Source of the DNA: a virus | Lineage: Duplodnaviria > Heunggongvirae > Uroviricota > Caudoviricetes | Length of the DNA stretch: 31,081 bases | IMG/VR virus record: IMGVR_UViG_2526164667_000037 | Direction: 5' to 3' (one strand) | Shown: positions 1-31,081 of the stretch, one piece after another | Position numbering within the stretch: position 1 is the stretch's first letter | Layout: each line of letters starts with the position of its first letter | Made by a program: the position numbers and the translations under genes | Notes under the pieces: generated by a model | Told to the model about the DNA's origin: nothing | The model's input: only the letters and a program-made list of their open reading frames with translations | Database searches by the model: none

Positions 1-981
1 TTATAACGTCACTCCGCCTTTTAGTGGATTCAGAGCGACGGCGTTCTGCAGGTAGTCAGGCGCAAGGTGCGCATAGGTCATTGTCTGCTGAATGCTCGCA
101 TGCCCCAGAATCTGTTGCAGTGCAATTATGTTGCCCCCATTCATCATGAAATGGCTTGCGAATGTATGCCGCAGAATGTGGGTTGCCTGATTGGGAGGTA
201 TATCAGGTTTCACTCTGCGTAAAATCCCGCAAAACTTCTCATAATCTACCTTGAACAATTTGGCGCTGGCCTCCTCTTTAACTTTTTTCTCCAGTTCCTC
301 AGAAATCGGCACTGTTCGCTTTTTACCGTTTTTGGTTTTCAGGAAGGTAACCCTGCAACTTGTAATCTGTGCTGGTTTTAGCGTGGCAACTTCCGTCCAT
401 CTTCCTCCAGTGCTCAGACATAAAAGCGCGACAAGTAAGTCATCACCAGTCAAAACATTTAGCAGTTTTTCGATTTCTGCTTTTTCCAGGAACGTCATTT
501 CAGGGTTAGCCTCCGTCAGTGGCGGCAGTCCGTGAATTGGGTGTTGCCCGGAAAATTCATCCAATTGAATTAATTTTGTGAACATGCCGGATAATCGGTA
601 CATGTCGCGGTTTATCGTTGCAGCACTGATGCCATCACGTAGTCGCATGGAGCGATAATCCATCAAAGCCCTTTTGTTCATCCGACTCACTGGTATATCA
701 CCTATGCCGCTGATGGTTTTGAGCAGATGATTAAACTCTTTTGTCCCATGCTCGTGGTTTTGCCCGTGGTATTTCCACCAGATGTCGAGCAATTCTGTCA
801 AAGTTCGGCGGTCTGCTCGCTGGCCTCCCCATTCTTTCTGACTGGCATTGACGATTGTGTATCGCTCAAATGCTACCGCTTCAGCTTTTCTTTCAAATTT
901 CCTGCGGATGCGTTTTCCATCGCGACCGCGAGGCCTGATATCCACTTCATAACGTCCATCATCGAGCTTTCTGATACTCAT
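1..981 (-). CDS. int: Tyrosine integrase (P2 Int-like), 326 aa
   Basis: Reverse ORF; homology-consistent start MSIRKLDDGRYEVDIRP (ATG at 981-979) rather than the 396-aa extension to 1191; C-terminal HILRHTFASH...YAHL tyrosine-recombinase motifs; position next to the C repressor. Confidence 0.9.
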   Translation of the reverse strand: MSIRKLDDGRYEVDIRPRGRDGKRIRRKFERKAEAVAFERYTIVNASQKEWGGQRADRRTLTELLDIWWKYHGQNHEHGTKEFNHLLKTISGIGDIPVSRMNKRALMDYRSMRLRDGISAATINRDMYRLSGMFTKLIQLDEFSGQHPIHGLPPLTEANPEMTFLEKAEIEKLLNVLTGDDLLVALLCLSTGGRWTEVATLKPAQITSCRVTFLKTKNGKKRTVPISEELEKKVKEEASAKLFKVDYEKFCGILRRVKPDIPPNQATHILRHTFASHFMMNGGNIIALQQILGHASIQQTMTYAHLAPDYLQNAVALNPLKGGVTL

Positions 982-1093
982 AAAGCCCCCCGATGAACAC
1001 GAGTTTTCTTGTTGTTTAGCCCTTTGTGGTTGTGTGATGAATATTTTTTTACCAGTAACATGCATTTTATGTGCATGTAATGTCGGTAAATAG

Positions 1094-1387
1094 TTAGCCA
1101 GTTTTGCGGCCTGAGTGTGACGATGTTGTTTCTTCTGGCCCAGAGTGTGCGACGACCGGGGAAATCTGCCCGGATTCTGGCGCAATCTCATCTGTCATAA
1201 TCCATAATGTATATTTTTTAAACAGCGGTGTGTTGACTACTTGCTTTACGATTTGTAGTCCTGGCTCTTTATGTCCACCTTCATAATTTTTCAACGAACT
1301 AAGTGCTAATCCACTAAGCTCGCAAAATTTTTTTTGTGTTAATCCCTCGGCCTTGCGAATAGCGCGAAGTTTCTCCGATATTTTCAT
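1094..1387 (-). CDS. C: Immunity repressor, P2 C-like but divergent N-terminal half (97 aa)
   Basis: Reverse ORF divergent from cox; HTH-like segment LTQKKFCELSGLALSSLKNYE; C-terminal half KYTLWIMTDEIAPESGQISP...HSGRKTG resembles the P2 C repressor as I recall it. Confidence 0.85.
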   Translation of the reverse strand: MKISEKLRAIRKAEGLTQKKFCELSGLALSSLKNYEGGHKEPGLQIVKQVVNTPLFKKYTLWIMTDEIAPESGQISPVVAHSGPEETTSSHSGRKTG

Positions 1388-1417
1388 TTGACATGGTTCC
1401 CCTATGGAGACTATATT
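1388..1417 (+). promoter_or_regulatory. Candidate early promoter Pe (rightward, into cox)
   Basis: TTGACA at 1388-1393, 18-bp spacer, TATATT at 1412-1417; lies between divergent C and cox as in P2. Confidence 0.5.
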
Positions 1418-1422
1418 CCCCT
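1397..1422. promoter_or_regulatory. Candidate repressor operator: direct repeat TTCCCCT x2 flanking the -10 element
   Basis: TTCCCCT at 1397-1403 and 1416-1422, 19 bp apart; P2 C is known to bind direct repeats spanning the Pe -10. Confidence 0.4.
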
Positions 1423-1534
1423 CAAAAGGTACTTGTTCGGAAACCTTTTGGGGCGTGAGTCCAGCCAGTCAGGAACGATCCTGAGCGGTTTTAAGAGGGC
1501 TGGACGGATAAGATTAGCACGAGAGGTGTGTTTT

Positions 1535-1807
1535 ATGGACGCAAACAACTATGTGGTTAAGTATCCGATTGATGCGGTACACCCTGACAAGTTTGCAGAA
1601 TTGCTCGGAAAACCGCGTACTGCGGTCGTTGAAATGATCAAAGCTAACAAGTTGCCGGTAGTTGAATTTCGCGATCCAACTAAGCCGAATGCTCGTGCAG
1701 GAGACAAACTGGTTTTCATTCCTGAGTTCAATCGTGGTGTGCGTGAGGCATTCTACAACCGACCGATAGAACAGCGGGACGCGTGGCTGCTGTGGATGGG
1801 GCTTTAA
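1535..1807 (+). CDS. cox: Cox-like excisionase/regulator (90 aa)
   Basis: ATG at 1535 preceded by GAGAGG; sequence MDANNYVVKYPIDAVHPDKFAELLGKPRTAVVEMIKANKLPVV...WLLWMGL resembles P2 Cox; the upstream part of the 139-aa ORF is rejected as non-coding promoter region. Confidence 0.85.
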   Translation: MDANNYVVKYPIDAVHPDKFAELLGKPRTAVVEMIKANKLPVVEFRDPTKPNARAGDKLVFIPEFNRGVREAFYNRPIEQRDAWLLWMGL

Positions 1808-1861
1808 ATCATTGCTAAATCAGGCTGTCAGCAACAGGGCGGACGGCATAAGGGGAACATC

Positions 1862-2050
1862 ATGGCGAACAAAAATAGTACGAACCAGTGCGGCACAGAT
1901 AAGGCACTGACGCAGAGAGAAATTTTAGAACTGGCGGTAAAAATCGGGGATTTCATCAAAGAAGAGGCCGGACGCTTAGATAAACAGGTGTCCGGCAAAG
2001 ATATCAGCGTTATCGCTGGCGTACTGGACTTTATTCACCAGTGCGAGTAA
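1862..2050 (+). CDS. Hypothetical small protein (62 aa)
   Basis: ORF with RBS AAGGGGA upstream of ATG 1862; in the early operon after cox; no family recognised. Confidence 0.5.
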   Translation: MANKNSTNQCGTDKALTQREILELAVKIGDFIKEEAGRLDKQVSGKDISVIAGVLDFIHQCE

Positions 2051-2346
2051 TGCCTATTTTTTCGCGAGTTTTTCTTCGAGTTTTTTCTCAAGAACTGGAT
2101 AGATAGCATCAAATAAGCGTGAAGCTCGGGTTTCTACAGGAACAGGCATTACTGATTGTTCAGTAAGTGCTCCGCCAATGACTGAACAGGTCTGCTCAAA
2201 AAGAAACTTGGTTTTTCTAAATCATTCATGTCGTTATTCCTTGTGTTACGAACTACTTGCTTACATTTGGAGTGAAAGCAATTGGATAGTACCACAAGAC
2301 CATGCGCCGGACATGGCTAAAAACCGGCTCTGTTTCAGGAGGAGTT

Positions 2347-2517
2347 ATGCAGGAACCTCGTTGTATTGCTCAGTTATTGCGTAACGAAAGCCCCAGGGCG
2401 ATTGACTTCACCATCACCCACGGGAAGGGACGCAAGGGAATCATTATCCGCACCAAAAAACAGAGTCCGTTAAAGAAGGCTCTGACCTTTCTGAAAAGCC
2501 GGAGGGTCTGGAAATGA
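2347..2517 (+). CDS. Hypothetical small basic protein (56 aa), in the position of P2 orf78
   Basis: ATG 2347 with strong RBS AGGAGG at 2336-2341; stop overlaps the B start (ATGA); product MQEPRCIAQLLRNESPRAIDFTITHGKGRKG... Confidence 0.5.
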   Translation: MQEPRCIAQLLRNESPRAIDFTITHGKGRKGIIIRTKKQSPLKKALTFLKSRRVWK

Positions 2518-3014
2518 CAGTGATGACGCTCAATCTCGTTGAAAAACAGCCAGCAGCTATGCGCCGGATAATTGGCAAGCATCTTGCCGTCCCTCGCTGG
2601 CAGGATACATGTGATTATTATAATCAGATGATGGAGCGCGAACGGCTAACGGTTTGCTTTCATGCACAGTTAAAACAGCGTCACGCAACGATGCGTTTTG
2701 AAGAAATGAACGACGTCGAACGTGAACGACTGGTATGTGCAATTGATGAATTGCGTGGCGCATTCTCAAAACGCCGTCAGGTTGGCGCAAGTGAGCATGC
2801 ATATATTAGTTTTTTAACAGTCAGTCAGCGTCGTACTTTATTTATGCACGCCGGATTGACAGAAAAAGAATTTAATCAGCCATACTGGCGAATTAATGAA
2901 GAGTCATGTTACTGGCGTGATGCTTTATTCCGTGCATTACGTGAATTATTCAGCCTGTTTGAGTATGCACCGACAATTCTGACGTCGGTAAAACCAGAGC
3001 AATATCTGCATTAA
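2514..3014 (+). CDS. B: Replication protein B (166 aa)
   Basis: Same length and position as P2 B; collinear with the P2 early operon. Confidence 0.85.
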   Translation: MTVMTLNLVEKQPAAMRRIIGKHLAVPRWQDTCDYYNQMMERERLTVCFHAQLKQRHATMRFEEMNDVERERLVCAIDELRGAFSKRRQVGASEHAYISFLTVSQRRTLFMHAGLTEKEFNQPYWRINEESCYWRDALFRALRELFSLFEYAPTILTSVKPEQYLH

Positions 3015-3077
3015 GTAATTAACCAGAGTTTTTAACGCACTTAATTGTGCGGGGCTTCTTTTTGCCTGGAGAAAGTC

Positions 3078-3302
3078 ATGCATACAGTTTCTGAAAATCA
3101 GTGCGGTATATACGCATTACTGCTGCAACAGGCCAGAACCGAAGCACAGGCCGACGCTGCGACGCGCTTTTCTTCTCATCTTGATGCCATGATTCGCCAC
3201 ATCACAAAGGCGGAGTTATCCCGCGTGGAGATAGTCGAGCTGCTCAGTCAGGAGTCGGAAAAATTTCACAATATCGGATTGTCTCGCGGGGAGGTGCTTT
3301 GA
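3078..3302 (+). CDS. P2 orf80-like hypothetical protein (74 aa)
   Basis: ATG 3078 with GGAG 6 nt upstream; the TTG-initiated extension from 3045 is rejected; synteny with P2. Confidence 0.7.
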
Positions 3303-3604
3303 TGTCCTGTTCTCGTTCAGTTGTATTACTGAATAACGCCCTAAAAATCGCCGTTATGAAAAATGGCGATTTGTCTCTTATTCAACTTGGTCTTGATAAA
3401 GAAAAACGCGAAATAACTGAGTCTGTTATCGCGATTTATCAGAACGAATTAAACCTCCTGTCTGATGTGGTCAATTTACTTGTTAAACGCGCTGTGTTTC
3501 ACAAGCAAATCTCCTCCGTGGATGAACTGACGAAATTAACGACAGAAATCGCCAGCTATTGCGCTGATGAATTTAAAAACCTTAACGACAAAAGGAACTG
3601 GTAA
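3299..3604 (+). CDS. P2 orf81-like hypothetical protein (101 aa)
   Basis: ORF overlapping the previous stop (ATGA coupling); synteny with P2. Confidence 0.7.
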
Positions 3605-3828
3605 TGCCGGACAACGTAGATTTCATTCAGGAACAACAGGCTGAATTACTGGAGCGTCAGATTAACGCGGCAAGGGTAAAACATTGCGGTGCTTCTGCGC
3701 TGGTTTGCGAAGAGTGTGACGCGCCAATACCTGCTGCCCGTCGTGCGGCTTATCCGTCAGCCACGCGTTGTGTTTCCTGCCAGTCAGTCTTTGAAGCAAA
3801 AAACAAGCATTACCGGAGAATGGCATGA
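3604..3828 (+). CDS. TraR/DksA-type C4 zinc-finger protein (P2 orf82-like, 74 aa)
   Basis: CxxC...CxxC (VCEECDAPIP...RCVSCQ) typical of the phage TraR/DksA zinc-finger family; synteny. Confidence 0.8.
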   Translation: MPDNVDFIQEQQAELLERQINAARVKHCGASALVCEECDAPIPAARRAAYPSATRCVSCQSVFEAKNKHYRRMA

Positions 3829-4100
3829 GTATTCGTATTGAAATTGGCGAACGTTATGTCGTTACCAGTGACAGCTTTCAGTTTATTCTCCACGAGAAAA
3901 AGAGAGCGGAAAGCGGTAAAAACGCCGGTCAGGAATGGCTGGCGGTGGTTGGTTATTATCCGAAATTAAGCCAGCTCGTTTCCGGCCTGATGCATCACGA
4001 TATTCTGACCGGAAGCGCAAAGTCTTTTGCTGATTTAAACGCGCAGGTTGAGCAACTCAGCAGGCGTTGTTCAGAGGCTTTTGGCTCATATGGCCGTTAA
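3825..4100 (+). CDS. P2 orf83-like hypothetical protein (91 aa)
   Basis: ORF coupled to the preceding gene; its 3' end overlaps the start of A. Confidence 0.7.
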   Translation: MSIRIEIGERYVVTSDSFQFILHEKKRAESGKNAGQEWLAVVGYYPKLSQLVSGLMHHDILTGSAKSFADLNAQVEQLSRRCSEAFGSYGR

Positions 4101-6375
4101 AGCCTCCGGGCGTTTTGTCCCTCCTTCAGCATTTGCTGCAGGCACCGGTAAGGCGTTTACCGATGCTTATGCATGGAACGCGCCACGCGAGGCCGTCGGG
4201 CGCGAAAGACCCCTTACACGTGACGAGATGCGTCAGGTGCAAGGTGTTTTATCCACGATTAACCGCCTGCCTTACTTTTTGCGTTCGCTGTTTACTTCAC
4301 GCTATGACTACATCCGGCGCAATAAAAGCCCGGTGCACGGGTTTTATTTCCTCACATCCACTTTTCAGCGTCGTTTATGGCCGCGCATTGAGCGCGTGAA
4401 TCAGCGCCATGAAATGAACACCGACGCGTCGTTGCTGTTTCTGGCAGAGCGTGACCATTATGCGCGTCTGCCGGGGATGAATGATAAGGAGCTGAAAAAG
4501 TTTGCCGCCCGTATTTCATCGCAGCTTTTCATGATGTATGAGGAACTCTGCGATGCCTGGGTGGATGCGCATGGCGAAAAAGAATCGCTGTTTACGGATG
4601 AGGCGCAGGCTCACCTCTATGGTCATGTTGCTGGCGCTGCACGTGCTTTCAATATTTCCCCTCTCTACTGGAAAAAATACCGTAAAGGACAGATGACCAC
4701 GAGGCAGGCATATTCTGCCATTGCCCGTCTGTTTAACGATGAGTGGTGGATTAGTCAGCTTAAAGGCCAGCGTATGCGCTGGCATGAAGCGTTACTGATA
4801 GCTGTCGGGGAGGTCAATAAAGACCGTTCTCCTTATGCCAGTAAACACGCCATTCGTGATGTGCGTGCGCGCCGCCAGGCAAATCTGGAATTTCTTAAAT
4901 CGTGTGACCTTGAAAACAGGGAAACCGGCGAACGCATCGACCTTATCAGTAAGGTGATGGGCAGTATTTCTAATCCTGAAATTCGCCGGATGGAGCTGAT
5001 GAACACCATTGCCGGTATTGAGCGTTACGCCGCCGCAGAGGGTGATGTGGGGATGTTTATCACGCTGACCGCGCCGTCAAAGTATCACCCGACACGTCAG
5101 GTCGGAAAAGGCGAAAGAAAAACCGTCCAGCTTAATCACGGCTGGAATGATGAGGCATTTAATCCAAAGGATGCGCAGCGTTATCTCTGCCGTATCTGGA
5201 GCCTGATGCGCACGGCATTCAAGGATAATGATTTACAGGTCTACGGTTTGCGTGTCGTCGAGCCACACCACGACGGAACGCCGCACTGGCATATGATGCT
5301 TTTTTGTAATCCACGCCAGCGTAACCAGATTATCGAAATCATGCGTCGCTATGCGCTCAAAGAGGATGGTGACGAAAGAGGAGCCGCGCGAAACCGTTTT
5401 CAGGCAAAACACCTTAACCGGGGCGGTGCTGCGGGATATATCGCGAAATACATCTCAAAAAACATCGATGGCTATGCACTGGATGGTCAGCTCGATAACG
5501 ATACCGGCAGGCCGCTGAAAGACACAGCGGCGGCTGTTACCGCATGGGCGTCAACGTGGCGCATACCACAATTTAAAACGGTTGGCCTGCCGACAATGGG
5601 GGCTTACCGTGAACTACGCAAATTGCCTCGCGGCGTCAGCATTGCTGATGAGTTTGACGAGCGCGTCGAGGCTGCACGCGCCGCCGCAGACAGTGGTGAT
5701 TTTGCGTTGTATATCCGCGCGCAGGGTGGGGCAAATGTCCCGCGCGATTGTCAGACTGTCAGGGTCGCCCGTAGCCCGTCGGATGACGTTAACGAGTACG
5801 AGGAAGAGGTCGAGAGAGTGGTCGGCATTTACGCACCGCATCTCGGCGCGCGTCATATTCATATCACCAGAACGACGGAGTGGCGCATTGTGCCGAAAGT
5901 TCCGGTCGTTGAGCCTTTGACTTTAAAAAGCGGCATCGCCGCGCCTCGGAGTCCTGTCAATAACTGTGGAAAGCTCACTGGTGGTGATACTTCGTTACCG
6001 GCTCCCACACCTTCTGAGCACGCCGCAGCAGTGCTTAATCTGGTTGATGACGGTGTTATTGAATGGAATGAACCGGAGGTCGTGAGGGCGCTCAGGGGCG
6101 CATTAAAACACGACCTGCGAACGCCAAACCGTCAGCAAAGAAACGGAAGCCCGTTAAAACCACATGAAATTGCACCATCGGCCAGACTGACCCGGTCGGA
6201 AAGAATGCAAATTACCCGTATCCGCGTTGACCTTGCTCAGAACGGTATCAGGCCGCAGCGATGGGAGCTTGAGGCGCTGGCGCGTGGCGCGACCGTAAAT
6301 TATGACGGGAAAAAATTCACGTATCCGGTCGCTGATGAGTGGCCGGGATTCTCAACAGTAATGGAGTGGAAATGA
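4090..6375 (+). CDS. A: Replication initiation protein A (rolling-circle nicking endonuclease), 761 aa
   Basis: Start MAVKASGRFVPP at 4090 gives the P2 A length; contains PHWHMMLF (HUH-type motif) and Tyr-rich active-site region; sequence matches P2 A as I recall it. Confidence 0.95.
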   Translation: MAVKASGRFVPPSAFAAGTGKAFTDAYAWNAPREAVGRERPLTRDEMRQVQGVLSTINRLPYFLRSLFTSRYDYIRRNKSPVHGFYFLTSTFQRRLWPRIERVNQRHEMNTDASLLFLAERDHYARLPGMNDKELKKFAARISSQLFMMYEELCDAWVDAHGEKESLFTDEAQAHLYGHVAGAARAFNISPLYWKKYRKGQMTTRQAYSAIARLFNDEWWISQLKGQRMRWHEALLIAVGEVNKDRSPYASKHAIRDVRARRQANLEFLKSCDLENRETGERIDLISKVMGSISNPEIRRMELMNTIAGIERYAAAEGDVGMFITLTAPSKYHPTRQVGKGERKTVQLNHGWNDEAFNPKDAQRYLCRIWSLMRTAFKDNDLQVYGLRVVEPHHDGTPHWHMMLFCNPRQRNQIIEIMRRYALKEDGDERGAARNRFQAKHLNRGGAAGYIAKYISKNIDGYALDGQLDNDTGRPLKDTAAAVTAWASTWRIPQFKTVGLPTMGAYRELRKLPRGVSIADEFDERVEAARAAADSGDFALYIRAQGGANVPRDCQTVRVARSPSDDVNEYEEEVERVVGIYAPHLGARHIHITRTTEWRIVPKVPVVEPLTLKSGIAAPRSPVNNCGKLTGGDTSLPAPTPSEHAAAVLNLVDDGVIEWNEPEVVRALRGALKHDLRTPNRQQRNGSPLKPHEIAPSARLTRSERMQITRIRVDLAQNGIRPQRWELEALARGATVNYDGKKFTYPVADEWPGFSTVMEWK

Positions 6376-6827
6376 TGGCAAAAATTCACGAGGTAAAGCT
6401 GCACGCCAAATATTTTGACCTTGTGCTGGAAGGAAAGAAACGCGCAGAGTTTCGGAAAAATGACCGTAATTATGAGCGCGGGGACACGCTGATTTTGCAT
6501 GAATGGGTACAGGGTGTGTTTACGGGGCGAAAGGTTGAAGCCCGGATAACAGATGTTACTGACCTGTCAGACTGGCTGGAAGATTATGTCTTGCTAAGTA
6601 TTGAGCTGCTTAATACAGGCGCATATGAGATTGTGAACTGGAAAGAACTTAGTGAGCGTGGTCTGGTATTCAGAATTAATCATGAAATTATGCATCAGCT
6701 CGGTCTTGCTGTTATGTATGAGTCAGTGACAGGCCTGTCTGGCGGAGCAGTGGTTGCCACGGATGGAGCATGGAACTATTCAGATGAACAGATGGAGCGT
6801 GCACAGCAAAACGGGTGGCTTGGATAA
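6372..6827 (+). CDS. ASCH/DUF3850-like (PUA-fold) protein, about 151 aa, coupled to A
   Basis: ATG overlaps the A stop (ATGATG at 6372-6377); N-terminus KIHEVKLHAKYFDLVLEGKKRAEFRKNDRNYERGDTLILHEW looks like an ASCH-type domain (recognised by eye, not searched). Confidence 0.65.
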   Translation: MMAKIHEVKLHAKYFDLVLEGKKRAEFRKNDRNYERGDTLILHEWVQGVFTGRKVEARITDVTDLSDWLEDYVLLSIELLNTGAYEIVNWKELSERGLVFRINHEIMHQLGLAVMYESVTGLSGGAVVATDGAWNYSDEQMERAQQNGWLG

Positions 6828-7048
6828 TGCACAGAATACCAGGCGAGATACCGCACCATAAAACTAAAAATATCAAGCTGATGGCCATTGTTCACCGTCT
6901 ACAGCAGATTATGGTAAACGAAAATCTGACGCCTGATGAGCTGGTCGGGTGTGCGCAAATTGTTAGGGATAATTACGAGCGTTTGAACGATATGATTCAG
7001 CTTGGTACTTTCCAGCCAACAATACCTTTCTGGGGGCAACCTCGATAA
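6827..7048 (+). CDS. Hypothetical small protein (73 aa)
   Basis: ATG 6827 overlapping the previous stop (TAATG); no recognisable family. Confidence 0.45.
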   Translation: MHRIPGEIPHHKTKNIKLMAIVHRLQQIMVNENLTPDELVGCAQIVRDNYERLNDMIQLGTFQPTIPFWGQPR

Positions 7049-7053
7049 CCATA

Positions 7054-7096
7054 AAACCCTGCAGGTGCTGAAACTTGTTTTCAACACCTGCAGGGT
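7054..7096. repeat. Perfect 13-bp inverted repeat (AACCCTGCAGGTG ... CACCTGCAGGGTT) with 17-nt loop
   Basis: Read directly in the sequence; not followed by a T-run; sits at the boundary between the phage-GC region and the AT-rich cassette. Confidence 0.8.
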
Positions 7097-7170
7097 TGAG
7101 CAATGAGCGGCGCTAGGAGTTAGCAGCCTAGATTTCTGAATGTAACCCATTATAAAAATGATTTTGTGAT

Positions 7171-7200
7171 TTGAAGCTTGGAATTAAAATGAGTTAAAAT
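7171..7200 (+). promoter_or_regulatory. Candidate sigma70 promoter for the AT-rich cassette
   Basis: TTGAAG (7171-7176), 18-bp spacer, TAAAAT (7195-7200), within an AT-rich leader upstream of ATG 7267. Confidence 0.3.
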
Positions 7201-7266
7201 GAGTAGTGTTAACAGGCTGATAAACTAAACCAAGTAAGTTGTAAAAATAAATAGTGGAGTGTACAA

Positions 7267-7653
7267 ATGACACAGCAATATGTTAAAGACGTCATGATTG
7301 GTCAGAGGAAATTGCTTTCATCTAATACTTTCATAATTCCAAAAGGTGAAATGTGTGATTTTAAATTAAATATATCTGATGACGAGAATGAGTTTAACTT
7401 TCCTATTCGCATTGCCTTTGATGATGATGGCGGTTCAACTCAATCAGTTGAGTTCAAACCAGATCCATCCTCAAGCTCTATGAAAATGATCTTGCATAAC
7501 TGGAATAACCCTCTTGGCTCTGCGCTGAAAGAGTTTTACCCTATTGTTAATATCGAGAATAGAACAACAATTGAAATGCTTATGGTAAATAAAAGACTTG
7601 GCGATGTAAATGAACTGGTTATTCAATTCTGGCGAAAGGTCGAAATGTCATGA
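7267..7653 (+). CDS. Hypothetical protein, 128 aa, no recognised domain (first gene of AT-rich cassette)
   Basis: ORF with GGAG 7 nt upstream of ATG; low GC; stop overlaps the next start (ATGA at 7650-7653). Confidence 0.7.
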   Translation: MTQQYVKDVMIGQRKLLSSNTFIIPKGEMCDFKLNISDDENEFNFPIRIAFDDDGGSTQSVEFKPDPSSSSMKMILHNWNNPLGSALKEFYPIVNIENRTTIEMLMVNKRLGDVNELVIQFWRKVEMS

Positions 7654-8006
7654 ATAAGCCAAAAATAGAACTAGCTACAATTCCTGTCTCGCCTGATGAT
7701 ATATCCACTAACTTGCAGGTGGGTGTAATAGTTGTTAGTGAGGATAAGTTGATTCGCATCCTTGAAAAGGATCGGGAGAGGACTAAAAAGAATATGGCTT
7801 GGACAGCTCCTGCTAGTTTTTTTATCACATTGATTGTTGCAATATTAACAACTGATTTTAAAAGTCGGTGGGGTATGCCTGCGGAAGCATGGCAGGCGCT
7901 TTTTTATGTAGGGGCGGGATTATCTGCAATCTTTGCTGTTATTTATTGGTGTAAAGTAGACAGAAAAGACATGGATAAGTTGATTGAAGAGATAAAAGGT
8001 AAATAG
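7650..8006 (+). CDS. Small membrane protein, 118 aa, two predicted TM helices (second gene of cassette)
   Basis: Hydrophobic segments WTAPASFFITLIVAILTTDF and AWQALFYVGAGLSAIFAVIYW flanked by charged residues; translationally coupled to the upstream ORF. Confidence 0.7.
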   Translation: MNKPKIELATIPVSPDDISTNLQVGVIVVSEDKLIRILEKDRERTKKNMAWTAPASFFITLIVAILTTDFKSRWGMPAEAWQALFYVGAGLSAIFAVIYWCKVDRKDMDKLIEEIKGK

Positions 8007-8027
8007 TCTCTTCCTATTTCACATTAT

Positions 8028-8055
8028 GGGGGATTCTTGAGTTATGCCCCCTTTT
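8028..8055 (+). terminator. Putative terminator (GGGGG-loop-CCCCC-TTTT) after the cassette
   Basis: GGGGG 8028-8032, CCCCC 8047-8051, then TTTT; 14-nt loop makes it weak. Confidence 0.35.
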
Positions 8056-8063
8056 GTAACGTG

Positions 8064-8093
8064 AAAAACTGGCATCTTGAGAGCCAGTTTTTT
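8064..8093. terminator. Putative bidirectional rho-independent terminator
   Basis: AAAACTGGC (8065-8073) pairs with GCCAGTTTT (8083-8091); A-run on one side and T-run on the other. Confidence 0.5.
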
Positions 8094-8252
8094 ATGCGTT
8101 TCTTCCCGATTTTCAGACTTTTTTAGATCTGCATGCGTTATTGCATCGAATTGCATGCGTTTCCATCTCCTGTAGCGTCTGAGCGTCGCCAGTGCTGGCG
8201 CCCCTCCGGCATGTTCGTGCACCTGCATTAAAACCGCCCTATGAAGCGGGCG

Positions 8253-8271
8253 GGCGAGGCGGGGAAAGCAC
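8253..8271. other. cos site (19-nt cohesive end GGCGAGGCGGGGAAAGCAC)
   Basis: Matches the P2 cohesive-end sequence as I recall it; located upstream of the portal/terminase genes. Confidence 0.85.
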
Positions 8272-8440
8272 TGCGCGCTGGCGGTGGTGCTGATTTTATT
8301 TTTTCAGCGTCTGAGCGCGTCTTGATGGCGTTTAGATTGTGCGCCGGGGCGTTGGTGTGTCTGCGGGGTGTTTTGTGCGGTGGTGAGCGTGTGAGGGCGT
8401 GATGACGGGGTGTAAAAAAGCCGCCCGCAGGCGGCGATGT

Positions 8441-9475
8441 TCAGCCGTTGTCAGTGTCCAGTGAGTAGTTTTTAAAGCGGATGACCTCCTGGCCGAGCCA
8501 GCCGTTTATTTCCCGAATCCTGTCCTGTAACGGGATAAGTTCATTGCGGACAAAGACCTTTGCCACTTTCTCAATATCACCCAGCGACCCGACGTTCTCC
8601 GGCTTGCCGCCCATCAACTGAAAAGGGATGCGGTGCGCGTCCAGCAGGTCTGCGGCGCTGGCTTTTTTGATATTAAAAAAATCGTCCTTCGTTGCCACTT
8701 CACTGAGCGGGATAATTTTAATACCGTCGGCTTTTCCCTGTGGGGCGTAGAGAAACAGGTTTTTAAAGTTGTTGCGGCCTTTCGACTTCACCATGTTTTC
8801 GCGAAGCATTTCGATATCGTTGCGATCCTGCACGGCATCGGTGACGTACATGATGTATCCGGCATGTGCGCCGTTTTCGTAATACTTGCGGCGGAACAGC
8901 GTGGCCGACTCATTCAGCCAGGCAGAGTTAAGGGCGCTGAGATATTCCGGCAGGCCGTACAGCTCCTGATTGATATCCGGCTCCAGCAGGTGAAACACGG
9001 AGCCGGGCGCGAAAGGTGTCGGCTCGTTGAAGGATGGCACCCACCAGTAAACATCCTCCTCCACGCCACGGCGGGTATATTTTGCCGGTGAGGTTTCCAG
9101 TCTGATGACCTTACCGGTAGTGCTGTAGCGCTTTTCCAGAAACGCATTACCGAACACCAGAAAATCCAGCACAAAGCGGCTGAAATCCTGCTGGGAAAGC
9201 CACGGGTGCGGGATAAACGTTGAGGCCAGAATATTACGTTTGACGTAAATCGGTGAGCTGTGATGCACGGCAGCACGCAGGCTTTTTGCCAGACCGGTAA
9301 AGCTGACCGGTGGCTCATACCATCTGCCGTTACTGATGCACTCGACGTAATCCAGAATATCACGGCGGTCGAGTACCGGCACCGGCTCACCAAAGGTGAA
9401 TGCCTCCATTTTCGGGGCGCTGGCAGTCATTGTTTTCACCGCTGGCTGCGGTGTTTTCCCTTTTTTCTTACTCAT
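8441..9475 (-). CDS. Q: Portal protein (344 aa)
   Basis: Same length and position as P2 Q; start overlaps the P stop. Confidence 0.95.
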   Translation of the reverse strand: MSKKKGKTPQPAVKTMTASAPKMEAFTFGEPVPVLDRRDILDYVECISNGRWYEPPVSFTGLAKSLRAAVHHSSPIYVKRNILASTFIPHPWLSQQDFSRFVLDFLVFGNAFLEKRYSTTGKVIRLETSPAKYTRRGVEEDVYWWVPSFNEPTPFAPGSVFHLLEPDINQELYGLPEYLSALNSAWLNESATLFRRKYYENGAHAGYIMYVTDAVQDRNDIEMLRENMVKSKGRNNFKNLFLYAPQGKADGIKIIPLSEVATKDDFFNIKKASAADLLDAHRIPFQLMGGKPENVGSLGDIEKVAKVFVRNELIPLQDRIREINGWLGQEVIRFKNYSLDTDNG

Positions 9476-11247
9476 CAGTAAAACTCCAGAATGGTGGATG
9501 TCAGCGGAGTGCTGATACCGGCGGTGAGTGGCTCATTTAACAGGGCGTGCATGGTCGCCCAGGCGAGGTCGGCGTGGCTGGCTTCCTCGCTGCGGCTGGC
9601 CTCATAGGTGGCGCTGCGTCCGCTGCTGGTCATGGTCTTGCGGATAGCCATGAACGAGCTGGTGATGTCGGTGGCGCTGACGTCATATTCCAGACAGCCA
9701 CGGCGGATAACGTCTTTTGCCTTGAGCACCATTGCAGTTTTCATTTCCGGCGTGTAGCGGATGTCGCGCGCGGCGGGATAGAACGAGCGCACGAGCTGGA
9801 ACACGCCGACACCGAGGCCGGTGGCATCAATTCCGATGTATTCGACGTTGTATTTTTCGGTGAGTTTGCGGATGGATTCCGCCTGGGTGGCAAAGTCCAT
9901 GCCTTTCCACTGGTGACGCTCAAGTATTCTGAATTTGCCACCGGCCACCACCGGCGGTGCCAGTACCACGCATCCGGCGCTGTCGCCACGGTGTGACGGG
10001 TCGTAACCAATCCATACCGGTCGGGAGCCGAACGGATTGGCGGCAAACGGCGCATAGTCTTCCCATTCTTCCAGCGTGTCGACCATGCAGCGTTGCAGCT
10101 CCTCGAACGGGAACACCGACGCCTTGTCGTCAACAAATTCACACATGAACAGGTTTTTAAAATCGTCGGCGCTGTTTTCACGTTTGAGCTGCTCAATGTC
10201 GAACAGCGTGCAGCCGCCTTTCAGGGCATCCTCAATGGTGACAATCTGCCGCCACTGGCCGTCCGCACAGAGAAGACCTCCGGCAAGGGCGTTATGACTG
10301 ACGTCGATTTCCACGCGTTCGGCGGCGCTGGCGCGTCCCCGGTTGAACAGTTCACCAGACCAGAACGGGTAGGCGTCGTGCGCCAGCGTGGACGGGGTGG
10401 AGAAATAGGTCGAGCGCAGGTGACTCTGTGAGGCCATACCTGATGCCACCTTACGCAGTACCTGAAAATTCGGGATCCAGAAAATCTCGTCGACGTACAG
10501 GTCGCCGTTATGGCTCTGTGCGGTGTTGGAGTTGGTGCCGAGAAAAATCAGTTTTGCGCCGTTATTGCCCAGGACAATCGGGTCACCGGTCAGGTCAACG
10601 TCAACCAGACGGGCAAAGGCGATGATGTATTCGCGGAACACATACGCCTGCGTTTTACTGGCCGACAGAAAAATCTGGTTATGGCCGGTTTTCAGGGCGC
10701 GCAGCAGCGCCTCACGGGAAAAATAAAACGTCGCGCCAATCTGGCGGGATTTCAGGATATCGCGGATGCGGTGCTCAAGCCCGGCGCGATACCAGTGCAA
10801 CTGATAGTCGAAAGACTGCTCAAAGAAAATCTGCTCCAGCTTTTCGATGGCCTCGTCACTGAAAAAATTCTTTTTCGGTTTGCGCCGCCCGCCTTTGTTG
10901 CGGTTAGCGACGTTCGGATTAAGGTCTGCCTCGTTGCCGGTCTGGCTGTAGCGGTTTACCCGTGCCAGTCGTTCAATCTGGCGTCCGAGCAGGTCAATTT
11001 CCTTGAAGTCACCGCCGGTTTTCTGCGGTTTGATGATGAGCTGGGTCAGCCGCGCTTCCAGGCTCATTTCGACACGGCTGATGGGGGCAACACTGTCCCA
11101 GCCGTCGCGCTGTTTCCAGCTCTGCACCGTCGGGCGTTTCATCTGCAACATGGCGGCAATCTGCGGCACGGAAAACCCCTGCCAGTACAGCAGCGCCGCC
11201 TGACGACGCGGGTCGTGTAAAAGAGTGGTGTCTGTGGTGATGGTCAT
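9475..11247 (-). CDS. P: Terminase large (ATPase) subunit (590 aa)
   Basis: Start MTITTDTTLLHDPRRQ at 11247 gives the P2 P length; the 10-codon upstream extension is rejected. Confidence 0.95.
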   Translation of the reverse strand: MTITTDTTLLHDPRRQAALLYWQGFSVPQIAAMLQMKRPTVQSWKQRDGWDSVAPISRVEMSLEARLTQLIIKPQKTGGDFKEIDLLGRQIERLARVNRYSQTGNEADLNPNVANRNKGGRRKPKKNFFSDEAIEKLEQIFFEQSFDYQLHWYRAGLEHRIRDILKSRQIGATFYFSREALLRALKTGHNQIFLSASKTQAYVFREYIIAFARLVDVDLTGDPIVLGNNGAKLIFLGTNSNTAQSHNGDLYVDEIFWIPNFQVLRKVASGMASQSHLRSTYFSTPSTLAHDAYPFWSGELFNRGRASAAERVEIDVSHNALAGGLLCADGQWRQIVTIEDALKGGCTLFDIEQLKRENSADDFKNLFMCEFVDDKASVFPFEELQRCMVDTLEEWEDYAPFAANPFGSRPVWIGYDPSHRGDSAGCVVLAPPVVAGGKFRILERHQWKGMDFATQAESIRKLTEKYNVEYIGIDATGLGVGVFQLVRSFYPAARDIRYTPEMKTAMVLKAKDVIRRGCLEYDVSATDITSSFMAIRKTMTSSGRSATYEASRSEEASHADLAWATMHALLNEPLTAGISTPLTSTILEFY

Positions 11248-11420
11248 GAATACCTCGCCGTGATGAATACACGGCAAGGCTACTGAGTCGCGCCCCGCGA
11301 TTCGCTAAGGTGCTGTTGTGTCAGTGATAAGCCATCCGGGACTGATGGCGGAGGATGCGCATCGTCGGGAAACTGATGCCGACATGTGACTCCTCTAATC
11401 ACTATTCAGGACTCCTGACA

Positions 11421-12275
11421 ATGGCAAAAAAAGTCTCAAAATTCTTTCGTATCGGCGTTGAGGGTGACACCTGTGACGGGCGTGTCATCAGTGCGCAGGA
11501 TATTCAGGAAATGGCCGAAACCTTTGACCCGCGAGTCTATGGTTGCCGCATTAACCTGGAACATCTGCGCGGCATCCTGCCTGACGGTATTTTTAAGCGT
11601 TATGGCGATGTGGTCGAACTGAAGGCCGAAAAGATTGACGATGATTCGGCGCTGAAAGGCAAATGGGCGCTGTTTGCGAAAATCACCCCGACCGATGACC
11701 TTATCGCGATGAACAAGGCCGCGCAGAAGGTCTACACCTCAATGGAAATTCAGCCGAACTTTGCCAATACCGGCAAATGTTATCTGGTGGGTCTGGCCGT
11801 CACCGATGACCCGGCAAGCCTCGGCACGGAATACCTGGAATTCTGCCGCACGGCAAAACACAACCCTCTGAACCGCTTCAAATTAAGCCCTGAAAACCTG
11901 ATTTCAGTGGCAACGCCTGTTGAGCTGGAATTTGAAGACCTGCCTGAAACCGTGTTCACAGCCCTGACCGAAAAGGTGAAATCCATTTTTGGCCGCAAAC
12001 AGGCCAGCGATGACGCCCGTCTGAATGACGTGCATGAAGCGGTGACCGCTGTCGCTGAGCATGTGCAGGAAAAACTGAGCGCCACTGAGCAGCGCCTTGC
12101 TGAGATGGAAACCGCCTTTTCCGCACTTAAGCAGGATGTGACTGACAGGGCGGATGAAACCAGTCAGGCATTCACCCGCCTGAAAAACAGTCTCGACCAC
12201 ACCGAAAGTCTGACCCAGCAGCGCCGCAGCAAGGCCACCGGTGGTGGCGGTGACGCCCTGATGACGAACTGCTGA
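11421..12275 (+). CDS. O: Capsid scaffolding protein (284 aa)
   Basis: Start MAKKVSKFFRIGVEGD at 11421; divergent from P as in P2. Confidence 0.95.
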   Translation: MAKKVSKFFRIGVEGDTCDGRVISAQDIQEMAETFDPRVYGCRINLEHLRGILPDGIFKRYGDVVELKAEKIDDDSALKGKWALFAKITPTDDLIAMNKAAQKVYTSMEIQPNFANTGKCYLVGLAVTDDPASLGTEYLEFCRTAKHNPLNRFKLSPENLISVATPVELEFEDLPETVFTALTEKVKSIFGRKQASDDARLNDVHEAVTAVAEHVQEKLSATEQRLAEMETAFSALKQDVTDRADETSQAFTRLKNSLDHTESLTQQRRSKATGGGGDALMTNC

Positions 12276-12333
12276 CCGGCTTCAGTCAGTCCGGGAAAAC
12301 CTTCACGATTAACCCTTAATTTCAGGAAAAACT

Positions 12334-13407
12334 ATGCGCCAGGAAACCCGCTTTAAATTTAATGCCTACCTGTCCCGTGTTGCCGAACTGAACGGCATCG
12401 ACGCCGGTGATGTGTCGAAAAAATTCACCGTTGAACCGTCGGTCACCCAGACCCTGATGAACACCATGCAGGAGTCCTCTGACTTTCTGACCCGCATCAA
12501 CATTGTGCCGGTCAGCGAAATGAAAGGGGAAAAAATTGGCATCGGTGTCACCGGCTCCATCGCCAGCACCACCGACACCGCCGGTGGCACCGAGCGTCAG
12601 CCGAAGGACTTCTCGAAGCTGGCGTCAAACAAGTACGAATGCGACCAGATTAACTTCGATTTTTATATCCGCTACAAAACGCTGGACCTGTGGGCGCGTT
12701 ATCAGGATTTCCAGCTCCGTGTCCGTAACGCCATTATCAAACGCCAGTCCCTTGATTTAATCATGGCCGGTTTTAACGGCGTGAGGCGTGCCGAAACCTC
12801 TGACCGCAGCAGCAATCCGATGCTGCAGGATGTGGCGGTCGGCTGGCTGCAGAAATACCGCAATGAAGCCCCGGCGCGCGTGATGAGCAAGGTCACTGAC
12901 GAGGAAGGGCACACCACCTCTGAGGTTATCCGCGTGGGTAAGGGCGGTGATTATGCCAGCCTTGACGCACTGGTGATGGATGCGACCAACAACCTGATTG
13001 AGCCGTGGTATCAGGAAGACCCTGACCTTGTGGTGATTGTGGGACGTCAGCTACTGGCGGACAAGTATTTCCCCATCGTTAACAAGGAGCAGGACAACAG
13101 CGAAATGCTGGCCGCTGACGTCATCATCAGCCAGAAACGCATCGGTAACCTGCCGGCGGTACGCGTCCCGTACTTCCCGGCGGATGCGATGCTCATCACA
13201 AAGCTGGAAAACCTGTCCATCTACTACATGGATGACAGCCATCGCCGCGTGATTGAGGAAAACCCGAAACTCGACCGCGTGGAGAACTACGAGTCAATGA
13301 ACATTGATTACGTGGTGGAAGACTACGCCGCCGGTTGTCTGGTGGAAAAAATTAAGGTCGGTGATTTCTCCACACTGGCTAAAGCGACCGCAGAGCCGGG
13401 AGCGTAA
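12334..13407 (+). CDS. N: Major capsid protein (357 aa)
   Basis: Length and position as P2 N. Confidence 0.95.
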   Translation: MRQETRFKFNAYLSRVAELNGIDAGDVSKKFTVEPSVTQTLMNTMQESSDFLTRINIVPVSEMKGEKIGIGVTGSIASTTDTAGGTERQPKDFSKLASNKYECDQINFDFYIRYKTLDLWARYQDFQLRVRNAIIKRQSLDLIMAGFNGVRRAETSDRSSNPMLQDVAVGWLQKYRNEAPARVMSKVTDEEGHTTSEVIRVGKGGDYASLDALVMDATNNLIEPWYQEDPDLVVIVGRQLLADKYFPIVNKEQDNSEMLAADVIISQKRIGNLPAVRVPYFPADAMLITKLENLSIYYMDDSHRRVIEENPKLDRVENYESMNIDYVVEDYAAGCLVEKIKVGDFSTLAKATAEPGA

Positions 13408-13410
13408 CCG

Positions 13411-14154
13411 ATGACGAGTCCCGCACAGCGCCACATGATGCGGGTCTCGGCAGCGATGACCGCGCAGCGGGAAGCCGCCCCGCTGCGACATGCAACTGTC
13501 TATGAGCAGATGCTGGTCAAGCTCGCCGCAGACCAGCGCACACTGAAAGCGATTTATTCAAAAGAGCTGAAGGCCGCAAAAAAACGCGAACTGCTGCCGT
13601 TCTGGTTGCCGTGGGTGAACGGCGTACTGGAGCAGGGCAAAGGTGCACAGGATGACATTCTGATGACAGTCATGCTGTGGCGTCTGGATACCGGCGATAT
13701 TGCCGGTGCGCTGGAGATTGCCCGTTATGCCCTGAAGTACGGTCTGACCATGCCGGGTAAACACCGCCGCACCCCGCCGTACATGTTCACCGAGGAGGTG
13801 GCGCTCGCGGCCATGCGCGCCCACGCTGCCGGTGAGTCTGTGGATCCCCGCCTGCTGACGGACACCCTCGAACTGACCGCCACGGCTGACATGCCTGATG
13901 AAGTGCGCGCAAAGCTGCATAAAATCACCGGTCTGTTTCTGCGTGACGGTGGTGATGCCGCCAGTGCGCTGGCGCACCTGCAACGTGCGACACAGCTCGA
14001 CTGTCAGGCCGGCGTCAAAAAAGAGATTGAACGGCTGGAGCGGGAGCTGAAACCGAAGCCGGAGCCGCAGCCCAAAGCGGCCACCCGTGTCCCGCGTAAG
14101 ACCCGGAGCGTGACACCGGCAAAACGTGGACGCCCGAAAAAGAAAGCCAGTTAA
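13411..14154 (+). CDS. M: Terminase small (endonuclease) subunit (247 aa)
   Basis: Length and position as P2 M. Confidence 0.95.
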   Translation: MTSPAQRHMMRVSAAMTAQREAAPLRHATVYEQMLVKLAADQRTLKAIYSKELKAAKKRELLPFWLPWVNGVLEQGKGAQDDILMTVMLWRLDTGDIAGALEIARYALKYGLTMPGKHRRTPPYMFTEEVALAAMRAHAAGESVDPRLLTDTLELTATADMPDEVRAKLHKITGLFLRDGGDAASALAHLQRATQLDCQAGVKKEIERLERELKPKPEPQPKAATRVPRKTRSVTPAKRGRPKKKAS

Positions 14155-14253
14155 CAACCGAATGCGCCCCGCGCCAGGGCGGCACGCCGGTCAGTGAGGG
14201 TGAATCACCTGACACTGCACCGGCGTCCACCGCCCGACTTTTCAGAGGTAGTC

Positions 14254-14763
14254 ATGATGACGCTGATTATTCCGCGAAAGGAGGCTCCTGTATCCGGTGA
14301 GGGTACGGTGGTCATCCCGCAACCGGCAGGCGACGAGCCGGTGATTAAAAACACGTTCTTTTTTCCCGATATCGACCCGAAGCGCGTCCGGGAACGTATG
14401 CGCCTTGAGCAGACCGTCGCCCCCGCCCGTCTGCGTGAGGCCATCAAGTCAGGCATGGCGGAGACGAATGCGGAGCTGTACGAGTACCGCGAACAGAAAA
14501 TTGCCGCCGGTTTTACACGTCTGGCGGACGTCCCGGCGGACGACATCGACGGTGAAAGCATCAAAGTTTTTTACTACGAGCGCGCCGTGTGTGCGATGGC
14601 GACCGCGTCACTTTATGAACGTTATCGCGGTGTGGATGCCAGTGCGAAAGGCGACAAGAAGGCCGACAGCATTGACAGCACCATTGATGAGCTGTGGCGG
14701 GATATGCGCTGGGCAGTGGCGCGCATCCAGGACAAGCCGCGCTGCATCGTGAGTCAAATCTGA
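14254..14763 (+). CDS. L: Head completion/stabilisation protein (169 aa)
   Basis: Start MMTLIIPRKEAP at 14254 gives the P2 L length. Confidence 0.9.
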   Translation: MMTLIIPRKEAPVSGEGTVVIPQPAGDEPVIKNTFFFPDIDPKRVRERMRLEQTVAPARLREAIKSGMAETNAELYEYREQKIAAGFTRLADVPADDIDGESIKVFYYERAVCAMATASLYERYRGVDASAKGDKKADSIDSTIDELWRDMRWAVARIQDKPRCIVSQI

Positions 14764-14966
14764 TGAAGACCTTTGCGCTACAGGGCGACACGCTCGACGC
14801 CATCTGTGTCCGGTATTACGGGCGCACTGAGGGCGTGGTCGAGGCCGTGCTCGCCGCAAATCCGGGACTGGCTGAACTGGGTGCGGTGCTGCCGCACGGC
14901 ACCGCCGTCGAACTGCCCGACGTTCAGACCGCGCCCGTGGCTGAAACTGTCAATCTGTGGGAGTAA
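14763..14966 (+). CDS. X: Tail protein X (67 aa)
   Basis: ATG overlaps the L stop (TGATG); start MKTFALQGDTLDAICVRYYG. Confidence 0.9.
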   Translation: MKTFALQGDTLDAICVRYYGRTEGVVEAVLAANPGLAELGAVLPHGTAVELPDVQTAPVAETVNLWE

Positions 14967-14969
14967 CGC

Positions 14970-15251
14970 ATGACAGCAGAAGAAAAAAGCGTCCTGTCGC
15001 TTTTTATGATTGGAGTGCTGATTGTTGTCGGCAAGGTGCTTGCCGGTGGTGAACCCATCACCCCGCGTCTGTTTATCGGGCGCATGTTGCTCGGTGGTTT
15101 TGTCTCGATGGTTGCCGGTGTTGTTCTGGTGCAGTTTCCTGACCTGTCACTGCCTGCGGTGTGCGGCATCGGCTCCATGCTGGGTATCGCCGGCTATCAG
15201 GTGATTGAGATTGCCATTCAGCGCCGTTTTAAGGGCAGGGGGAAACCGTAA
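14970..15251 (+). CDS. Y: Holin (93 aa)
   Basis: Hydrophobic membrane protein at the holin position, same length as P2 Y. Confidence 0.9.
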   Translation: MTAEEKSVLSLFMIGVLIVVGKVLAGGEPITPRLFIGRMLLGGFVSMVAGVVLVQFPDLSLPAVCGIGSMLGIAGYQVIEIAIQRRFKGRGKP

Positions 15252-15748
15252 TGCCGGTAATTAACACGCATCAGAATATCGCCGCCTTTCTCGACATGCT
15301 GGCCGTGTCCGAAGGGACGGCGAATCATCCGCTGACGAAAAACCGGGGCTATGACGTGATAGTCACCGGACTGGACGGAAAGCCGGAAATTTTCACCGAC
15401 TACAGTGACCACCCGTTCGCACATGGCCGACCGGCGAAGGTGTTTAACCGTCGCGGTGAAAAATCCACGGCCTCCGGTCGCTATCAGCAACTTTACCTGT
15501 TCTGGCCGCATTACCGCAAACAGCTTGCCCTGCCGGATTTCAGTCCGTTGTCACAGGACAGGCTCGCCATTCAGTTGATCCGCGAACGCGGTGCACTGGA
15601 TGACATCCGGGCGGGACGCATTGAGCGCGCCATTTCACGCTGTCGCAATATCTGGGCGTCCCTGCCGGGTGCCGGTTACGGTCAGCGTGAGCATTCACTG
15701 GAAAAACTGGTCACCGTCTGGCGTACCGCTGGCGGCGTACCGGCTTAA
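15251..15748 (+). CDS. K: Endolysin / lysozyme (165 aa)
   Basis: Length and position as P2 K. Confidence 0.9.
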   Translation: MPVINTHQNIAAFLDMLAVSEGTANHPLTKNRGYDVIVTGLDGKPEIFTDYSDHPFAHGRPAKVFNRRGEKSTASGRYQQLYLFWPHYRKQLALPDFSPLSQDRLAIQLIRERGALDDIRAGRIERAISRCRNIWASLPGAGYGQREHSLEKLVTVWRTAGGVPA

Positions 15749-15762
15749 ACGGAGTAAACACC

Positions 15763-16188
15763 ATGAAGAAATTATCCCTTTCACTGATGCTGAATGTGTC
15801 GCTGGCGCTGATGCTGGCACTGTCCCTGATTTACCCGCAGAGCGTGGCCGTCAATTTTGTCGCCACCTGGGCGATTCTGGCGACGGTTATCTGTGTGGTT
15901 GCCGGTGGTGTCGGTGTGTATGCCACTGAGTATGTACTGGAACGCTACGGACGGGAGCTGCCGCCGGAATCGCTGGCCGTGAAGATTGTCGCGTCGCTGT
16001 TTTTGCAGCCGGTGCCGTGGCGCAGACGGGCGGCGGCTCTGGTGGTGATGGTGGCGACGTTTATCTCGCTGGTCGCTGCCGGGTGGATTTTTACCGCGCT
16101 GATTTACCTCGTGGCGTCGGTGTTCTTCCGGCTGATACGCACGGCCTGTCGTCAGCGTTTTGAGGGGCGGGAACCATGTCAAAGCTGA
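15763..16188 (+). CDS. lysA: Lysis accessory membrane protein LysA (141 aa)
   Basis: Multi-TM hydrophobic protein after K, as in P2. Confidence 0.85.
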   Translation: MKKLSLSLMLNVSLALMLALSLIYPQSVAVNFVATWAILATVICVVAGGVGVYATEYVLERYGRELPPESLAVKIVASLFLQPVPWRRRAAALVVMVATFISLVAAGWIFTALIYLVASVFFRLIRTACRQRFEGREPCQS

Positions 16189-16646
16189 TGATTGTGCTGG
16201 TTGTGTTGTTATCACTGGCGGTGGCCGGTCTGTTTCTGGCGAAGCATGAAAACGCCAGCCTGCGCACCTCGCTGGACAGGGCGAACAACGTAGCCAGCGA
16301 GCAACAGGCGACCATCACCATGCTGAAAAATCAGCTTCATGTTGCGCTCACCAGGGCAGACAAAAACGAGCTGGCGCAGGTGGCACTGCGTCAGGAACTG
16401 GAAAACGCCGCGAAGCGTGAAGCTCAGCGCGAGAAAACCATCACGAGATTACTCAATGAAAACGAAGATTTCCGCCGCTGGTATGGCGCTGACCTGCCTG
16501 ATGCTGTGCGCCGGTTGCACCAGCGCCCCGCCTGCACCGACGCCAGTGATTGTCCACAACGCCTGCCCGAAAGTGAGTCTTTGCCCGATGCCGGGCAGTG
16601 CCCCGCAGACGAACGGCGATTTAAGTGCCGATATCCGGCAGCTTGA
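16176..16646 (+). CDS. lysB: Inner-membrane spanin component (Rz-like), 156 aa
   Basis: N-terminal TM helix followed by a charged coiled-coil-like region; P2 lysB position. Confidence 0.85.
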   Translation: MSKLMIVLVVLLSLAVAGLFLAKHENASLRTSLDRANNVASEQQATITMLKNQLHVALTRADKNELAQVALRQELENAAKREAQREKTITRLLNENEDFRRWYGADLPDAVRRLHQRPACTDASDCPQRLPESESLPDAGQCPADERRFKCRYPAA

Positions 16647-16746
16647 GAACGCGCTGGCACGCTGTGCCAGCCAGGTAAAAATGATTAAACACTGTCAGGA
16701 CGAAAACGATGCTCAAACCCGACAGCCTGCGCAGGGCGCTGACTGA
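16456..16746 (+). CDS. lysC: Outer-membrane lipoprotein spanin (Rz1-like), 96 aa, embedded out of frame in lysB
   Basis: ATG 16456; signal peptide with lipobox-like LCAGC; Pro-rich mature region; nested frame as in P2 lysB/lysC. Confidence 0.8.
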   Translation: MKTKISAAGMALTCLMLCAGCTSAPPAPTPVIVHNACPKVSLCPMPGSAPQTNGDLSADIRQLENALARCASQVKMIKHCQDENDAQTRQPAQGAD

Positions 16747-17176
16747 TGCCGTCACGGTGCTGAAAACCAGTCCCGAGATGCTGCGGATATTCGTGGATAA
16801 CGGGAGTATTGCCTCCACGCTGGCGACGTCGTTGTCATTCGAAAAGCGTTACACGCTCAATGTGATTGTGACCGACTTTACCGGTGATTTTGACCTGCTC
16901 ATCGTGCCGGTGCTGGCGTGGCTGCGGGAAAATCAGCCCGACATCATGACCACCGACGCAGGCCAGAAAAAGGGCTTCACGTTTTATGCAGACATCAACA
17001 ATGACAGCAGCTTTGATATCAGCATCAGCCTGATGCTGACCGAGCGCACGCTGGTCAGTGAGGTGGACGGCGCACTGCATGTGAAGAATATCCCGGAACC
17101 CCCGCCGCCGGAGCCGGTCACCCGCCCGGTGGAGCTTTATATCAATGGCGAACTGGTGAGCAAGTGGGATGAATGA
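16709..17176 (+). CDS. R: Tail completion protein R (155 aa)
   Basis: Length and position as P2 R. Confidence 0.9.
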   Translation: MLKPDSLRRALTDAVTVLKTSPEMLRIFVDNGSIASTLATSLSFEKRYTLNVIVTDFTGDFDLLIVPVLAWLRENQPDIMTTDAGQKKGFTFYADINNDSSFDISISLMLTERTLVSEVDGALHVKNIPEPPPPEPVTRPVELYINGELVSKWDE

Positions 17177-17621
17177 GTTTAAGCGTTTTGAAGACCGGCT
17201 GACCGGACTGATTGAATCGCTGTCACCGTCAGGGCGTCGGCGACTGAGCGCCGAACTGGCGAAACGTCTGCGGCAGAGTCAGCAGCGTCGGGTGATGGCT
17301 CAGAAAGCCCCGGACGGCACACCCTACGCGCCACGCCAGCAGCAGAGCGCCAGAAAAAAGACTGGTCGTGTTAAGCGAAAAATGTTTGCGAAACTTATCA
17401 CCAGTCGTTTTTTGCATATCCGCGCCAGCCCGGAACAGGCATCAATGGAGTTTTACGGCGGGAAGTCACCGAAAATCGCCAGTGTGCATCAGTTCGGTCT
17501 GTCGGAAGAAACCCGGAAAGACGGTAAGAAAATTGATTATCCGGCGCGTCCTCTGCTCGGCTTTACCGGTGAGGATGTGCAGATGATTGAAGAGATTATT
17601 CTGGCTCACCTCGACCGTTAG
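17169..17621 (+). CDS. S: Tail completion protein S (150 aa)
   Basis: Length and position as P2 S. Confidence 0.9.
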   Translation: MNEFKRFEDRLTGLIESLSPSGRRRLSAELAKRLRQSQQRRVMAQKAPDGTPYAPRQQQSARKKTGRVKRKMFAKLITSRFLHIRASPEQASMEFYGGKSPKIASVHQFGLSEETRKDGKKIDYPARPLLGFTGEDVQMIEEIILAHLDR

Positions 17622-17687
17622 TTGTGCCATTCCTGACACCTCATCGTCACATTGCCGCCGGTATGACCCGGCGGCATCCTTCCCGTT

Positions 17688-18323
17688 ATGAACACTCTCG
17701 CAAATATTCAGGAACTCGCGCGCGCACTGCGCAACATGATTCGCACCGGCATTATCGTCGAAACCGACCTTAACGCCGGTCGCTGCCGTGTGCAGACCGG
17801 CGGCATGTGCACCGACTGGCTTCAGTGGCTGACCTGTCGTGCCGGGCGTTCGCGCACATGGTGGGCACCTTCCGTGGGGGAGCAGGTGCTGATTCTGGCC
17901 GTGGGCGGTGAACTTGACACGGCGTTTGTTCTGCCGGGGATTTATTCCGGCGATAACCCCGCGCCGTCTGCGTCGGCGGATGCCCTGCATATCCGTTTCC
18001 CTGACGGGGCGGTGATTGAGTATGAACCCGAAACCAGTGCACTCACGGTAAGCGGAATTAAAACGGCCAGCGTGACGGCTGCTGATTCTGTTACTGCCAC
18101 GGTGCCGGTGGTCATGGTGAAAGCGTCAACCCGCATCACCCTGGACACACCGGAGGTGGTCTGCACCAACAGGCTGATTACCGGCACGCTGGAAGTTCAG
18201 AAGGGCGGAACGATGCACGGCAACATTGAACACACCGGCGGTGAACTCTCATCAAACGGTAAGGTACTGCACACCCATAAACACCCCGGCGACAGCGGCG
18301 GCACAACCGGGAGTCCTCTATGA
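17688..18323 (+). CDS. V: Baseplate spike/assembly protein V (211 aa)
   Basis: Length and position as P2 V. Confidence 0.9.
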   Translation: MNTLANIQELARALRNMIRTGIIVETDLNAGRCRVQTGGMCTDWLQWLTCRAGRSRTWWAPSVGEQVLILAVGGELDTAFVLPGIYSGDNPAPSASADALHIRFPDGAVIEYEPETSALTVSGIKTASVTAADSVTATVPVVMVKASTRITLDTPEVVCTNRLITGTLEVQKGGTMHGNIEHTGGELSSNGKVLHTHKHPGDSGGTTGSPL

Positions 18324-18667
18324 CAGCGCGTTATCTCGGAATGAATCGCAGTGATGGCCTGACGGTCACTGACCTCGAGCATATCAGCCAGAGTATCGGC
18401 GATATCCTGCGCACACCAGTCGGCTCACGGGTGATGCGTCGTGATTACGGCTCGTTGCTGGCGTCAATGATTGACCAGCCGCAGACTCCGGCGCTTGAGT
18501 TGCAGATTAAGGTCGCCTGTTACATGGCAGTGCTGAAATGGGAACCCCGCGTCACCCTGTCATCCGTCACCACGGCGCGCAGTTTTGACGGGCGAATGAC
18601 AGTTACGTTAACCGGCCAGCACAACGACACCGGCCAGCCACTTTCGTTAACCATCCCTGTGAGTTGA
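18320..18667 (+). CDS. W: Baseplate wedge protein W (115 aa)
   Basis: Length and position as P2 W. Confidence 0.9.
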   Translation: MTARYLGMNRSDGLTVTDLEHISQSIGDILRTPVGSRVMRRDYGSLLASMIDQPQTPALELQIKVACYMAVLKWEPRVTLSSVTTARSFDGRMTVTLTGQHNDTGQPLSLTIPVS

Positions 18668-18671
18668 AACC

Positions 18672-19580
18672 ATGCCGATTATCGACCTGAACCAGCTACC
18701 TGCACCGGATGTGGTCGAGGAGCTGGACTTTGAAACCATTCTTGCCGAACGCAAGGCGACACTGATTTCCCTTTACCCGGAAGACCAGCAGGAGGCGGTC
18801 GCCCGTACCCTGACGCTGGAATCCGAGCCTCTCGTCAAACTGCTGGAGGAAAATGCTTATCGCGAGCTTATCTGGCGTCAGCGTGTGAATGAGGCCGCAC
18901 GGGCGGTAATGCTGGCCTGTGCTGCCGGTAATGACCTTGATGTGATTGGTGCCAATTACAACACCACGCGCCTGACTATCACCCCGGCAGATGATTCGAC
19001 TATCCCGCCGACACCGGCAGTGATGGAGTCTGACACCGATTATCGTCTGCGTATTCAGCAGGCGTTTGAGGGCTTAAGCGTCGCCGGGTCGGTGGGAGCC
19101 TATCAGTATCATGGTCGCAGTGCTGACGGGCGTGTCGCGGATATTTCTGTCACCAGTCCGTCTCCGGCCTGCGTCACCATCTCTGTGCTGTCACGTGAAA
19201 ATAACGGTGTCGCATCCGAAGACCTGCTGGCCGTGGTGCGTAACGCCCTTAATGGCGAGGACGTCAGGCCGGTGGCCGACCGCGTGACCGTGCAGTCTGC
19301 CGCCATTGTTGAATACCAGATAAACGCCACGCTTTACCTTTACCCTGGTCCCGAAAGCGAACCCATCCGCGCCGCCGCCGTGAAAAAACTGGAAGCGTAC
19401 ATCACGGCACAGCACCGGCTGGGGCGCGACATCCGTCTGTCTGCCATTTATGCCGCTTTGCATGTGGAAGGCGTGCAGCGTGTCGAACTGGCTGCACCGC
19501 TGGCTGACATCGTGCTCAACAGTACGCAGGCGTCTTTCTGTACCGAATACCGCGTCGTGACCGGAGGCTCGGATGAGTGA
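18672..19580 (+). CDS. J: Baseplate protein J (302 aa)
   Basis: Length and position as P2 J. Confidence 0.9.
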   Translation: MPIIDLNQLPAPDVVEELDFETILAERKATLISLYPEDQQEAVARTLTLESEPLVKLLEENAYRELIWRQRVNEAARAVMLACAAGNDLDVIGANYNTTRLTITPADDSTIPPTPAVMESDTDYRLRIQQAFEGLSVAGSVGAYQYHGRSADGRVADISVTSPSPACVTISVLSRENNGVASEDLLAVVRNALNGEDVRPVADRVTVQSAAIVEYQINATLYLYPGPESEPIRAAAVKKLEAYITAQHRLGRDIRLSAIYAALHVEGVQRVELAAPLADIVLNSTQASFCTEYRVVTGGSDE

Positions 19581-20184
19581 TTCGCGACTGCTGCCGACCG
19601 GCTCATCACCGCTTGAAGTTGCCGCCGCAAAAGCCTGTGCGGAAATTGAAAAAACGCCGGTCAGTATTCGTGAGCTGTGGAACCCGGATATCTGTCCGGC
19701 AAATCTGCTGCCGTGGCTGGCGTGGTCATTTTCGGTTGACCGCTGGGATGATAAGTGGCCGGAAGCGACAAAACGCGCTGTTATCCGCGATGCGTATTTC
19801 ATTCACTGCCATAAGGGCACTATTGGTGCGATTCGCCGTGTGGTGGAGCCGCTCGGCTATCTGATTGAGGTGAGGGAGTGGTGGCAGCTCAACGAGGAGC
19901 CGGGGACGTTCCGCATCGTTGTTGGCGTGCTTGAGCAGGGTATTACCGAGGAAATGTATCAGGAGCTGGAGCGTCTCGTTGCTGATGCAAAACCTGCAAG
20001 CCGCCATCTGACGGGACTGGCTATCAGTTTAAGTACAACCGGCAACATTTTTGCCGGTGCGGGATGCTATCACGGTGACGCCCTGACGGTTTATCCCTAC
20101 ACCCCGGAGGCCATTATTGTCGGAGGGGATTATTTCCCGGCCTCGGCCATTCATTTAATTGATAACCTGAGAGTAAACGCATGA
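19573..20184 (+). CDS. I: Baseplate protein I
   Basis: ORF overlapping the J stop; position as P2 I; exact start uncertain (the ORF is longer than the P2 I length I recall). Confidence 0.85.
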   Translation: MSDSRLLPTGSSPLEVAAAKACAEIEKTPVSIRELWNPDICPANLLPWLAWSFSVDRWDDKWPEATKRAVIRDAYFIHCHKGTIGAIRRVVEPLGYLIEVREWWQLNEEPGTFRIVVGVLEQGITEEMYQELERLVADAKPASRHLTGLAISLSTTGNIFAGAGCYHGDALTVYPYTPEAIIVGGDYFPASAIHLIDNLRVNA

Positions 20185-21518
20185 CAGTGAAATACTACGC
20201 CATTCTGACTAATCAGGGCGCGGCACGGCTGGCTAACGCGACGATGCTCGGCAGTAAGCTGAATCTGACGCAAATGGCCGTTGGTGATGCGAATGGTGTC
20301 TTGCCGACACCAGACCCGGCACAGACAAAACTGATTAACCAGAAACGCATCGCGCCGCTGAATCTTCTGAGTGTTGACCCGAACAACCAGAGCCAGATTA
20401 TTGCGGAGCAAATCATCCCTGAGAACGAGGGCGGATTCTGGATCCGTGAGATTGGGCTTTATGATGATGAAGGCGTACTCATTGCGGTGGCGAACTGCCC
20501 GGAAACGTACAAACCGCAGTTGCAGGAAGGCAGCGGTCGTACCCAGACTATCCGCATGATTCTGGTTGTCACGAATACCGAAGCCATCACGCTGAAAATC
20601 GACCCGTCGGTGGTACTGGCGACCCGTAAATACGTGGATGATGAAGTCCTGGAATTAAAGCTGTATGTGGATGACCAGATGAGAAACCACATTGCCGCAC
20701 AGGATCCTCATACCCAGTATGCACAGAAACATAATCCGACATTTACCGGAGAACCAAAAGCGCCGACGCCTGCCGCAGGAAATAACACCACGCGGATTGC
20801 GACCACTGCGTTTGTACAGGCCGCTATTACCGCTCTGATTAACGGTGCGCCTGCCACGCTGGATACACTGAAAGAAATTGCCGCAGCCATTAACAATGAC
20901 CCGAAATTCAGCACCACCATTAACAATGCGCTGTCAGGTAAGCAGCCACTGGATGAGACGCTGACTCATTTGAGTGGGAAGGATGTTGCCGGTCTTCTCG
21001 CATACCTTGGTTTGGGAGAAGGCTCTGCATTACCTGTCGGTGTGCCTGTTCCGTGGCCTTCCGCCACTCCGCCGACAGGCTGGCTAAAATGCAATGGTGC
21101 GGCTTTTTCTGCTGAAGAATACCCGGAACTGGCAAAGGCTTACCCGACAAATAAATTGCCTGATTTACGCGGTGAATTTATTCGTGGCTGGGATGATGGG
21201 CGTAGTGCGGATGCGGGGAGAACAATATTATCCGCTCAGGGCGATGCCATACGTAATATCTATGGTGAGTTCAAGACTGTAAACACCGAAAATTATTCAA
21301 TATGGGAATCAGTAGGCTCGTTTAAGGGGGCAGTGGTGCCTTTGAACCCCTCAACGAACAATAGTTATTTCTCCTTAGTCAGAAGTATGGTGACAGAAAG
21401 GTCCGAGGGCGGTGTTTACCCAAAAGTGATTGGCCTTGATGCTTCAAGAATTGTTCCAACTGCAAACGAAAATCGACCCCGTAACATTGCCTTTAATTAT
21501 ATCGTGAGGGCTGCCTGA
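20181..21518 (+). CDS. H: Tail fibre protein (445 aa): P2 H-like N-terminal anchor, non-P2 C-terminal receptor-binding part with tail-collar-like motif
   Basis: N-terminal part is H-family-like; C-terminal part (VPWPSATPPTGWLKCNGAAFSAEEYPELAKAYP...LPDLRGEFIRGWDDGR) resembles the phage tail-collar domain; much shorter than P2 H; spans crossover site 20994-21019. Confidence 0.85.
   Translation: MTVKYYAILTNQGAARLANATMLGSKLNLTQMAVGDANGVLPTPDPAQTKLINQKRIAPLNLLSVDPNNQSQIIAEQIIPENEGGFWIREIGLYDDEGVLIAVANCPETYKPQLQEGSGRTQTIRMILVVTNTEAITLKIDPSVVLATRKYVDDEVLELKLYVDDQMRNHIAAQDPHTQYAQKHNPTFTGEPKAPTPAAGNNTTRIATTAFVQAAITALINGAPATLDTLKEIAAAINNDPKFSTTINNALSGKQPLDETLTHLSGKDVAGLLAYLGLGEGSALPVGVPVPWPSATPPTGWLKCNGAAFSAEEYPELAKAYPTNKLPDLRGEFIRGWDDGRSADAGRTILSAQGDAIRNIYGEFKTVNTENYSIWESVGSFKGAVVPLNPSTNNSYFSLVRSMVTERSEGGVYPKVIGLDASRIVPTANENRPRNIAFNYIVRAA
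20994..21019. repeat. Inversion crossover site, left (hix/gix/cix-like 26-bp site inside the tail-fibre gene)
   Basis: TTCTCGCATACCTTGGTTTGGGAGAA; 21 of 26 positions match the reverse complement of 22606-22631, with a perfect shared 14-bp block TTGGTTTGGGAGAA; encodes GLGE at the constant/variable junction. Confidence 0.75.
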
Positions 21519-22123
21519 TGGATAAAGCTATATTAAATAAGGAACTCATCGCCACAAAGGCGGGAGATATTACCGTTTATAATTATGATGGTGAAACACG
21601 AGAATATATTTTCACATCAACCGAATATCTTGCTGTGGGTGTCGGTATCCCGGCATGTTCCTGTTTAGATGCTCCTGGCTCATATAAAGCTGGTTATGCA
21701 ATTTGCCGTTCTGCAGATTTTAACTCATGGGAATATGTGCCAGACCATCGCGGTGAAATCGTCTATAGCACCGAAACAGGAGAATCAAAAGAAATCACAG
21801 CTCCGGGTGATTACCCTGAAAAGACAACCACTATCGCCCCGTTAACGCCATACGATAAATGGGATGGTGAGAAATGGGTGACGGATACCGAGGCACAGCA
21901 TAGAGCAGCAGTAGACATGGCAGAAACACAGCGGCAGTCGCTGATTGATGCTGCAATGGTTTCCATTAGTCTGATTCAACTGAAATTGCAGGCCGGGCGG
22001 AAGCTGACGCAGGCAGAAAACACCCGACTTAACGCCGTGCTGGATTACACTGACGCGGTGATGGCAACAGATACCAGCACCGCGCCAGATGTCATCTGGC
22101 CAGTTCCTCCTGAGACGGTTTAA
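21518..22123 (+). CDS. Tail fibre assembly chaperone (Tfa, functional analogue of P2 G), 201 aa
   Basis: Immediately downstream of the tail fibre gene; C-terminal region ending ...PDVIWPVPPE is typical of Tfa chaperones. Confidence 0.75.
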   Translation: MDKAILNKELIATKAGDITVYNYDGETREYIFTSTEYLAVGVGIPACSCLDAPGSYKAGYAICRSADFNSWEYVPDHRGEIVYSTETGESKEITAPGDYPEKTTTIAPLTPYDKWDGEKWVTDTEAQHRAAVDMAETQRQSLIDAAMVSISLIQLKLQAGRKLTQAENTRLNAVLDYTDAVMATDTSTAPDVIWPVPPETV

Positions 22124-22289
22124 TCTCAATCAGAATGGGTTCTCCCTTCTCGTTAACAGATATTTCCATTCCTTCAGGGATTTCAGATGCAGTAAAAAAC
22201 CAGTTATCTTCTGGTAATTCAACAGCCCCGGTCACGTCATGAAGACCGGGGATTACTTCAGTCAAAGTAACAGGATTAAACAGGCGCAC
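22092..22289 (-). CDS. Putative alternative small tail-fibre-assembly protein (Tfa') inside the invertible segment
   Basis: Reverse ORF; best start is GTG 22289 with GGAGG 7 nt upstream, just after the alternative fibre cassette stop (an ATG at 22379 gives a 95-aa version); its 3' end overlaps the forward Tfa by 32 bp; function inferred from position only. Confidence 0.3.
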   Translation of the reverse strand: MRLFNPVTLTEVIPGLHDVTGAVELPEDNWFFTASEIPEGMEISVNEKGEPILIEIKPSQEELAR

Positions 22290-22605
22290 AATAAACCCTC
22301 CAGGAAAAAGCACTTGTTGATGGTGTTCCGTCGTACATCTGGCAGCGGACATAAAAACCGGTATTAGTGACCTGGTCATCCACGATCATTGAAACGTGAA
22401 CGTTATTAGATGTGCCCCCATAATCCGTTCCTATTCTTTCCGCTATGCTGATAAAACGTGAAAGCTTAGGTAGCGCAATTGGATAAACGACTTTAGCCAG
22501 TCCATTATCATTAGAACCCCCCGTTCCAAAGACTTCTATTGCACCATCTGACCAGCGTATCCACGCACCATTGGCATTAGCTCCTCGCTGAATGACATAT
22601 CTGGC
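22276..22605 (-). CDS. Promoterless alternative tail-fibre C-terminal cassette (S'v-like), silent in this orientation
   Basis: Reverse frame runs through the right crossover site encoding the same GLGE junction as the tail fibre gene, then about 108 aa of different sequence (ARYVIQRGANANGAWIRWSDGAIEVFGTGG...); inversion would fuse it to H residues 1-279. Confidence 0.6.
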   Translation of the reverse strand, partial: ARYVIQRGANANGAWIRWSDGAIEVFGTGGSNDNGLAKVVYPIALPKLSRFISIAERIGTDYGGTSNNVHVSMIVDDQVTNTGFYVRCQMYDGTPSTSAFSWRVYCAPV

Positions 22606-22631
22606 TTCTCCCAAACCAACGTTTAAGAAAA
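22606..22631. repeat. Inversion crossover site, right (hix/gix/cix-like)
   Basis: TTCTCCCAAACCAACGTTTAAGAAAA, inverted relative to 20994-21019; about 55 bp upstream of the invertase gene. Confidence 0.75.
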
Positions 22632-22686
22632 TGCAGAGATTATGGCTAACTGGCATCATCTCCGGTTTTTATTCAGGGGGATGCTC

Positions 22687-23280
22687 ATGCTTATTGGCTA
22701 TGTACGCGTGTCAACAAATGACCAGAACACGGAATTGCAGCGTAATGCGCTGGAGTGCGCAGGATGCGAGCGGATTTTTGAGGATAAAATCAGCGGCACG
22801 AAGTCCGACCGACCGGGACTGAAAAAACTGCTCAGAACATTATCAGCAGGTGACACTCTGGTGGTCTGGAAGCTGGACAGGCTGGGGCGTAGTATGCGGC
22901 ATCTGGTCATTCTGGTTGAGGAACTGCGCGAACGCGGCGTTAATTTTCGCAGCCTGACGGATGCTATTGATACCAGCACGCCGATGGGGCGTTTTTTCTT
23001 TCATGTGATGGGTGCCCTGGCTGAAATGGAGCGAGAACTCATTGTCGAGCGGACACGCGCCGGACTGGAAGCGGCCAGAGCCAAAGGTCGTATTGGTGGC
23101 AGACGACCGAAACTCACTGCGGGTGAGTGGGAGCAGGTCGGACGGTTGCTGGCTGCGGGGGAATCTCGTCAACGTGTGGCGCTGATTTTTGATATTGGTC
23201 TGTCCACGCTCTATAAAAAATTCCCCTCATCAGCGACAAAGAATAAATTGTGTCATCCCTTAGCCAACCGGGACAAATAG
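22687..23280 (+). CDS. Serine DNA invertase (Gin/Pin/Cin/Hin family), about 197 aa
   Basis: Start MLIGYVRVSTNDQNTELQRNALECAGCERIFEDK...; catalytic-Ser N-terminal domain and C-terminal HTH (GLSTLYKK) closely resemble Mu Gin as I recall it; the upstream ORF extension from 22642 is rejected. Confidence 0.9.
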   Translation: MLIGYVRVSTNDQNTELQRNALECAGCERIFEDKISGTKSDRPGLKKLLRTLSAGDTLVVWKLDRLGRSMRHLVILVEELRERGVNFRSLTDAIDTSTPMGRFFFHVMGALAEMERELIVERTRAGLEAARAKGRIGGRRPKLTAGEWEQVGRLLAAGESRQRVALIFDIGLSTLYKKFPSSATKNKLCHPLANRDK

Positions 23281-23339
23281 CCTGACATCTCCGGCACAAC
23301 TGAAAATACCACTCACCCATTAACCACGGAGTTAAACGG

Positions 23340-24530
23340 ATGAGTGACTATCATCACGGCGTGCAGGTGCTGGAGATTAACGACGGCACCCGCGTCATTT
23401 CCACCGTATCCACCGCCATTGTTGGCATGGTCTGCACGGCCAGCGATGCGGATGCGGAAACCTTCCCCGTCAATAAACCGGTGCTGATCACCAATGTGCA
23501 GAGCGCGATTGCAAAGGCCGGTAAAAAAGGCACGCTGGCGGCATCGTTGCAGGCCATCGCTGACCAGTCAAAACCGGTCACCGTTGTCGTACGTGTGGAA
23601 GACGGCACCGGCGAAGACGAAGAAACGAAACTCGCGCAGACCGTTTCCAATATCATCGGCACCACCGACGAAAACGGTCAGTACACCGGACTGAAAGCCC
23701 TGCTGGCGGCGGAGTCAGTAACCGGTGTTAAACCGCGTATTCTCGGCGTGCCGGGACTGGACACCAAAGAGGTGGCTGTTGCACTGGCATCAGTCTGTCA
23801 GAAGCTGCGCGCTTTCGGGTATATCAGCGCATGGGGCTGTAAGACCATTTCCGAGGTGAAAGCCTACCGCCAGAATTTCAGCCAGCGTGAGCTGATGGTC
23901 ATCTGGCCGGATTTCCTCGCATGGGATACGGTCACCAGTACCACCGCCACCGCGTATGCCACCGCCCGTGCGCTGGGTCTGCGTGCCAAAATCGACCAGG
24001 AGCAGGGCTGGCATAAAACGCTGTCCAACGTCGGGGTAAACGGTGTTACCGGCATCAGTGCCTCTGTATTCTGGGATTTGCAGGAGTCCGGCACCGATGC
24101 TGACCTGTTGAACGAGTCAGGTGTCACAACGCTGATTCGCCGTGACGGTTTCCGCTTCTGGGGTAACCGTACCTGCTCTGATGACCCGCTGTTCCTTTTT
24201 GAAAACTACACCCGCACCGCGCAGGTGCTGGCCGACACGATGGCTGAGGCGCACATGTGGGCGGTGGACAAGCCCATCACCGCAACGCTGATTCGCGACA
24301 TCGTTGACGGCATCAATGCCAAATTCCGTGAGCTGAAAACAAACGGCTATATCGTGGATGCGACCTGCTGGTTCAGCGAAGAATCCAACGATGCGGAAAC
24401 CCTCAAGGCCGGAAAACTGTATATCGACTACGACTATACCCCGGTGCCTCCTCTTGAAAGCCTGACCCTGCGCCAGCGTATCACCGATAAATACCTGGCA
24501 AATCTGGTCACCTCGGTTAACAGCAATTAA
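23340..24530 (+). CDS. FI: Tail sheath protein (396 aa)
   Basis: Length and position as P2 FI. Confidence 0.95.
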   Translation: MSDYHHGVQVLEINDGTRVISTVSTAIVGMVCTASDADAETFPVNKPVLITNVQSAIAKAGKKGTLAASLQAIADQSKPVTVVVRVEDGTGEDEETKLAQTVSNIIGTTDENGQYTGLKALLAAESVTGVKPRILGVPGLDTKEVAVALASVCQKLRAFGYISAWGCKTISEVKAYRQNFSQRELMVIWPDFLAWDTVTSTTATAYATARALGLRAKIDQEQGWHKTLSNVGVNGVTGISASVFWDLQESGTDADLLNESGVTTLIRRDGFRFWGNRTCSDDPLFLFENYTRTAQVLADTMAEAHMWAVDKPITATLIRDIVDGINAKFRELKTNGYIVDATCWFSEESNDAETLKAGKLYIDYDYTPVPPLESLTLRQRITDKYLANLVTSVNSN

Positions 24531-24542
24531 GGAGCCTGACCG

Positions 24543-25061
24543 ATGGCAATGCCGCGCAAACTCAAGTTAATGAACGTCTTTCTGAACGGGTACAGCTATC
24601 AGGGCGTTGCAAAGTCCGTCACGCTGCCAAAACTGACCCGTAAGCTCGAAAACTATCGCGGTGCGGGGATGAACGGCAGCGCACCGGTAGACCTCGGCCT
24701 TGATGACGATGCGCTGTCAATGGAGTGGTCGCTCGGGGGCTTCCCGGATTCGGTTATCTGGGAGCTTTACGCCGCAACCGGTGTGGATGCTGTGCCGATT
24801 CGTTTTGCAGGCTCTTACCAGCGTGACGATACCGGCGAAACGGTGGCCGTCGAAGTGGTCATGCGTGGGCGTCAGAAAGAAATCGACACCGGCGAGGGTA
24901 AACAGGGAGAAGACACCGAGTCGAAAATCTCCGTGGTCTGCACCTATTTCCGGCTGACGATGGACGGTAAGGAGCTGGTCGAAATCGACACCATCAACAT
25001 GATTGAGAAGGTGAACGGCGTCGACCGGCTGGAGCAACACCGCCGCAATATCGGCCTGTGA
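24543..25061 (+). CDS. FII: Tail tube protein (172 aa)
   Basis: Length and position as P2 FII. Confidence 0.95.
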   Translation: MAMPRKLKLMNVFLNGYSYQGVAKSVTLPKLTRKLENYRGAGMNGSAPVDLGLDDDALSMEWSLGGFPDSVIWELYAATGVDAVPIRFAGSYQRDDTGETVAVEVVMRGRQKEIDTGEGKQGEDTESKISVVCTYFRLTMDGKELVEIDTINMIEKVNGVDRLEQHRRNIGL

Positions 25062-25117
25062 TTTTCATCCGGTCAGCCAGGCTGACCGGTTAACCCCGAT
25101 TCAGAAGTGAGAAAACC

Positions 25118-25393
25118 ATGAACAAAGAAAATGTGATTACCCTGGACAATCCGGTCAAGCGTGGTGAGCAGGTTATCGAACAGGTCACGCTGATGAAACC
25201 TAACGCTGGGACGCTGCGCGGTGTCAGTCTGGCTGCGGTTGCAAACTCCGAAGTCGATGCACTGATTAAAGTGCTGCCGCGCATGACGGCACCGATGCTG
25301 ACCGAGCAGGAAGTCGCCGCGCTGGAACTGCCTGACCTTGTGGCGCTGGCCGGTAAGGTGGTCGGTTTTTTGTCGCCGAACTCGGTGCAGTGA
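25118..25393 (+). CDS. E: Tail assembly chaperone E (91 aa)
   Basis: Length and position as P2 E; ends just after the slippery heptamer. Confidence 0.9.
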   Translation: MNKENVITLDNPVKRGEQVIEQVTLMKPNAGTLRGVSLAAVANSEVDALIKVLPRMTAPMLTEQEVAALELPDLVALAGKVVGFLSPNSVQ

Positions 25394-25545
25394 CGTTCCC
25401 GAAAAATCTCTCGGTCGATGACCTGATGGCGGATGTGGCAGTGATATTTCACTGGCCGCCATCAGAACTGTATCCCATGAGCCTGACCGAACTCATCACA
25501 TGGCGCGAAAAGGCGCTCCGGCGAAGCGGAAACACGAATGAGTAA
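25118..25545 (+). CDS. E': E+E' fusion made by programmed -1 frameshift at TTTTTTG (25366-25372), 142 aa
   Basis: The -1 frame is open from the slip site to TAA at 25543-25545; total length equals P2 E+E'; slippery sequence in X_XXY_YYZ register with the E frame. Confidence 0.75.
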
Positions 25546-27985
25546 CAATGTAAAATTACAGGTATTGCTCAGGGCTGTTGACCAGGCATCCCGCCCGTTT
25601 AAATCCATCCGCACAGCGAGTAAGTCGCTGTCGGGGGATATCCGGGAAACACAAAAATCACTGCGCGAGCTGAACGGTCACGCATCCCGTATTGAGGGAT
25701 TCCGCAAGACCAGTGCACAGCTCGCCGTGACTGGTCAGGAACTGAAAAAAGCCAGACAGGAAGCCGCAGCTCTGGCTGTCCAGTTTAAAAATACTGAACG
25801 ACCGACAAATGCACAGGCAAAGGCAATGGAAGCCGCGCGTAAAAATGCGTCTGAGTTACAGGTGAAATATAACAGCCTGAGATTGTCGGTACAGCGCCAG
25901 CGTCAGGAATTGAGTCAGGCGGGTATTAATACCCGTAATCTGGCGCATGATGAACGAGGGCTGAAAAAACGTATCAGTGAAACCACCGCACAGCTTAACC
26001 GTCAACGTGACGCGCTGGCACGTGTCAGTGCGCAACAGGTAAAACTTAACGCAGTAAAACAGCGTTATCAAGCCGGAAAGGAACTGGCCGGAAATATGGC
26101 CTCGGTGGGCGCTGCCAGTGTGGGGATTGCGGCGGCGGGAACGATGGCCGGAGTTAAGCTGCTGATGCCCGGTTATGAGTTTGCGCAGAAAAACTCAGAA
26201 TTGCAGGCCGTGCTCGGAGTGGCAAAAGATTCCGCCGAAATGGCAGCACTACGCAAACAGGCGCGCCAGCTCGGCGACAATACCGCCGCCTCAGCGGATG
26301 ATGCGGCCGGTGCACAGATAATCATCGCGAAAGCGGGTGGGGATGTTGATGCCATTCAGGCGGCAACGCCGGTCACGCTGAATATGGCGCTGGCGAACCG
26401 CCGCACGATGGAAGAAAACGCCGCCCTGCTGATGGGGATGAAATCCGCCTTTCAGCTTTCAAACGATAAGGTCGCTCATATCGGGGATGTTCTCTCCATG
26501 ACGATGAACAAAACCGCCGCCGATTTTGACGGCATGAGCGATGCGCTGACCTATGCCGCACCTGTGGCAAAAAATGCCGGTGTCAGCATTGAAGAAACCG
26601 CCGCAATGGTCGGGGCGCTGCATGATGCAAAAATCACAGGCTCAATGGCGGGGACGGGAAGCCGTGCCGTGTTAAGCCGCCTGCAGGCACCGACGGGAAA
26701 AGCATGGGATGCACTCAAAGAGCTTGGCGTGAAAACCTCAGATAGTAAGGGGAATACCCGACCAATATTTACCATTCTGAAAGAAATGCAGGCCAGTTTT
26801 GAGAAAAATCGGCTCGGTACTGCCCAGCAGGCGGAATACATGAAAACTATTTTCGGGGAGGAGGCCAGCTCAGCCGCCGCCGTGCTGATGACTGCCGCCT
26901 CAACCGGAAAGCTGGACAAACTGACCGCTGCGTTTAAAGCCTCAGACGGGAAGACTGCCGAGCTGGTAAATATCATGCAGGACAACCTCGGCGGTGACTT
27001 TAAGGAGTTTCAGTCCGCTTATGAGGCGGTAGGGACAGACCTGTTTGACCAGCAGGAAGGCGCACTGCGTAAGCTCACACAGACGGCCACAAAGTATGTG
27101 TTAAAACTCGACGGCTGGATCCAGAAAAACAAATCACTGGCGTCAACCATCGGCCTCATTGTCGGTGGCGCGCTGGCGCTTACTGGCATCATCGGTGCCA
27201 TTGGTCTTGTAGCCTGGCCGGTTATCACCGGCATCAATGCCATTATCGCGGCAGCAGGCGCAATGGGGGCAATCTTCACGACGGTTGGTAGTGCTGTTAT
27301 GACGGCCATCGGGGCGATTAGCTGGCCGGTTGTGGCCGTGGTGGCCGCCATTGTCGCCGGGGCGTTGCTTATCCGTAAATACTGGGAGCCTGTCAGCGCA
27401 TTCTTTGGCGGTGTGGTTGAAGGGCTGAAAACGGCATTTGCGCCGGTGGGGGAACTGTTCACGCCACTTAAGCCGGTGTTTGACTGGCTGGGCGAAAAGT
27501 TACAGGCCGCGTGGCAGTGGTTTAAAAACCTGATTGCCCCGGTCAAAGCCACCCAGGACACCCTGAACCGTTGCCGTGATACGGGCGTCATGTTCGGGCA
27601 GGCACTGGCTGACGCGCTGATGCTGCCGCTTAATGCGTTCAACAAACTGCGCAGCGGTATTGACTGGGTACTGGAAAAGCTCGGGGTCATCAACAAAGAG
27701 TCAGACACACTTGACCAGACCGCCGCCAGAACTCATGCCGCCACGTATGGCACCGGTGGTTATATTCCGGCGACCAGCTCTTATGCAGGCTATCAGGCTT
27801 ATCAGCCAGTCACGGCACCGGCTGGCCGCTCTTATGTGGACCAGAGTAAAAACGAATATCACATCAGCCTGACGGGTGGTACTGCGCCGGGGACACAGCT
27901 TGACCGCCAGTTACAGGATGCGCTCGAAAAATACGAGCGGGATAAACGTGCGCGTGCCCGTGCCAGCATGATGCATGACGGTTAA
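25538..27985 (+). CDS. T: Tail tape measure protein (815 aa)
   Basis: Length and position as P2 T; long alpha-helical protein with Ala/Gly-rich TM-like central block. Confidence 0.95.
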   Translation: MSNNVKLQVLLRAVDQASRPFKSIRTASKSLSGDIRETQKSLRELNGHASRIEGFRKTSAQLAVTGQELKKARQEAAALAVQFKNTERPTNAQAKAMEAARKNASELQVKYNSLRLSVQRQRQELSQAGINTRNLAHDERGLKKRISETTAQLNRQRDALARVSAQQVKLNAVKQRYQAGKELAGNMASVGAASVGIAAAGTMAGVKLLMPGYEFAQKNSELQAVLGVAKDSAEMAALRKQARQLGDNTAASADDAAGAQIIIAKAGGDVDAIQAATPVTLNMALANRRTMEENAALLMGMKSAFQLSNDKVAHIGDVLSMTMNKTAADFDGMSDALTYAAPVAKNAGVSIEETAAMVGALHDAKITGSMAGTGSRAVLSRLQAPTGKAWDALKELGVKTSDSKGNTRPIFTILKEMQASFEKNRLGTAQQAEYMKTIFGEEASSAAAVLMTAASTGKLDKLTAAFKASDGKTAELVNIMQDNLGGDFKEFQSAYEAVGTDLFDQQEGALRKLTQTATKYVLKLDGWIQKNKSLASTIGLIVGGALALTGIIGAIGLVAWPVITGINAIIAAAGAMGAIFTTVGSAVMTAIGAISWPVVAVVAAIVAGALLIRKYWEPVSAFFGGVVEGLKTAFAPVGELFTPLKPVFDWLGEKLQAAWQWFKNLIAPVKATQDTLNRCRDTGVMFGQALADALMLPLNAFNKLRSGIDWVLEKLGVINKESDTLDQTAARTHAATYGTGGYIPATSSYAGYQAYQPVTAPAGRSYVDQSKNEYHISLTGGTAPGTQLDRQLQDALEKYERDKRARARASMMHDG

Positions 27986-27999
27986 GGAGGTGACGAAAA

Positions 28000-28479
28000 A
28001 TGATGCTCGCGTTAGGTATGTTTGTTTTTATGCGCCAGACGCTGCCACACCAGACCATGCAGCGTGAATCAGATTATCGCTGGCCGTCAAATTCCCGTAT
28101 CGGTAAACGGGATGCCTTTCAGTTTCTCGGTGTGGGTGAGGAAAACATGACGCTTGCCGGCGTGCTTTATCCCGAACTGACCGGCGGGAAGCTGACGATG
28201 ACCACGCTCAGGCTGATGGCAGAGGAAGGCCGGGCGTGGCCGTTGCTAGATGGCACCGGCATGATTTACGGCATGTATGTCATCAGCAGGGTGAGTGAAA
28301 CAGGGAGTATTTTCTTTGCAGACGGCACACCCCGGAAAATTGATTTTACGCTGTCGCTCACCCGGGTGGATGAATCACTGGCCGCGCTTTATGGCGATAT
28401 CGGTAAACAGGCGGAGTCGCTCATCGGTAAGGCTGGCAGTATGGCGACTAAATTCACGGGTATGACGGGGGCGGGATAA
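28000..28479 (+). CDS. U: Tail protein U (159 aa)
   Basis: Length and position as P2 U. Confidence 0.9.
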   Translation: MMLALGMFVFMRQTLPHQTMQRESDYRWPSNSRIGKRDAFQFLGVGEENMTLAGVLYPELTGGKLTMTTLRLMAEEGRAWPLLDGTGMIYGMYVISRVSETGSIFFADGTPRKIDFTLSLTRVDESLAALYGDIGKQAESLIGKAGSMATKFTGMTGAG

Positions 28480-29642
28480 TGCTGGATGCGCTGACATTTG
28501 ATGCAGGCAGTACGCTGACGCCGGATTACATGCTGATGCTCGACAGCAGGGATATTACCGGCAATATCAGCGACCGTCTGATGAGCATGACTCTGACGGA
28601 TAACCGGGGCTTTGAGGCTGACCAGCTTGATATTGAACTGAACGATGCCGACGGGCAGGTCGGACTGCCGGTTCGTGGCGCTGTCCTGACGGTGTATATC
28701 GGCTGGAAAGGTTTTGCCCTGGTATGCAAAGGGAAATTTACCGTTGATGAGGTTGAACACCGGGGCGCACCGGATGTGGTCACCATCCGCGCCCGGAGTG
28801 CAGATTTTCGCGGGACGCTCAATTCCCGCCGTGAAGGCTCCTGGCATGACACCACGCTCGGTGCGATTGTTGAGGCGATAGCCTCCCGTAACAGGCTGGA
28901 AGCCAGTGTCGCGCCGTCACTGGCCGGAATTAAAATCCCGCACATCGACCAGTCGCAGGAGTCTGATGCGAAATTCCTGACCCGCCTTGCTGAACGCAAC
29001 GGCGGTGAGGTGTCGGTAAAAATGGGAAAACTGTTGTTTCTCAAAGCGGGGCAGGGGGTGACGGCCAGCGGTAAAAAAATCCCGCAGATTACCATCACCC
29101 GCAGCGACGGTGACCGTCATCATTTTGCGATTGCTGACCGTGGAGCCTATACCGGCGTAACGGCAAAGTGGCTTCACACCAAAGACCCGAAGCCGCAAAA
29201 GCAGAAGGTAAAACTGAAACGCAAAAAGAAAGAGAAACACCTGCGCGCACTGGAGCACCCGAAAGCGAAACCAGTCACGCAGAAGAAAGCGCCAAAAGTA
29301 CCGGAAGCGCGCGAAGGTGAATACATGGCCGGTGAGGCTGACAACGTTTTTGCCCTGACCACGGTATATGCCACGAAAGCACAGGCCATGCGCGCCGCTC
29401 AGGCGAAGTGGGATAAACTGCAACGGGGTGTTGCGGAGTTCTCCATCAGCCTGGCTACTGGTCGGGCAGATATTTACACGGAAACGCCGGTCAAAGTGTC
29501 AGGCTTTAAGCGCGTCATAGACGAGCAGGACTGGACAATCACTAAGGTGACACATTTTCTGAATAATAGCGGCTTCACGACGTCCTTGGAGCTTGAGGTC
29601 AGGCTTTCTGATGTGGAGTACGAAACAGAAGATGATGAGTGA
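28479..29642 (+). CDS. D: Tail protein D (387 aa)
   Basis: Length and position as P2 D. Confidence 0.9.
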   Translation: MLDALTFDAGSTLTPDYMLMLDSRDITGNISDRLMSMTLTDNRGFEADQLDIELNDADGQVGLPVRGAVLTVYIGWKGFALVCKGKFTVDEVEHRGAPDVVTIRARSADFRGTLNSRREGSWHDTTLGAIVEAIASRNRLEASVAPSLAGIKIPHIDQSQESDAKFLTRLAERNGGEVSVKMGKLLFLKAGQGVTASGKKIPQITITRSDGDRHHFAIADRGAYTGVTAKWLHTKDPKPQKQKVKLKRKKKEKHLRALEHPKAKPVTQKKAPKVPEAREGEYMAGEADNVFALTTVYATKAQAMRAAQAKWDKLQRGVAEFSISLATGRADIYTETPVKVSGFKRVIDEQDWTITKVTHFLNNSGFTTSLELEVRLSDVEYETEDDE

Positions 29643-29723
29643 TGTTTTTATTTTATCTGTTTGTTTTATAAGGATAAATTAACTAAAATGGCACCATCAA
29701 CAAAACCGGAAGAGGTGCTCGCG

Positions 29724-29942
29724 ATGTTTCATTGTCCTTTATGCCAGCATGCCGCACATGCGCGTACAAGCCGCTATATCACTGACACGACAAAAGAGCG
29801 TTATCACCAGTGTCAGAACGTGAATTGCAGCGCCACGTTCATCACTTATGAGTCGGTACAGCGATACATCGTGAAGCCGGGAGAAGTCCACGCCGTAAGG
29901 CCGCATCCGTTGCCGTCAGGGCAGCAAATTATGTGGATGTGA
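29724..29942 (+). CDS. ogr: Late gene transcription activator Ogr (zinc finger), 72 aa
   Basis: MFHCPLCQHAAHARTSRYITDTTKERYHQCQNVNCSATF... with four-Cys zinc finger; matches P2 Ogr as I recall it; the upstream ORF extension from 29661 is rejected. Confidence 0.95.
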   Translation: MFHCPLCQHAAHARTSRYITDTTKERYHQCQNVNCSATFITYESVQRYIVKPGEVHAVRPHPLPSGQQIMWM

Positions 29943-29946
29943 TCAC

Positions 29947-29978
29947 AAAAATAGCCCCTCACTTGAGGGGCTATTTTT
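29947..29978. terminator. Rho-independent terminator after ogr (bidirectional-looking)
   Basis: Perfect 14-bp stem AAAAATAGCCCCTC / GAGGGGCTATTTTT with 4-nt loop; A-run on one side and T-run on the other. Confidence 0.8.
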
Positions 29979-30070
29979 ATGGTCGATGTGGACGCTATGT
30001 GGACAGCGGTTGACATAAATCCATTTATATCATCAGGTTAGGTGCTTTTTTGTGACACCATCCCTGTCTT

Positions 30071-30097
30071 CCCCCACATGATGTGGGGGTTTTTTTT
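30071..30097 (+). terminator. Strong rho-independent terminator upstream of fieF
   Basis: CCCCCACA (30071-30078), loop TGA, TGTGGGGG (30082-30089), followed by eight T (30090-30097). Confidence 0.8.
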
Positions 30098-30178
30098 ATC
30101 CTCAATTTGCCTGCTGCTTAATGCATTGCAGATGATTTGCTTCCGTTATACTAGCGTCAGTTGATAGCGGGAGTATTT

Positions 30179-31081
30179 ATGAATCAATCTTATGGACGGC
30201 TGGTCAGTCGGGCGGCGATTGCTGCGACGGCGATGGCTTCGTTGCTATTGCTGATTAAAATTTTTGCATGGTGGTATACCGGGTCGGTGAGTATTCTCGC
30301 CGCGCTGGTGGATTCGCTGGTGGATATCGGCGCGTCGTTGACGAATTTACTGGTGGTGCGATATTCCCTGCAACCTGCCGACGATAATCACTCGTTTGGT
30401 CACGGTAAAGCAGAGTCCCTCGCGGCGCTGGCGCAAAGTATGTTTATCTCCGGTTCGGCACTATTCCTGTTTTTGACGGGTATTCAACATCTGATATCTC
30501 CAACACCGATGACAGATCCAGGCGTCGGGGTTATCGTGACAATTGTGGCGCTAATTTGTACGATTATCCTTGTCTCGTTTCAGCGTTGGGTGGTGCGCCG
30601 GACGCAAAGCCAGGCGGTGCGGGCTGATATGCTACATTACCAGTCTGATGTTATGATGAACGGCGCAATTCTGCTGGCGCTGGGGTTGTCCTGGTACGGC
30701 TGGCATCGCGCCGATGCTCTGTTTGCATTGGGAATCGGCATCTATATTTTATATAGCGCGTTACGCATGGGATATGAGGCGGTACAGTCATTACTGGATC
30801 GCGCATTGCCTGATGAGGAACGGCAAGAAATTATTGATATCGTGACTTCCTGGCCGGGTGTTAGCGGCGCTCACGATCTTCGCACGCGGCAGTCAGGGCC
30901 GACCCGCTTTATTCAGATTCATTTGGAAATGGAAGACTCTCTGCCTTTGGTTCAGGCACATATGGTGGCGGATCAGGTAGAGCAGGCTATTTTACGGCGT
31001 TTTCCGGGATCGGATGTAATTATCCATCAGGACCCCTGTTCCGTCGTACCCAGGGAGGGTAAACGGTCTATGCTTTCATAA
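30179..31081 (+). CDS. fieF: Cation-diffusion-facilitator family ferrous-iron/zinc efflux transporter (300 aa), host gene
   Basis: Start [35 protein letters not shown] at 30179 with GGGAG RBS; sequence matches E. coli FieF (YiiP) as I recall it; full length, stop at 31079-31081. Confidence 0.9.

Follow-up and report, generated by a model that had tools for sequence, protein, structure and literature searches.

Lysis/lysogeny switch of a Peduovirus prophage, probably built on the Wφ plan, and the predicted operators of its repressor

Genes and promoters at the locus

The window, by which we mean the whole analysed stretch of 31,081 nucleotides, opens with a leftward (lysogenic) operon. In this operon int (1..981, minus strand), encoding a tyrosine integrase of 326 aa (PF24624 Int_N, 98 bits; PF00589, 70 bits), lies downstream of C; it is annotated as phage integrase WP_000027751.1 in Escherichia coli genomes and adjoins cpxP in BEN2908. 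The C gene (1094-1387, minus strand), assigned as an ORF with homology to P2 C, encodes an immunity repressor of 97 aa with an N-terminal helix-turn-helix (HTH), and its start codon (CAT on the plus strand) occupies 1385-1387. An intergenic spacer of 147 nt separates it from the cox gene (1535-1807, plus strand), which codes for a protein of 90 aa matching PF10743 Phage_Cox with 80.2 bits against a gathering cut-off of 27.5. By homology, Cox should act both as the repressor of the leftward promoter Pc and as the excision directionality factor. The order of genes and the promoter layout match those of the annotated P2 and Wφ records, and the region likely serves a Peduovirus (P2-like) prophage as its lysis/lysogeny switch, organized on the Wφ plan. 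The P2-like character of the replication and late regions, proposed in an earlier note on this DNA, was confirmed, positions 2300-27000 being about 96% identical to Peduovirus genomes over 82-90% of the length of this interval. As for the switch itself, positions 1000-1900 had no megablast match among 50,697 phage records, no phage record contained the switch region at 85% identity or above, and no Rfam family matched positions 1000-2400 at E values up to 1. Among 5,426 complete genomes of E. coli, the C/Cox module was found in 46, with poultry as a frequent source, and it is carried by more than 1,000 contigs.

The rightward promoter Pe (1388-1417, plus strand) consists of the -35 element TTGACA (1388-1393), which abuts the C start codon, an 18-nt spacer and the -10 element TATATT (1412-1417), as described for the near-consensus promoter in the earlier note; it agrees with the consensus at 11 of 12 positions. 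A consensus scan of positions 950-2400 revealed it as the sole promoter-like site on either strand; its position is identical to that of a promoter feature annotated in the Wφ record AJ245959, and both hexamers are kept in nearly all of the 26 related switches. In the case of Pc, consensus scans located none, and the best minus-strand matches (TATAGT over the -10 element of Pe and, within cox, a site whose spacer measures 19 nt) were rejected as implausible. Homology with another promoter feature of the Wφ record (1875-1911 of AJ245959) allows a putative Pc to be placed, with low confidence, at 1511..1539 on the minus strand, its -10 element being near TAATCT/TGCTAA (1511-1519) and its -35 element over the cox start codon; counted by hand, it matches about 6 of the 12 consensus positions.

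Predicted operators and leader structures

C repressors of the P2 type recognize a pair of direct repeats, non-palindromic and overlapping Pe. In the operators of Wφ, P2 and P2 Hy dis, repeats of 10, 8 and 8 bp recur at spacings of 34, 22 and 26 bp, respectively (PMC1904268), and O1 of Wφ was defined experimentally with plasmid pEE942 (PMC1904263). By positional homology to Wφ O1 (TATTGGTGAC), we predict O1 at 1395-1411 (plus strand, GGTTCCCCTATGGAGAC), with the core TGGAGAC (1405-1411) abutting the -10 element of Pe, and, by homology to Wφ O2, we predict O2 at 1428-1444 (plus strand, GGTACTTGTTCGGAAAC), with the core CGGAAAC (1438-1444) at approximately +15 to +21 of Pe and at a distance of 33 bp from O1. 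The positions of the Wφ half-sites themselves read CTATGGAGAC (1402-1411) and GTTCGGAAAC (1435-1444) here, again 33 bp apart. This predicted pair of the Wφ type is likely to be where the repressor binds. The agreement between O1 and O2 is weak in the window (6/10 for the 10-mers, 10/17 for the units); TGGAGAC followed after 24-28 nucleotides by GGRAAC occurs nowhere else in the window, with 0.01 occurrences expected.

The conservation of both sites was assessed in 17 distinct switches whose C protein has the recognition helix ALSSLKNYEGGHK (hereafter same-helix relatives). TGGAGAC is invariant in all 17, while the six bases to its left vary, and GG[AG]AAC as well as the O1-O2 distance of 33-34 bp are likewise conserved throughout. 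Simple linkage to the C gene is ruled out as the cause, because the bases between the C start and O1 vary. An extended -10 element (TGn) was also rejected as the cause of the TGGAGAC conservation, since the bases preceding TATATT are GAC. In relatives L032 and L035 the repeat reaches 7/8 (ATGGAGAC / ATGGAAAC), with 13 of 17 positions shared by the 17-mers. Class-specific 4-mers at O1 and O2 agree at 27 of 40 positions in 10 Wφ-like switches, against 17.5 with shuffled pairing (P = 2e-5), and the same comparison in six independent classes gave 17 of 24 against 9.8 (P = 0.003); in some classes, such as P37 and L018, the 4-mer at the O2 position agrees poorly with O1, and the fit improves with a shifted repeat. 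An unbiased scan placed the best 17-mer direct repeat at an offset of 32-35 from window position 1395 in 18 of the 26 switches, and in Wφ it recovered the known operator. The real target of the repressor may also be larger than a short half-site, namely a composite unit of roughly 17 bp (GGTWYC-N5-GGRRAC) that recurs at intervals of three turns, a suggestion that we make tentatively and jointly with the reading of the leader hairpin given below.

Position 1420-1453 is a hairpin in the leader RNA of Pe and/or Pc, or a palindrome in DNA. Its arms CCTCAAAAGGT and ACCTTTTGGGG (1420-1430 and 1443-1453, no strand assigned) are 11 nt long and 91% complementary, and the 12-nt loop contains most of the O2 core. 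The hairpin is predicted on both strands; in 24 distinct sequences 94.7% of the cells are paired and four pairs are changed on both sides, with a covariation score of 0.216 vs 0.114 that was exceeded by none of 500 shuffles. It thus shows compensatory changes, by which it may be kept across at least 10 immunity classes. Mismatches of the G.T type number 14 against 6 of the A.C type, which is indecisive as to the strand, the sequences not being independent. The inverted repeat was rejected as a required part of the C operator, since deletions of 6 and 10 nt in the homologous left arm of Wφ did not significantly affect repression (PMC1904263). A second leader stem-loop lies at 1459-1505 and comprises the outer stem GTCCAGCC / GGCTGGAC, the inner hairpin TCAGGA-ACGA-TCCTGA (1469-1484) and then GCGGTTTTAAG. 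In 18 sequences 83% of its cells are paired, and its covariation score of 0.158 vs 0.109 was reached by one of 500 shuffles, the preset structure counted; RNAalifold, run on the same mixed alignment, returned no consensus for it. Two further observations bear on conservation in this part of the spacer: GAC before the -10 element and AAC before the right arm of the hairpin occur in all classes, and the complement of O1 (CUCC) can pair with the C Shine-Dalgarno sequence in the Pc leader. Either is another possible cause of conservation.

Switches of the Wφ type, the present one included, may carry an extra layer in the form of a hairpin or palindrome that directly follows the Pe start and holds most of the O2 core in its loop. 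Together with the composite unit, this is a possibility which we would rather doubt than accept at present. The literature searched, which did not extend to the original Wφ switch paper, contained no description of such a layer. Were the hairpin to act in RNA, operator evolution could become coupled to the function of the leader RNA; possible roles are stabilization of the early transcript at its 5' end or a function within the antisense overlap of about 80 nt between the Pe and Pc leaders.

The hairpin is under selection in its own right, and the location of the O2 core in its loop also bears on another reading, in which O1 alone is the operator: a single C dimer would occupy the pseudo-palindrome GGTTCC-N5-GGAGAC (1395-1411) in the Pe spacer, and the conservation at the O2 position would reflect the RNA hairpin loop or another function. 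Such binding would suit the P2 C dimer, which is symmetric and has its helices positioned for two consecutive major grooves (PMC2995052), and Wφ C does bind a single half-site in vitro (PMC1904263). However, repression of Wφ Pe in vivo needs both half-sites (PMC1904263, PMC1904268), the class-specific bases of O1 and O2 co-vary across classes, and the spacing stays at 33-34 bp, so that we regard an operator consisting of O1 alone as unlikely and retain the pair O1 and O2 as the predicted binding sites.

Specificity of the C repressor

The C protein aligns with the structure of P2 C (PDB 2XCJ/2L49) at a phmmer E value of 4e-27, residues 3-97 corresponding to residues 5-99 of P2 C, which, along with the Cox profile match, substantiates the P2-type C/Cox switch recognized earlier. 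According to the profile search, its 97 aa form a single HTH domain, matched over residues 5-52 only by HTH_3 (PF01381, 30 bits), HTH_19 and HTH_31, and have no RecA-cleavable or oligomerization domain. In tblastn comparisons the identity of C was 49.5% with P2 C and 62.9% with Wφ C, and the highest value for any phage record was 63.9%. Most of the divergence falls in the HTH half, in agreement with the earlier statement that the repressor departs from P2 C in its DNA-binding part; the identities of Cox to its counterparts in P2 and Wφ were 45 and 79%, respectively. A single query of genome contigs with C returned distant relatives alone, at most 51% identical, and neither the sequence of the recognition helix nor WP_000703053 was found mentioned in the literature searched.

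Alignment to Tyr31-Ser39 of P2 C (PMC2995052) identifies the recognition helix as LSSLKNYEG (residues 29-37), against LGTVKNYES in Wφ, with three residues differing at positions 30-32. The positions through which P2 C contacts bases are Tyr31, Thr33, Ser35, Tyr36 and Arg41 (PMC2995052); the residues aligned to them are L, S, K, N and H here and L, T, K, N and H in Wφ.

Inside the published immunity groups the identity of C is at least 95% (PMC3448106). By this measure C, at 62.9% to Wφ C, stands outside the Wφ group (class III), and in place of TATTGGTGAC twice, 34 bp apart, which defines the half-sites of that group, the spacer has CTATGGAGAC and GTTCGGAAAC, 33 bp apart. At 49.5% to P2 C and with a spacer that cannot be aligned with that of P2, it is also outside the P2 group (class I). 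The tentative class IX (ΦECO5, E. coli UTI89) was rejected as a match: in the UTI89 prophage the HTH protein is 113 aa long and the protein of the Cox family 173 aa. Since these C identities are far below the 95% or more of the published groups, the specificity is probably distinct from those of P2, P2 Hy dis and Wφ, and the distinct immunity claimed in the earlier note likely holds with respect to these three characterized switches. The C/Cox module is absent from the phage records searched and therefore probably represents a natural uncharacterized class, the comparison by sequence with typed classes having covered I, III and IX.

It is improbable, in our opinion, that the architecture is as proposed but the specificity is not distinct, so that the switch cross-reacts with Wφ and is at least partly homoimmune with it. 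The similarity of the contact-aligned residues and the O1 core, which is one base away from that of Wφ (GGAGAC vs GGTGAC), speak for such cross-reaction, but the 62.9% identity of C lies far below the level seen within typed groups, both half-sites differ from TATTGGTGAC in at least four of 10 positions, a point mutation in each Wφ half-site abolishes repression in vivo (PMC1904268), and the difference of T to A/G in the core is fixed in all 17 same-helix relatives.

A rare immunity specificity would permit phage growth on lysogens of the common classes. The close kinship with Wφ also makes the switch a compact natural experiment on the recognition of direct repeats by a symmetric HTH dimer, in which three residues of the recognition helix and one or two bases of the half-site core are different. 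Practical use would be modest and could lie in the typing of immunity in Peduovirus prophages.

The TTCCCCT repeats and known switches

Two copies of TTCCCCT, 19 bp apart from start to start, are present in the spacer on the plus strand. Copy 1 (1397-1403) is in the Pe spacer and ends 8 nt before the -10 element, and copy 2 (1416-1422) covers the last two bases of this element, the discriminator and the start of the left hairpin arm; hence the repeats and their distance are as the earlier note gave them, while its statement that they flank the -10 element is true only approximately. Both copies are inside the stretch of about 50 bp that would be covered by a Wφ-like complex. Their designation as the operator is probably wrong. 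When sequences were shuffled with dinucleotides preserved, an exact 7-mer direct repeat at a distance of 8-40 bp arose in 5.1% of cases for 1388-1460 and in 16.9% for the complete spacer of 147 nt, and such a repeat was also present in 13% of 73-nt stretches of the window; the repeat-family search did not report the pair as a family. TTCCCCT is over-represented in the window (seven copies vs 2.55 expected), and in two of the seven, those ahead of C and of the ORF at 1862, the complement AGGGGAA is positioned like a Shine-Dalgarno sequence. Copy 1 most likely corresponds to the Shine-Dalgarno sequence of C (AGGGGAA, located 9 nt ahead of the ATG), read on the opposite strand, plus the left flank of O1.

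Among the 17 same-helix relatives only TT.CC is conserved at copy 1, columns 3, 6 and 7 being variable, and the position of copy 2 reads TTTCCCT, TTTGCCT, TTCCACC or TTTGCCC. Relative L014 has TTCCCTT at copy 1, and L015, whose C protein is identical, has TTTCCCT at copy 2; in the more diverged relatives (L020-L036) the two positions match at 3-5 of 7 bases. The stretch containing copy 2 is, in turn, common to heteroimmune phages (TATATTCCCGTCAAAAGG in Wφ vs TATATTCCCCTCAAAAGG here, with TTCCCGT at the copy 2 position in Wφ). We suppose that the two copies are a coincidence of two other constraints, copy 1 being held as the antisense of the C ribosome-binding site and copy 2 as a discriminator and hairpin-arm sequence common to heteroimmune relatives. 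That the heptamers are nevertheless the C half-sites, in a P2-like layout of new sequence and spacing, is highly improbable: the presence of an exact repeat of 7 bp on both sides of the -10 element, the P2 precedent of direct repeats flanking it, and the tie in 17-mer score between the offset-19 and offset-33 pairs in the window are outweighed by a pair frequency within chance, the loss of one or both copies in relatives with an identical or same-helix C, the occurrence of copy 2 in heteroimmune Wφ and P37, the coincidence of copy 1 with the antisense of the C ribosome-binding site, and a drop of the best offset-19 score in relatives to 6-9/17, against 9-13 at offset 33. For operators of this kind, prediction by positional homology could be cleaner than a search for the best exact repeat.

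The model on the Wφ plan, including O1, O2 and the coincidental TTCCCCT, seems to us the probable one. C and int are read leftwards, and the strong promoter Pe directs rightward transcription into cox by way of a structured leader of about 110 nt, each of these elements being either observed or based on homology. A pair of C dimers would shut Pe by means of two direct-repeat units 33 bp, or about three helical turns, apart, so that O1 and O2 would bracket the -10 element and the transcription start. The units would occupy the Wφ half-site positions with the core GGAGAC/GGAAAC instead of GGTGAC, a difference that fits a recognition helix differing at three residues (positions 30-32). Cox, judging by homology, would repress the weak leftward Pc near the cox start.

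Coliphage 186 shares with this switch the face-to-face lytic and lysogenic promoters and an excisionase-repressor of the Cox/Apl type (PMC3448106); however, its CI repressor has 196 aa in two domains and recognizes inverted repeats as well as distal sites, and CII is employed for establishment, none of which has a counterpart here. P2 Hy dis (class II), compared by description, also has a P2-type C repressor binding two direct repeats at Pe (PMC1904268), but there the two half-sites, of 8 bp and at a spacing of 26 bp, lie around the -35 rather than the -10 element. P2 (class I) is closer, with homologous C (PDB 2XCJ) and Cox proteins, convergent Pe and Pc, a Pe whose -35 element is located at the C start, and half-sites arranged as direct repeats around the -10 element. 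The differences are that its C and Cox proteins are only 49.5 and 45% identical to those described here, its half-sites are of 8 bp (TTAGATCT / TTAGATGT) and 22 bp apart, its spacer is 114 nt long and lacks the hairpin, and its integration site is different. The earlier note compared the switch with the P2 arrangement. The spacer is colinear with that of Wφ, and a conserved, class-specific repeat stands 33 bp apart at the Wφ half-site positions.

Judged by sequence, the right comparator is Wφ (class III) rather than P2. The two switches differ in C (62.9% identity; recognition helix LSSLKNYEG vs LGTVKNYES), in the half-sites (6/10 alike between CTATGGAGAC and GTTCGGAAAC, a perfect pair of TATTGGTGAC in Wφ), in the length of the Pe spacer (18 vs 17 nt) and in the 12 nt that are missing here upstream of the cox start, the site of the Wφ Pc; the operators are experimentally defined in Wφ and predicted from sequence here. 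They share the order int-C / cox, TTGACA at the C start, the -10 element TATATT, a spacer whose alignment runs base for base from the start of C past O2, the half-site positions at a spacing of about three turns (33 bp here, 34 bp in Wφ), the same hairpin around O2, a Cox protein with 79% identity and, possibly, the integration locus next to cpxP.

Gene content and kinship of the switch

The window starts at a prophage end, its first base coinciding exactly with the stop codon of int. The int gene (1-981, minus strand) encodes 326 aa with Int_N and Phage_integrase domains, as found by profile search; a 97-aa HTH protein (1094-1387, minus strand) is separated by a 147-nt spacer from cox (1535-1807, plus strand), encoding a 90-aa Cox-family protein. 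Over its full length the HTH protein aligns with the P2 C repressor of known structure (2L49/2XCJ; E = 4e-27). The late and replication regions are P2-like, as the earlier note had it, 2300-27000 being ~96% identical to many Peduovirus genomes, and a megablast of 1000-1900 against 50,697 phage records gave no match. The nearest phage switches by blastn (ENT4, P37 and Wφ) are merely 66-70% identical, and in tblastn no phage record exceeds 63.9% identity to the window C. The C/Cox alignment proposed in that note gave 49.5% (C, tblastn) and 45% (Cox) identity to P2, and 62.9% and 79% to Wφ.

In bacteria the switch module is not rare: it is present in 46 of 5,426 complete E. coli genomes at ≥90% identity, many of them from poultry, and >1,000 contigs encode the identical C protein, generically annotated as 'helix-turn-helix domain-containing protein'. 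In E. coli BEN2908 (L043, 1-3482) the prophage adjoins cpxP; one attB coordinate is common to Wφ and L-413C (PMC3448106). In Wφ, ORF78 directly follows cox, whereas the window has a ~540-bp insertion there (1808-2346), with a 62-aa ORF (1862-2050, plus strand) and a small ORF (2054-2230, minus strand). The latter is frameshifted near its N-terminus by one T at ~2211, missing in comparison with the 58-aa CDS of BEN2908 (WP_000998639.1).

Some related switches have no 90-aa cox called opposite C (L035-L037, with the recognition helix of the window, and L041, with another helix). In L041 its place is taken by a 173-aa ORF, equal in length to the Cox-family protein of UTI89 (L031, 35361-35882). 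These cases point to a shuffling of C and lytic-repressor modules.

The early promoter and the TTCCCCT copies

Pe (plus strand; -35 TTGACA at 1388-1393, 18-nt spacer, -10 TATATT at 1412-1417) agrees with the consensus at 11 of 12 positions, its -35 coming directly after the C start codon. It is the sole promoter-like site revealed by consensus scans of both strands of 950-2400; Pc was not found by these scans, and a putative Pc (~1511-1539, minus strand), with its -35 over the cox start, is placed by homology to a promoter feature of the Wφ record.

The Pe hexamers named in the earlier note are present (1388-1417), and so are its two TTCCCCT copies (1397-1403 and 1416-1422), which it took for the operator of C. 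When 1388-1460 is dinucleotide-shuffled, 5.1% of the shuffles contain some exact 7-mer as a direct repeat at a distance of 8-40 bp; for the full spacer the share is 16.9%, and 13% of the 73-nt stretches of the window have one too, i.e., the pair is statistically unremarkable. In the whole window TTCCCCT/AGGGGAA occurs 7 times vs 2.55 expected (exceeded in 0 of 100 shuffles), two of the seven copies alone sitting in ribosome-binding-site position. Since copy 1 reads AGGGGAA on the opposite strand, ending 9 nt ahead of the C ATG (the same heptamer stands 4 nt ahead of the ATG of the ORF at 1862), and since relatives retain a purine-rich GGAA/GGGA at this spot, it is best read as the C ribosome-binding site in antisense. 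Copy 2 is composed of the -10 end, the discriminator and the first bases of an inverted repeat's left arm, and in Wφ the stretch holding it is nearly identical (TATATTCCCGTCAAAAGG), although Wφ is probably heteroimmune.

Both positions also drift among switches that share the recognition helix of C (ALSSLKNYEGGHK), their C proteins being otherwise 73-99% identical (17 distinct promoter regions from E. coli, Enterobacter, Citrobacter, Salmonella and metagenomes). Copy 1 is TTCCCTT in L014, where the DNA-binding half of C is identical to that of the window, and copy 2 is TTTCCCT in L015, where the whole C is identical; in more diverged relatives the two positions are alike at just 3-5 of 7 bases. 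The operator role proposed for TTCCCCT is thus not upheld, and the pair is most likely a chance repeat.

An out-of-frame ATG (1393-1395, minus strand) precedes the C start by 8 nt. A 100-aa variant from the database (P0034) starts with MSNENIGETSRYSQGRGINTKKN before returning to the C frame, apparently through a frameshift, in which the homopolymeric A/T run at ~1329-1340 may have had a part.

A predicted operator pair of the Wφ style

For only three P2-type switches is the operator position known from experiment (PMC1904268). In P2 and Wφ the half-sites bracket the -10; those of P2 measure 8 bp and lie 22 bp apart centre to centre, those of Wφ measure 10 bp and lie 34 bp apart. In P2 Hy dis they measure 8 bp, lie 26 bp apart and bracket the -35. 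The Wφ half-site is TATTGGTGAC, and the whole Wφ promoter-operator sequence has also been published (PMC1904263). The Pe region of the Wφ record, with half-sites in brackets, is CAT-TTGACA-GTAACC[TATTGGTGAC]T-TATATT-CCCGTCAAAAGGTTGTG[TATTGGTGAC]CTTTTGAG, and that of the window is colinear with it: CAT-TTGACA-TGGTTCCC[CTATGGAGAC]-TATATT-CCCCTCAAAAGGTACTT[GTTCGGAAAC]CTTTTGGGG. On this colinearity Wφ, and not P2, is the proper comparator. The positions of the Wφ half-sites carry in the window an imperfect direct repeat, 33 bp apart.

In the 17 same-helix promoter regions TGGAGAC beside the -10 is invariant, the core at the second position is GG[AG]AAC (with the exception of L033, GGGCAC), and the two are 33 or 34 bp apart in every case. 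From the C start up to TGGAGAC the sequence is variable (column identity 0.53-0.76), so mere linkage to the repressor gene does not account for the invariance. Several relatives show the 33-bp repeat far more clearly than the window, e.g., ATGGAGAC / ATGGAAAC in L032 and L035. In ten Wφ-like switches with differing recognition helices, four class-specific bases precede the shared GAC/AAC at each of the two positions; between the positions they are alike at 27 of 40, vs a mean of 17.5 for random between-class pairing (P = 2e-5); six independent classes give 17 of 24 vs 9.8 (P = 0.003, exact permutation).

A prior-free scan of the first 75 nt of each switch (offsets 10 to 45) placed the highest-scoring 17-mer direct repeat of 18 of 26 sequences at offset 32-35, with a start corresponding to window 1395; Wφ is one of the 18, and its known operator was recovered. 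In the window the offset-33 pair (10 of 17) ties with the best offset-19 pair; in relatives offset 19 falls to 6-9, whereas offset 33 holds 9-13. This outcome suggests a repeated unit of ~17 bp, O1 (GGTTCCCCTATGGAGAC, 1395-1411) and O2 (GGTACTTGTTCGGAAAC, 1428-1444), with copy 1 doubling as the left flank of O1. Such a length would suit one C dimer, the two helices of which reach consecutive major grooves (PMC2995052). Judging from the sequence comparisons, this Wφ-style pair 33 bp apart is likelier to be the operator than TTCCCCT.

Leader stem-loops and immunity specificity

Just past the Pe start, an inverted repeat (arms CCTCAAAAGGT, 1420-1430, and ACCTTTTGGGG, 1443-1453) has a 12-nt loop into which most of the predicted O2 core falls. 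Among 24 distinct Wφ-like switches of at least 10 immunity classes, 94.7% of the cells are standard pairs and four pairs are altered on both sides by compensatory changes, as in L022 (CAAAAGGT/ACCTTTTG to CGAAAGGT/ACCTTTCG) and L025 (AAGGGT/ACCCTT). The covariation score is 0.216 vs 0.114 in shuffles (0 of 500 exceed it), and in slid registers pairing collapses to 24-68%. The hairpin is predicted on both strands of the leader (z-scores -2.6 and -3.1), and the mismatch spectrum (14 G.T vs 6 A.C) leaves the strand undecided. In Wφ, a 6- or 10-nt deletion in the homologous left arm caused no significant change in C repression (PMC1904263); the hairpin is therefore dispensable for operator function. 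It may serve as a 5' stem-loop in the early transcript, belong to the antisense overlap with the Pc leader, or be bound by a protein. Another stem-loop (1459-1505; outer stem GTCCAGCC / GGCTGGAC, inner TCAGGA-ACGA-TCCTGA, then GCGGTTTTAAG) has weaker support and moderate covariation, and resembles a weak terminator or attenuator ahead of cox; Wφ-type relatives have direct repeats CTAGAA(A/G)GGAC instead.

In P2 C, helix 3 spans Tyr31-Ser39, and Tyr31, Thr33, Ser35, Tyr36 and Arg41 are base-contact candidates (PMC2995052). By alignment to it, the recognition helix is LSSLKNYEG..H in the window and LGTVKNYES..H in Wφ, differing at three consecutive positions (G/S, T/S, V/L) and at the helix end (S/G). 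These differences would fit Wφ-like half-sites with an altered core, GGTGAC in Wφ and GGAGAC/GGAAAC in the window. [quoted passage not shown] Class IX also differs from the window switch. The interpretation of the earlier note was thus half right: the TTCCCCT operator most likely falls, and its heteroimmune P2-family switch stands with respect to the three characterised ones. The switch belongs to a well-known kind of system, in which it is likely heteroimmune relative to P2, P2 Hy dis and Wφ.

Follow-up and report, generated by a model that had tools for sequence, protein, structure and literature searches.

Two small genes, here called ORF-a and ORF-b (6372-7048), separate a P2-type gene A from an AT-rich cassette (7267-8006) in the stretch of viral DNA analysed here (31,081 nucleotides from a P2-like prophage, hereafter the window). 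They fall within the interval by which Rousset et al. (2022, PMC9122126) defined the gpA-gpQ defence hotspot in P2-like phages, and the question they raise is whether they are cargo of this hotspot or belong to the phage itself. We favour, with a probability of roughly 0.6, the view that they close the P2-type early (replication) operon as accessory, semi-conserved genes, and are not cargo.

Gene A, which encodes the P2-type replication endonuclease, extends over positions 4090-6375 on the + strand (its start was placed by length analogy, and a 761-aa Phage_GPA product is called at identical loci). Its TGA stop, read directly from the sequence, lies at 6373-6375 and is overlapped by ORF-a (6372-6827, + strand), for which two in-frame starts follow a GGAG at 6363-6366: the first ATG (6372-6374) yields an ATGA overlap and a product of 151 aa, and the second (6375-6377), which is the PGAP start in identical prophages, yields a TGATG overlap and a product of 150 aa. 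Overlap with the gene A stop is also found in P2, Wphi, YpM50, and many prophages. At its other end, the TAA stop of ORF-a (6825-6827) overlaps, as TAATG, the ATG (6827-6829) of ORF-b, which encodes a 73-aa helical protein and ends with a TAA at 7046-7048 (6827-7048, + strand). An initial annotation, made from the sequence alone, had correctly reported both the start of ORF-a on the gene A stop and the coupled 73-aa ORF: A, ORF-a, and ORF-b are translationally coupled by start/stop overlap. Given these overlaps, synthesis of both products most probably accompanies that of the replication initiator A, which, by analogy with the biology of P2, would most likely place their expression early in lytic growth.

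ORF-a contains two domains. Residues 5-77 (6384-6602, + strand) constitute a DUF3850 or minimal ASCH domain, with the PUA-like beta-barrel fold of the DUF3850/ASCH superfamily. The DUF3850 (PF12961) and ASCH (PF04266) profiles match ORF-a with scores of 64.5 bits (cutoff 22.9) and 41.7 (cutoff 21.2), respectively, PHROG 1812 matches it over its full length (E 2.6e-80), and RefSeq names its identical or near-identical copies 'DUF3850 domain-containing protein'. The ASCH/DUF3850 call of the initial annotation is thus supported by both profiles and fold, but a second domain, DUF7415 (PF24187), had been missed. The ASCH octapeptide reads G21-K-K23-R-A-E26-F-R28, in agreement with the GxKxxExR pattern, and is of the Glu-containing 'GKER' type by virtue of K23 and E26. 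In GKER-type ASCH proteins, a Lys/Glu dyad is reported in a 2026 preprint to be essential for ac4C deacetylation (bioRxiv 10.64898/2026.02.27.708502). Among ORF-a homologues, K23 and R28 are invariant, G21 varies, and Leu stands in place of E26 in the Enterobacter lineage; this replacement and the variable G21 argue against a conserved catalytic role. ORF-a is under purifying selection (dN/dS 0.13-0.27). It is an ASCH-fold protein with an intact K..E.R pocket, to which a DUF7415 module is attached.

This architecture departs from that of known relatives. The structural-genomics DUF3850 structure 3IUW (an Enterococcus faecalis 'activating signal cointegrator') is an 83-aa stand-alone domain, whereas ORF-a carries DUF7415 in addition. 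Similarly, ORF-a is only 15% identical to the YqfB/ASCH-type N4-acetylcytidine amidohydrolases (9KYF; TthASCH 2DP9), its DUF3850 domain is shorter than the YqfB type (about 77 aa versus about 103), and its octapeptide holds a Glu where YqfB, for which a Glu74 acid is described as well, has a Thr (GKTR). The Glu of the ORF-a octapeptide is lost in close homologues. A literature search retrieved no functional literature on DUF3850, DUF7415, or orf91.

Comparison with phage P2 shows that ORF-a represents the P2 orf91 family in its full-length form. P2 Orf91 (NP_046796, a 'DUF3850 domain-containing protein' in RefSeq; PHROG 1812) occupies the same position, with a start overlapping the gene A stop, and ORF-a residues 1-75, which include the whole DUF3850 domain, are 97% identical to it, so that the suggestion of a 'local equivalent of P2 orf91' is borne out by alignment. 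The initial annotation had also proposed that membership of an orf91 family devoid of the ASCH fold would count against its domain call; as the orf91 family is itself the ASCH/DUF3850 family, the two are not alternatives. Colinearity of ORF-a with P2 Orf91 ends at residue 75, owing to a deletion of 232 bp in P2. Window positions 6301-6595 align with positions 3802-4096 of the P2 locus, and P2 positions 4096-4122 with window positions 6828-6854; according to both pairwise and protein alignments, the segment missing from P2 (6596-6827, + strand) is such that ORF-a codon 75 is joined in frame to ORF-b codon 2. It is because of this deletion that P2 Orf91 lacks DUF7415, and the P2 protein instead continues through the opening residues of ORF-b before passing into unrelated sequence adjacent to tin. 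P2's own Orf91 is a derived form. The window has both genes undeleted, an arrangement that greatly outnumbers the fused one among E. coli prophages. Wphi gp91/gp92 was also considered as a model for the pair and was rejected, because the Wphi record contains about seven single-base insertions relative to all its relatives, which split the 151-aa gene (these insertions are probably sequencing errors).

The second domain matches DUF7415 in Pfam over ORF-a residues 87-129 (6630-6758, + strand; E 6.6e-13, 49.1 bits, cutoff 27), and conservation reaches past this boundary, to about residue 150. Its motif in ORF-a is GLvfRINxExxHxLGLA ... S.GA ... DG.W., residues G97, N103, H108, and G111 are invariant in remote DUF7415 members, and this part of the structural model is arranged as alpha-alpha-beta-beta-alpha (structural matches of the full-length model are dominated by the ASCH domain). 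Residues H104-E-I-M-H108 (HEIMH) resemble the HExxH signature and suggested a zincin (SprT-like) protease acting on covalent gpA-DNA. This candidate was rejected because the first His (T, K, R, N, or D in remote DUF7415 members) and the Glu, also variable, are not conserved; a Pfam search yielded no peptidase family match for ORF-a. Our survey of the DUF7415 family covered 174 cluster representatives. Elsewhere, the domain is fused to a dATP/dGTP pyrophosphohydrolase (PF04447), to an Rv2179c-like (DEDD-type) 3'-5' exoribonuclease, or to a thymidylate kinase, and it also occurs as a stand-alone gene, which in Jiaodavirus is flanked by nrdD and nrdG and in Slopekvirus lies close to a Nudix gene. 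In T4-like phages and prophages, DUF7415 proteins (PHROG 3954, 2502, and 33705) share with ORF-a a module of roughly 55 residues and the motif GL..RIN....HPLG.A...S.GA...DG.W, but the module stands alone or on nucleotide enzymes in these proteins, whereas it is joined to DUF3850 in ORF-a. The DUF3850-DUF7415 fusion was found in enterobacterial P2-like prophages only.

We evaluated the breadth of the pair in complete E. coli genomes and by contig look-ups. Both genes are present in 322-380 of the 5426 complete E. coli genomes; by comparison, the 3' end of gene A is found in 1682 genomes, versus 380-537 with the pair. A scan of genome contigs with ORF-a recovered a single locus and thus said little about breadth. 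More distant homologues of ORF-a (47-56% identity) occur in Enterobacter and in a JGI metagenome contig, where the order A, ORF-a, ORF-b is kept and ORF-a and ORF-b overlap through ATGA. Both genes are absent from the P2-like phages OU784750 and NC_070906 and from one E. coli prophage. As some P2-like phages lack the pair and P2 has undergone the 232-bp deletion, the pair is dispensable. Nor is it 'present unchanged in all P2-like phages': the P2 copy is a truncated fusion. A methods note in one preprint calls orf91 'an essential protein' and offers no evidence; this statement fits badly with the existence of P2-like genomes devoid of the gene.

What might such a pair do? On the most plausible mechanism, a nucleotide, a modified cytidine, or single-stranded nucleic acid would be bound, or perhaps deacylated, in the ASCH pocket of ORF-a. 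DUF7415 may provide docking or regulation that is common to several proteins, since it is joined to nucleotide-metabolism enzymes in other phages, and ORF-b may be a small binding partner or regulator, both products probably being made early in lytic growth together with initiator A. As DUF7415 is elsewhere fused or adjacent to nucleotide-metabolism enzymes, the pair most likely assists early lytic growth as an accessory directed at nucleotides or nucleic acids; the timing of its expression, its ligand, and any role in replication or nucleotide supply are inferred.

Two other functions deserve consideration, both of which we regard as doubtful. In the first, ORF-a would be a counter-defence or host-takeover factor, sequestering or hydrolysing, in its ASCH pocket, an immune signal derived from a nucleotide, or erasing ac4C from host tRNA, with ORF-b as a second, small inhibitor. 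The probable early expression conferred by coupling to gene A, the patchy distribution and dispensability of the pair among P2-like phages, and its location at the edge of a defence hotspot are all consistent with this proposal, as are the recognition of modified nucleotides in the PUA/ASCH clan, the description of ASCH proteins as ac4C erasers (bioRxiv 10.64898/2026.02.27.708502), and the association of DUF7415 with MazZ-like, Nudix, and RNR genes. However, the pair matches no known anti-defence family, very few anti-defence genes were found with current models in a large survey of P2-like prophages (PMC13586616), and the catalytic Glu is not conserved in ORF-a homologues. We consider quite unlikely a combined version, in which the pair would form a counter-defence or nucleotide-pool unit, the ASCH pocket of ORF-a binding or deacylating a modified cytidine or nucleotide, DUF7415 docking, and ORF-b acting as a separate effector. 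The ligand could then be, for instance, tRNA-borne ac4C or an immune signal derived from a nucleotide, and DUF7415, as a docking module so far unrecognised, would tie a MazZ-like pyrophosphohydrolase, a dTMP kinase, an exoribonuclease, and an anaerobic RNR to a common partner.

In the second, ORF-a would assist gpA on DNA during replication, with the ASCH domain serving to bind DNA, for example the displaced single strand or a structured DNA. The coupling to A is conserved across divergent P2-like phages, and phage DUF3850 domains are known in fusion with ParB-CTPase folds (PHROG 986), an architecture which is the only one consistently found beside a parA homologue (bioRxiv 10.1101/2025.10.10.680097). 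Nevertheless, many P2-like phages replicate without ORF-a, and half of it is missing in P2 itself.

The initial annotation had further proposed that the pair might be extra cargo at the variable slot, possibly a sensor partner for the downstream cassette. A regulatory link of ORF-a and/or ORF-b with the AT-rich cassette, which encodes a DUF6864 protein and a membrane protein, could be suspected from their adjacency on the same strand and from the presence, in the PUA-like clan, of modified-nucleotide sensors of defence systems. Yet the cassette is present in only 5 complete E. coli genomes versus 322-380 for the pair, which precedes at least seven different, unrelated cargo sets and, in one case, a nearly empty slot. 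Furthermore, comparison with a Citrobacter prophage reveals a sharp step at the cassette border, with identities of 52-68% in ORF-a versus 93-97% in the cassette: the pair diverges like phage backbone and the cassette is a recently moved block. The two are also separated by an AT-rich spacer, which contains a promoter-like site, and by a conserved hairpin. Genome counts and the contrast in identity with Citrobacter thus leave both the 'sensor partner' and the 'extra cargo' readings unsupported. Similarly, profiles of defence systems (PADLOC) returned only sub-threshold noise for the pair, and the idea that it is a known anti-phage defence component was rejected as no PADLOC match exceeded the threshold. 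One observation favours a link: the ORF-b variant with the C-terminal tail seen in the window precedes the DUF6864 cassette in all 12 contexts among the matches listed, which comprise exact ORF-b copies and a Citrobacter variant that is 77% identical and has a tail of the same type. This linkage is not fully explained, but we still consider a functional partnership with the cassette very improbable. Unlike the variable gpA-gpQ cargo, the pair is a semi-conserved block, located at the left edge of the slot, next to gene A. Near-identity with most other E. coli prophages stops at about position 6993, i.e. at ORF-b residue 56, and the variable part of the slot begins about there or past the hairpin.

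ORF-b itself is matched by PHROG 11386 (E 5.7e-37) and has homologues (64-100% identity) in Escherichia, Salmonella, Citrobacter, Enterobacter, Klebsiella, and Buttiauxella. Invariant alignment columns define a conserved core at residues 14-50 (6866-6976, + strand; KNIKLMAIVHRLQQIMVNENLTPDELVGCAQIVRDNY). In these 37 residues, dN/dS is 0.02-0.10 with pS values up to 0.7; in the comparison with locus L025, pS is 0.70 and pN 0.04, synonymous sites being near saturation. The AlphaFold model consists of three helices (pLDDT 76) and is confident over residues 20-50. Searches found no Pfam match, no fold match with the model, and no PDB sequence match. ORF-b occurs without ORF-a at two loci (L024 and L025) and DUF7415 also occurs without ORF-b, so that an ORF-a:ORF-b complex is not obligatory. 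ORF-b is a real gene whose core is under purifying selection: the notion that what is conserved is instead a DNA or RNA element bordering the hotspot, prompted by the small size of ORF-b, its lack of a Pfam family, the recombination breakpoints inside its 3' end, and the structured hairpin directly downstream, is hardly credible in view of the low dN/dS of a core with near-saturated synonymous sites, the coupling of its start to the upstream stop across lineages, and the confident helical model.

The hairpin, an 18-bp stem located directly 3' of ORF-b (7055-7097, + strand), has an invariant loop (TGAAACTTGTTTTCA) and a covarying stem, in which 6 pairs are changed on both sides. In the alignment, 93.8% of stem cells are paired, versus 33-55% when partners are slid, and none of 500 shuffles reaches the observed value. 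On the + strand, the strong stem is followed only by UU, relatives lack a T-run there, and a terminator scan flags the site on the - strand only; a search of positions 6300-8500 against Rfam gave only sub-threshold chance matches. The hairpin marks the end of the conserved early-operon block.

ORF-a and ORF-b both belong to already annotated families, and nothing in the locus would surprise a specialist. In the gpA-gpQ hotspot, the swap zone is truly bounded on the left by the 3' end of ORF-b together with the conserved hairpin, and counts or tests of cassettes should leave out the two genes that directly follow A. P2 is an atypical reference at this site because its Orf91 is a deletion fusion. 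More generally, the DUF3850, DUF7415, and ORF-b families are widespread phage genes, and the recurrent link between DUF7415 and nucleotide enzymes provides a concrete hypothesis that would be cheap to test.

The window is a P2-like (Peduovirus) prophage in which gene A, coding for the replication endonuclease on the plus strand, ends at 6375 and is followed on the minus strand by the portal gene Q (8441..9475) and the terminase gene P (9475..11277), which places ORF-a (6372..6827, plus strand, 151 aa) and ORF-b (6827..7048, plus strand, 73 aa) within the gpA-gpQ interval. In P2, this interval houses tin and old. It has also been described as a hotspot of anti-phage systems (Rousset et al., PMC9122126). 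Two candidate ATG starts of ORF-a, at 6372 and 6375 and both in its frame, lie at the gene A stop codon (TGA, 6373-6375), with a GGAG motif upstream (6363-6366); the ORF-a stop codon (TAA, 6825-6827) overlaps the ORF-b ATG at 6827, and ORF-b stops at 7046-7048. Direct reading of the sequence thus bears out the coordinates and overlaps of the initial annotation. Over 6372-7130 the window matches a prophage in E. coli SCU-482 at 100% identity, and RefSeq labels the two genes there "DUF3850 domain-containing protein" and "hypothetical protein". The early operon has a second variable slot: immediately ahead of gene A, a gene of the phosphoadenosine phosphosulfate reductase family is inserted in some P2-like prophages (comparison loci L021, 1381-2388, and L024, 1-133).

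Both ORFs are real genes. ORF-a was correctly assigned an ASCH/DUF3850 fold initially, but a second Pfam domain, DUF7415 (residues 87-129, E 6.6e-13), had been overlooked. Homologues 47-57% identical to ORF-a occur in enterobacterial P2-like prophages (Enterobacter, Leclercia and others), always with DUF3850 plus DUF7415, and these prophages retain the gene order A, ORF-a, ORF-b and the ATGA overlap between the last two. By Nei-Gojobori counts, dN/dS is 0.13-0.27 for ORF-a and 0.02-0.10 for the ORF-b core, with synonymous differences up to a pS of 0.7 in the latter. This core (residues 14-50, window 6866..6976) is almost invariant between variable ends (KLMAIVHRLQQIM(V/I)NENLTP.ELVGCA.(I/V)VRD), and ORF-b has homologues in six or more enterobacterial genera. 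ORF-b matches PHROG 11386 and no Pfam family. It is predicted to fold into a three-helix, bundle-like hairpin, with pLDDT exceeding 90 over residues 20-50; a structural neighbour search gave nothing informative, and no relative was found among PDB sequences.

The suggestion that ORF-a is the local equivalent of P2 orf91 proved right, P2 Orf91 being a DUF3850 protein too: residues 1-75 of the two proteins are 97% identical, and they diverge afterwards because of a deletion in P2. At the DNA level, window 6301-6595 is colinear with P2, and the adjoining P2 bases match window 6828-6854 (NC_001895 30539-30565, i.e. 4096-4122 of locus L002), so that P2 lacks precisely the 232 bp of window 6596-6827. 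DUF7415 and the ORF-b core, both present in the window, are thereby missing from P2, in which the ASCH domain is fused in frame to the first ORF-b residues (HRILGEILP versus MHRIPGEIP) and the sequence past the fusion point is that flanking tin. The reference phage P2 is therefore the derived form and its annotated Orf91 a deletion fusion. Wphi gp91 and gp92 (L001, NC_005056, 3373-3888) correspond to a single 151-aa gene interrupted by some seven single-base insertions; these are absent from all other relatives compared and probably reflect sequencing mistakes dating from 2003.

Within the window, ORF-a has the complete ASCH octapeptide (G21, K23, E26, R28) of the Glu-containing type, and a 2026 preprint (bioRxiv 10.64898/2026.02.27.708502) reports that ASCH proteins of that type deacetylate ac4C and need a Lys/Glu dyad to do so. 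However, Enterobacter homologues carry Leu at the E26 position, which makes a conserved catalytic role doubtful and ligand binding more likely. Phage DUF3850 domains are often fused to ParB-CTPase folds, with a parA homologue consistently encoded beside the fusion (bioRxiv 10.1101/2025.10.10.680097), and a DUF3850/ParB link is also seen via PHROG 986; these fusions hint at nucleic-acid binding. A literature search found no functional experiments on DUF3850, DUF7415 or orf91.

As a module, DUF7415 is small and mobile, and 174 cluster representatives of it exist in a set of 1.84 billion proteins. It is found either by itself or as a fusion with dATP/dGTP pyrophosphohydrolase, with an Rv2179c-like exoribonuclease or with thymidylate kinase. 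In Jiaodavirus a stand-alone DUF7415 gene sits between nrdD and nrdG and overlaps both, and in Slopekvirus one lies close to a Nudix hydrolase gene. The association of the module with nucleotide metabolism is thus recurrent (proteins P0232, P0233, P0235, P0252 and P0270; loci L027, 2977-3210, and L028, 2492-2749). A candidate zincin motif (HEIMH) was rejected, as it is not conserved in remote DUF7415 members. In prophage remnants, deletions join DUF7415 to integrase, Cox or RepB pieces (L012, 4875-5281; P0016-P0018, P0039), generating spurious "fusion" proteins in databases.

Among 5426 complete E. coli genomes, 6372-7130 is matched in 380 by megablast (322 with 80% or more of the query covered) and its DUF7415/ORF-b part in 351, versus only 5 for the region of the AT-rich cassette (7131-8100), which comprises DUF6864 and membrane-protein genes at 7267-8006. 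A match to the 3' end of P2-type gene A is present in 1682 genomes, compared with 380 for the gene pair, or 537 by blastn if partial and ORF-b-only matches are included. Two P2-like phages (OU784750 and NC_070906) and one E. coli prophage (L022) carry other sequence straight after A and lack the pair. Other loci have ORF-b but no ORF-a, and there ORF-b follows a DUF2158 gene or a DinI-like gene (L024, 3533-3688; L025, 3501-3710); in L025, an ISL3-family transposase gene also lies directly after A. In both loci, no further plus-strand gene separates ORF-b from the cargo. PGAP labels the L024 copy "meiotically up-regulated 80 protein", an obvious misnomer. Given these absences and solitary copies, the pair is an accessory block, semi-conserved and dispensable, on the gene A side of the hotspot. 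The description of orf91 as "an essential protein" in a methods passage (PMC12407873) is not backed by the P2-like genomes without the gene.

Cargo downstream of the pair is varied: Dcm with a ParB-like gene; Dcm with a HEPN-like nuclease and DUF262; S8 peptidase with AAA ATPase; DUF3696 with a hypothetical gene; several hypothetical-gene sets; and almost none in one genome. Aligned with a Citrobacter prophage that has this cassette as well, the window shows 60-82% nucleotide identity across gene A, 52-68% across ORF-a, 73-95% across ORF-b and about 80% over 7001-7180, but 93-97% from 7241 to about 8200, falling again past 8260. The cassette has thus moved recently as a block, ORF-a diverging with the phage backbone. 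(Loci for this Citrobacter/E. coli comparison were window 7241-8260, L037 3426-4400 and L029-L040. A promoter-like TTGAAG-18-TAAAAT at 7171-7200 is present in the Citrobacter cassette copy too.) Together with the genome counts and the absence of any PADLOC model for ORF-a or ORF-b, these data argue against the proposal that the pair is extra cargo at the variable slot, and equally against a sensor partner for the cassette. The exact ORF-b, and a Citrobacter variant whose C-terminal tail is of the same type (…DMIQLGTFQPTIP…), do precede the DUF6864 cassette in 12 of the 12 contexts shown; the simplest account, which would explain this link in part, is that breakpoints fall in the ORF-b 3' end and the tail hitch-hikes. 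Other tails are not cargo-specific: L006 and L007 have one cargo set in common but differ in tail, and many different sets follow the PPPRRR tail.

Directly after ORF-b lies an 18-bp hairpin (7055-7097), found there whatever the cargo (12 of the 26 loci fetched). Its apical part is invariant (CTGAAACTTGTTTTCAG, also given as TGAAACTTGTTTTCA) and its stem varies among prophage lineages with compensating changes, six pairs being changed on both sides; 93.8% of cells are paired versus 33-55% with slid partners, and none of 500 shuffles reaches the observed score. Conservation extends 3' to about 7123 (GTTGA.CAA.GAG...GTTAG). Rfam has no family for the hairpin, and no U-tract follows it on the plus strand. 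It probably forms the 3' terminus of the early transcript, or it may be a recombination landmark of the hotspot.

As to function, we infer that ORF-a would be a nucleotide- or nucleic-acid-directed accessory protein co-produced with gpA early in lytic growth, with DUF7415 as a shared docking or regulatory module and ORF-b as a small binding partner or regulator. The novelty of both genes is low, since they belong to families already catalogued and annotated in public genomes. The by-products are the reading of P2 Orf91 as a deletion fusion and the link between DUF7415 and nucleotide-metabolism genes, and ORF-b with its covarying hairpin marks where the cargo slot truly begins on the left.

Follow-up and report, generated by a model that had tools for sequence, protein, structure and literature searches.

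The slot between gpA and cos of a P2-like E. coli prophage was found to carry a compact cassette of two overlapping genes that recurs as a conserved unit in prophages and in bacterial chromosomes (the window, that is, the whole stretch of DNA analysed here, spans 31,081 nt). Judging from sequence comparison, we consider it an evenly balanced proposition that this mobile, translationally coupled two-gene module is an anti-phage system, acting by abortive infection or by exclusion. The pair is a good defence candidate because it occupies an anti-phage cargo slot and is found again, in distantly related bacteria, alongside genes for restriction and for Druantia.

As read from the list of open reading frames and the sequence of the window, the slot runs from the gpA-side genes through the cassette and the cos core to the portal gene gpQ. 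Its left landmark is gpA (4048-6375) and its right-hand landmark is the P2/P4 cos core GGCGAGGCGGGGAAAGCAC on the plus strand (8253-8271), which we take to be the 19-nt cohesive end of P2; gpQ lies beyond cos on the minus strand (8441-9475). The same core string also adjoins the hotspot in P4 and P2 clones (Rousset et al. 2022, Table S2). This gpA-gpQ slot holds old and tin in P2 itself, and several validated anti-phage systems occupy it as well. Comparison of window positions 6300-8700 with related prophage loci by blastn set the edges of the cargo: homology on the left stopped at 6993 in all related prophage loci compared, and on the right it restarted at 8143 or 8218 depending on the locus, placing the right edge at 8142 relative to L007-L010 and at 8217 relative to L020-L022, loci in which other cargos lie between identical junctions. 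The variable cargo of the gpA-cos/gpQ hotspot spans 6994-8217 (1,224 bp, 39% GC).

The GC content of this cargo (39.1%) was well below that of the whole window (53.0%), in which no other 1.2-kb stretch is lower. In 200-nt windows the GC fraction was 0.30-0.42 across 7100-8100 and 0.50-0.62 in the flanks, in agreement with the sharp drop described in a first-pass annotation of this DNA, although the 60-nt line that it had counted at 22% GC could not be recovered, the lowest such line being 27%. These values support that the cassette is compositionally foreign. When the A-cos slot was compared across P2-like prophages, as the same annotation had proposed, it indeed proved to hold variable cargo: a search of 5426 complete E. 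coli genomes found the left flank in 375, of which just 5 had the cassette as their cargo. The comparison supports reading the cassette as a self-contained variable cargo of the P2 hotspot. A DUF3850/ASCH gene and a 77-aa ORF, considered as further parts of the module, belong to the conserved flank that is shared by the 375 genomes across a wide variety of cargos, and were not found with distant pairs, which places them outside it. The cassette had no match among isolated phages in INPHARED (megablast and tblastn) or among plasmids in PLSDB (tblastn), and within the scope of these two collections it is known from prophages and chromosomes only. An Rfam scan of 6900-8450 returned sub-threshold chance matches only.

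Both genes of the cassette lie where they had first been placed. ORF1 (7267-7653, plus strand) encodes 128 aa and is preceded by a GGAG ribosome-binding site (7256-7259, plus strand) 7 nt 5' of its ATG, and ORF2 (7650-8006, plus strand) encodes 118 aa; the two are joined via an ATGA overlap, for a coding part of about 740 bp. Although neither protein had at first been recognised as a member of a named family, ORF1 was identified as a soluble, all-beta DUF6864 protein. Its own match to Pfam DUF6864 (PF21732) is marginal, at 27.1 bits with a cutoff of 27.0 (E 4e-6; 94/114 profile positions), and is in agreement with the precomputed PF21732 matches of close ORF1 homologues and with PGAP, which names the ORF1 protein DUF6864; ORF1 also matches phrog_35122. 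With a limit of E<=1e-3, a profile built from the ORF1 clade retrieved 69 clusters, almost all of them 111-127 aa long and aligned end to end, and reached DUF6864-annotated proteins down to 22% identity, several of which carry PF21732. The DUF6864 family accordingly comprises about 70 clusters of stand-alone, all-beta proteins of ~115 aa. A literature search found neither DUF6864 nor either of the two RefSeq accessions named in the main text of any paper.

The AF2 model of ORF1, of moderate confidence (pLDDT 69.8), contains ten strands, and its predicted fold gave no convincing match to any regulator and no recognisable DNA/RNA-binding or RNase fold. No signal peptide or transmembrane segment was predicted (top KD hydropathy 0.52). 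Across the family W79 alone is invariant, with P25, F51, G84, G112 and N115 nearly so, and the family alignment revealed no conserved catalytic-type residues. Because it has neither such residues nor a transmembrane segment, ORF1 fits a binder or sensor, and we propose that it serves as a cytoplasmic sensor or regulator.

ORF2 is a predicted inner-membrane protein. Hydropathy analysis placed its two transmembrane helices at residues 48-68 and 80-101, as had been anticipated from the sequence, and the Phobius annotation of '2 TM' in Table S5B of Rousset et al. 2022 agrees. The short charged N-terminal tail that had been described along with these helices is in fact a conserved segment of ~47 aa, predicted to be cytoplasmic, that carries an [ST]EDKL motif. 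The helices are separated by a short, conserved loop (DFKxxxG..AW) and followed by an amphipathic [IV]xxIK tail at the C-terminus, and the predicted cytoplasmic segments are the best-conserved parts of the protein. ORF2 matches phrog_32870, and an HMM built from its close homologues picks up the partners of distant DUF6864 genes; its structure model was poor (pLDDT 58). We propose ORF2 as the membrane effector of the pair. A class II holin or pinholin, which would share the two helices and the charged C-terminus, was rejected given the location of the gene outside the lysis cassette, the conserved 47-aa N-terminal domain and the occurrence of the pair outside phages.

Protein searches combined with contig look-ups located the pair beyond the window, yielding 12 independent contexts (the window, L002, L006, L007, L025, L027, the Pantoea locus L012, L014, L016, L017, L023 and L024). 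In all of these (12/12) a small gene for a protein with two transmembrane helices comes directly after the DUF6864 gene and overlaps it by 4-14 nt. In 11/12 the second gene is an ORF2 homologue with the conserved [ST]EDKL motif; the exception is L017, where the two-helix partner is no ORF2 homologue and a TIR-like gene lies downstream. Apparent losses of ORF2 in L006 and L011 were resolved by tblastn, which uncovered intact homologues that had been overlooked by the gene caller, the one in L006 starting with GTG. The arrangement persists in pairs with as little as about 25% identity. Strong purifying selection acts on both genes (dN/dS 0.08-0.15), and the divergence of ORF1 correlates with that of ORF2 (Spearman 0.64; 36 pairs).

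The pair was found in P2/186 prophages of E. coli, Citrobacter, Enterobacter, Klebsiella and Salmonella, and also in chromosomal islands of unrelated, high-GC environmental bacteria, and in every context its GC content is lower than that of its surroundings. Its co-cargo in the P2-type and 186-type prophages varies, including an SLFN/AlbA_2 gene, hypothetical proteins of 237 or 667 aa, and DinI with a DnaJ-like protein. These comparisons show that the pair moves independently of its neighbours. A third conserved gene was also sought, but the ORFs of 204, 204 and 237 aa found upstream of three of the pairs are mutually unrelated.

While all P2 contexts of the pair sit in the validated hotspot, the contexts outside P2 provide a separate view of its company. 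In half of these (3/6, a small sample) the pair directly adjoins recognised defence genes: it lies between McrBC and the Druantia genes DruF and DruE in L016 (E 1e-161 and 1e-195), next to a Type ISP/IIG restriction-modification enzyme in L023 (3e-220), and next to an integrase, a TIR-like protein and a PsyrA/ShosA-like DprA protein in L017. In L014 it adjoins TacA/GNAT, the TacAT toxin-antitoxin pair. The anti-phage function suggested in the first-pass annotation thus gains from the genomic neighbourhoods and gains nothing from homology or structure: searches of ORF1 and ORF2 with the PADLOC-DB v2.0.0 HMMs gave no match at E<=1, four distant DUF6864 proteins likewise had none, and neither did their partners, bar a chance-level hit to CARF_2M (E 0.0086). 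Profile searches of the PDB with both families returned no match, structure comparison gave no lead to the function of either protein, and the supplements of three recent defence studies (DefensePredictor, Vassallo 2022, the 2026 P2/P4 survey) contain neither of the two.

The cassette had been put forward as undescribed, which does not hold for the sequences themselves, given the DUF6864 assignment of ORF1 and an existing catalogue entry: a survey of the P2 gpA-gpQ hotspot lists exactly the ORF2 and ORF1 sequences as its System #78, both proteins and the locus being identical to those of the window (Rousset et al. 2022, Cell Host Microbe, Table S5B). That system is listed at 50 of 18,150 loci, annotated as '2 TM in protein 1' with no Pfam, in a catalogue of about 169 mostly untested systems (Rousset et al. 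2022). It appears there as a catalogue line only, is not in the tables of cloned systems (S2A/S2B), and is given neither a link to DUF6864 nor conservation of the pair outside P2. What the present comparison adds to that entry is the conservation of the two genes as a unit far outside P2, and for DUF6864 both an obligate partner with two transmembrane helices and a set of known neighbourhoods.

If the pair does act against phages, we envisage the following course of events. The cassette would be expressed in the lysogen, with ORF2 in the inner membrane, both of its termini facing the cytoplasm, and ORF1 produced in a fixed ratio with it as a small, non-enzymatic beta-sandwich protein. ORF1 may bind the conserved cytoplasmic N- and C-terminal segments of ORF2 and keep it inactive, or may itself sense a cue of infection. 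Upon infection by a competing phage ORF2 would oligomerise, possibly through a small-residue motif in its second helix, and the oligomers would permeabilise or depolarise the membrane, so that infection is halted and the infected cell is lost.

A precedent for such a design is RexA/RexB of lambda, a two-gene prophage unit of a soluble and a polytopic inner-membrane protein for which abortive infection via membrane damage has been proposed. The window pair resembles RexAB and the RexAB-like system of the P4 hotspot in combining a soluble and a membrane protein in one prophage unit, an architectural analogy only: hhalign gave 0.2% both for the ORF2 family with RexB-like and for the ORF1 family with RexA-like proteins, arguing against homology, and the proteins differ in helix number (two in ORF2, four in RexB) and in size (128 aa for ORF1, about 280-310 aa for RexA). 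Within the same slot beside cos, comparison can be made with old/tin of P2 and with the 2TM+1TM+TIR system of the P2-like phage AC1, which likewise has small transmembrane proteins. The proteins of these systems are unrelated to those of the window (for the ORF2 family with both the 2TM and the 1TM protein of AC1, hhalign probability <=0.4%), and the cargo of the window includes no partner of the TIR, ATPase or nuclease kind. A wider set of tested membrane components was examined for relatives of ORF2 (Gop, AC1 2TM/1TM, RexB-like, RT-nitrilase 1TM and hydrolase 3TM), and hhalign gave <=1% in every case.

A more far-reaching version of this proposal, which we hold only tentatively and rate below an even chance, is that DUF6864 and the [ST]EDKL two-helix protein form a previously unrecognised but widespread defence system of minimal size that does the work of RexAB with unrelated folds. 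A beta-sandwich protein of ~120 aa that has no structural relative would directly sense a phage cue and gate a two-helix membrane pore, and the system would be common to the P2/186 prophages of Enterobacterales and to distant high-GC defence islands. Were the pair anti-phage, it would represent a sensor-effector family that is both new and, at about 740 bp, very compact, made of two proteins without known relatives, and would provide the first function for Pfam DUF6864 and for its unnamed membrane partner. Since the family spans prophages and islands, the result of a cloning experiment would annotate the whole family together with one entry of the P2 hotspot catalogue.

Among the other explanations, the one that fares best, which we nonetheless regard as unlikely, is a toxin-antitoxin or addiction module with ORF2 as the membrane toxin and ORF1 as its antitoxin, which would mainly stabilise the prophage or island by post-segregational killing, any effect on phages being incidental. 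The two small, ATGA/GTGA-overlapping genes with the soluble one first recall many type II operons, the pair is strictly co-inherited on mobile elements and islands next to integrases and IS elements, and one of its copies adjoins another such pair, TacA/GNAT. The same gene order, size, coupling and mobile setting are seen in type II and type V pairs with small membrane toxins, such as GhoST; no homology to these was detected, and ORF2 has a conserved 47-aa cytoplasmic domain, which simple lytic peptides lack. Type II operons are typically autoregulated through a DNA-binding domain of the antitoxin, whereas no HTH, RHH, AbrB or similar DNA-binding domain was detected in ORF1. In addition, an integrated single-copy prophage would hardly need segregational stabilisation, and both the slot and three of the non-phage neighbourhoods are rich in defence genes. 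Because toxin-antitoxin function and abortive infection are not mutually exclusive, this explanation overlaps with the defence reading.

Somewhat less likely again is non-abortive superinfection exclusion, in which ORF2, aided or placed by ORF1, would block the entry of the phage genome in the manner of Sie/Imm-type proteins and the host would survive. That a prophage encodes a small, predicted inner-membrane protein at an exclusion locus is consistent with this, and the short conserved loop, if periplasmic, could touch the injection apparatus or a host channel. However, the best-conserved parts of ORF2 and its obligate partner are predicted to be cytoplasmic, which is easier to reconcile with sensing or regulation inside the cell than with a block in the periplasm. 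The pair is also present in defence islands of high-GC bacteria that are only distantly related, and there an entry block specific to certain phages would face quite different ones. The lack of homology to any exclusion protein in the PADLOC and PHROG searches likewise speaks against exclusion. Either as a plain toxin-antitoxin pair or as an exclusion protein, the cassette would still be a clean example of hotspot cargo common to phages and chromosomal islands.

We give still less credence to an accessory 'moron' unrelated to phages (for membrane stress, transport or host fitness) or to an accessory of lysis timing, either of which would be a hitch-hiker in a permissive slot. The cargo of the hotspot is known to include functions other than defence (partition systems, cytolethal distending toxin), the pair has no homology to defence proteins, and two of its contexts outside P2 are uninformative (L024) or partly metabolic (L014). 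A role in lysis is countered by the full P2 lysis cassette present elsewhere in the window (holin, lysozyme, LysB and LysC, about 14970-16700), and because the pair also occurs outside phages its function is not one of the phage life cycle. A housekeeping factor would not be expected to lie time and again next to genes for restriction, Druantia and TIR/PsyrA-like proteins; ORF1 shows no conservation of the kind seen in enzymes, and a transporter would have to be larger than ORF2. Counter-defence cargo shielding the P2-like phage from host systems is very improbable: phage hotspots can hold anti-defence genes, and anti-RM or anti-CRISPR genes were reported in 28 P2 elements (2026 survey), but the pair occurs in bacterial chromosomes surrounded by defence genes, with no phage nearby, lies 3' of the early operon, from which a strong hairpin separates it, and not with the immediate-early genes, and would be unusual as a membrane-protein anti-defence factor.

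The strong hairpin upstream of the defence candidate (7055-7097, plus strand) lies within the cargo and begins 7 nt past the stop codon of the 77-aa ORF (dG -29.9 kcal/mol; z -5.6, RNA fold compared with shuffles). It corresponds to the inverted repeat first noted as a perfect 13-bp one, which is real but larger, with 19-nt arms and one mismatch. Its motif was present in L001 and absent from all other loci compared, so that it is particular to this version of the cassette, and it was scored as a terminator on the minus strand only. We infer that it is probably an insulator or terminator separating the early operon from the cassette. The AT-rich leader that follows had been called promoter-like, a description that the sequence hardly bears out: it contains a single sigma-70-like match, TTGAAG-18-TAAAAT (7171-7200, plus strand; 9/12), the -10 element of which falls in a tandem 10-bp repeat (TTAAAATGAG x2; 7184-7203), and the number of such matches in the leader region was no higher than expected from shuffles. 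This match may be considered a weak candidate for the promoter of the cassette. A P2 late, Ogr-dependent promoter was also looked for in the leader, and its TGT-N12-ACA dyad was not there.

Downstream of ORF2, one of the two tandem terminators proposed earlier was confirmed and the other was not. The weak GGGGG/CCCCC hairpin followed by TTTTG (8028-8051, plus strand) resembles chance, since 81 of 200 shuffles folded equally well (z -0.32). The second, an intrinsic-terminator-like hairpin preceded by an A-run and followed by a T-run (8060-8096, plus strand), was significantly more stable than its shuffles (dG -19.0; z -4.6), and is predicted to end the cassette transcript, potentially acting in both directions.

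The two-gene cassette lies between the replication gene gpA (4048-6375) and the minus-strand portal gene gpQ (8441-9475), in an interval that also holds a DUF3850/ASCH+DUF7415 gene (6339-6827), a 77-aa ORF (6815-7048) and the cos core GGCGAGGCGGGGAAAGCAC (8253-8271). ORF1 (128 aa; 7267-7653) and ORF2 (118 aa; 7650-8006) share an ATGA, the coupling by overlap that the first-pass annotation had described. The upstream flank (6400-7050) was present in 375 of the 5426 complete E. coli genomes and the cos/portal side in 2156, with the left homology ending at window position 6993, within the 3' end of the 77-aa ORF, and homology restarting at 8143-8218. Only 5 of these genomes carried the cassette, each at 100% identity; alternative cargos at identical junctions were a cytosine methyltransferase with a ParB-N protein, two unrelated hypotheticals, and a hypothetical with IS2. 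The proposal that the cassette is variable cargo between gene A and cos is thereby borne out. The P2 orf91 protein (Rousset et al. 2022, Table S2A) matches the 6339-6827 gene, its full-length form, as far as '...DYVLL' and diverges beyond, which places the P2 cargo junction inside the orf91 gene; in the window the junction falls within the 77-aa ORF, some 170 bp to the right.

Rousset et al. (2022) described this slot as the gpA-gpQ hotspot; it is the site of old and tin in P2 and of several validated defence systems. Table S5B of that study contains System #78 (no Pfam, 50 occurrences in 18,150 loci, remark '2 TM in protein 1'), whose protein 1 is identical to ORF2 and protein 2 to ORF1, and Table S5A lists the same arrangement with RefSeq accessions matching those we found. 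Because of this listing, and because ORF1 belongs to a Pfam family, DUF6864, the module cannot strictly be called undescribed, the term used for it at first pass. Neither sequence occurs in the cloned-system tables of the same study (S2A and S2B) or in the supplements of DefensePredictor, Vassallo et al. 2022 and the 2026 P2/P4 survey, and we found no mention of DUF6864 or of either RefSeq accession in the literature that could be searched. That literature is also silent on what the pair does, on its partner family and on how widely it is distributed.

Among Enterobacterales (E. coli, Citrobacter, Enterobacter, Klebsiella and Salmonella), homologues share 57-99% identity with ORF1 and 60-96% with ORF2, and the pairs we looked up always occurred together in the gpA-portal slot of P2-type (Cox) or 186-type (CI/CP76) prophages. 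Their co-cargo differs between prophages: an 836-aa SLFN/AlbA_2-domain gene on the strand opposite to the cassette (loci L007-L010; L007 9052-11562), which is likely a second defence cargo within the same slot; a 237-aa ORF immediately 5' to the pair in prophages of the 186 type (L002-L005; L002 7209-7922); a 667-aa ORF (L025); and DinI with a DnaJ-domain protein (L027). The 237-aa ORF of L002 had no Pfam or PADLOC match and carries a CxxC...H...CxxC pattern that recalls HNH nucleases. We found no third conserved gene beside the pair.

More distant DUF6864 members (22-36% identity) were looked up in Pantoea ananatis (L011-L013), metagenome contigs (L014-L016, L023-L024) and a MAG (L017-L019), and in every case a small ORF comes next, with an overlap of 4-14 nt. 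Homology of this partner to ORF2 ranged from E = 1.5e-20 in Pantoea (L012) through 1e-12 (L024), 3.7e-4 (L016) and 2.3e-3 (L014) to 9.8e-3 (L023); common to all are an [IV]x[IV][ST]EDKL motif, TM1, a loop with terminal AW, a glycine-containing TM2 and a C-terminal [IV]xxIK helix. In a sixth type (L017), the partner is a different, non-homologous 89-aa 2-TM protein. ORF2 seemed to be lacking in L006 and L011, where none was called; intact genes were found in both. The two proteins diverge in step (Spearman 0.64), dN/dS for the pair is 0.08-0.15 where dS is unsaturated, and cassette GC is below that of the surroundings in every locus. The observation is real, and the two genes form a genuinely conserved module.

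Outside P2, the pair has McrBC on one side and Druantia DruF/DruE on the other (L016; E = 2e-161 and 2e-195), adjoins a Type ISP/IIG restriction-modification enzyme (L023; 3e-220, Pfam Type_ISP_C), sits beside a TacA/GNAT toxin-antitoxin pair (L014), or occupies an island with an integrase and IS remnants (Pantoea); the neighbourhood of L024 was uninformative. In L017-L019 an integrase lies next to it, and the genes that follow encode a TIR/Nuc_deoxyrib_tr-like protein and a PsyrA/ShosA-like DprA protein. Small as this sample is, it points in the same direction as the P2 slot. The genes at L017 6001-7615 (likewise in L018 and L019), encoding DUF6864, the 89-aa protein and a 300-aa TIR/nucleoside-deoxyribosyltransferase-like protein (PADLOC TIR effector, 3e-10), may form a three-gene variant with a swapped membrane partner.

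Neither protein had been assigned to a named family; ORF1 in fact matches DUF6864 at threshold (27.1 vs 27.0 bits), as well as phrog_35122. A profile of its close homologues, searched against 1.84 billion representative proteins, recovered 69 clusters, nearly all stand-alone proteins of 111-127 aa matching end to end. W79 is the sole residue invariant family-wide, with P25, F51, G84, G112 and N115 nearly so; since no acid, base or nucleophile pattern is conserved, we infer a binding rather than a catalytic role. The AlphaFold2 model is all-beta with ten strands (pLDDT 69.8, pTM 0.65), and the protein has no hydrophobic segment. ORF2, matched only by phrog_32870 and poorly modelled by AF2 (pLDDT 58), has the two hydrophobic helices noted earlier (48-68 and 80-101), preceded not by a short charged tail, as had been described, but by a conserved N-terminal segment of ~47 aa. 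By the positive-inside rule, the K/R-rich stretch ahead of TM1 would place both termini in the cytoplasm. PADLOC v2 models matched neither protein.

The best-supported reading is that the cassette acts as an anti-phage module of two components. What was observed directly is how the genes are built and coupled, that they are conserved together and mobile, and what lies around them; the pair would also have to be expressed in the lysogen. ORF2 would be an inner-membrane effector and ORF1 a cytoplasmic partner that binds and restrains it or senses infection, activation leading to membrane damage through permeabilisation or depolarisation and, by abortive infection, to phage restriction. This scheme resembles lambda RexAB in outline only: the cassette falls outside that family (hhalign probability <=0.4% against RexAB-like proteins), and the same ceiling held against every other membrane component of tested hotspot systems. 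The pair could instead be a plain toxin-antitoxin or addiction pair, block phage entry non-abortively, or be a moron with no defence role; anti-defence cargo is unlikely. The anti-phage function proposed at first pass is plausible and, given the conserved pair and the defence-gene neighbourhoods, now better supported, while still unproven. As a candidate prophage-borne defence system of one soluble and one membrane protein, the cassette is one among many hotspot cargos without tests, yet unusually compact, well conserved and easily testable.

The sharp drop in G+C reported for the cassette was evident (0.30-0.42 over 7100-8100 vs 0.50-0.62 in both flanks), the cargo segment being the lowest-GC stretch in the entire window; the 60-nt minimum is 27% rather than 22%. 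Several signals needed revision. The upstream 13-bp inverted repeat exists as a hairpin with 19-nt arms (7055-7097; dG -29.9 kcal/mol, z -5.6). One of the tandem terminators is convincing (8060-8096; T-run, z -4.6) and the other is at chance level (8028-8051). For the promoter-like leader, the evidence is a single 9/12 match (7171-7200), and matches of this kind are not over-represented in the region. Of the cassette, L007 shares with the window only the coding part (7298-8002, 77% nucleotide identity), not the leader or the upstream hairpin. The leader also carries a perfect tandem 10-bp repeat, TTAAAATGAG x2 (7184-7203), which overlaps the sole -10 hexamer of promoter type and may represent either an operator or the scar of a duplication. 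An imperfect inverted repeat containing CACCTGCA (78% over 18 nt; arms 7060-7077 and 8210-8227) has one arm inside the left hairpin and the other exactly at the right-hand cargo junction (8218); it may be due to chance or be left over from the recombination event by which the cargo was inserted.

The window as a whole is a complete P2-like prophage with central structural and lysis genes, an integrase gene at the left end (1-1191, minus strand) and a host fieF-like cation-efflux gene at the right (30161-31081). In E. coli SCU-482, a region 99.4% identical to the window adjoins cpxP as its left neighbour, which puts the attachment site between cpxP and fieF. Just past tail-fibre genes H and G, a serine DNA invertase (22642-23280; Resolvase and HTH_7, E 1e-52) adjoins minus-strand ORFs at 22276-22659 and 22092-22379, one of them weakly similar to a tail-fibre C-terminus, and the region (22092-23280) resembles an invertible host-range switch of the Gin/Cin type.

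Follow-up and report, generated by a model that had tools for sequence, protein, structure and literature searches.

A conserved two-hairpin element on the sense strand of the gene A-to-cos accessory region of P2/186-like prophages

Phages are known to place hairpins of ~20 bp right after their cistrons. Such hairpins, found at the RNase III sites of the T7 early genes and at lambda sib, act on the sense strand and lack a U-tract, and once processed they set the stability of the upstream message. The duplex of an intercistronic RNase III site extends over about two helical turns. REP/BIME sequences are imperfect palindromes near stop codons, which protect upstream mRNA and modulate operon expression. 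In integrons, the core consensus of the folded attC site is GTTRRRY. A hairpin in a phage intercistronic region or 3′-UTR is thus a known kind of element. Few prophages of enterobacteria are as common as the P2-like ones. Their region between gene A and cos is a known anti-phage defence hotspot (PMC9122126, PMC13586616). What is new in the element described here is a two-hairpin layout with an invariant core, restricted to the stretch between A and cos in P2/186-like phages and prophages of enterobacteria.

The window, by which we mean the whole stretch of 31,081 nt that was analysed, is a P2-like prophage. Its integrase gene lies at 1-1191 on the minus strand, replication gene A at 4048-6375, upstream of the element and on the same strand, and portal gene Q at 8441-9475 on the minus strand. 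Inside gene A, at ~5943-5962, is the P2 ori nick motif CCTCGGAGTYCTGTCAATAA, which is almost unchanged in L013, L020, L040 and other loci whose A protein is ~37% identical to that of the window. Between gene A and the element are a DUF3850/ASCH gene (6339-6827) and a small plus-strand ORF listed at 6827-7048 (73 aa from its ATG, with a longer open frame from 6815). The small ORF matches PHROG phrog_11386 (E = 5.7e-37, function unknown) and is the last conserved gene of the early region; its TAA stop codon at 7046-7048 ends 6 nt 5′ of the first hairpin of the element, HP1.

Downstream, an AT-rich cargo island (7124-8036, plus strand) was delimited by composition, by Pfam and PHROG matches and by alignment with phage 186, whose similarity to the window restarts at ~8037, just 5′ of a t95b-like terminator, so that the cargo spans approximately this interval. 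It holds two plus-strand ORFs with overlapping stop and start codons, one encoding a DUF6864 protein of 128 aa (7267-7653, phrog_35122) and the other a protein of 118 aa (7650-8006, phrog_32870). PADLOC gave zero matches on the cargo, and the exact combination of element and cargo occurs in 5 of 5426 complete E. coli genomes; located in a known defence hotspot, the two ORFs are a candidate two-gene defence system. The terminator-like hairpin, CTGGC...GCCAG followed by a T-run (8069-8093, plus strand), is the counterpart of the annotated 186 t95b. Beyond it, the cohesive-end sequence GGCGAGGCGGGGAAAGCAC at 8253-8271 (no strand assigned), which we take to be the P2 cos sequence, was recognised by its letters and by its position relative to portal gene Q, which agrees with the P2 annotation.

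Other features of the window were also surveyed. Neither a tRNA or tmRNA nor a LexA box was found within it. The sole other long hairpin-type inverted repeat is at 29941-29984, with 21-nt arms that are 90% complementary and a 2-nt loop. Flanked by runs of A and of T (AAAAATAGCCCCTCA / TGAGGGGCTATTTTT), it has the appearance of a terminator working in both directions, close to the right end of the prophage. A direct repeat, TTATGGTAAAC / TTATGGTAAAT, is present at 6909-6923 inside the small ORF and at 7580-7594 inside the first cargo ORF. It resembles the XerD-binding arm of cer/dif, probably by chance. Cer-like (Xer) sites were considered for the P2 variable region and dropped: a review (PMC8987985) cites Nilsson 2004 only for inverted repeats around the fun (Z) gene, which is another P2 locus.

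A first-pass annotation had placed a perfect 13-bp inverted repeat with a 17-nt spacer at 7054-7096. The repeat and its spacer are exact, while the coordinates lie one base too far left: the arm AACCCTGCAGGTG occupies 7055-7067 and is answered, after a spacer of 17 nt, by its exact reverse complement at 7085-7097. The palindrome is only the lower stem of the longer hairpin HP1 (7055-7097, plus strand), in which 19-nt arms at 7055-7073 and 7079-7097 form a 19-bp stem with one C·A mismatch (C7068/A7084) around a 5-nt loop, CTTGT (7074-7078). Two earlier statements on this hairpin hold. It is very stable, at -30.6 kcal/mol on the plus strand (z = -5.1, none of 200 shuffles being as good), and it is not a canonical intrinsic terminator, since GAGCAATGAGCG rather than a T-run follows it on the plus strand and no plus-strand site was called at 7055-7097. 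The switch in composition observed at the palindrome was likewise confirmed, with GC falling from 0.46 (6501-7000) to 0.37-0.38 (7001-8000) and reaching 0.53 beyond.

The whole element covers 7052-7123 on the plus strand (~70 nt) and consists of a stop-like TAA (7052-7054), HP1, G7098, a second hairpin, HP2, and a final AG. HP2 (7099-7121, plus strand) is small and irregular, with its loop at 7109-7111. It is built from the pairs 7099-7121, 7100·7120, 7101-7119, 7104·7116, 7106-7114, 7107-7113 and 7108-7112, with non-canonical positions at 7102/7118, 7103/7117 and 7105/7115. The family consensus of HP2 is AACAACGAGC-NNN-GCGAGGCGTT, laid out as AAC-AA-C-GA-GC, a 2-3-nt loop and GC-GA-G-GC-GTT; the window copy departs from it at four places, three of which keep or create pairs. 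This 3′ tail, which lies beyond the 13-bp palindrome, is the most conserved part of the element, and the family consensus after HP1 reads GAACAACGAGC. The element has a near-invariant core of 31 nt, and in the alignments sequence conservation stops after GTTAG, at position 7123 of the window. Against covariance model R1, the window copy scores 74.1 bits (E = 6e-17, plus strand, 7047-7127).

Two observations concern the tail and the far edge of the cargo. A weak direct repeat, CTTGAGTTATGC at 8036-8047, resembles the last 12 nt of the element, CTAGGAGTTAGC at 7113-7124, and may be a remnant of a second element copy or of an insertion event; with filters off, the covariance model found no second copy in the cargo or at its right boundary (best score 3.8 bits). 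A relationship of the tail to the ori nick was also considered and rejected, as its complement shares just CGCCTCG with the A-protein nick motif CCTCGGAGTCCTGTCAATAA, on the opposite strand.

When 7030-7125 was compared with isolated phages by sensitive BLAST, matches were obtained in 186, PSP3, EtG, FSLSP004 and many Yersinia phages, over a span comprising the hairpin and 27 nt further 3′. In 186 and YpM_50, a different stem sequence occupies the same place and is followed by a near-identical tail, GGGTTGAACAACGAGC-NNN-GCGAGGCGTTAG. Scanning IMG/VR with the first 16 nt of the tail yielded ~100 genuine loci. Overall, the copies identified in phages and prophages of the P2/186 type in Enterobacterales number more than 120. 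A stricter pattern searched in GTDB genomes was present in 27 species, all of them Enterobacterales. With a consensus query, the element was detected in 522 of 5426 complete E. coli genomes (~10%), at 1-2 places each, and in 67 isolated phage records from Escherichia, Yersinia, Salmonella, Klebsiella and Erwinia. The proposal to look for the palindrome at related cargo junctions was therefore productive with respect to the hairpin, which has homologues at the corresponding position of more than 120 P2/186-like loci, and not with respect to the arm sequence, which is not conserved.

To characterize the structure, 95 copies (93 distinct) were aligned with MAFFT, and pairs were counted in the same alignment. 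Compensatory double changes occur at 14 of the 19 HP1 pairs, with 90% of HP1 cells paired, and 85.5% of cells are paired over the whole structure, compared with 27-40% in slid controls. None of 500 shuffles reached the covariation observed among the 93 distinct copies. As many as 61 different HP1 alleles were counted in 101 loci, and the AT-rich divergent copies inside cargo (L183, L198) keep their pairing. The loop lengths vary, so that no reading frame is kept and the element is not coding.

The same pair counts indicate a strand. HP1 cells contain 186 G·U against 34 A·C combinations, which identifies the sense (plus) strand as the functional one. At single HP1 positions the GC, GU and AU states are about equally frequent (30/29/27), GC-GU-AU being the usual substitution path of RNA. 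The plus-strand hairpin is the more stable in 86 of the 93 copies, with a mean of -24.9 kcal/mol versus -17.5 kcal/mol on the minus strand. The same strand bias would be seen if the plus strand acted as single-stranded DNA. Together with the layout described above, these data allow us to state with high confidence that the palindrome forms the lower part of the HP1 stem, within a conserved two-hairpin, sense-strand element in the A-to-cos accessory region.

These observations bear on two double-stranded or coincidental explanations. The perfect 13-bp symmetry would suit a dimeric DNA-binding protein, and a regulator-binding palindrome had indeed been suggested for this site. The family contradicts that suggestion: arm sequences vary between phages and co-vary so that pairing is kept, and many G·U pairs arise on one strand only, a strand-specific folding that rules out a double-stranded operator. 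As for a chance palindrome, ~0.008 perfect 13-bp inverted repeats with a loop of ≤20 nt are expected in a window of 31 kb (31081 × 18 / 4^13), and homologues of this one are present in more than 120 loci. An operator or a coincidental palindrome is accordingly scarcely credible.

An intrinsic terminator on the minus strand, which would stop antisense transcription that comes from the cargo or from the portal operon and runs into the early genes, is suggested by the window copy itself. Its minus-strand hairpin (-35.9 kcal/mol, z = -6.6) is perfect but for one G·U pair and precedes TTTTATGGTTAT; the terminator scan called it as a site. However, the window copy is one of 7 exceptions that fold slightly better on the minus strand, whereas that hairpin is the weaker one in the other 86 of 93 copies, and most copies have only GTTT after it. 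The conserved tail would moreover stand upstream of such a hairpin, where it would have no purpose, and no minus-strand gene is nearby, both cargo ORFs being on the plus strand. The marks of a minus-strand terminator thus belong to the window copy and not to the family; strand-specific folding argues against this explanation as well, and we regard it as highly improbable.

The predicted second hairpin is also supported, from far fewer compensatory events than HP1. Its six Watson-Crick pairs are 97% paired, and its loop is free in sequence and in length (2-3 nt). The tandem G·A/A·G of the consensus is replaced by U-A/C-G in 5-7 copies, and single copies show further changes, from G-C to A-U in L171 and from C-G to U-A in L183. 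Folding of single sequences predicts HP2 only for the Watson-Crick variant. Two additional pairings were rejected for lack of covariation: a pseudoknot between the HP1 loop CUYGY and HP2 GCGAG (columns 32-36 with 71-75 of alignment A6), possible in 86% of cells and equalled by 478 of 500 shuffles, and a closing helix of 5′ AACGCC with 3′ GGCGUU (columns 9-15 with 75-80), possible in 88% of cells and equalled by 100 of 500 shuffles. These alternative pairings could be a conformational switch or coincidence.

The genomic position of the element is conserved. In all loci with enough flank (~100), the element is preceded by gene A on its own strand and followed by portal gene Q on the other one, with A proteins that are 28-100% identical to that of the window. 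The element is 250 to 2900 bp from the end of gene A and 350 to 3700 bp from the end of gene Q, which indicates DNA of variable length on both of its sides. It starts 1-8 nt 3′ of the stop codon of the upstream gene; of 101 distinct contexts, 72 have an upstream frame that ends ≤8 nt from HP1, and in 49 the gap is exactly 2 nt. The families of this upstream gene include phrog_11386 (homologues of the small ORF, directly upstream in 50 loci), Tum/DinI-like, Orf97 and others. A common ancestry of the upstream small ORFs was rejected, as hhalign gave a probability of <1.1%, consistent with unrelated families. Two copies are found in ten loci, in the same orientation, 400-970 bp apart and each directly after a gene; writing E for the element, examples are PSP3 (tumB-E′-gp37-E-gp38) and L174 (small ORF-E-orf97-like-E). 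In the 186 record, the element stands between the orf97 stop codon and t95b, the annotated end of the p95 transcript, and is therefore inside the p95 mRNA.

A different arrangement is seen in the 10 deep-branching loci that were examined. There, the ATG of the next gene comes 2-3 nt after GTTAG, and HP2 places its GAGG 9-10 nt 5′ of this ATG, as the predicted Shine-Dalgarno sequence of the downstream gene. The downstream genes belong to two unrelated families. One encodes a UmuD′-like protein of 107 aa that begins MGFPSPAQDYVE and is without the part of UmuD preceding the cleavage site (L005, L014, L045, L106); the other encodes an unknown protein of 87-93 aa that begins MGGRDSEFQIVYRGE (L013, L024, L027, L093, L096, L103). 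Both adjoin Tum/DinI-like genes, which suggests an SOS-related module.

The sense-strand fold, the position after stop codons, the gene-element-gene repeats and the location inside the p95 transcript fit a cis-acting RNA signal. We tentatively favour, with a little less than even confidence, the reading that the element is a structured RNA acting in cis to punctuate the early/SOS transcript, from an intercistronic or 3′-UTR position. This comes closest to the RNA processing or stability element that the first-pass annotation had listed among its suggestions. The stable HP1 would either block 3′-to-5′ exonucleases or serve as a site for a double-strand-specific RNase, and with either action the 3′ end of the upstream message would be defined and protected, irrespective of the cargo downstream. 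A plain stabiliser hairpin would leave the near-invariant sequence of HP2 unexplained. This near-invariance implies a putative specific partner, for which HP2, with its non-canonical pairs, would be the recognised part. In the deep-branching relatives, HP2 with its GAGG could in addition couple or gate the translation of the downstream gene.

An RNA acting in trans, either as a small RNA processed from the 3′-UTR or as a decoy titrating a host or phage protein, is one of the alternatives to this punctuation. The conserved tail suggests specific recognition, and in 186-type phages a terminator hairpin within ~20 nt could give a 3′-UTR-type small RNA of ~120 nt. In many phages, however, including the window, cargo comes before any terminator and the element is still intact. 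A duplex scan of the prophage showed no outstanding target (best z ~-4 over ~12,000 windows), and no Rfam family corresponds to the element. We consider a trans-acting RNA improbable.

The junctions of the element offer a further line of evidence. Similarity between phages breaks right after GTTAG, where 35 different downstream sequence clusters begin. One upstream cluster (45 loci) is joined to 14 downstream clusters, and one downstream cluster (19 loci) to 5 upstream clusters. Beyond the tail the DNA is no longer homologous, so that recombination between phages would resolve at this last conserved stretch. As part of the punctuation reading, the near-identical tail would act as a short homology through which cargo is exchanged by ordinary recombination, as a side effect; such an anchor would explain the switch in composition at the 3′ end of the element.

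These junctions could instead reflect a joint that functions at the DNA level in cargo swapping, either as a short, dedicated homology anchor or, like the attC of integrons, as a folded single-stranded site at which a recombinase cuts and joins. The meeting of different sequences on both sides of the element, the end of similarity exactly after GTTAG, the tandem gene-E-gene-E arrangements and the folding specific to one strand would all be expected of such a joint. The base of the stem is always AAC...GTT, GTTGAAC fits the attC core, and the last 12 nt of the element are weakly repeated at the far edge of the cargo (8036-8047). On the other hand, ordinary homologous recombination would by itself put breakpoints at the edges of any conserved segment, with no need for a dedicated site, and most near relatives exchange cargo without the element. 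Furthermore, the comparison of L174 with 186 puts the junction of the orf97 cassette away from the edge of the element. The likeness to integrons also has limits: there is no integron-type integrase (none in the annotated stretches of 186, PSP3, Wphi, 12474III and YpM_50), no attI and no long cassette array, with ≤2 copies of the element; the bases before AAC do not pair with those after GTT, unlike attC R″/R′; and HP2 has no attC counterpart. We judge a recombination joint unlikely overall. Its more specific form, in which a folded single-stranded capture or exchange site, attC-like and without an integrase, would use the nicking protein A or a host enzyme on the displaced plus strand, appears very doubtful.

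Displacement of the plus strand also underlies the possibility of a single-stranded DNA signal in rolling-circle replication, for example a site for priming or for loading a helicase in lagging-strand synthesis. In P2, the annotated ori nick falls inside gene A, and the window has the same motif at ~5943-5962; if the plus strand is the nicked one, the element would follow ~1.1 kb downstream on the displaced strand, where its fold forms. A hairpin with a tail is also typical of single-strand initiation signals. The orientation is compatible with a single-strand initiation or primosome site, whereas presence in all members is not observed: P2 replicates normally without the element, most near relatives have none, it occurs twice in some phages, and some of its copies are decayed. 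Its distance from the ori ranges from 0.7 to >3 kb, the abundant G·U states fit RNA better than DNA, and the nicked strand is known solely from a GenBank feature. We give this replication signal little probability.

The element is not essential, and this bears on its use as a boundary mark. Among 80 IMG/VR loci with a portal protein ≥99% identical to that of the window, which define the set of nearest relatives, it is present in 17 and decayed in 2, and ~75% are without it. In ~50 of the 80, similarity to the window ends at the end of gene A, which indicates that the DUF3850 gene, the small ORF and the element form a module that is itself accessory. The suggestion that the palindrome marks the cargo boundary is thus right for the window, where it sits at the border of the AT-rich cargo, and cannot be extended to the hotspot as a whole: most of the nearest relatives have no element, and their variable region begins directly where gene A ends. 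It is absent from canonical P2 too, in which everything from the 3′ part of orf91 to cos has given way to the tin-old insertion. The element is thus dispensable, and this, like the decayed copies, counts against the punctuation reading.

Altered copies were observed as well. The decayed copy of L193/L211 lies at ~800-870 in reverse-complement coordinates, and that of L193 has a truncated HP1 and a mutated tail. In L177, a rebuilt copy (8544-8613) has a shorter, unrelated hairpin instead of HP1, with the tail intact.

The element is apparently undescribed. It is not a feature of the curated 186, PSP3 and Wphi records, and among the database matches listed none has it as a feature, a few showing only an overlapping hypothetical-protein call. 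Rfam 15 returned no family for the window at the gathering threshold; at an E-value threshold, only sub-threshold matches to microRNA-like hairpins were obtained for the window, 186, YpM_50 and 12474III. Literature searches retrieved nothing relevant to the element, nor its tail sequence in a phage context. Hairpins, stem-loops, palindromes and terminators go unmentioned in the hotspot papers PMC9122126 and PMC13586616.

It would therefore be a new family of cis-elements in a classic model system. If it sets the 3′ ends of mRNAs, this would explain how essential early genes are insulated from a changing cargo, and since it follows the SOS antirepressor gene tum in 186-type phages, it may bear on prophage induction. 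If it guides recombination, cargo swapping would be explained, and an attC-like site, if real, would provide a molecular mechanism for the turnover of the P2-like defence hotspot. Either way, the element is a practical landmark for delimiting cargo in P2/186-like prophages.

Compared with known systems, the element resembles attC in its place at the 3′ end of a cassette gene and where cassettes change, in combining a variable stem with a conserved structure, in its AAC...GTT base and in folding on one strand. The 5′ sides seen here (such as AGCAAAC, GAGAAC and ATAAAAC) misfit the RYYYAAC of the attC inverse core and pair only via AAC/GTT. With REP/BIME sequences, it shares 3′ untranslated or intercistronic positions. 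REP sequences have a GTAG head and hundreds of dispersed chromosomal copies, in contrast to an element that has no such head and is limited to 1-2 places per genome, only in P2/186-like prophages and in 522 of 5426 E. coli genomes. The T7 RNase III sites and sib are similar in following stop codons and in being repeated as gene-hairpin-gene, and the architecture of an RNase III signal, a 19-bp HP1 on the sense strand in an intercistronic position, is present, cleavage being putative. The T7 sites differ in having, typically, an internal loop where HP1 is almost perfectly paired; both the T7 sites and sib are unrelated to the element in sequence and have no counterpart of its second, sequence-conserved hairpin, HP2. 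Finally, the SOS (p95-tum-orf97) operon of 186 carries the element after orf97, still within the p95 transcript, as a unit separate from the terminator t95b and ~20 nt upstream of it, whereas in the window ~900 bp of cargo stand between the two.

Follow-up and report, generated by a model that had tools for sequence, protein, structure and literature searches.

The arrangement examined here is already known from the literature, namely from P2 Z/fun invertases, from inversions in P2-like prophages and from the Fels-2 fibre. At the Z/fun hotspot of P2, an invertase accompanied by inverted neighbouring genes has been reported (bioRxiv 10.1101/2024.10.15.618418), and PCR has confirmed inversions in P2-like prophages of EPEC E2348/69 (PMC4272514). 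Salmonella LT2 and LT7 carry the tail fibre of Fels-2 in opposite orientations (PMC7953296). In the element e14, inversion of the P segment (1797 bp) is reported to give rise to a chimeric StfE2 that blocks T2 adsorption (Kirigo et al. 2025, PMC12529663).

In this study, we analysed a stretch of 31,081 nucleotides from a virus of the Caudoviricetes (IMG/VR record IMGVR_UViG_2526164667_000037; hereafter the window), in which a preliminary description had proposed a switch of this kind. The analysis makes it very likely that the E. coli P2-like (Peduovirus) prophage in the window carries, at the fun(Z) hotspot, an invertible tail-fibre segment with two states, which is ~1.61 kb long and belongs to the type known from Mu G, P1 C and e14 P.

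Location of the segment in a P2-like prophage

The backbone shared 96-97% nucleotide identity with P2-like phages over ~85% of 25 kb. The gene order of P2 was present, the cargo being flanked by the fibre assembly gene on one side and by the pF promoter and FI on the other. In the P2 annotation, fun(Z) is located between G and the pF promoter, and homology to P2 restarted only at position 23260 of the window (P2 17572), inside the pF activator site. The switch thus occupies the place of fun(Z), as had been suggested when the locus was assigned to the P2 Z/fun slot. The features of the locus are as follows.

20181..21006, + strand: constant part of H, amino acids 1-275, common to both fibre versions (within ORF 20181-21518)
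20995..21020, + strand: left 26-bp crossover site, inside H, TTCTCGCATACC-TT-GGTTTGGGAGAA, core 21007-21008
21009..21518, + strand: expressed variable tip Hv, collar-type, 165 aa after GLGE (Pfam Collar, H residues 287-334)
21518..22123, + strand: tail-fibre assembly protein of 201 aa, partner of the collar-type tip (Pfam Caudo_TAP, E 7e-30; phrog_105 'tail fiber assembly')
22092..22289, - strand: 65-aa ORF with a GTG start, next after the silent tip, candidate for a small partner or chaperone of the fibre (PGAP-annotated in a 99.7%-identical locus)
22276..22617, - strand: silent tip Hv', 109 aa after GLGE (part of the 127-aa ORF 22276-22659 as sequenced)
22606..22631, + strand: right 26-bp crossover site, TTCTCCCAAACC-AA-CGTTTAAGAAAA on the top strand, core 22618-22619
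22687..23280, + strand: serine DNA invertase of 197 aa, Gin/Pin/Cin/Hin family (Pfam Resolvase and HTH_7; phrog_125 'DNA invertase')
22705..22776, + strand: homologue of the annotated P1 cin recombinational enhancer (ungapped alignment)
22708-22722 and 22757-22771, + strand: candidate Fis cores (G-N13-C), register shared with gin and pin

The H genes of P2-like phages aligned colinearly with the constant part of H, of which residues 1-150 matched the Pfam Phage_tail_fib N-terminal domain (E 2.7e-62).

Crossover sites and reading frames

An inverted repeat was found at 20995-21021 and 22605-22631, in which 22 of the 27 positions match and the inner 15 nt, TTGGTTTGGGAGAAG, form a perfect run. 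The 2-bp cores, TT on the left and AA on the right, match each other in inverted orientation. To examine these sites, we used a degenerate consensus, TTNTCNNAAACCNNGGTTTNNGANAA, which we take to represent gix and hix sites, and scanned the whole 31-kb window with up to 3 mismatches allowed. The scan returned exactly the two sites, each with 1 mismatch (expected number of matches, 0.01), and none of 100 shuffles contained two or more matches. The same consensus also recovered Mu gix, e14 pix and the annotated P1 cixL with 1-2 mismatches. Repeat and scan together confirmed the two 26-bp inverted sites that had been claimed, one within H and the other 5' of the invertase, and showed that they agree with a gix/hix-type consensus. 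The left site resembles the left e14 pix, and the right site is 1 nt off the right-hand e14 pix. With 0-1 nt different, the left site was also present in five of the genomes compared (L001, L002, L003, L005 and L006). A third crossover site, which would have made the locus a four-state shufflon like that of one EPEC prophage, was also considered; a search with the conserved arm found no such site, and this possibility was rejected.

GLGE is encoded across the site in both frames, in H as ...LLAYLGLGEGSALP and in the minus-strand ORF as ...FLNVGLGEARYV, and the translations bear out what had been said of the two frames. The motif occurs in both because the 15-nt arm is shared, and its recurrence is hence not an independent coincidence. 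When the segment was inverted in silico, the constant part of H and Hv' were joined in frame, giving an H' of 389 aa vs 445 aa for H, so the proposed in-frame swap withstood this examination. The collar-type tip likewise proved to be in frame with H as sequenced. The preliminary description was correct on the 201-aa chaperone, but its lengths of 166 and 108 aa for the two tips were each off by one; we counted 165 and 109 aa after GLGE.

Expressed and silent fibre cassettes

The expressed cassette has relatives in e14 and HK97. Hv shared 56% amino acid identity with e14 StfE over 183 aa, and the 201-aa assembly protein shared 89% with e14 TfaE. A match to HK97 stf/tfa at ~90% nucleotide identity extended from position 21001 of the window on.

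The silent tip Hv' matched the C-terminus of phrog_2557 (E 3e-21), and its score against Pfam Gp53-like_C was 20.6 bits, under the cutoff of 24.9 bits. No close relative was found among the isolated phages of the collection, where the best match had 36% identity. Hv' is fused to H in the real genomes of L005 and L012-L015, and its dN/dS was 0.1-0.2. Both cassettes are under purifying selection. No specific NCBIfam family was found for any of the five proteins searched.

The 65-aa ORF next to Hv' showed a dN/dS of ~0.2. In the 120 homologue clusters that were listed, out of 141, the proteins range from 47 to 90 aa, most of them 57-65 aa, and they occur in at least eight Enterobacterales genera, with the N-terminal 55 aa strongly conserved across the family. 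The gene always lies directly 3' of a homologous knob-type tip, with a 14-nt overlap. In a Kosakonia P2-like phage without the invertase and without the site, the alternative tip and a homologue of the 65-aa ORF constitute the sole fibre cassette; no gene other than this homologue separates H from FI there, and it takes the place of gene G. Taken together, Hv' and the 65-aa ORF have the appearance of a complete module for a fibre.

Similarity searches with the 65-aa ORF gave a weak PHROG match to the Tfa family phrog_188 (E 3.6e-4) and a weak BFVD structural match (E 0.075) to a 60-aa protein of phage LIMEzero named 'tail fiber assembly protein'. There was no match in Pfam and no similarity to three Tfa proteins by BLASTP, and a structure model (pLDDT 86) retrieved nothing under E = 1 from the PDB. 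A match to positions 1-66 of the 145-position phrog_5400 prompted us to consider that the ORF is a truncated Tfa. We rejected this reading because of the sizes of the homologues, the conserved N-terminal 55 aa, the low dN/dS and the stand-alone gene in the Kosakonia phage. From its position and the weak similarity, we infer a chaperone role for the 65-aa protein, which may be chaperone-like in action yet stands outside the Caudo_TAP/Tfa family. We suggest tentatively, with somewhat less than even confidence, that it is a member of a family of uncharacterised ~60-aa proteins, which at knob-type (gp53-like) tips takes the place of the canonical Tfa of 140-200 aa. If this is true, the 65-aa protein would be a minimal, dedicated fibre partner or chaperone.

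Invertase and putative enhancer

The protein encoded at 22687-23280 begins with MLIGYVRVS, carries the catalytic Ser9 and matched Pfam Resolvase with an E of 8e-53. It shared 86% amino acid identity with e14 PinE, 78% with P1 Cin and 76% with Mu Gin, and matched Gin in the PDB with an E of 9e-93. At the positions invariant in PinE, Cin and Gin, just six differences were found, all of them conservative, and the ORF is intact. These identities, with the Pfam and PHROG assignments, agree with the description of this gene as a Gin/Pin-family invertase. A promoter and terminator scan of 20900-23400 yielded nothing informative on invertase expression.

The enhancer in the P1 record is annotated at cin +19..+90. 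The corresponding stretch of the window aligned without gaps and was 76% identical to cin, 72% to gin and 86% to pin. The first G-N13-C core lies 96.5 bp from the centre of the site, vs 95.5 bp in Mu; the centre of the distal core is G+C-rich. The enhancer-like stretch showed no extra conservation over the remaining invertase gene (0.72-0.86 vs 0.71-0.85 identity), and its conservation could be due to protein coding alone.

Occurrence of both orientations among related segments

In the E. coli sister assemblies DG341-1 and DG343-1, the flanks are identical and the sole difference is an exact reverse complement of the 1583 bp between the arms. The DG segment is 99.5% identical to 21007-22622 of the window; the right site is the same as in the window and the left site is 1 nt different. 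A P2-like prophage in strain FDN-9, with 98% backbone identity and an invertase 99% identical to that of the window, is in the flipped state: once inverted in silico, the window matched it colinearly throughout one alignment of 4164 nt. In L012-L014, the alternative tip is joined to H with an invertase alongside. Both orientations thus occur naturally for a virtually identical segment. FDN-9 and FDN-24 were also tried as a second sister pair, and this pairing was rejected: the FDN-24 match sits in a different, e14-like element, so matches that begin at query positions 136-147 do not qualify as 'unflipped'.

Proposed mechanism and alternative explanations

The structural elements of the proposed switch (invertase, sites, fusion and location) were all tested and all held, and on the sequence evidence the switch is real and probably working. 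In the mechanism that we propose, the Pin-like invertase would bind both 26-bp sites, assisted by host Fis bound at the enhancer in the 5' end of the invertase gene. Cutting at the 2-bp cores and strand rotation would then reverse everything between 21008 and 22618. In the sequenced orientation, the 275-aa constant part of H runs into the collar-type tip, followed by the 201-aa assembly protein; in the inverted orientation, the same constant part would continue in frame into the 109-aa knob-type tip, followed by the 65-aa protein. Phage of two types, differing in their receptor-binding tips, would then emerge from a population of lysogens. Inversion activity in this strain and its dependence on Fis are predicted from the sequence features, and a change of host range on inversion would be expected by analogy with Mu and P1.

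The strongest rival to this mechanism is a fossil switch, in which cassettes and sites were inherited but the segment no longer inverts here, and the silent cassette is only a store of sequence for homologous exchange with other phages. Two observations would fit loss of activity: Z142-6, the closest relative over the full length (99.7% identity), is oriented like the window, and one position in the outer half of the left site (TTCTCGCATACC) deviates from the consensus. However, the invertase ORF is intact with conservative substitutions only, and the sites are identical (right) or 1 nt off (left) to those of the DG segment, which does flip. In addition, the silent cassette has a dN/dS of ~0.2, and FDN-9 holds the other orientation with a nearly identical invertase. 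We therefore regard a fossil switch as improbable.

Even less probable is that inversion serves also or mainly the lysogen, through a protein derived from the fibre that keeps other phages from adsorbing, which is what e14 StfE2 reportedly does after PinQ inversion. This idea draws on the relationship of the collar-type tip and its Tfa to e14 StfE and TfaE and on the sites, which are almost alike. Against it, the gene that is fused here, H, is part of a P2-like late operon that appears complete and is no cryptic remnant. P2 late genes need activation by Ogr and are silent in the lysogen, and the scan of 20900-23400 found no promoter-like site that could drive H or the cassettes in this state. 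The sequence itself does not separate a role in lysogen defence from the ordinary host-range role. Finally, RecA-dependent recombination between the inverted repeats, or an assembly artefact, in place of site-specific recombination, can practically be dismissed: the DG assemblies are equal in length and thus possibly products of one assembly pipeline, but their breakpoints lie exactly within the 26-bp sites, the flipped state is also present in independent genomes from other laboratories, and the common arm has just 15 bp of perfect identity, which is too short for efficient RecA exchange.

Comparison with known systems

The two-state switch described here is a further example of a device with which phages classically hedge their bets, and one of its cassettes was previously undescribed; the only new biological question concerns the small protein encoded with the knob-type tip. 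For genome annotation, the 127-aa and 65-aa 'hypothetical proteins' in the RefSeq records of this prophage beside a 'recombinase family protein' represent the silent half of a fibre switch. With a fibre switch of two orientations, the predicted fibre protein depends on the orientation that was sequenced, which bears on host-range prediction for P2-like prophages and tailocin-like tools.

The locus is close to the e14 P segment with PinE, to which it is similar in its invertase, in the TT/AA cores and in its nearly equal sites. The layout is also shared, with a constant part, a site and a tip with its Tfa, followed by a convergent Tfa' and tip', the second site and the invertase, and StfE and TfaE are homologous to the collar-type tip and its Tfa. 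By contrast, the segment is 1.61 kb here vs 1.8 kb in e14, the second cassette consists of a knob-type tip and the 65-aa protein instead of StfP and TfaP, and the host element is a complete P2-like prophage with a 275-aa constant part of H, whereas e14 is a defective element with a short StfP.

With the G segment and Gin of Mu and the C segment and Cin of P1, the locus shares the mechanism class and the layout (S constant part, site, Sv and U, then U' and S'v, site and invertase). The invertases are 76-78% identical, the 26-bp sites are of the same pattern, and the putative enhancer here, like theirs, falls within the initial 90 nt of the invertase gene, with ~96 bp between it and the site. 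At half their length or less, the segment is shorter, however, and the tips and chaperones are unrelated, with the 65-aa protein here in place of a Tfa of ~175 aa; the core is TT/AA as opposed to TC/GA in Mu.

Among P2-like phages, pro483, the 'P2' of O157:H43 T22, S164 and MET_P1_103_31 share the backbone (96-97% nucleotide identity across most of the genome), the slot between the fibre genes and FI, and the left site, and the invertases of pro483 and MET_P1_103_31 are 96-98% identical at the amino acid level. In these phages, the collar-type cassette is paired with a different alternative cassette, which has a Tfa of 147 aa; among the isolated phages of the collection, no match above 36% identity was found for the cassette of knob-type tip and 65-aa protein. 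One EPEC prophage differs in having three repeats and four states, compared with two sites here.

Gene layout and position of the segment

The window represents an E. coli prophage of the P2-like (Peduovirus) type, with an integrase gene at its left end and a host cation-efflux gene at its right end. Several P2-like phages are 96–97% identical to it over ~85% of its first 25 kb, and the region studied is present at 99.7% identity in the chromosome of E. coli strain Z142-6. The genes concerned are as follows.

Features of the tail-fibre region
20181-21518: H, 3' of baseplate genes J and I; 445 aa, Phage_tail_fib N-terminal domain, Collar domain at residues 287-334
21518-22123: assembly protein (Tfa), 201 aa, Caudo_TAP
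22092-22289, minus strand: 65-aa ORF with a GTG start, called by PGAP in Z142-6 too
22276-22659, minus strand: silent-tip ORF, 127 aa
22687-23280, plus strand: serine recombinase, 197 aa
from 23340: FI, after the recombinase gene

In P2, a terminator follows gene G; next come fun(Z), which is encoded on the other strand, the activator site of pF, and FI. The preliminary description was right to assign the segment to the Z/fun slot of P2: P2 homology picks up again at 23260 (P2 17572), inside the pF activator site. The invertase gene (3' part, 23243-23280) thus ends within P2 backbone sequence, to which its final codons and stop belong, and its last seven codons, stop included, overlap the counterpart of the annotated P2 pF activator-binding site (P2 17555-17583). 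The C-terminal tail, ...KNKLCHPLANRDK, is not found in Gin, Cin, or PinE. Elsewhere in the prophage, the cargo at 6339-8006 occupies P2's old/tin hotspot, which is flanked by gene A and the portal gene, and encodes a 162-aa ASCH/DUF3850 and DUF7415 protein, a 128-aa DUF6864 protein, and a 118-aa overlapping ORF without a Pfam family; PADLOC gave no match among these three proteins.

Crossover sites and invertase

The two inverted 26-bp crossover sites proposed to flank the segment correspond to an inverted repeat (20995-21021 and 22605-22631) in which 22 of 27 positions match and the 15 inner bases are perfect. Written as 26 bp, the left site is TTCTCGCATACC-TT-GGTTTGGGAGAA and the right site, on the top strand, TTCTCCCAAACC-AA-CGTTTAAGAAAA; in both, 12-bp half-sites flank a 2-bp core, and the left and right cores are inverted. 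Both fit a degenerate consensus for gix/hix sites, which, scanned over the 31-kb window, matched at these two places only, with one mismatch each (0.01 expected); the same pattern also recovered Mu gix, e14 pix, and the annotated P1 cixL. The right-hand e14 pix site differs from the right site here by one base. No third crossover site was found in the window, and the switch therefore has two states. The spacer that separates the right site from the start codon of the invertase contains, at 22648-22667, a weak hairpin that resembles a terminator, with TTTTATTC after it; this hairpin might reduce fibre-operon read-through into the invertase gene.

The recombinase encoded after the fibre genes is, as first described, a Gin/Pin-family serine invertase. 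It matched the Mu Gin crystal-structure sequence with an E value of 9e-93 and showed 86, 78, and 76% amino acid identity to e14 PinE, P1 Cin, and Mu Gin, respectively, with Ser9 within the motif MLIGYVRVS. It departs from these enzymes at six positions that are invariant among them; all six changes are conservative, and three also occur in an invertase adjoining a segment that demonstrably flips. The stretch 22705-22776 aligned without gaps to the Cin enhancer annotated in the P1 record (cin +19 to +90) and contains two G-N13-C cores at the same codon positions as in gin and pin; the distance from the site centre to the centre of the first core is 96.5 bp here and 95.5 bp in Mu. The stretch is conserved no better than the rest of the invertase gene and is therefore a candidate recombinational enhancer, plausible by homology and geometry.

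Both orientations of the segment

Inversion was performed in silico by reverse-complementing 21008-22618. As predicted, the opposite-strand tip fused in frame with H: residues 1-280, ending in GLGE, were joined to ARYVIQRG...YCAPV, giving a 389-aa H'. GLGE is common to both frames because the inner arm that codes for it is identical in the two sites; the Mu S gene reads a similar LGLQE across gixL. The silent-tip ORFs of the window and of e14 stfE (locus L010) begin with a short leader (22620-22659, minus strand, MMPVSHNLCIFLNVGLGE..., and 4117-4156, minus strand, MPFACYFFIFINVGLGE..., respectively) coded by the right site's outer half together with the spacer preceding the invertase; consequently, they appear as spurious stand-alone ORFs, which pipelines annotate as "hypothetical protein" or pseudogene.

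When complete E. coli genomes were searched with the inverted junction, it was found as contiguous sequence in real chromosomes. The assemblies DG341-1 and DG343-1, from chickens in Germany, have the same chromosome length and flanking proteins and differ solely by an exact reverse complement of 1583 bp between the arms, with both sides identical; this segment is 99.5% identical to 21007-22622. The P2-like prophage of strain FDN-9 (backbone 98% and invertase 99% identical to the window's) aligned to the inverted window over a single 4164-nt stretch spanning the left junction. In three more chromosomes, H is fused to the alternative tip, the collar cassette is silent, and an invertase adjoins. 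Among isolated phages, "P2" of O157:H43 T22 and MET_P1_103_31 express the collar cassette, which lies on the silent strand in pro483. The sites and invertase first described are confirmed, and the in-frame H' and the natural flips of a near-identical segment support its reading as a Mu G-type fibre switch in a P2 backbone.

The two cassettes

The expressed cassette shows 56% amino acid identity to StfE and 89% to TfaE of e14, and over 21001-22101 it is ~90% identical in nucleotides to stf/tfa of HK97, a lambdoid phage, and to other siphophages. This identity starts inside the left site and stops close to where the Tfa gene ends; a mosaic boundary thus falls at the crossover site. The likeness to HK97 and e14 is the familiar mosaic pattern in which unrelated coliphages swap fibre tips.

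The silent tip matched the C-terminal part of a virion-protein PHROG (E value 3e-21) and, weakly and under the cutoff, Pfam Gp53-like_C; no isolated phage in the collection carried it above 36% identity. The adjoining 65-aa ORF was first suspected to be a truncated Tfa, which was ruled out by its family of 57–65-aa homologues, a dN/dS of ~0.2, and a stand-alone gene in Kosakonia. The family, from Escherichia, Enterobacter, Salmonella, Kosakonia, Cronobacter, Hafnia, Citrobacter, and Yersinia, has a strongly conserved N-terminal 55 residues and a variable tail (consensus in alignment A1, MRLFNPxTxTEVIPGxHDxxGAIELPDDNWFFT..EIPEGK.LAVNE.GEPILIDV). Its genes always lie directly 3' of a gp53-like/knob fibre tip (loci including L017, L019, and L021) in P2-like, e14-like, and lambdoid elements of many Enterobacterales. 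The dN/dS value applies to both the ORF and the silent tip, compared with 86–88%-identical copies. In a Kosakonia P2-like phage without invertase or site, the last 111 aa of H are 61% identical to the silent tip; the small gene comes next, with FI immediately after it, and therefore stands in for gene G in the gene order. A Yersinia lambdoid element has an invertible segment whose two cassettes each comprise a gp53-like tip and a small ORF. The AlphaFold model of the 65-aa protein was confident (pLDDT 86); it matched no PDB fold, and its best viral match was a 60-aa "tail fiber assembly protein" of Pantoea phage LIMEzero (E value 0.075, probability 0.93). The family has no Pfam entry. On this evidence from family, dN/dS, Kosakonia, Yersinia, and model, the silent cassette is a complete fibre module, in which the position of the 65-aa protein suggests a chaperone.

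The Yersinia enterocolitica contig L021 (2681-4986) is a lambdoid side-tail-fibre locus in which an invertase accompanies two cassettes in convergent orientation, both made up of a Gp53-like_C tip with a small ORF (57 and 74 aa); the site scan gave a single weak consensus site with four mismatches. In E. coli FDN-24 (NZ_CP158147, 21096-23626), a short fibre of 210 aa is joined to the same knob-tip and 65-aa cassette (98% nucleotide identity); the element is e14-like and has a YmfQ/gp46/gp47 baseplate, its own invertase, and an integrase adjoining dusA; the cassette is therefore common to unrelated phage backbones.

Comparison with known systems

The related e14 segment may act at the lysogen level by blocking T2 adsorption (Kirigo et al. 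2025, PMC12529663). That inversion here likewise serves the lysogen by blocking phage adsorption has a low probability because H is a late-operon gene of a phage that appears to be complete. The locus belongs to the Gin/Pin/Cin/Hin invertase systems; the nearest is e14 Pin with its P segment, and the setting here is P2-like. Such an arrangement has been published, among others by Egorov et al., by Goldberg et al. 2014 (PMC4272514), who found that two P2-like prophages of EPEC E2348/69 undergo inversion and confirmed the four-variant one of the two by PCR, and by Zaworski et al. 2021 (PMC7953296) for the Fels-2 fibre inversion adjoining fin. The locus thus adds another case to well-known invertase systems, in which only the knob-type tip and the ~60-aa partner protein that goes with it are mildly new.

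Follow-up and report, generated by a model that had tools for sequence, protein, structure and literature searches.

A probable attR junction of a Wphi-type P2-like prophage upstream of fieF, with an attachment core that contains the CpxQ terminator

RESULTS AND DISCUSSION

Layout and gene content of the prophage

The stretch of DNA analyzed here (31,081 nucleotides, referred to as the window) begins with the stop codon of the phage gene int at base 1 and ends with that of the host gene fieF at base 31081 (Table 1). Over the C-terminal 233 residues available, the window Int is 97.9% identical to Int of Wphi, 97.4% identical to that of L-413C, and 100% identical to that of P37. Because window base 1 belongs to the int stop codon, attL is expected just to the left of the window. 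At the opposite end, the last phage gene is ogr, named ogrK in the RefSeq genomes that match the window, and the sequence from 30101 to 31081 is identical or nearly identical to the fieF leader and coding sequence of empty sites.

Table 1. Features of the window that bear on the ogr-fieF junction
Feature	Coordinates	Strand	Evidence or remark
int, Wphi-type tyrosine integrase gene	1..981	-	Pfam Int_N 5.5e-28, Phage_integrase 2.8e-19
ogr, late-gene activator, last phage gene, 72 aa	29724..29942	+	Pfam Ogr_Delta 1.1e-21
ogr intrinsic terminator hairpin (A5-stem ... stem-T5), predicted	29947..29978	+	RNA fold; also in Wphi and L-413C attP regions
P arm of attP, phage DNA, 75 bp	29979..30053	.	Near-identical to attP left arm of Wphi (L007), L-413C (L006), and P37 (L008)
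Two direct ATGTGGAC repeats, 11 bp apart, proposed arm-type Int sites	29986..29993, 29997..30004	+	Motif count
IHF-consensus-like site TATCATCAGGTTA, 1 mismatch	30028..30040	+	Weak, positional hint only
att core, 47 bp, GACACCATCCCTGTCTTCCCCCACATGATGTGGGGGTTTTTTTTATC	30054..30100	.	Host identity starts at 30054; one exact copy in window
cpxP/CpxQ intrinsic terminator, predicted, here severed from cpxP	30071..30097	+	Terminator scan, fold; directly 3' of cpxP in K-12, BL21, and EDL933
Loop SNP marker, third loop base	30081	+	A in window, every attP examined, and most hosts; C in K-12-type hosts
Host fieF upstream region (B' side), same as empty sites	30101..30178	+	Alignment with K-12, BL21, and EDL933
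fieF, CDF cation-efflux transporter CDS	30179..31081	+	ORF list, RefSeq annotation of matching genomes

The window prophage differs from its sequenced relatives in its cargo and tail-fiber segments. The cargo between replication gene A and the portal gene (6339 to 8006) is unlike that of the relative in strain BEN2908, and it consists of an ASCH/DUF3850+DUF7415 protein (6339 to 6827), a DUF6864 protein (7267 to 7653), and a small ORF (7650 to 8006); a PADLOC scan of the cargo ORFs in this interval returned zero defense matches. Similarity to the BEN2908 prophage (locus L005) is also absent or weak across the tail-fiber and fiber-assembly segment (20641 to 23124), of which only 21467 to 22101 aligns, at 88.7%, the rest of the two prophages being 95 to 99.7% identical. 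The divergence of this segment from BEN2908 is that of the usual mosaic host-range module.

Position of the junction and the P arm

When positions 29900 to 30300 were used as a megablast query against 5,426 complete E. coli genomes, most genomes matched only query positions 155 to 401, that is, the window from 30054 rightwards, and the interval from 30054 to 30300 was present in 5,426 of 5,426. In the empty site of K-12, the gene order is cpxA-cpxR / cpxP / fieF / pfkA and the sequence reads ...CCCAGTAG TAA ACCCTG TTTTCCTTGCCATA GACACCATCCCTGTCTTCCCCCACATGCTGTGGGGGTTTTTTTTATC CTCAATTTGCC..., with the cpxP stop, the CpxQ region, and fieF contiguous there as well as in BL21 and EDL933. A first-pass annotation of this DNA had placed attR directly upstream of fieF, had tentatively named cpxP as the neighbor of fieF in the unoccupied site, and had proposed a comparison with prophage-free strains as a check. 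That comparison bears out all of this, since prophage-free strains match the window from 30054 rightwards only, cpxP is the neighbor, and the second hairpin of Table 1 is found in these strains.

The P arm is absent from empty cpxP-fieF sites. The 31-kb window holds three copies of ATGTGGAC, and two of them lie in this 75-bp arm; we propose these two repeats as putative Int arm-type sites, and they fit the P2-type consensus tgTGGaCa (PMC3448106). A match to the IHF consensus also occurs in the arm. It was set aside as a supported IHF site because such matches are no more frequent in the window than chance would give (23 versus 21.8 expected).

The attachment core and its limits

Several genomes hold prophages that match the first 2.5 kb of the window at 100% identity, including the genome of the avian pathogenic (APEC) strain BEN2908, in which attL and attR within the region from cpxA to pfkA share the 47-bp direct repeat listed in Table 1. 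The same core is duplicated at attL and attR in AR435 and E-ge-1. It is identical at 47 of 47 positions to the attP of three free phages (Wphi, AJ245959; L-413C, NC_004745; P37, NC_070907) and to the attB of BL21 and EDL933, and at 46 of 47 positions to the attB of K-12, the one difference being the loop SNP at 30081. In the three phage attP sequences, the P arm lies to the left of the core, and the right flank, the P' arm, is the one that follows the core at attL; free or episomal phages hold the core between ogr and int. An alignment of eight sequences (five attB, the window attR, the BEN2908 attL, and the Wphi attP) was invariant over 47 columns save for one loop position, with divergence on the expected sides.

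The core had been described as undefinable because attL falls outside the window. The window's own attL does lie beyond its edge, but the core limits could be set from relatives whose int region is 99.7 to 100% identical, together with attP and attB. The 47-bp repeat of attL and attR shows that the core contains the whole host terminator, in line with the suggestion that the two overlap or adjoin. The phage does not end with ogr and its terminator, as had been stated, but in the core, 75 to 100 bp to the right of that terminator.

The integrase type, the P arm with its arm repeats, the identity of the core, and the host flank on the fieF side are all those of a Wphi-type attR. From these sequence features, we put a probability of roughly 0.9 on the region being the attR junction of a Wphi-type P2-like (Peduovirus) prophage that was integrated by its tyrosine integrase at the conserved cpxP-fieF attB.

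Two predicted terminators between ogr and fieF

The hairpin that follows ogr has a 14-bp stem and a 4-nt loop, with a folding energy of -23.6 kcal/mol and a z score of -8.2 relative to dinucleotide shuffles, of which 0 of 200 were equally stable. The second hairpin (30071 to 30089) has an 8-bp stem with six G-C pairs and a 3-nt loop, and it is followed by T8 at 30090 to 30097; its fold inside the 47-nt core has an energy of -16.5 kcal/mol and a z score of -2.65. The hairpins are spaced 93 nt apart, and 81 nt separate the T tract from the fieF ATG at 30179. Terminator-like patterns in the region are at chance level (3 found versus 2.8 expected), so the case for the hairpins rests on the fold z scores and on conservation. 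Both 29947-29978 and 30071-30097 fold as intrinsic (Rho-independent) terminators require, and both are predicted to be active. The scan and the folds agree in every item with the end of ogr, the two hairpins, and the spacing to fieF as first annotated.

The second terminator had been provisionally assigned to the upstream host gene, and it is indeed the terminator of the cpxP 3' untranslated region (UTR) in prophage-free genomes. A consensus sigma-70 scan of 29943 to 30178 found no promoter-like site, and it thus lends no support to a promoter for the CpxQ fragment described below or to a consensus fieF promoter in this interval.

A severed 3' fragment of CpxQ at attR

CpxQ is an Hfq-dependent RNA of about 60 nt that is processed by RNase E from the cpxP 3' UTR and makes up almost the whole of it (PMC9438474, PMC4817254), and the tentative naming of cpxP as its source was correct. 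Its 5' seed is used for nhaB and cfa (PMC6755755). Positions 30054 to 30097 of the window are identical to the 3' ~44 nt of CpxQ, terminator included, and the core as a whole corresponds to CpxQ from about nt 15 to its end, plus ATC. Identity begins at GACACC (30054), and the preceding 14 nt are replaced by phage sequence; the window copy therefore has neither the CpxQ 5' seed (UUUUCCUUGCCAUA...) nor the RNase E processing site. The 5' end of CpxQ was reportedly given by Chao and Vogel in 2016 as UUUUCC.... The copy also does not follow the cpxP stop but stands behind ogr and the P arm, with cpxP some 30 kb away, past attL. What it retains is the Rho-independent terminator hairpin and U tract of CpxQ, that is, the Hfq-binding 3' module (30071 to 30097). 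Read from its sequence, the attR copy would be a severed, promoter-less, and seed-less CpxQ 3' fragment and not a CpxQ gene.

At the left end of the core, a small inverted repeat, GACA-N7-TGTC (30054 to 30068), coincides with the first stem-loop of CpxQ, which the fold shows as a small stem. We regard this element (GACA-CCATCCC-TGTC) as a candidate location of the overlap region and of the Int core sites that flank strand exchange.

Rfam models, run on the junction and on the intact K-12 site, gave no match at a family's gathering score, and none of them identifies CpxQ. The best match was RF02628 (Hrs1, the Erwinia "Hfq-regulated sRNA 1"), on the minus strand opposite CpxQ, with 41.4 bits at the intact K-12 site (locus L001, 1472 to 1544, minus strand) and 31.8 bits at attR (30031 to 30097, minus strand), relative to a gathering score of 56.4. 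The consensus of the Hrs1 model corresponds to CpxQ read in reverse complement, and the family may correspond to the other strand of the CpxQ locus.

Side of strand exchange and origin of the terminator hairpin

The third loop base of the second hairpin varies naturally, which makes it possible to tell on which side strand exchange took place. Position 30081 is A in BL21, EDL933, and other empty sites and C in K-12 (locus L001, position 1529), and by exact partial matching the C-type empty site occurs in ~895 genomes. In three lysogens with C-allele hosts (AR435, E-ge-1, and ESBL_DR28), the base is A at attL but C at attR; all three have the same integrase allele and could go back to no more than one or two integration events. 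An attL with C, sought with the P' arm variants AATTAC and AATCAC, had no exact full-length match in the 5,426 genomes (best, 96 of 97), where the query was exact for these two variants and C combined with another arm variant would fall among the one-mismatch matches. The combination of attL=A with attR=C in C-allele hosts, and the lack of any attL=C match for the two arm variants, place the crossover left of 30081. The loop, the 3' half of the stem, and the T tract at attR are therefore original host DNA, and the corresponding part of CpxQ at attL is phage DNA. Within the core, the exchange would most likely fall in GACA-CCATCCC-TGTC, in the left part.

The same marker bears on whether the hairpin at attR could itself be phage DNA, either because the exchange took place to its right or because the hairpin is found only in the phage, with the host terminator staying with cpxP. 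In favor of this, an identical hairpin occurs in the phage attP, and in A-allele hosts such as that of the window, sequence alone cannot tell one origin from the other. The hairpin is nonetheless present in all prophage-free genomes, and in C-allele hosts it is the host C that appears in the attR loop and the phage A in the attL loop, with no attL=C found for the two arm variants queried, which makes a phage origin of the attR hairpin extremely improbable. The favored reading is thus one in which the terminator in front of fieF is the one that stood there before integration. We also considered the A allele of the loop as a scar of past lysogeny and rejected it, since A is found in 24 of 24 species-representative loci across genera and since an excision that crosses over left of the SNP would bring the host allele back.

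Proposed integration and its consequences for CpxQ and fieF

The attP, located between ogr and int, consists of the P arm with its two putative ATGTGGAC arm sites, the 47-bp core, and the P' arm, and the core exactly duplicates the 3' three-quarters of CpxQ, with the first small stem-loop, the terminator hairpin, and the U tract. At attL, the 5' ~14 nt of CpxQ from the host, including the seed, would be joined to the 3' part from the phage, so that CpxQ and the cpxP terminator are rebuilt. At attR, the P arm meets the host's own terminator and the leader of fieF, which leaves the orphan CpxQ 3' fragment. The ogr terminator would end phage late transcription, and the orphan host terminator would form a second barrier insulating fieF from the phage, as it presumably did from cpxP before integration. 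An identity block that begins at the crossover and reaches the 3' end of the RNA gene would in this way rebuild the gene, as in phages that target RNA genes.

The rebuilt sequence at attL leaves CpxQ unchanged in A-type hosts such as that of the window and changes the loop from UGC to UGA in C-type hosts, and fieF at attR keeps its full 78-bp leader and its upstream terminator. Since CpxQ is rebuilt and both elements upstream of fieF are kept, the sequence argues for an insertion that is probably neutral by design rather than expression altering. The first-pass suggestion that insertion could alter expression of the gene whose terminator it overlaps is accordingly disfavored for CpxQ, which the exact 3' copy in the phage would restore.

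A material effect on host expression, acting on the level or termination of CpxQ through the new P' arm downstream or on fieF through lost read-through from cpxP or gained read-through from ogr, has some points in its favor, in that the downstream context at attL changes right after ...TTTTTTTTATC, the CpxQ loop is altered in C-allele hosts, and there is a precedent in PhiW104, whose integration at ryeB changes the levels of RyeA and RyeB (reviewed in PMC7380047). We nevertheless judge such an effect unlikely, because the full CpxQ sequence, including the hairpin and U8, is rebuilt at attL, fieF retains its terminator and complete 78-bp upstream region behind two terminators that separate it from ogr, and the consensus scan of this interval found no promoter. 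An active role for the orphan fragment itself would be more speculative still. The fragment, at attR and in attP, could be transcribed within the ogr 3' UTR and act as a truncated small RNA or as an Hfq decoy in phage development, and it does keep an Hfq-type terminator module and an internal stem-loop, co-oriented with ogr and 93 nt downstream. Against this, a very stable ogr terminator precedes it with no promoter-like site in between, the 5' seed for nhaB and cfa is missing (PMC6755755), and the need for a rebuilt gene at attL fully accounts for the identity of the fragment to CpxQ; we consider expression of this kind highly improbable. Similarly long odds attach to a broader proposal, in which Wphi-type lysogeny rewrites the 3' three-quarters of CpxQ with phage DNA, a replacement that shows in K-12-type hosts as C to A in the terminator loop, and leaves an orphan 3' module behind ogr. 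That proposal draws on the position of an exact 45-nt stretch of the core behind cpxP in at least 10 enterobacterial genera and on its use as a target by at least two integrase lineages (68% identical). If it were true, copies borne by phages could be one reason why the CpxQ 3' end is so unusually conserved, and read-through from ogr into the orphan or attP copy could yield a decoy that binds Hfq and, while the phage develops, modulates the Cpx envelope-stress regulon.

A neutral insertion, which we prefer, would have little biological consequence, being a textbook integration into the 3' end of a noncoding RNA with a replacement copy. CpxQ in lysogens at cpxP-fieF would be a chimera of host and phage DNA. 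The promoter-less CpxQ 3' duplicate upstream of fieF may confuse small RNA annotation, read mapping, and primer design.

Relation to known attachment sites

The cpxP-fieF attachment site is already published, and its overlap with CpxQ is a simple corollary of two published facts. Wphi and L-413C integrate at position 4104392 of MG1655 with identical cores (Nilsson and colleagues, PMC3448106), cpxP-fieF is listed as the Wphi1 site in E. coli W (PMC3032704), and P2-like prophages have been described at cpxP/fieF (yiiP) in O157:H7 and in S. Pullorum (PMC7609406, PMC6449608). In our literature search, which was incomplete in coverage, no paper equated the att core with CpxQ. The closest systems are the attP-attB pairs of Wphi and of the Yersinia phage L-413C, which share the P arm, the 47-bp core, and the site with the window prophage and have Int proteins ~98% identical to its own; nothing essential differs.

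The attB of phage P2 (locH), at the cyaR small RNA locus beside the K-12 ogr-D' remnant, is also associated with a small RNA (PMC3032704, PMC3448106). P2 resembles the window prophage in its P2-type integrase, its tgTGGaCa arm sites, and the position of ogr next to attR, but the core sequence and the integrase specificity differ. The P2 core is shorter, at 27 bp. A similar use of the 3' end of a noncoding RNA is seen in PhiW104, which in Salmonella DT104 integrates in the final 23 bp of ryeB (SdsR) and rebuilds the gene, and the same rebuilding at one junction is known for the phages 186, Fels-2, and SopEPhi, which target tRNA or tmRNA genes (PMC7380047, PMC3448106). Unlike the target of PhiW104, the RNA at the window site is derived from a 3' UTR by processing of an mRNA and has no antisense partner gene to disrupt, so that an expression effect like that of PhiW104 is not expected.

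Occupancy of the site and host range

The cpxP-fieF site is uninterrupted in 4,591 of the 5,426 complete E. coli genomes (85%), an attL with a Wphi-type P' arm is present in 820 (15%), and an ogr-attR-fieF junction like that of the window is present in 623. The exact coordinates of attR, the core, and the P arm are thus usable for annotating the prophage in ~15% of complete E. coli genomes. In other lysogens at the site, an additional gene or an IS element separates ogr from attR. Some of these prophages carry a gene for a 213-aa hypothetical protein (WP_000416606.1) between ogr and the P arm (L003, 2347 to 2988; L009, 41899 to 42540), and AR435 has IS150 in the same interval, which appears to be a second cargo slot adjoining attR.

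Among species representatives, the exact 45-mer with the A allele is found 3' of cpxP in Escherichia, Salmonella, Citrobacter, Enterobacter, Kosakonia, Yokenella, Kluyvera, Pluralibacter, Erwinia, and Edwardsiella. In ~9 of 24 species-representative loci (L015 to L038), the 45-mer runs directly into a P2-type P' arm (AAT-ACTTA...) on its right, which indicates that these loci, in Yokenella, Citrobacter, Enterobacter, Kluyvera, Erwinia, and others, are lysogens. In two Kosakonia loci, phage-like sequence flanks the 45-mer on both sides. The 45-mer also occurs in 62 IMG/VR contigs.

One further carrier is the 32,330-bp circular "plasmid unnamed3" of E. coli 2020N21-246-1 (NZ_JBQJRQ010000002.1, locus L002), which is an episomal P2-like phage. 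Its Int is 68% identical to the window Int and its arm repeats differ (of the GTGTAGTC / ATGTAGAC type), and its attP has 45 of the same 47 core bases, so that a second integrase lineage targets the CpxQ terminator.

Many RefSeq E. coli chromosome records start inside the prophage (e.g., NZ_CP172134.1, NZ_CP067250.1, and NZ_CP062865.1), with attL ~3.7 to 4.1 kb before the end of the record and attR ~28 to 30 kb after its start. By arithmetic, base 1 of NZ_CP172134.1 is the first base of P2 gene A, which encodes the replication endonuclease (window position ~4091). Such record starts look like an artefact of automated start fixing in circular assemblies.
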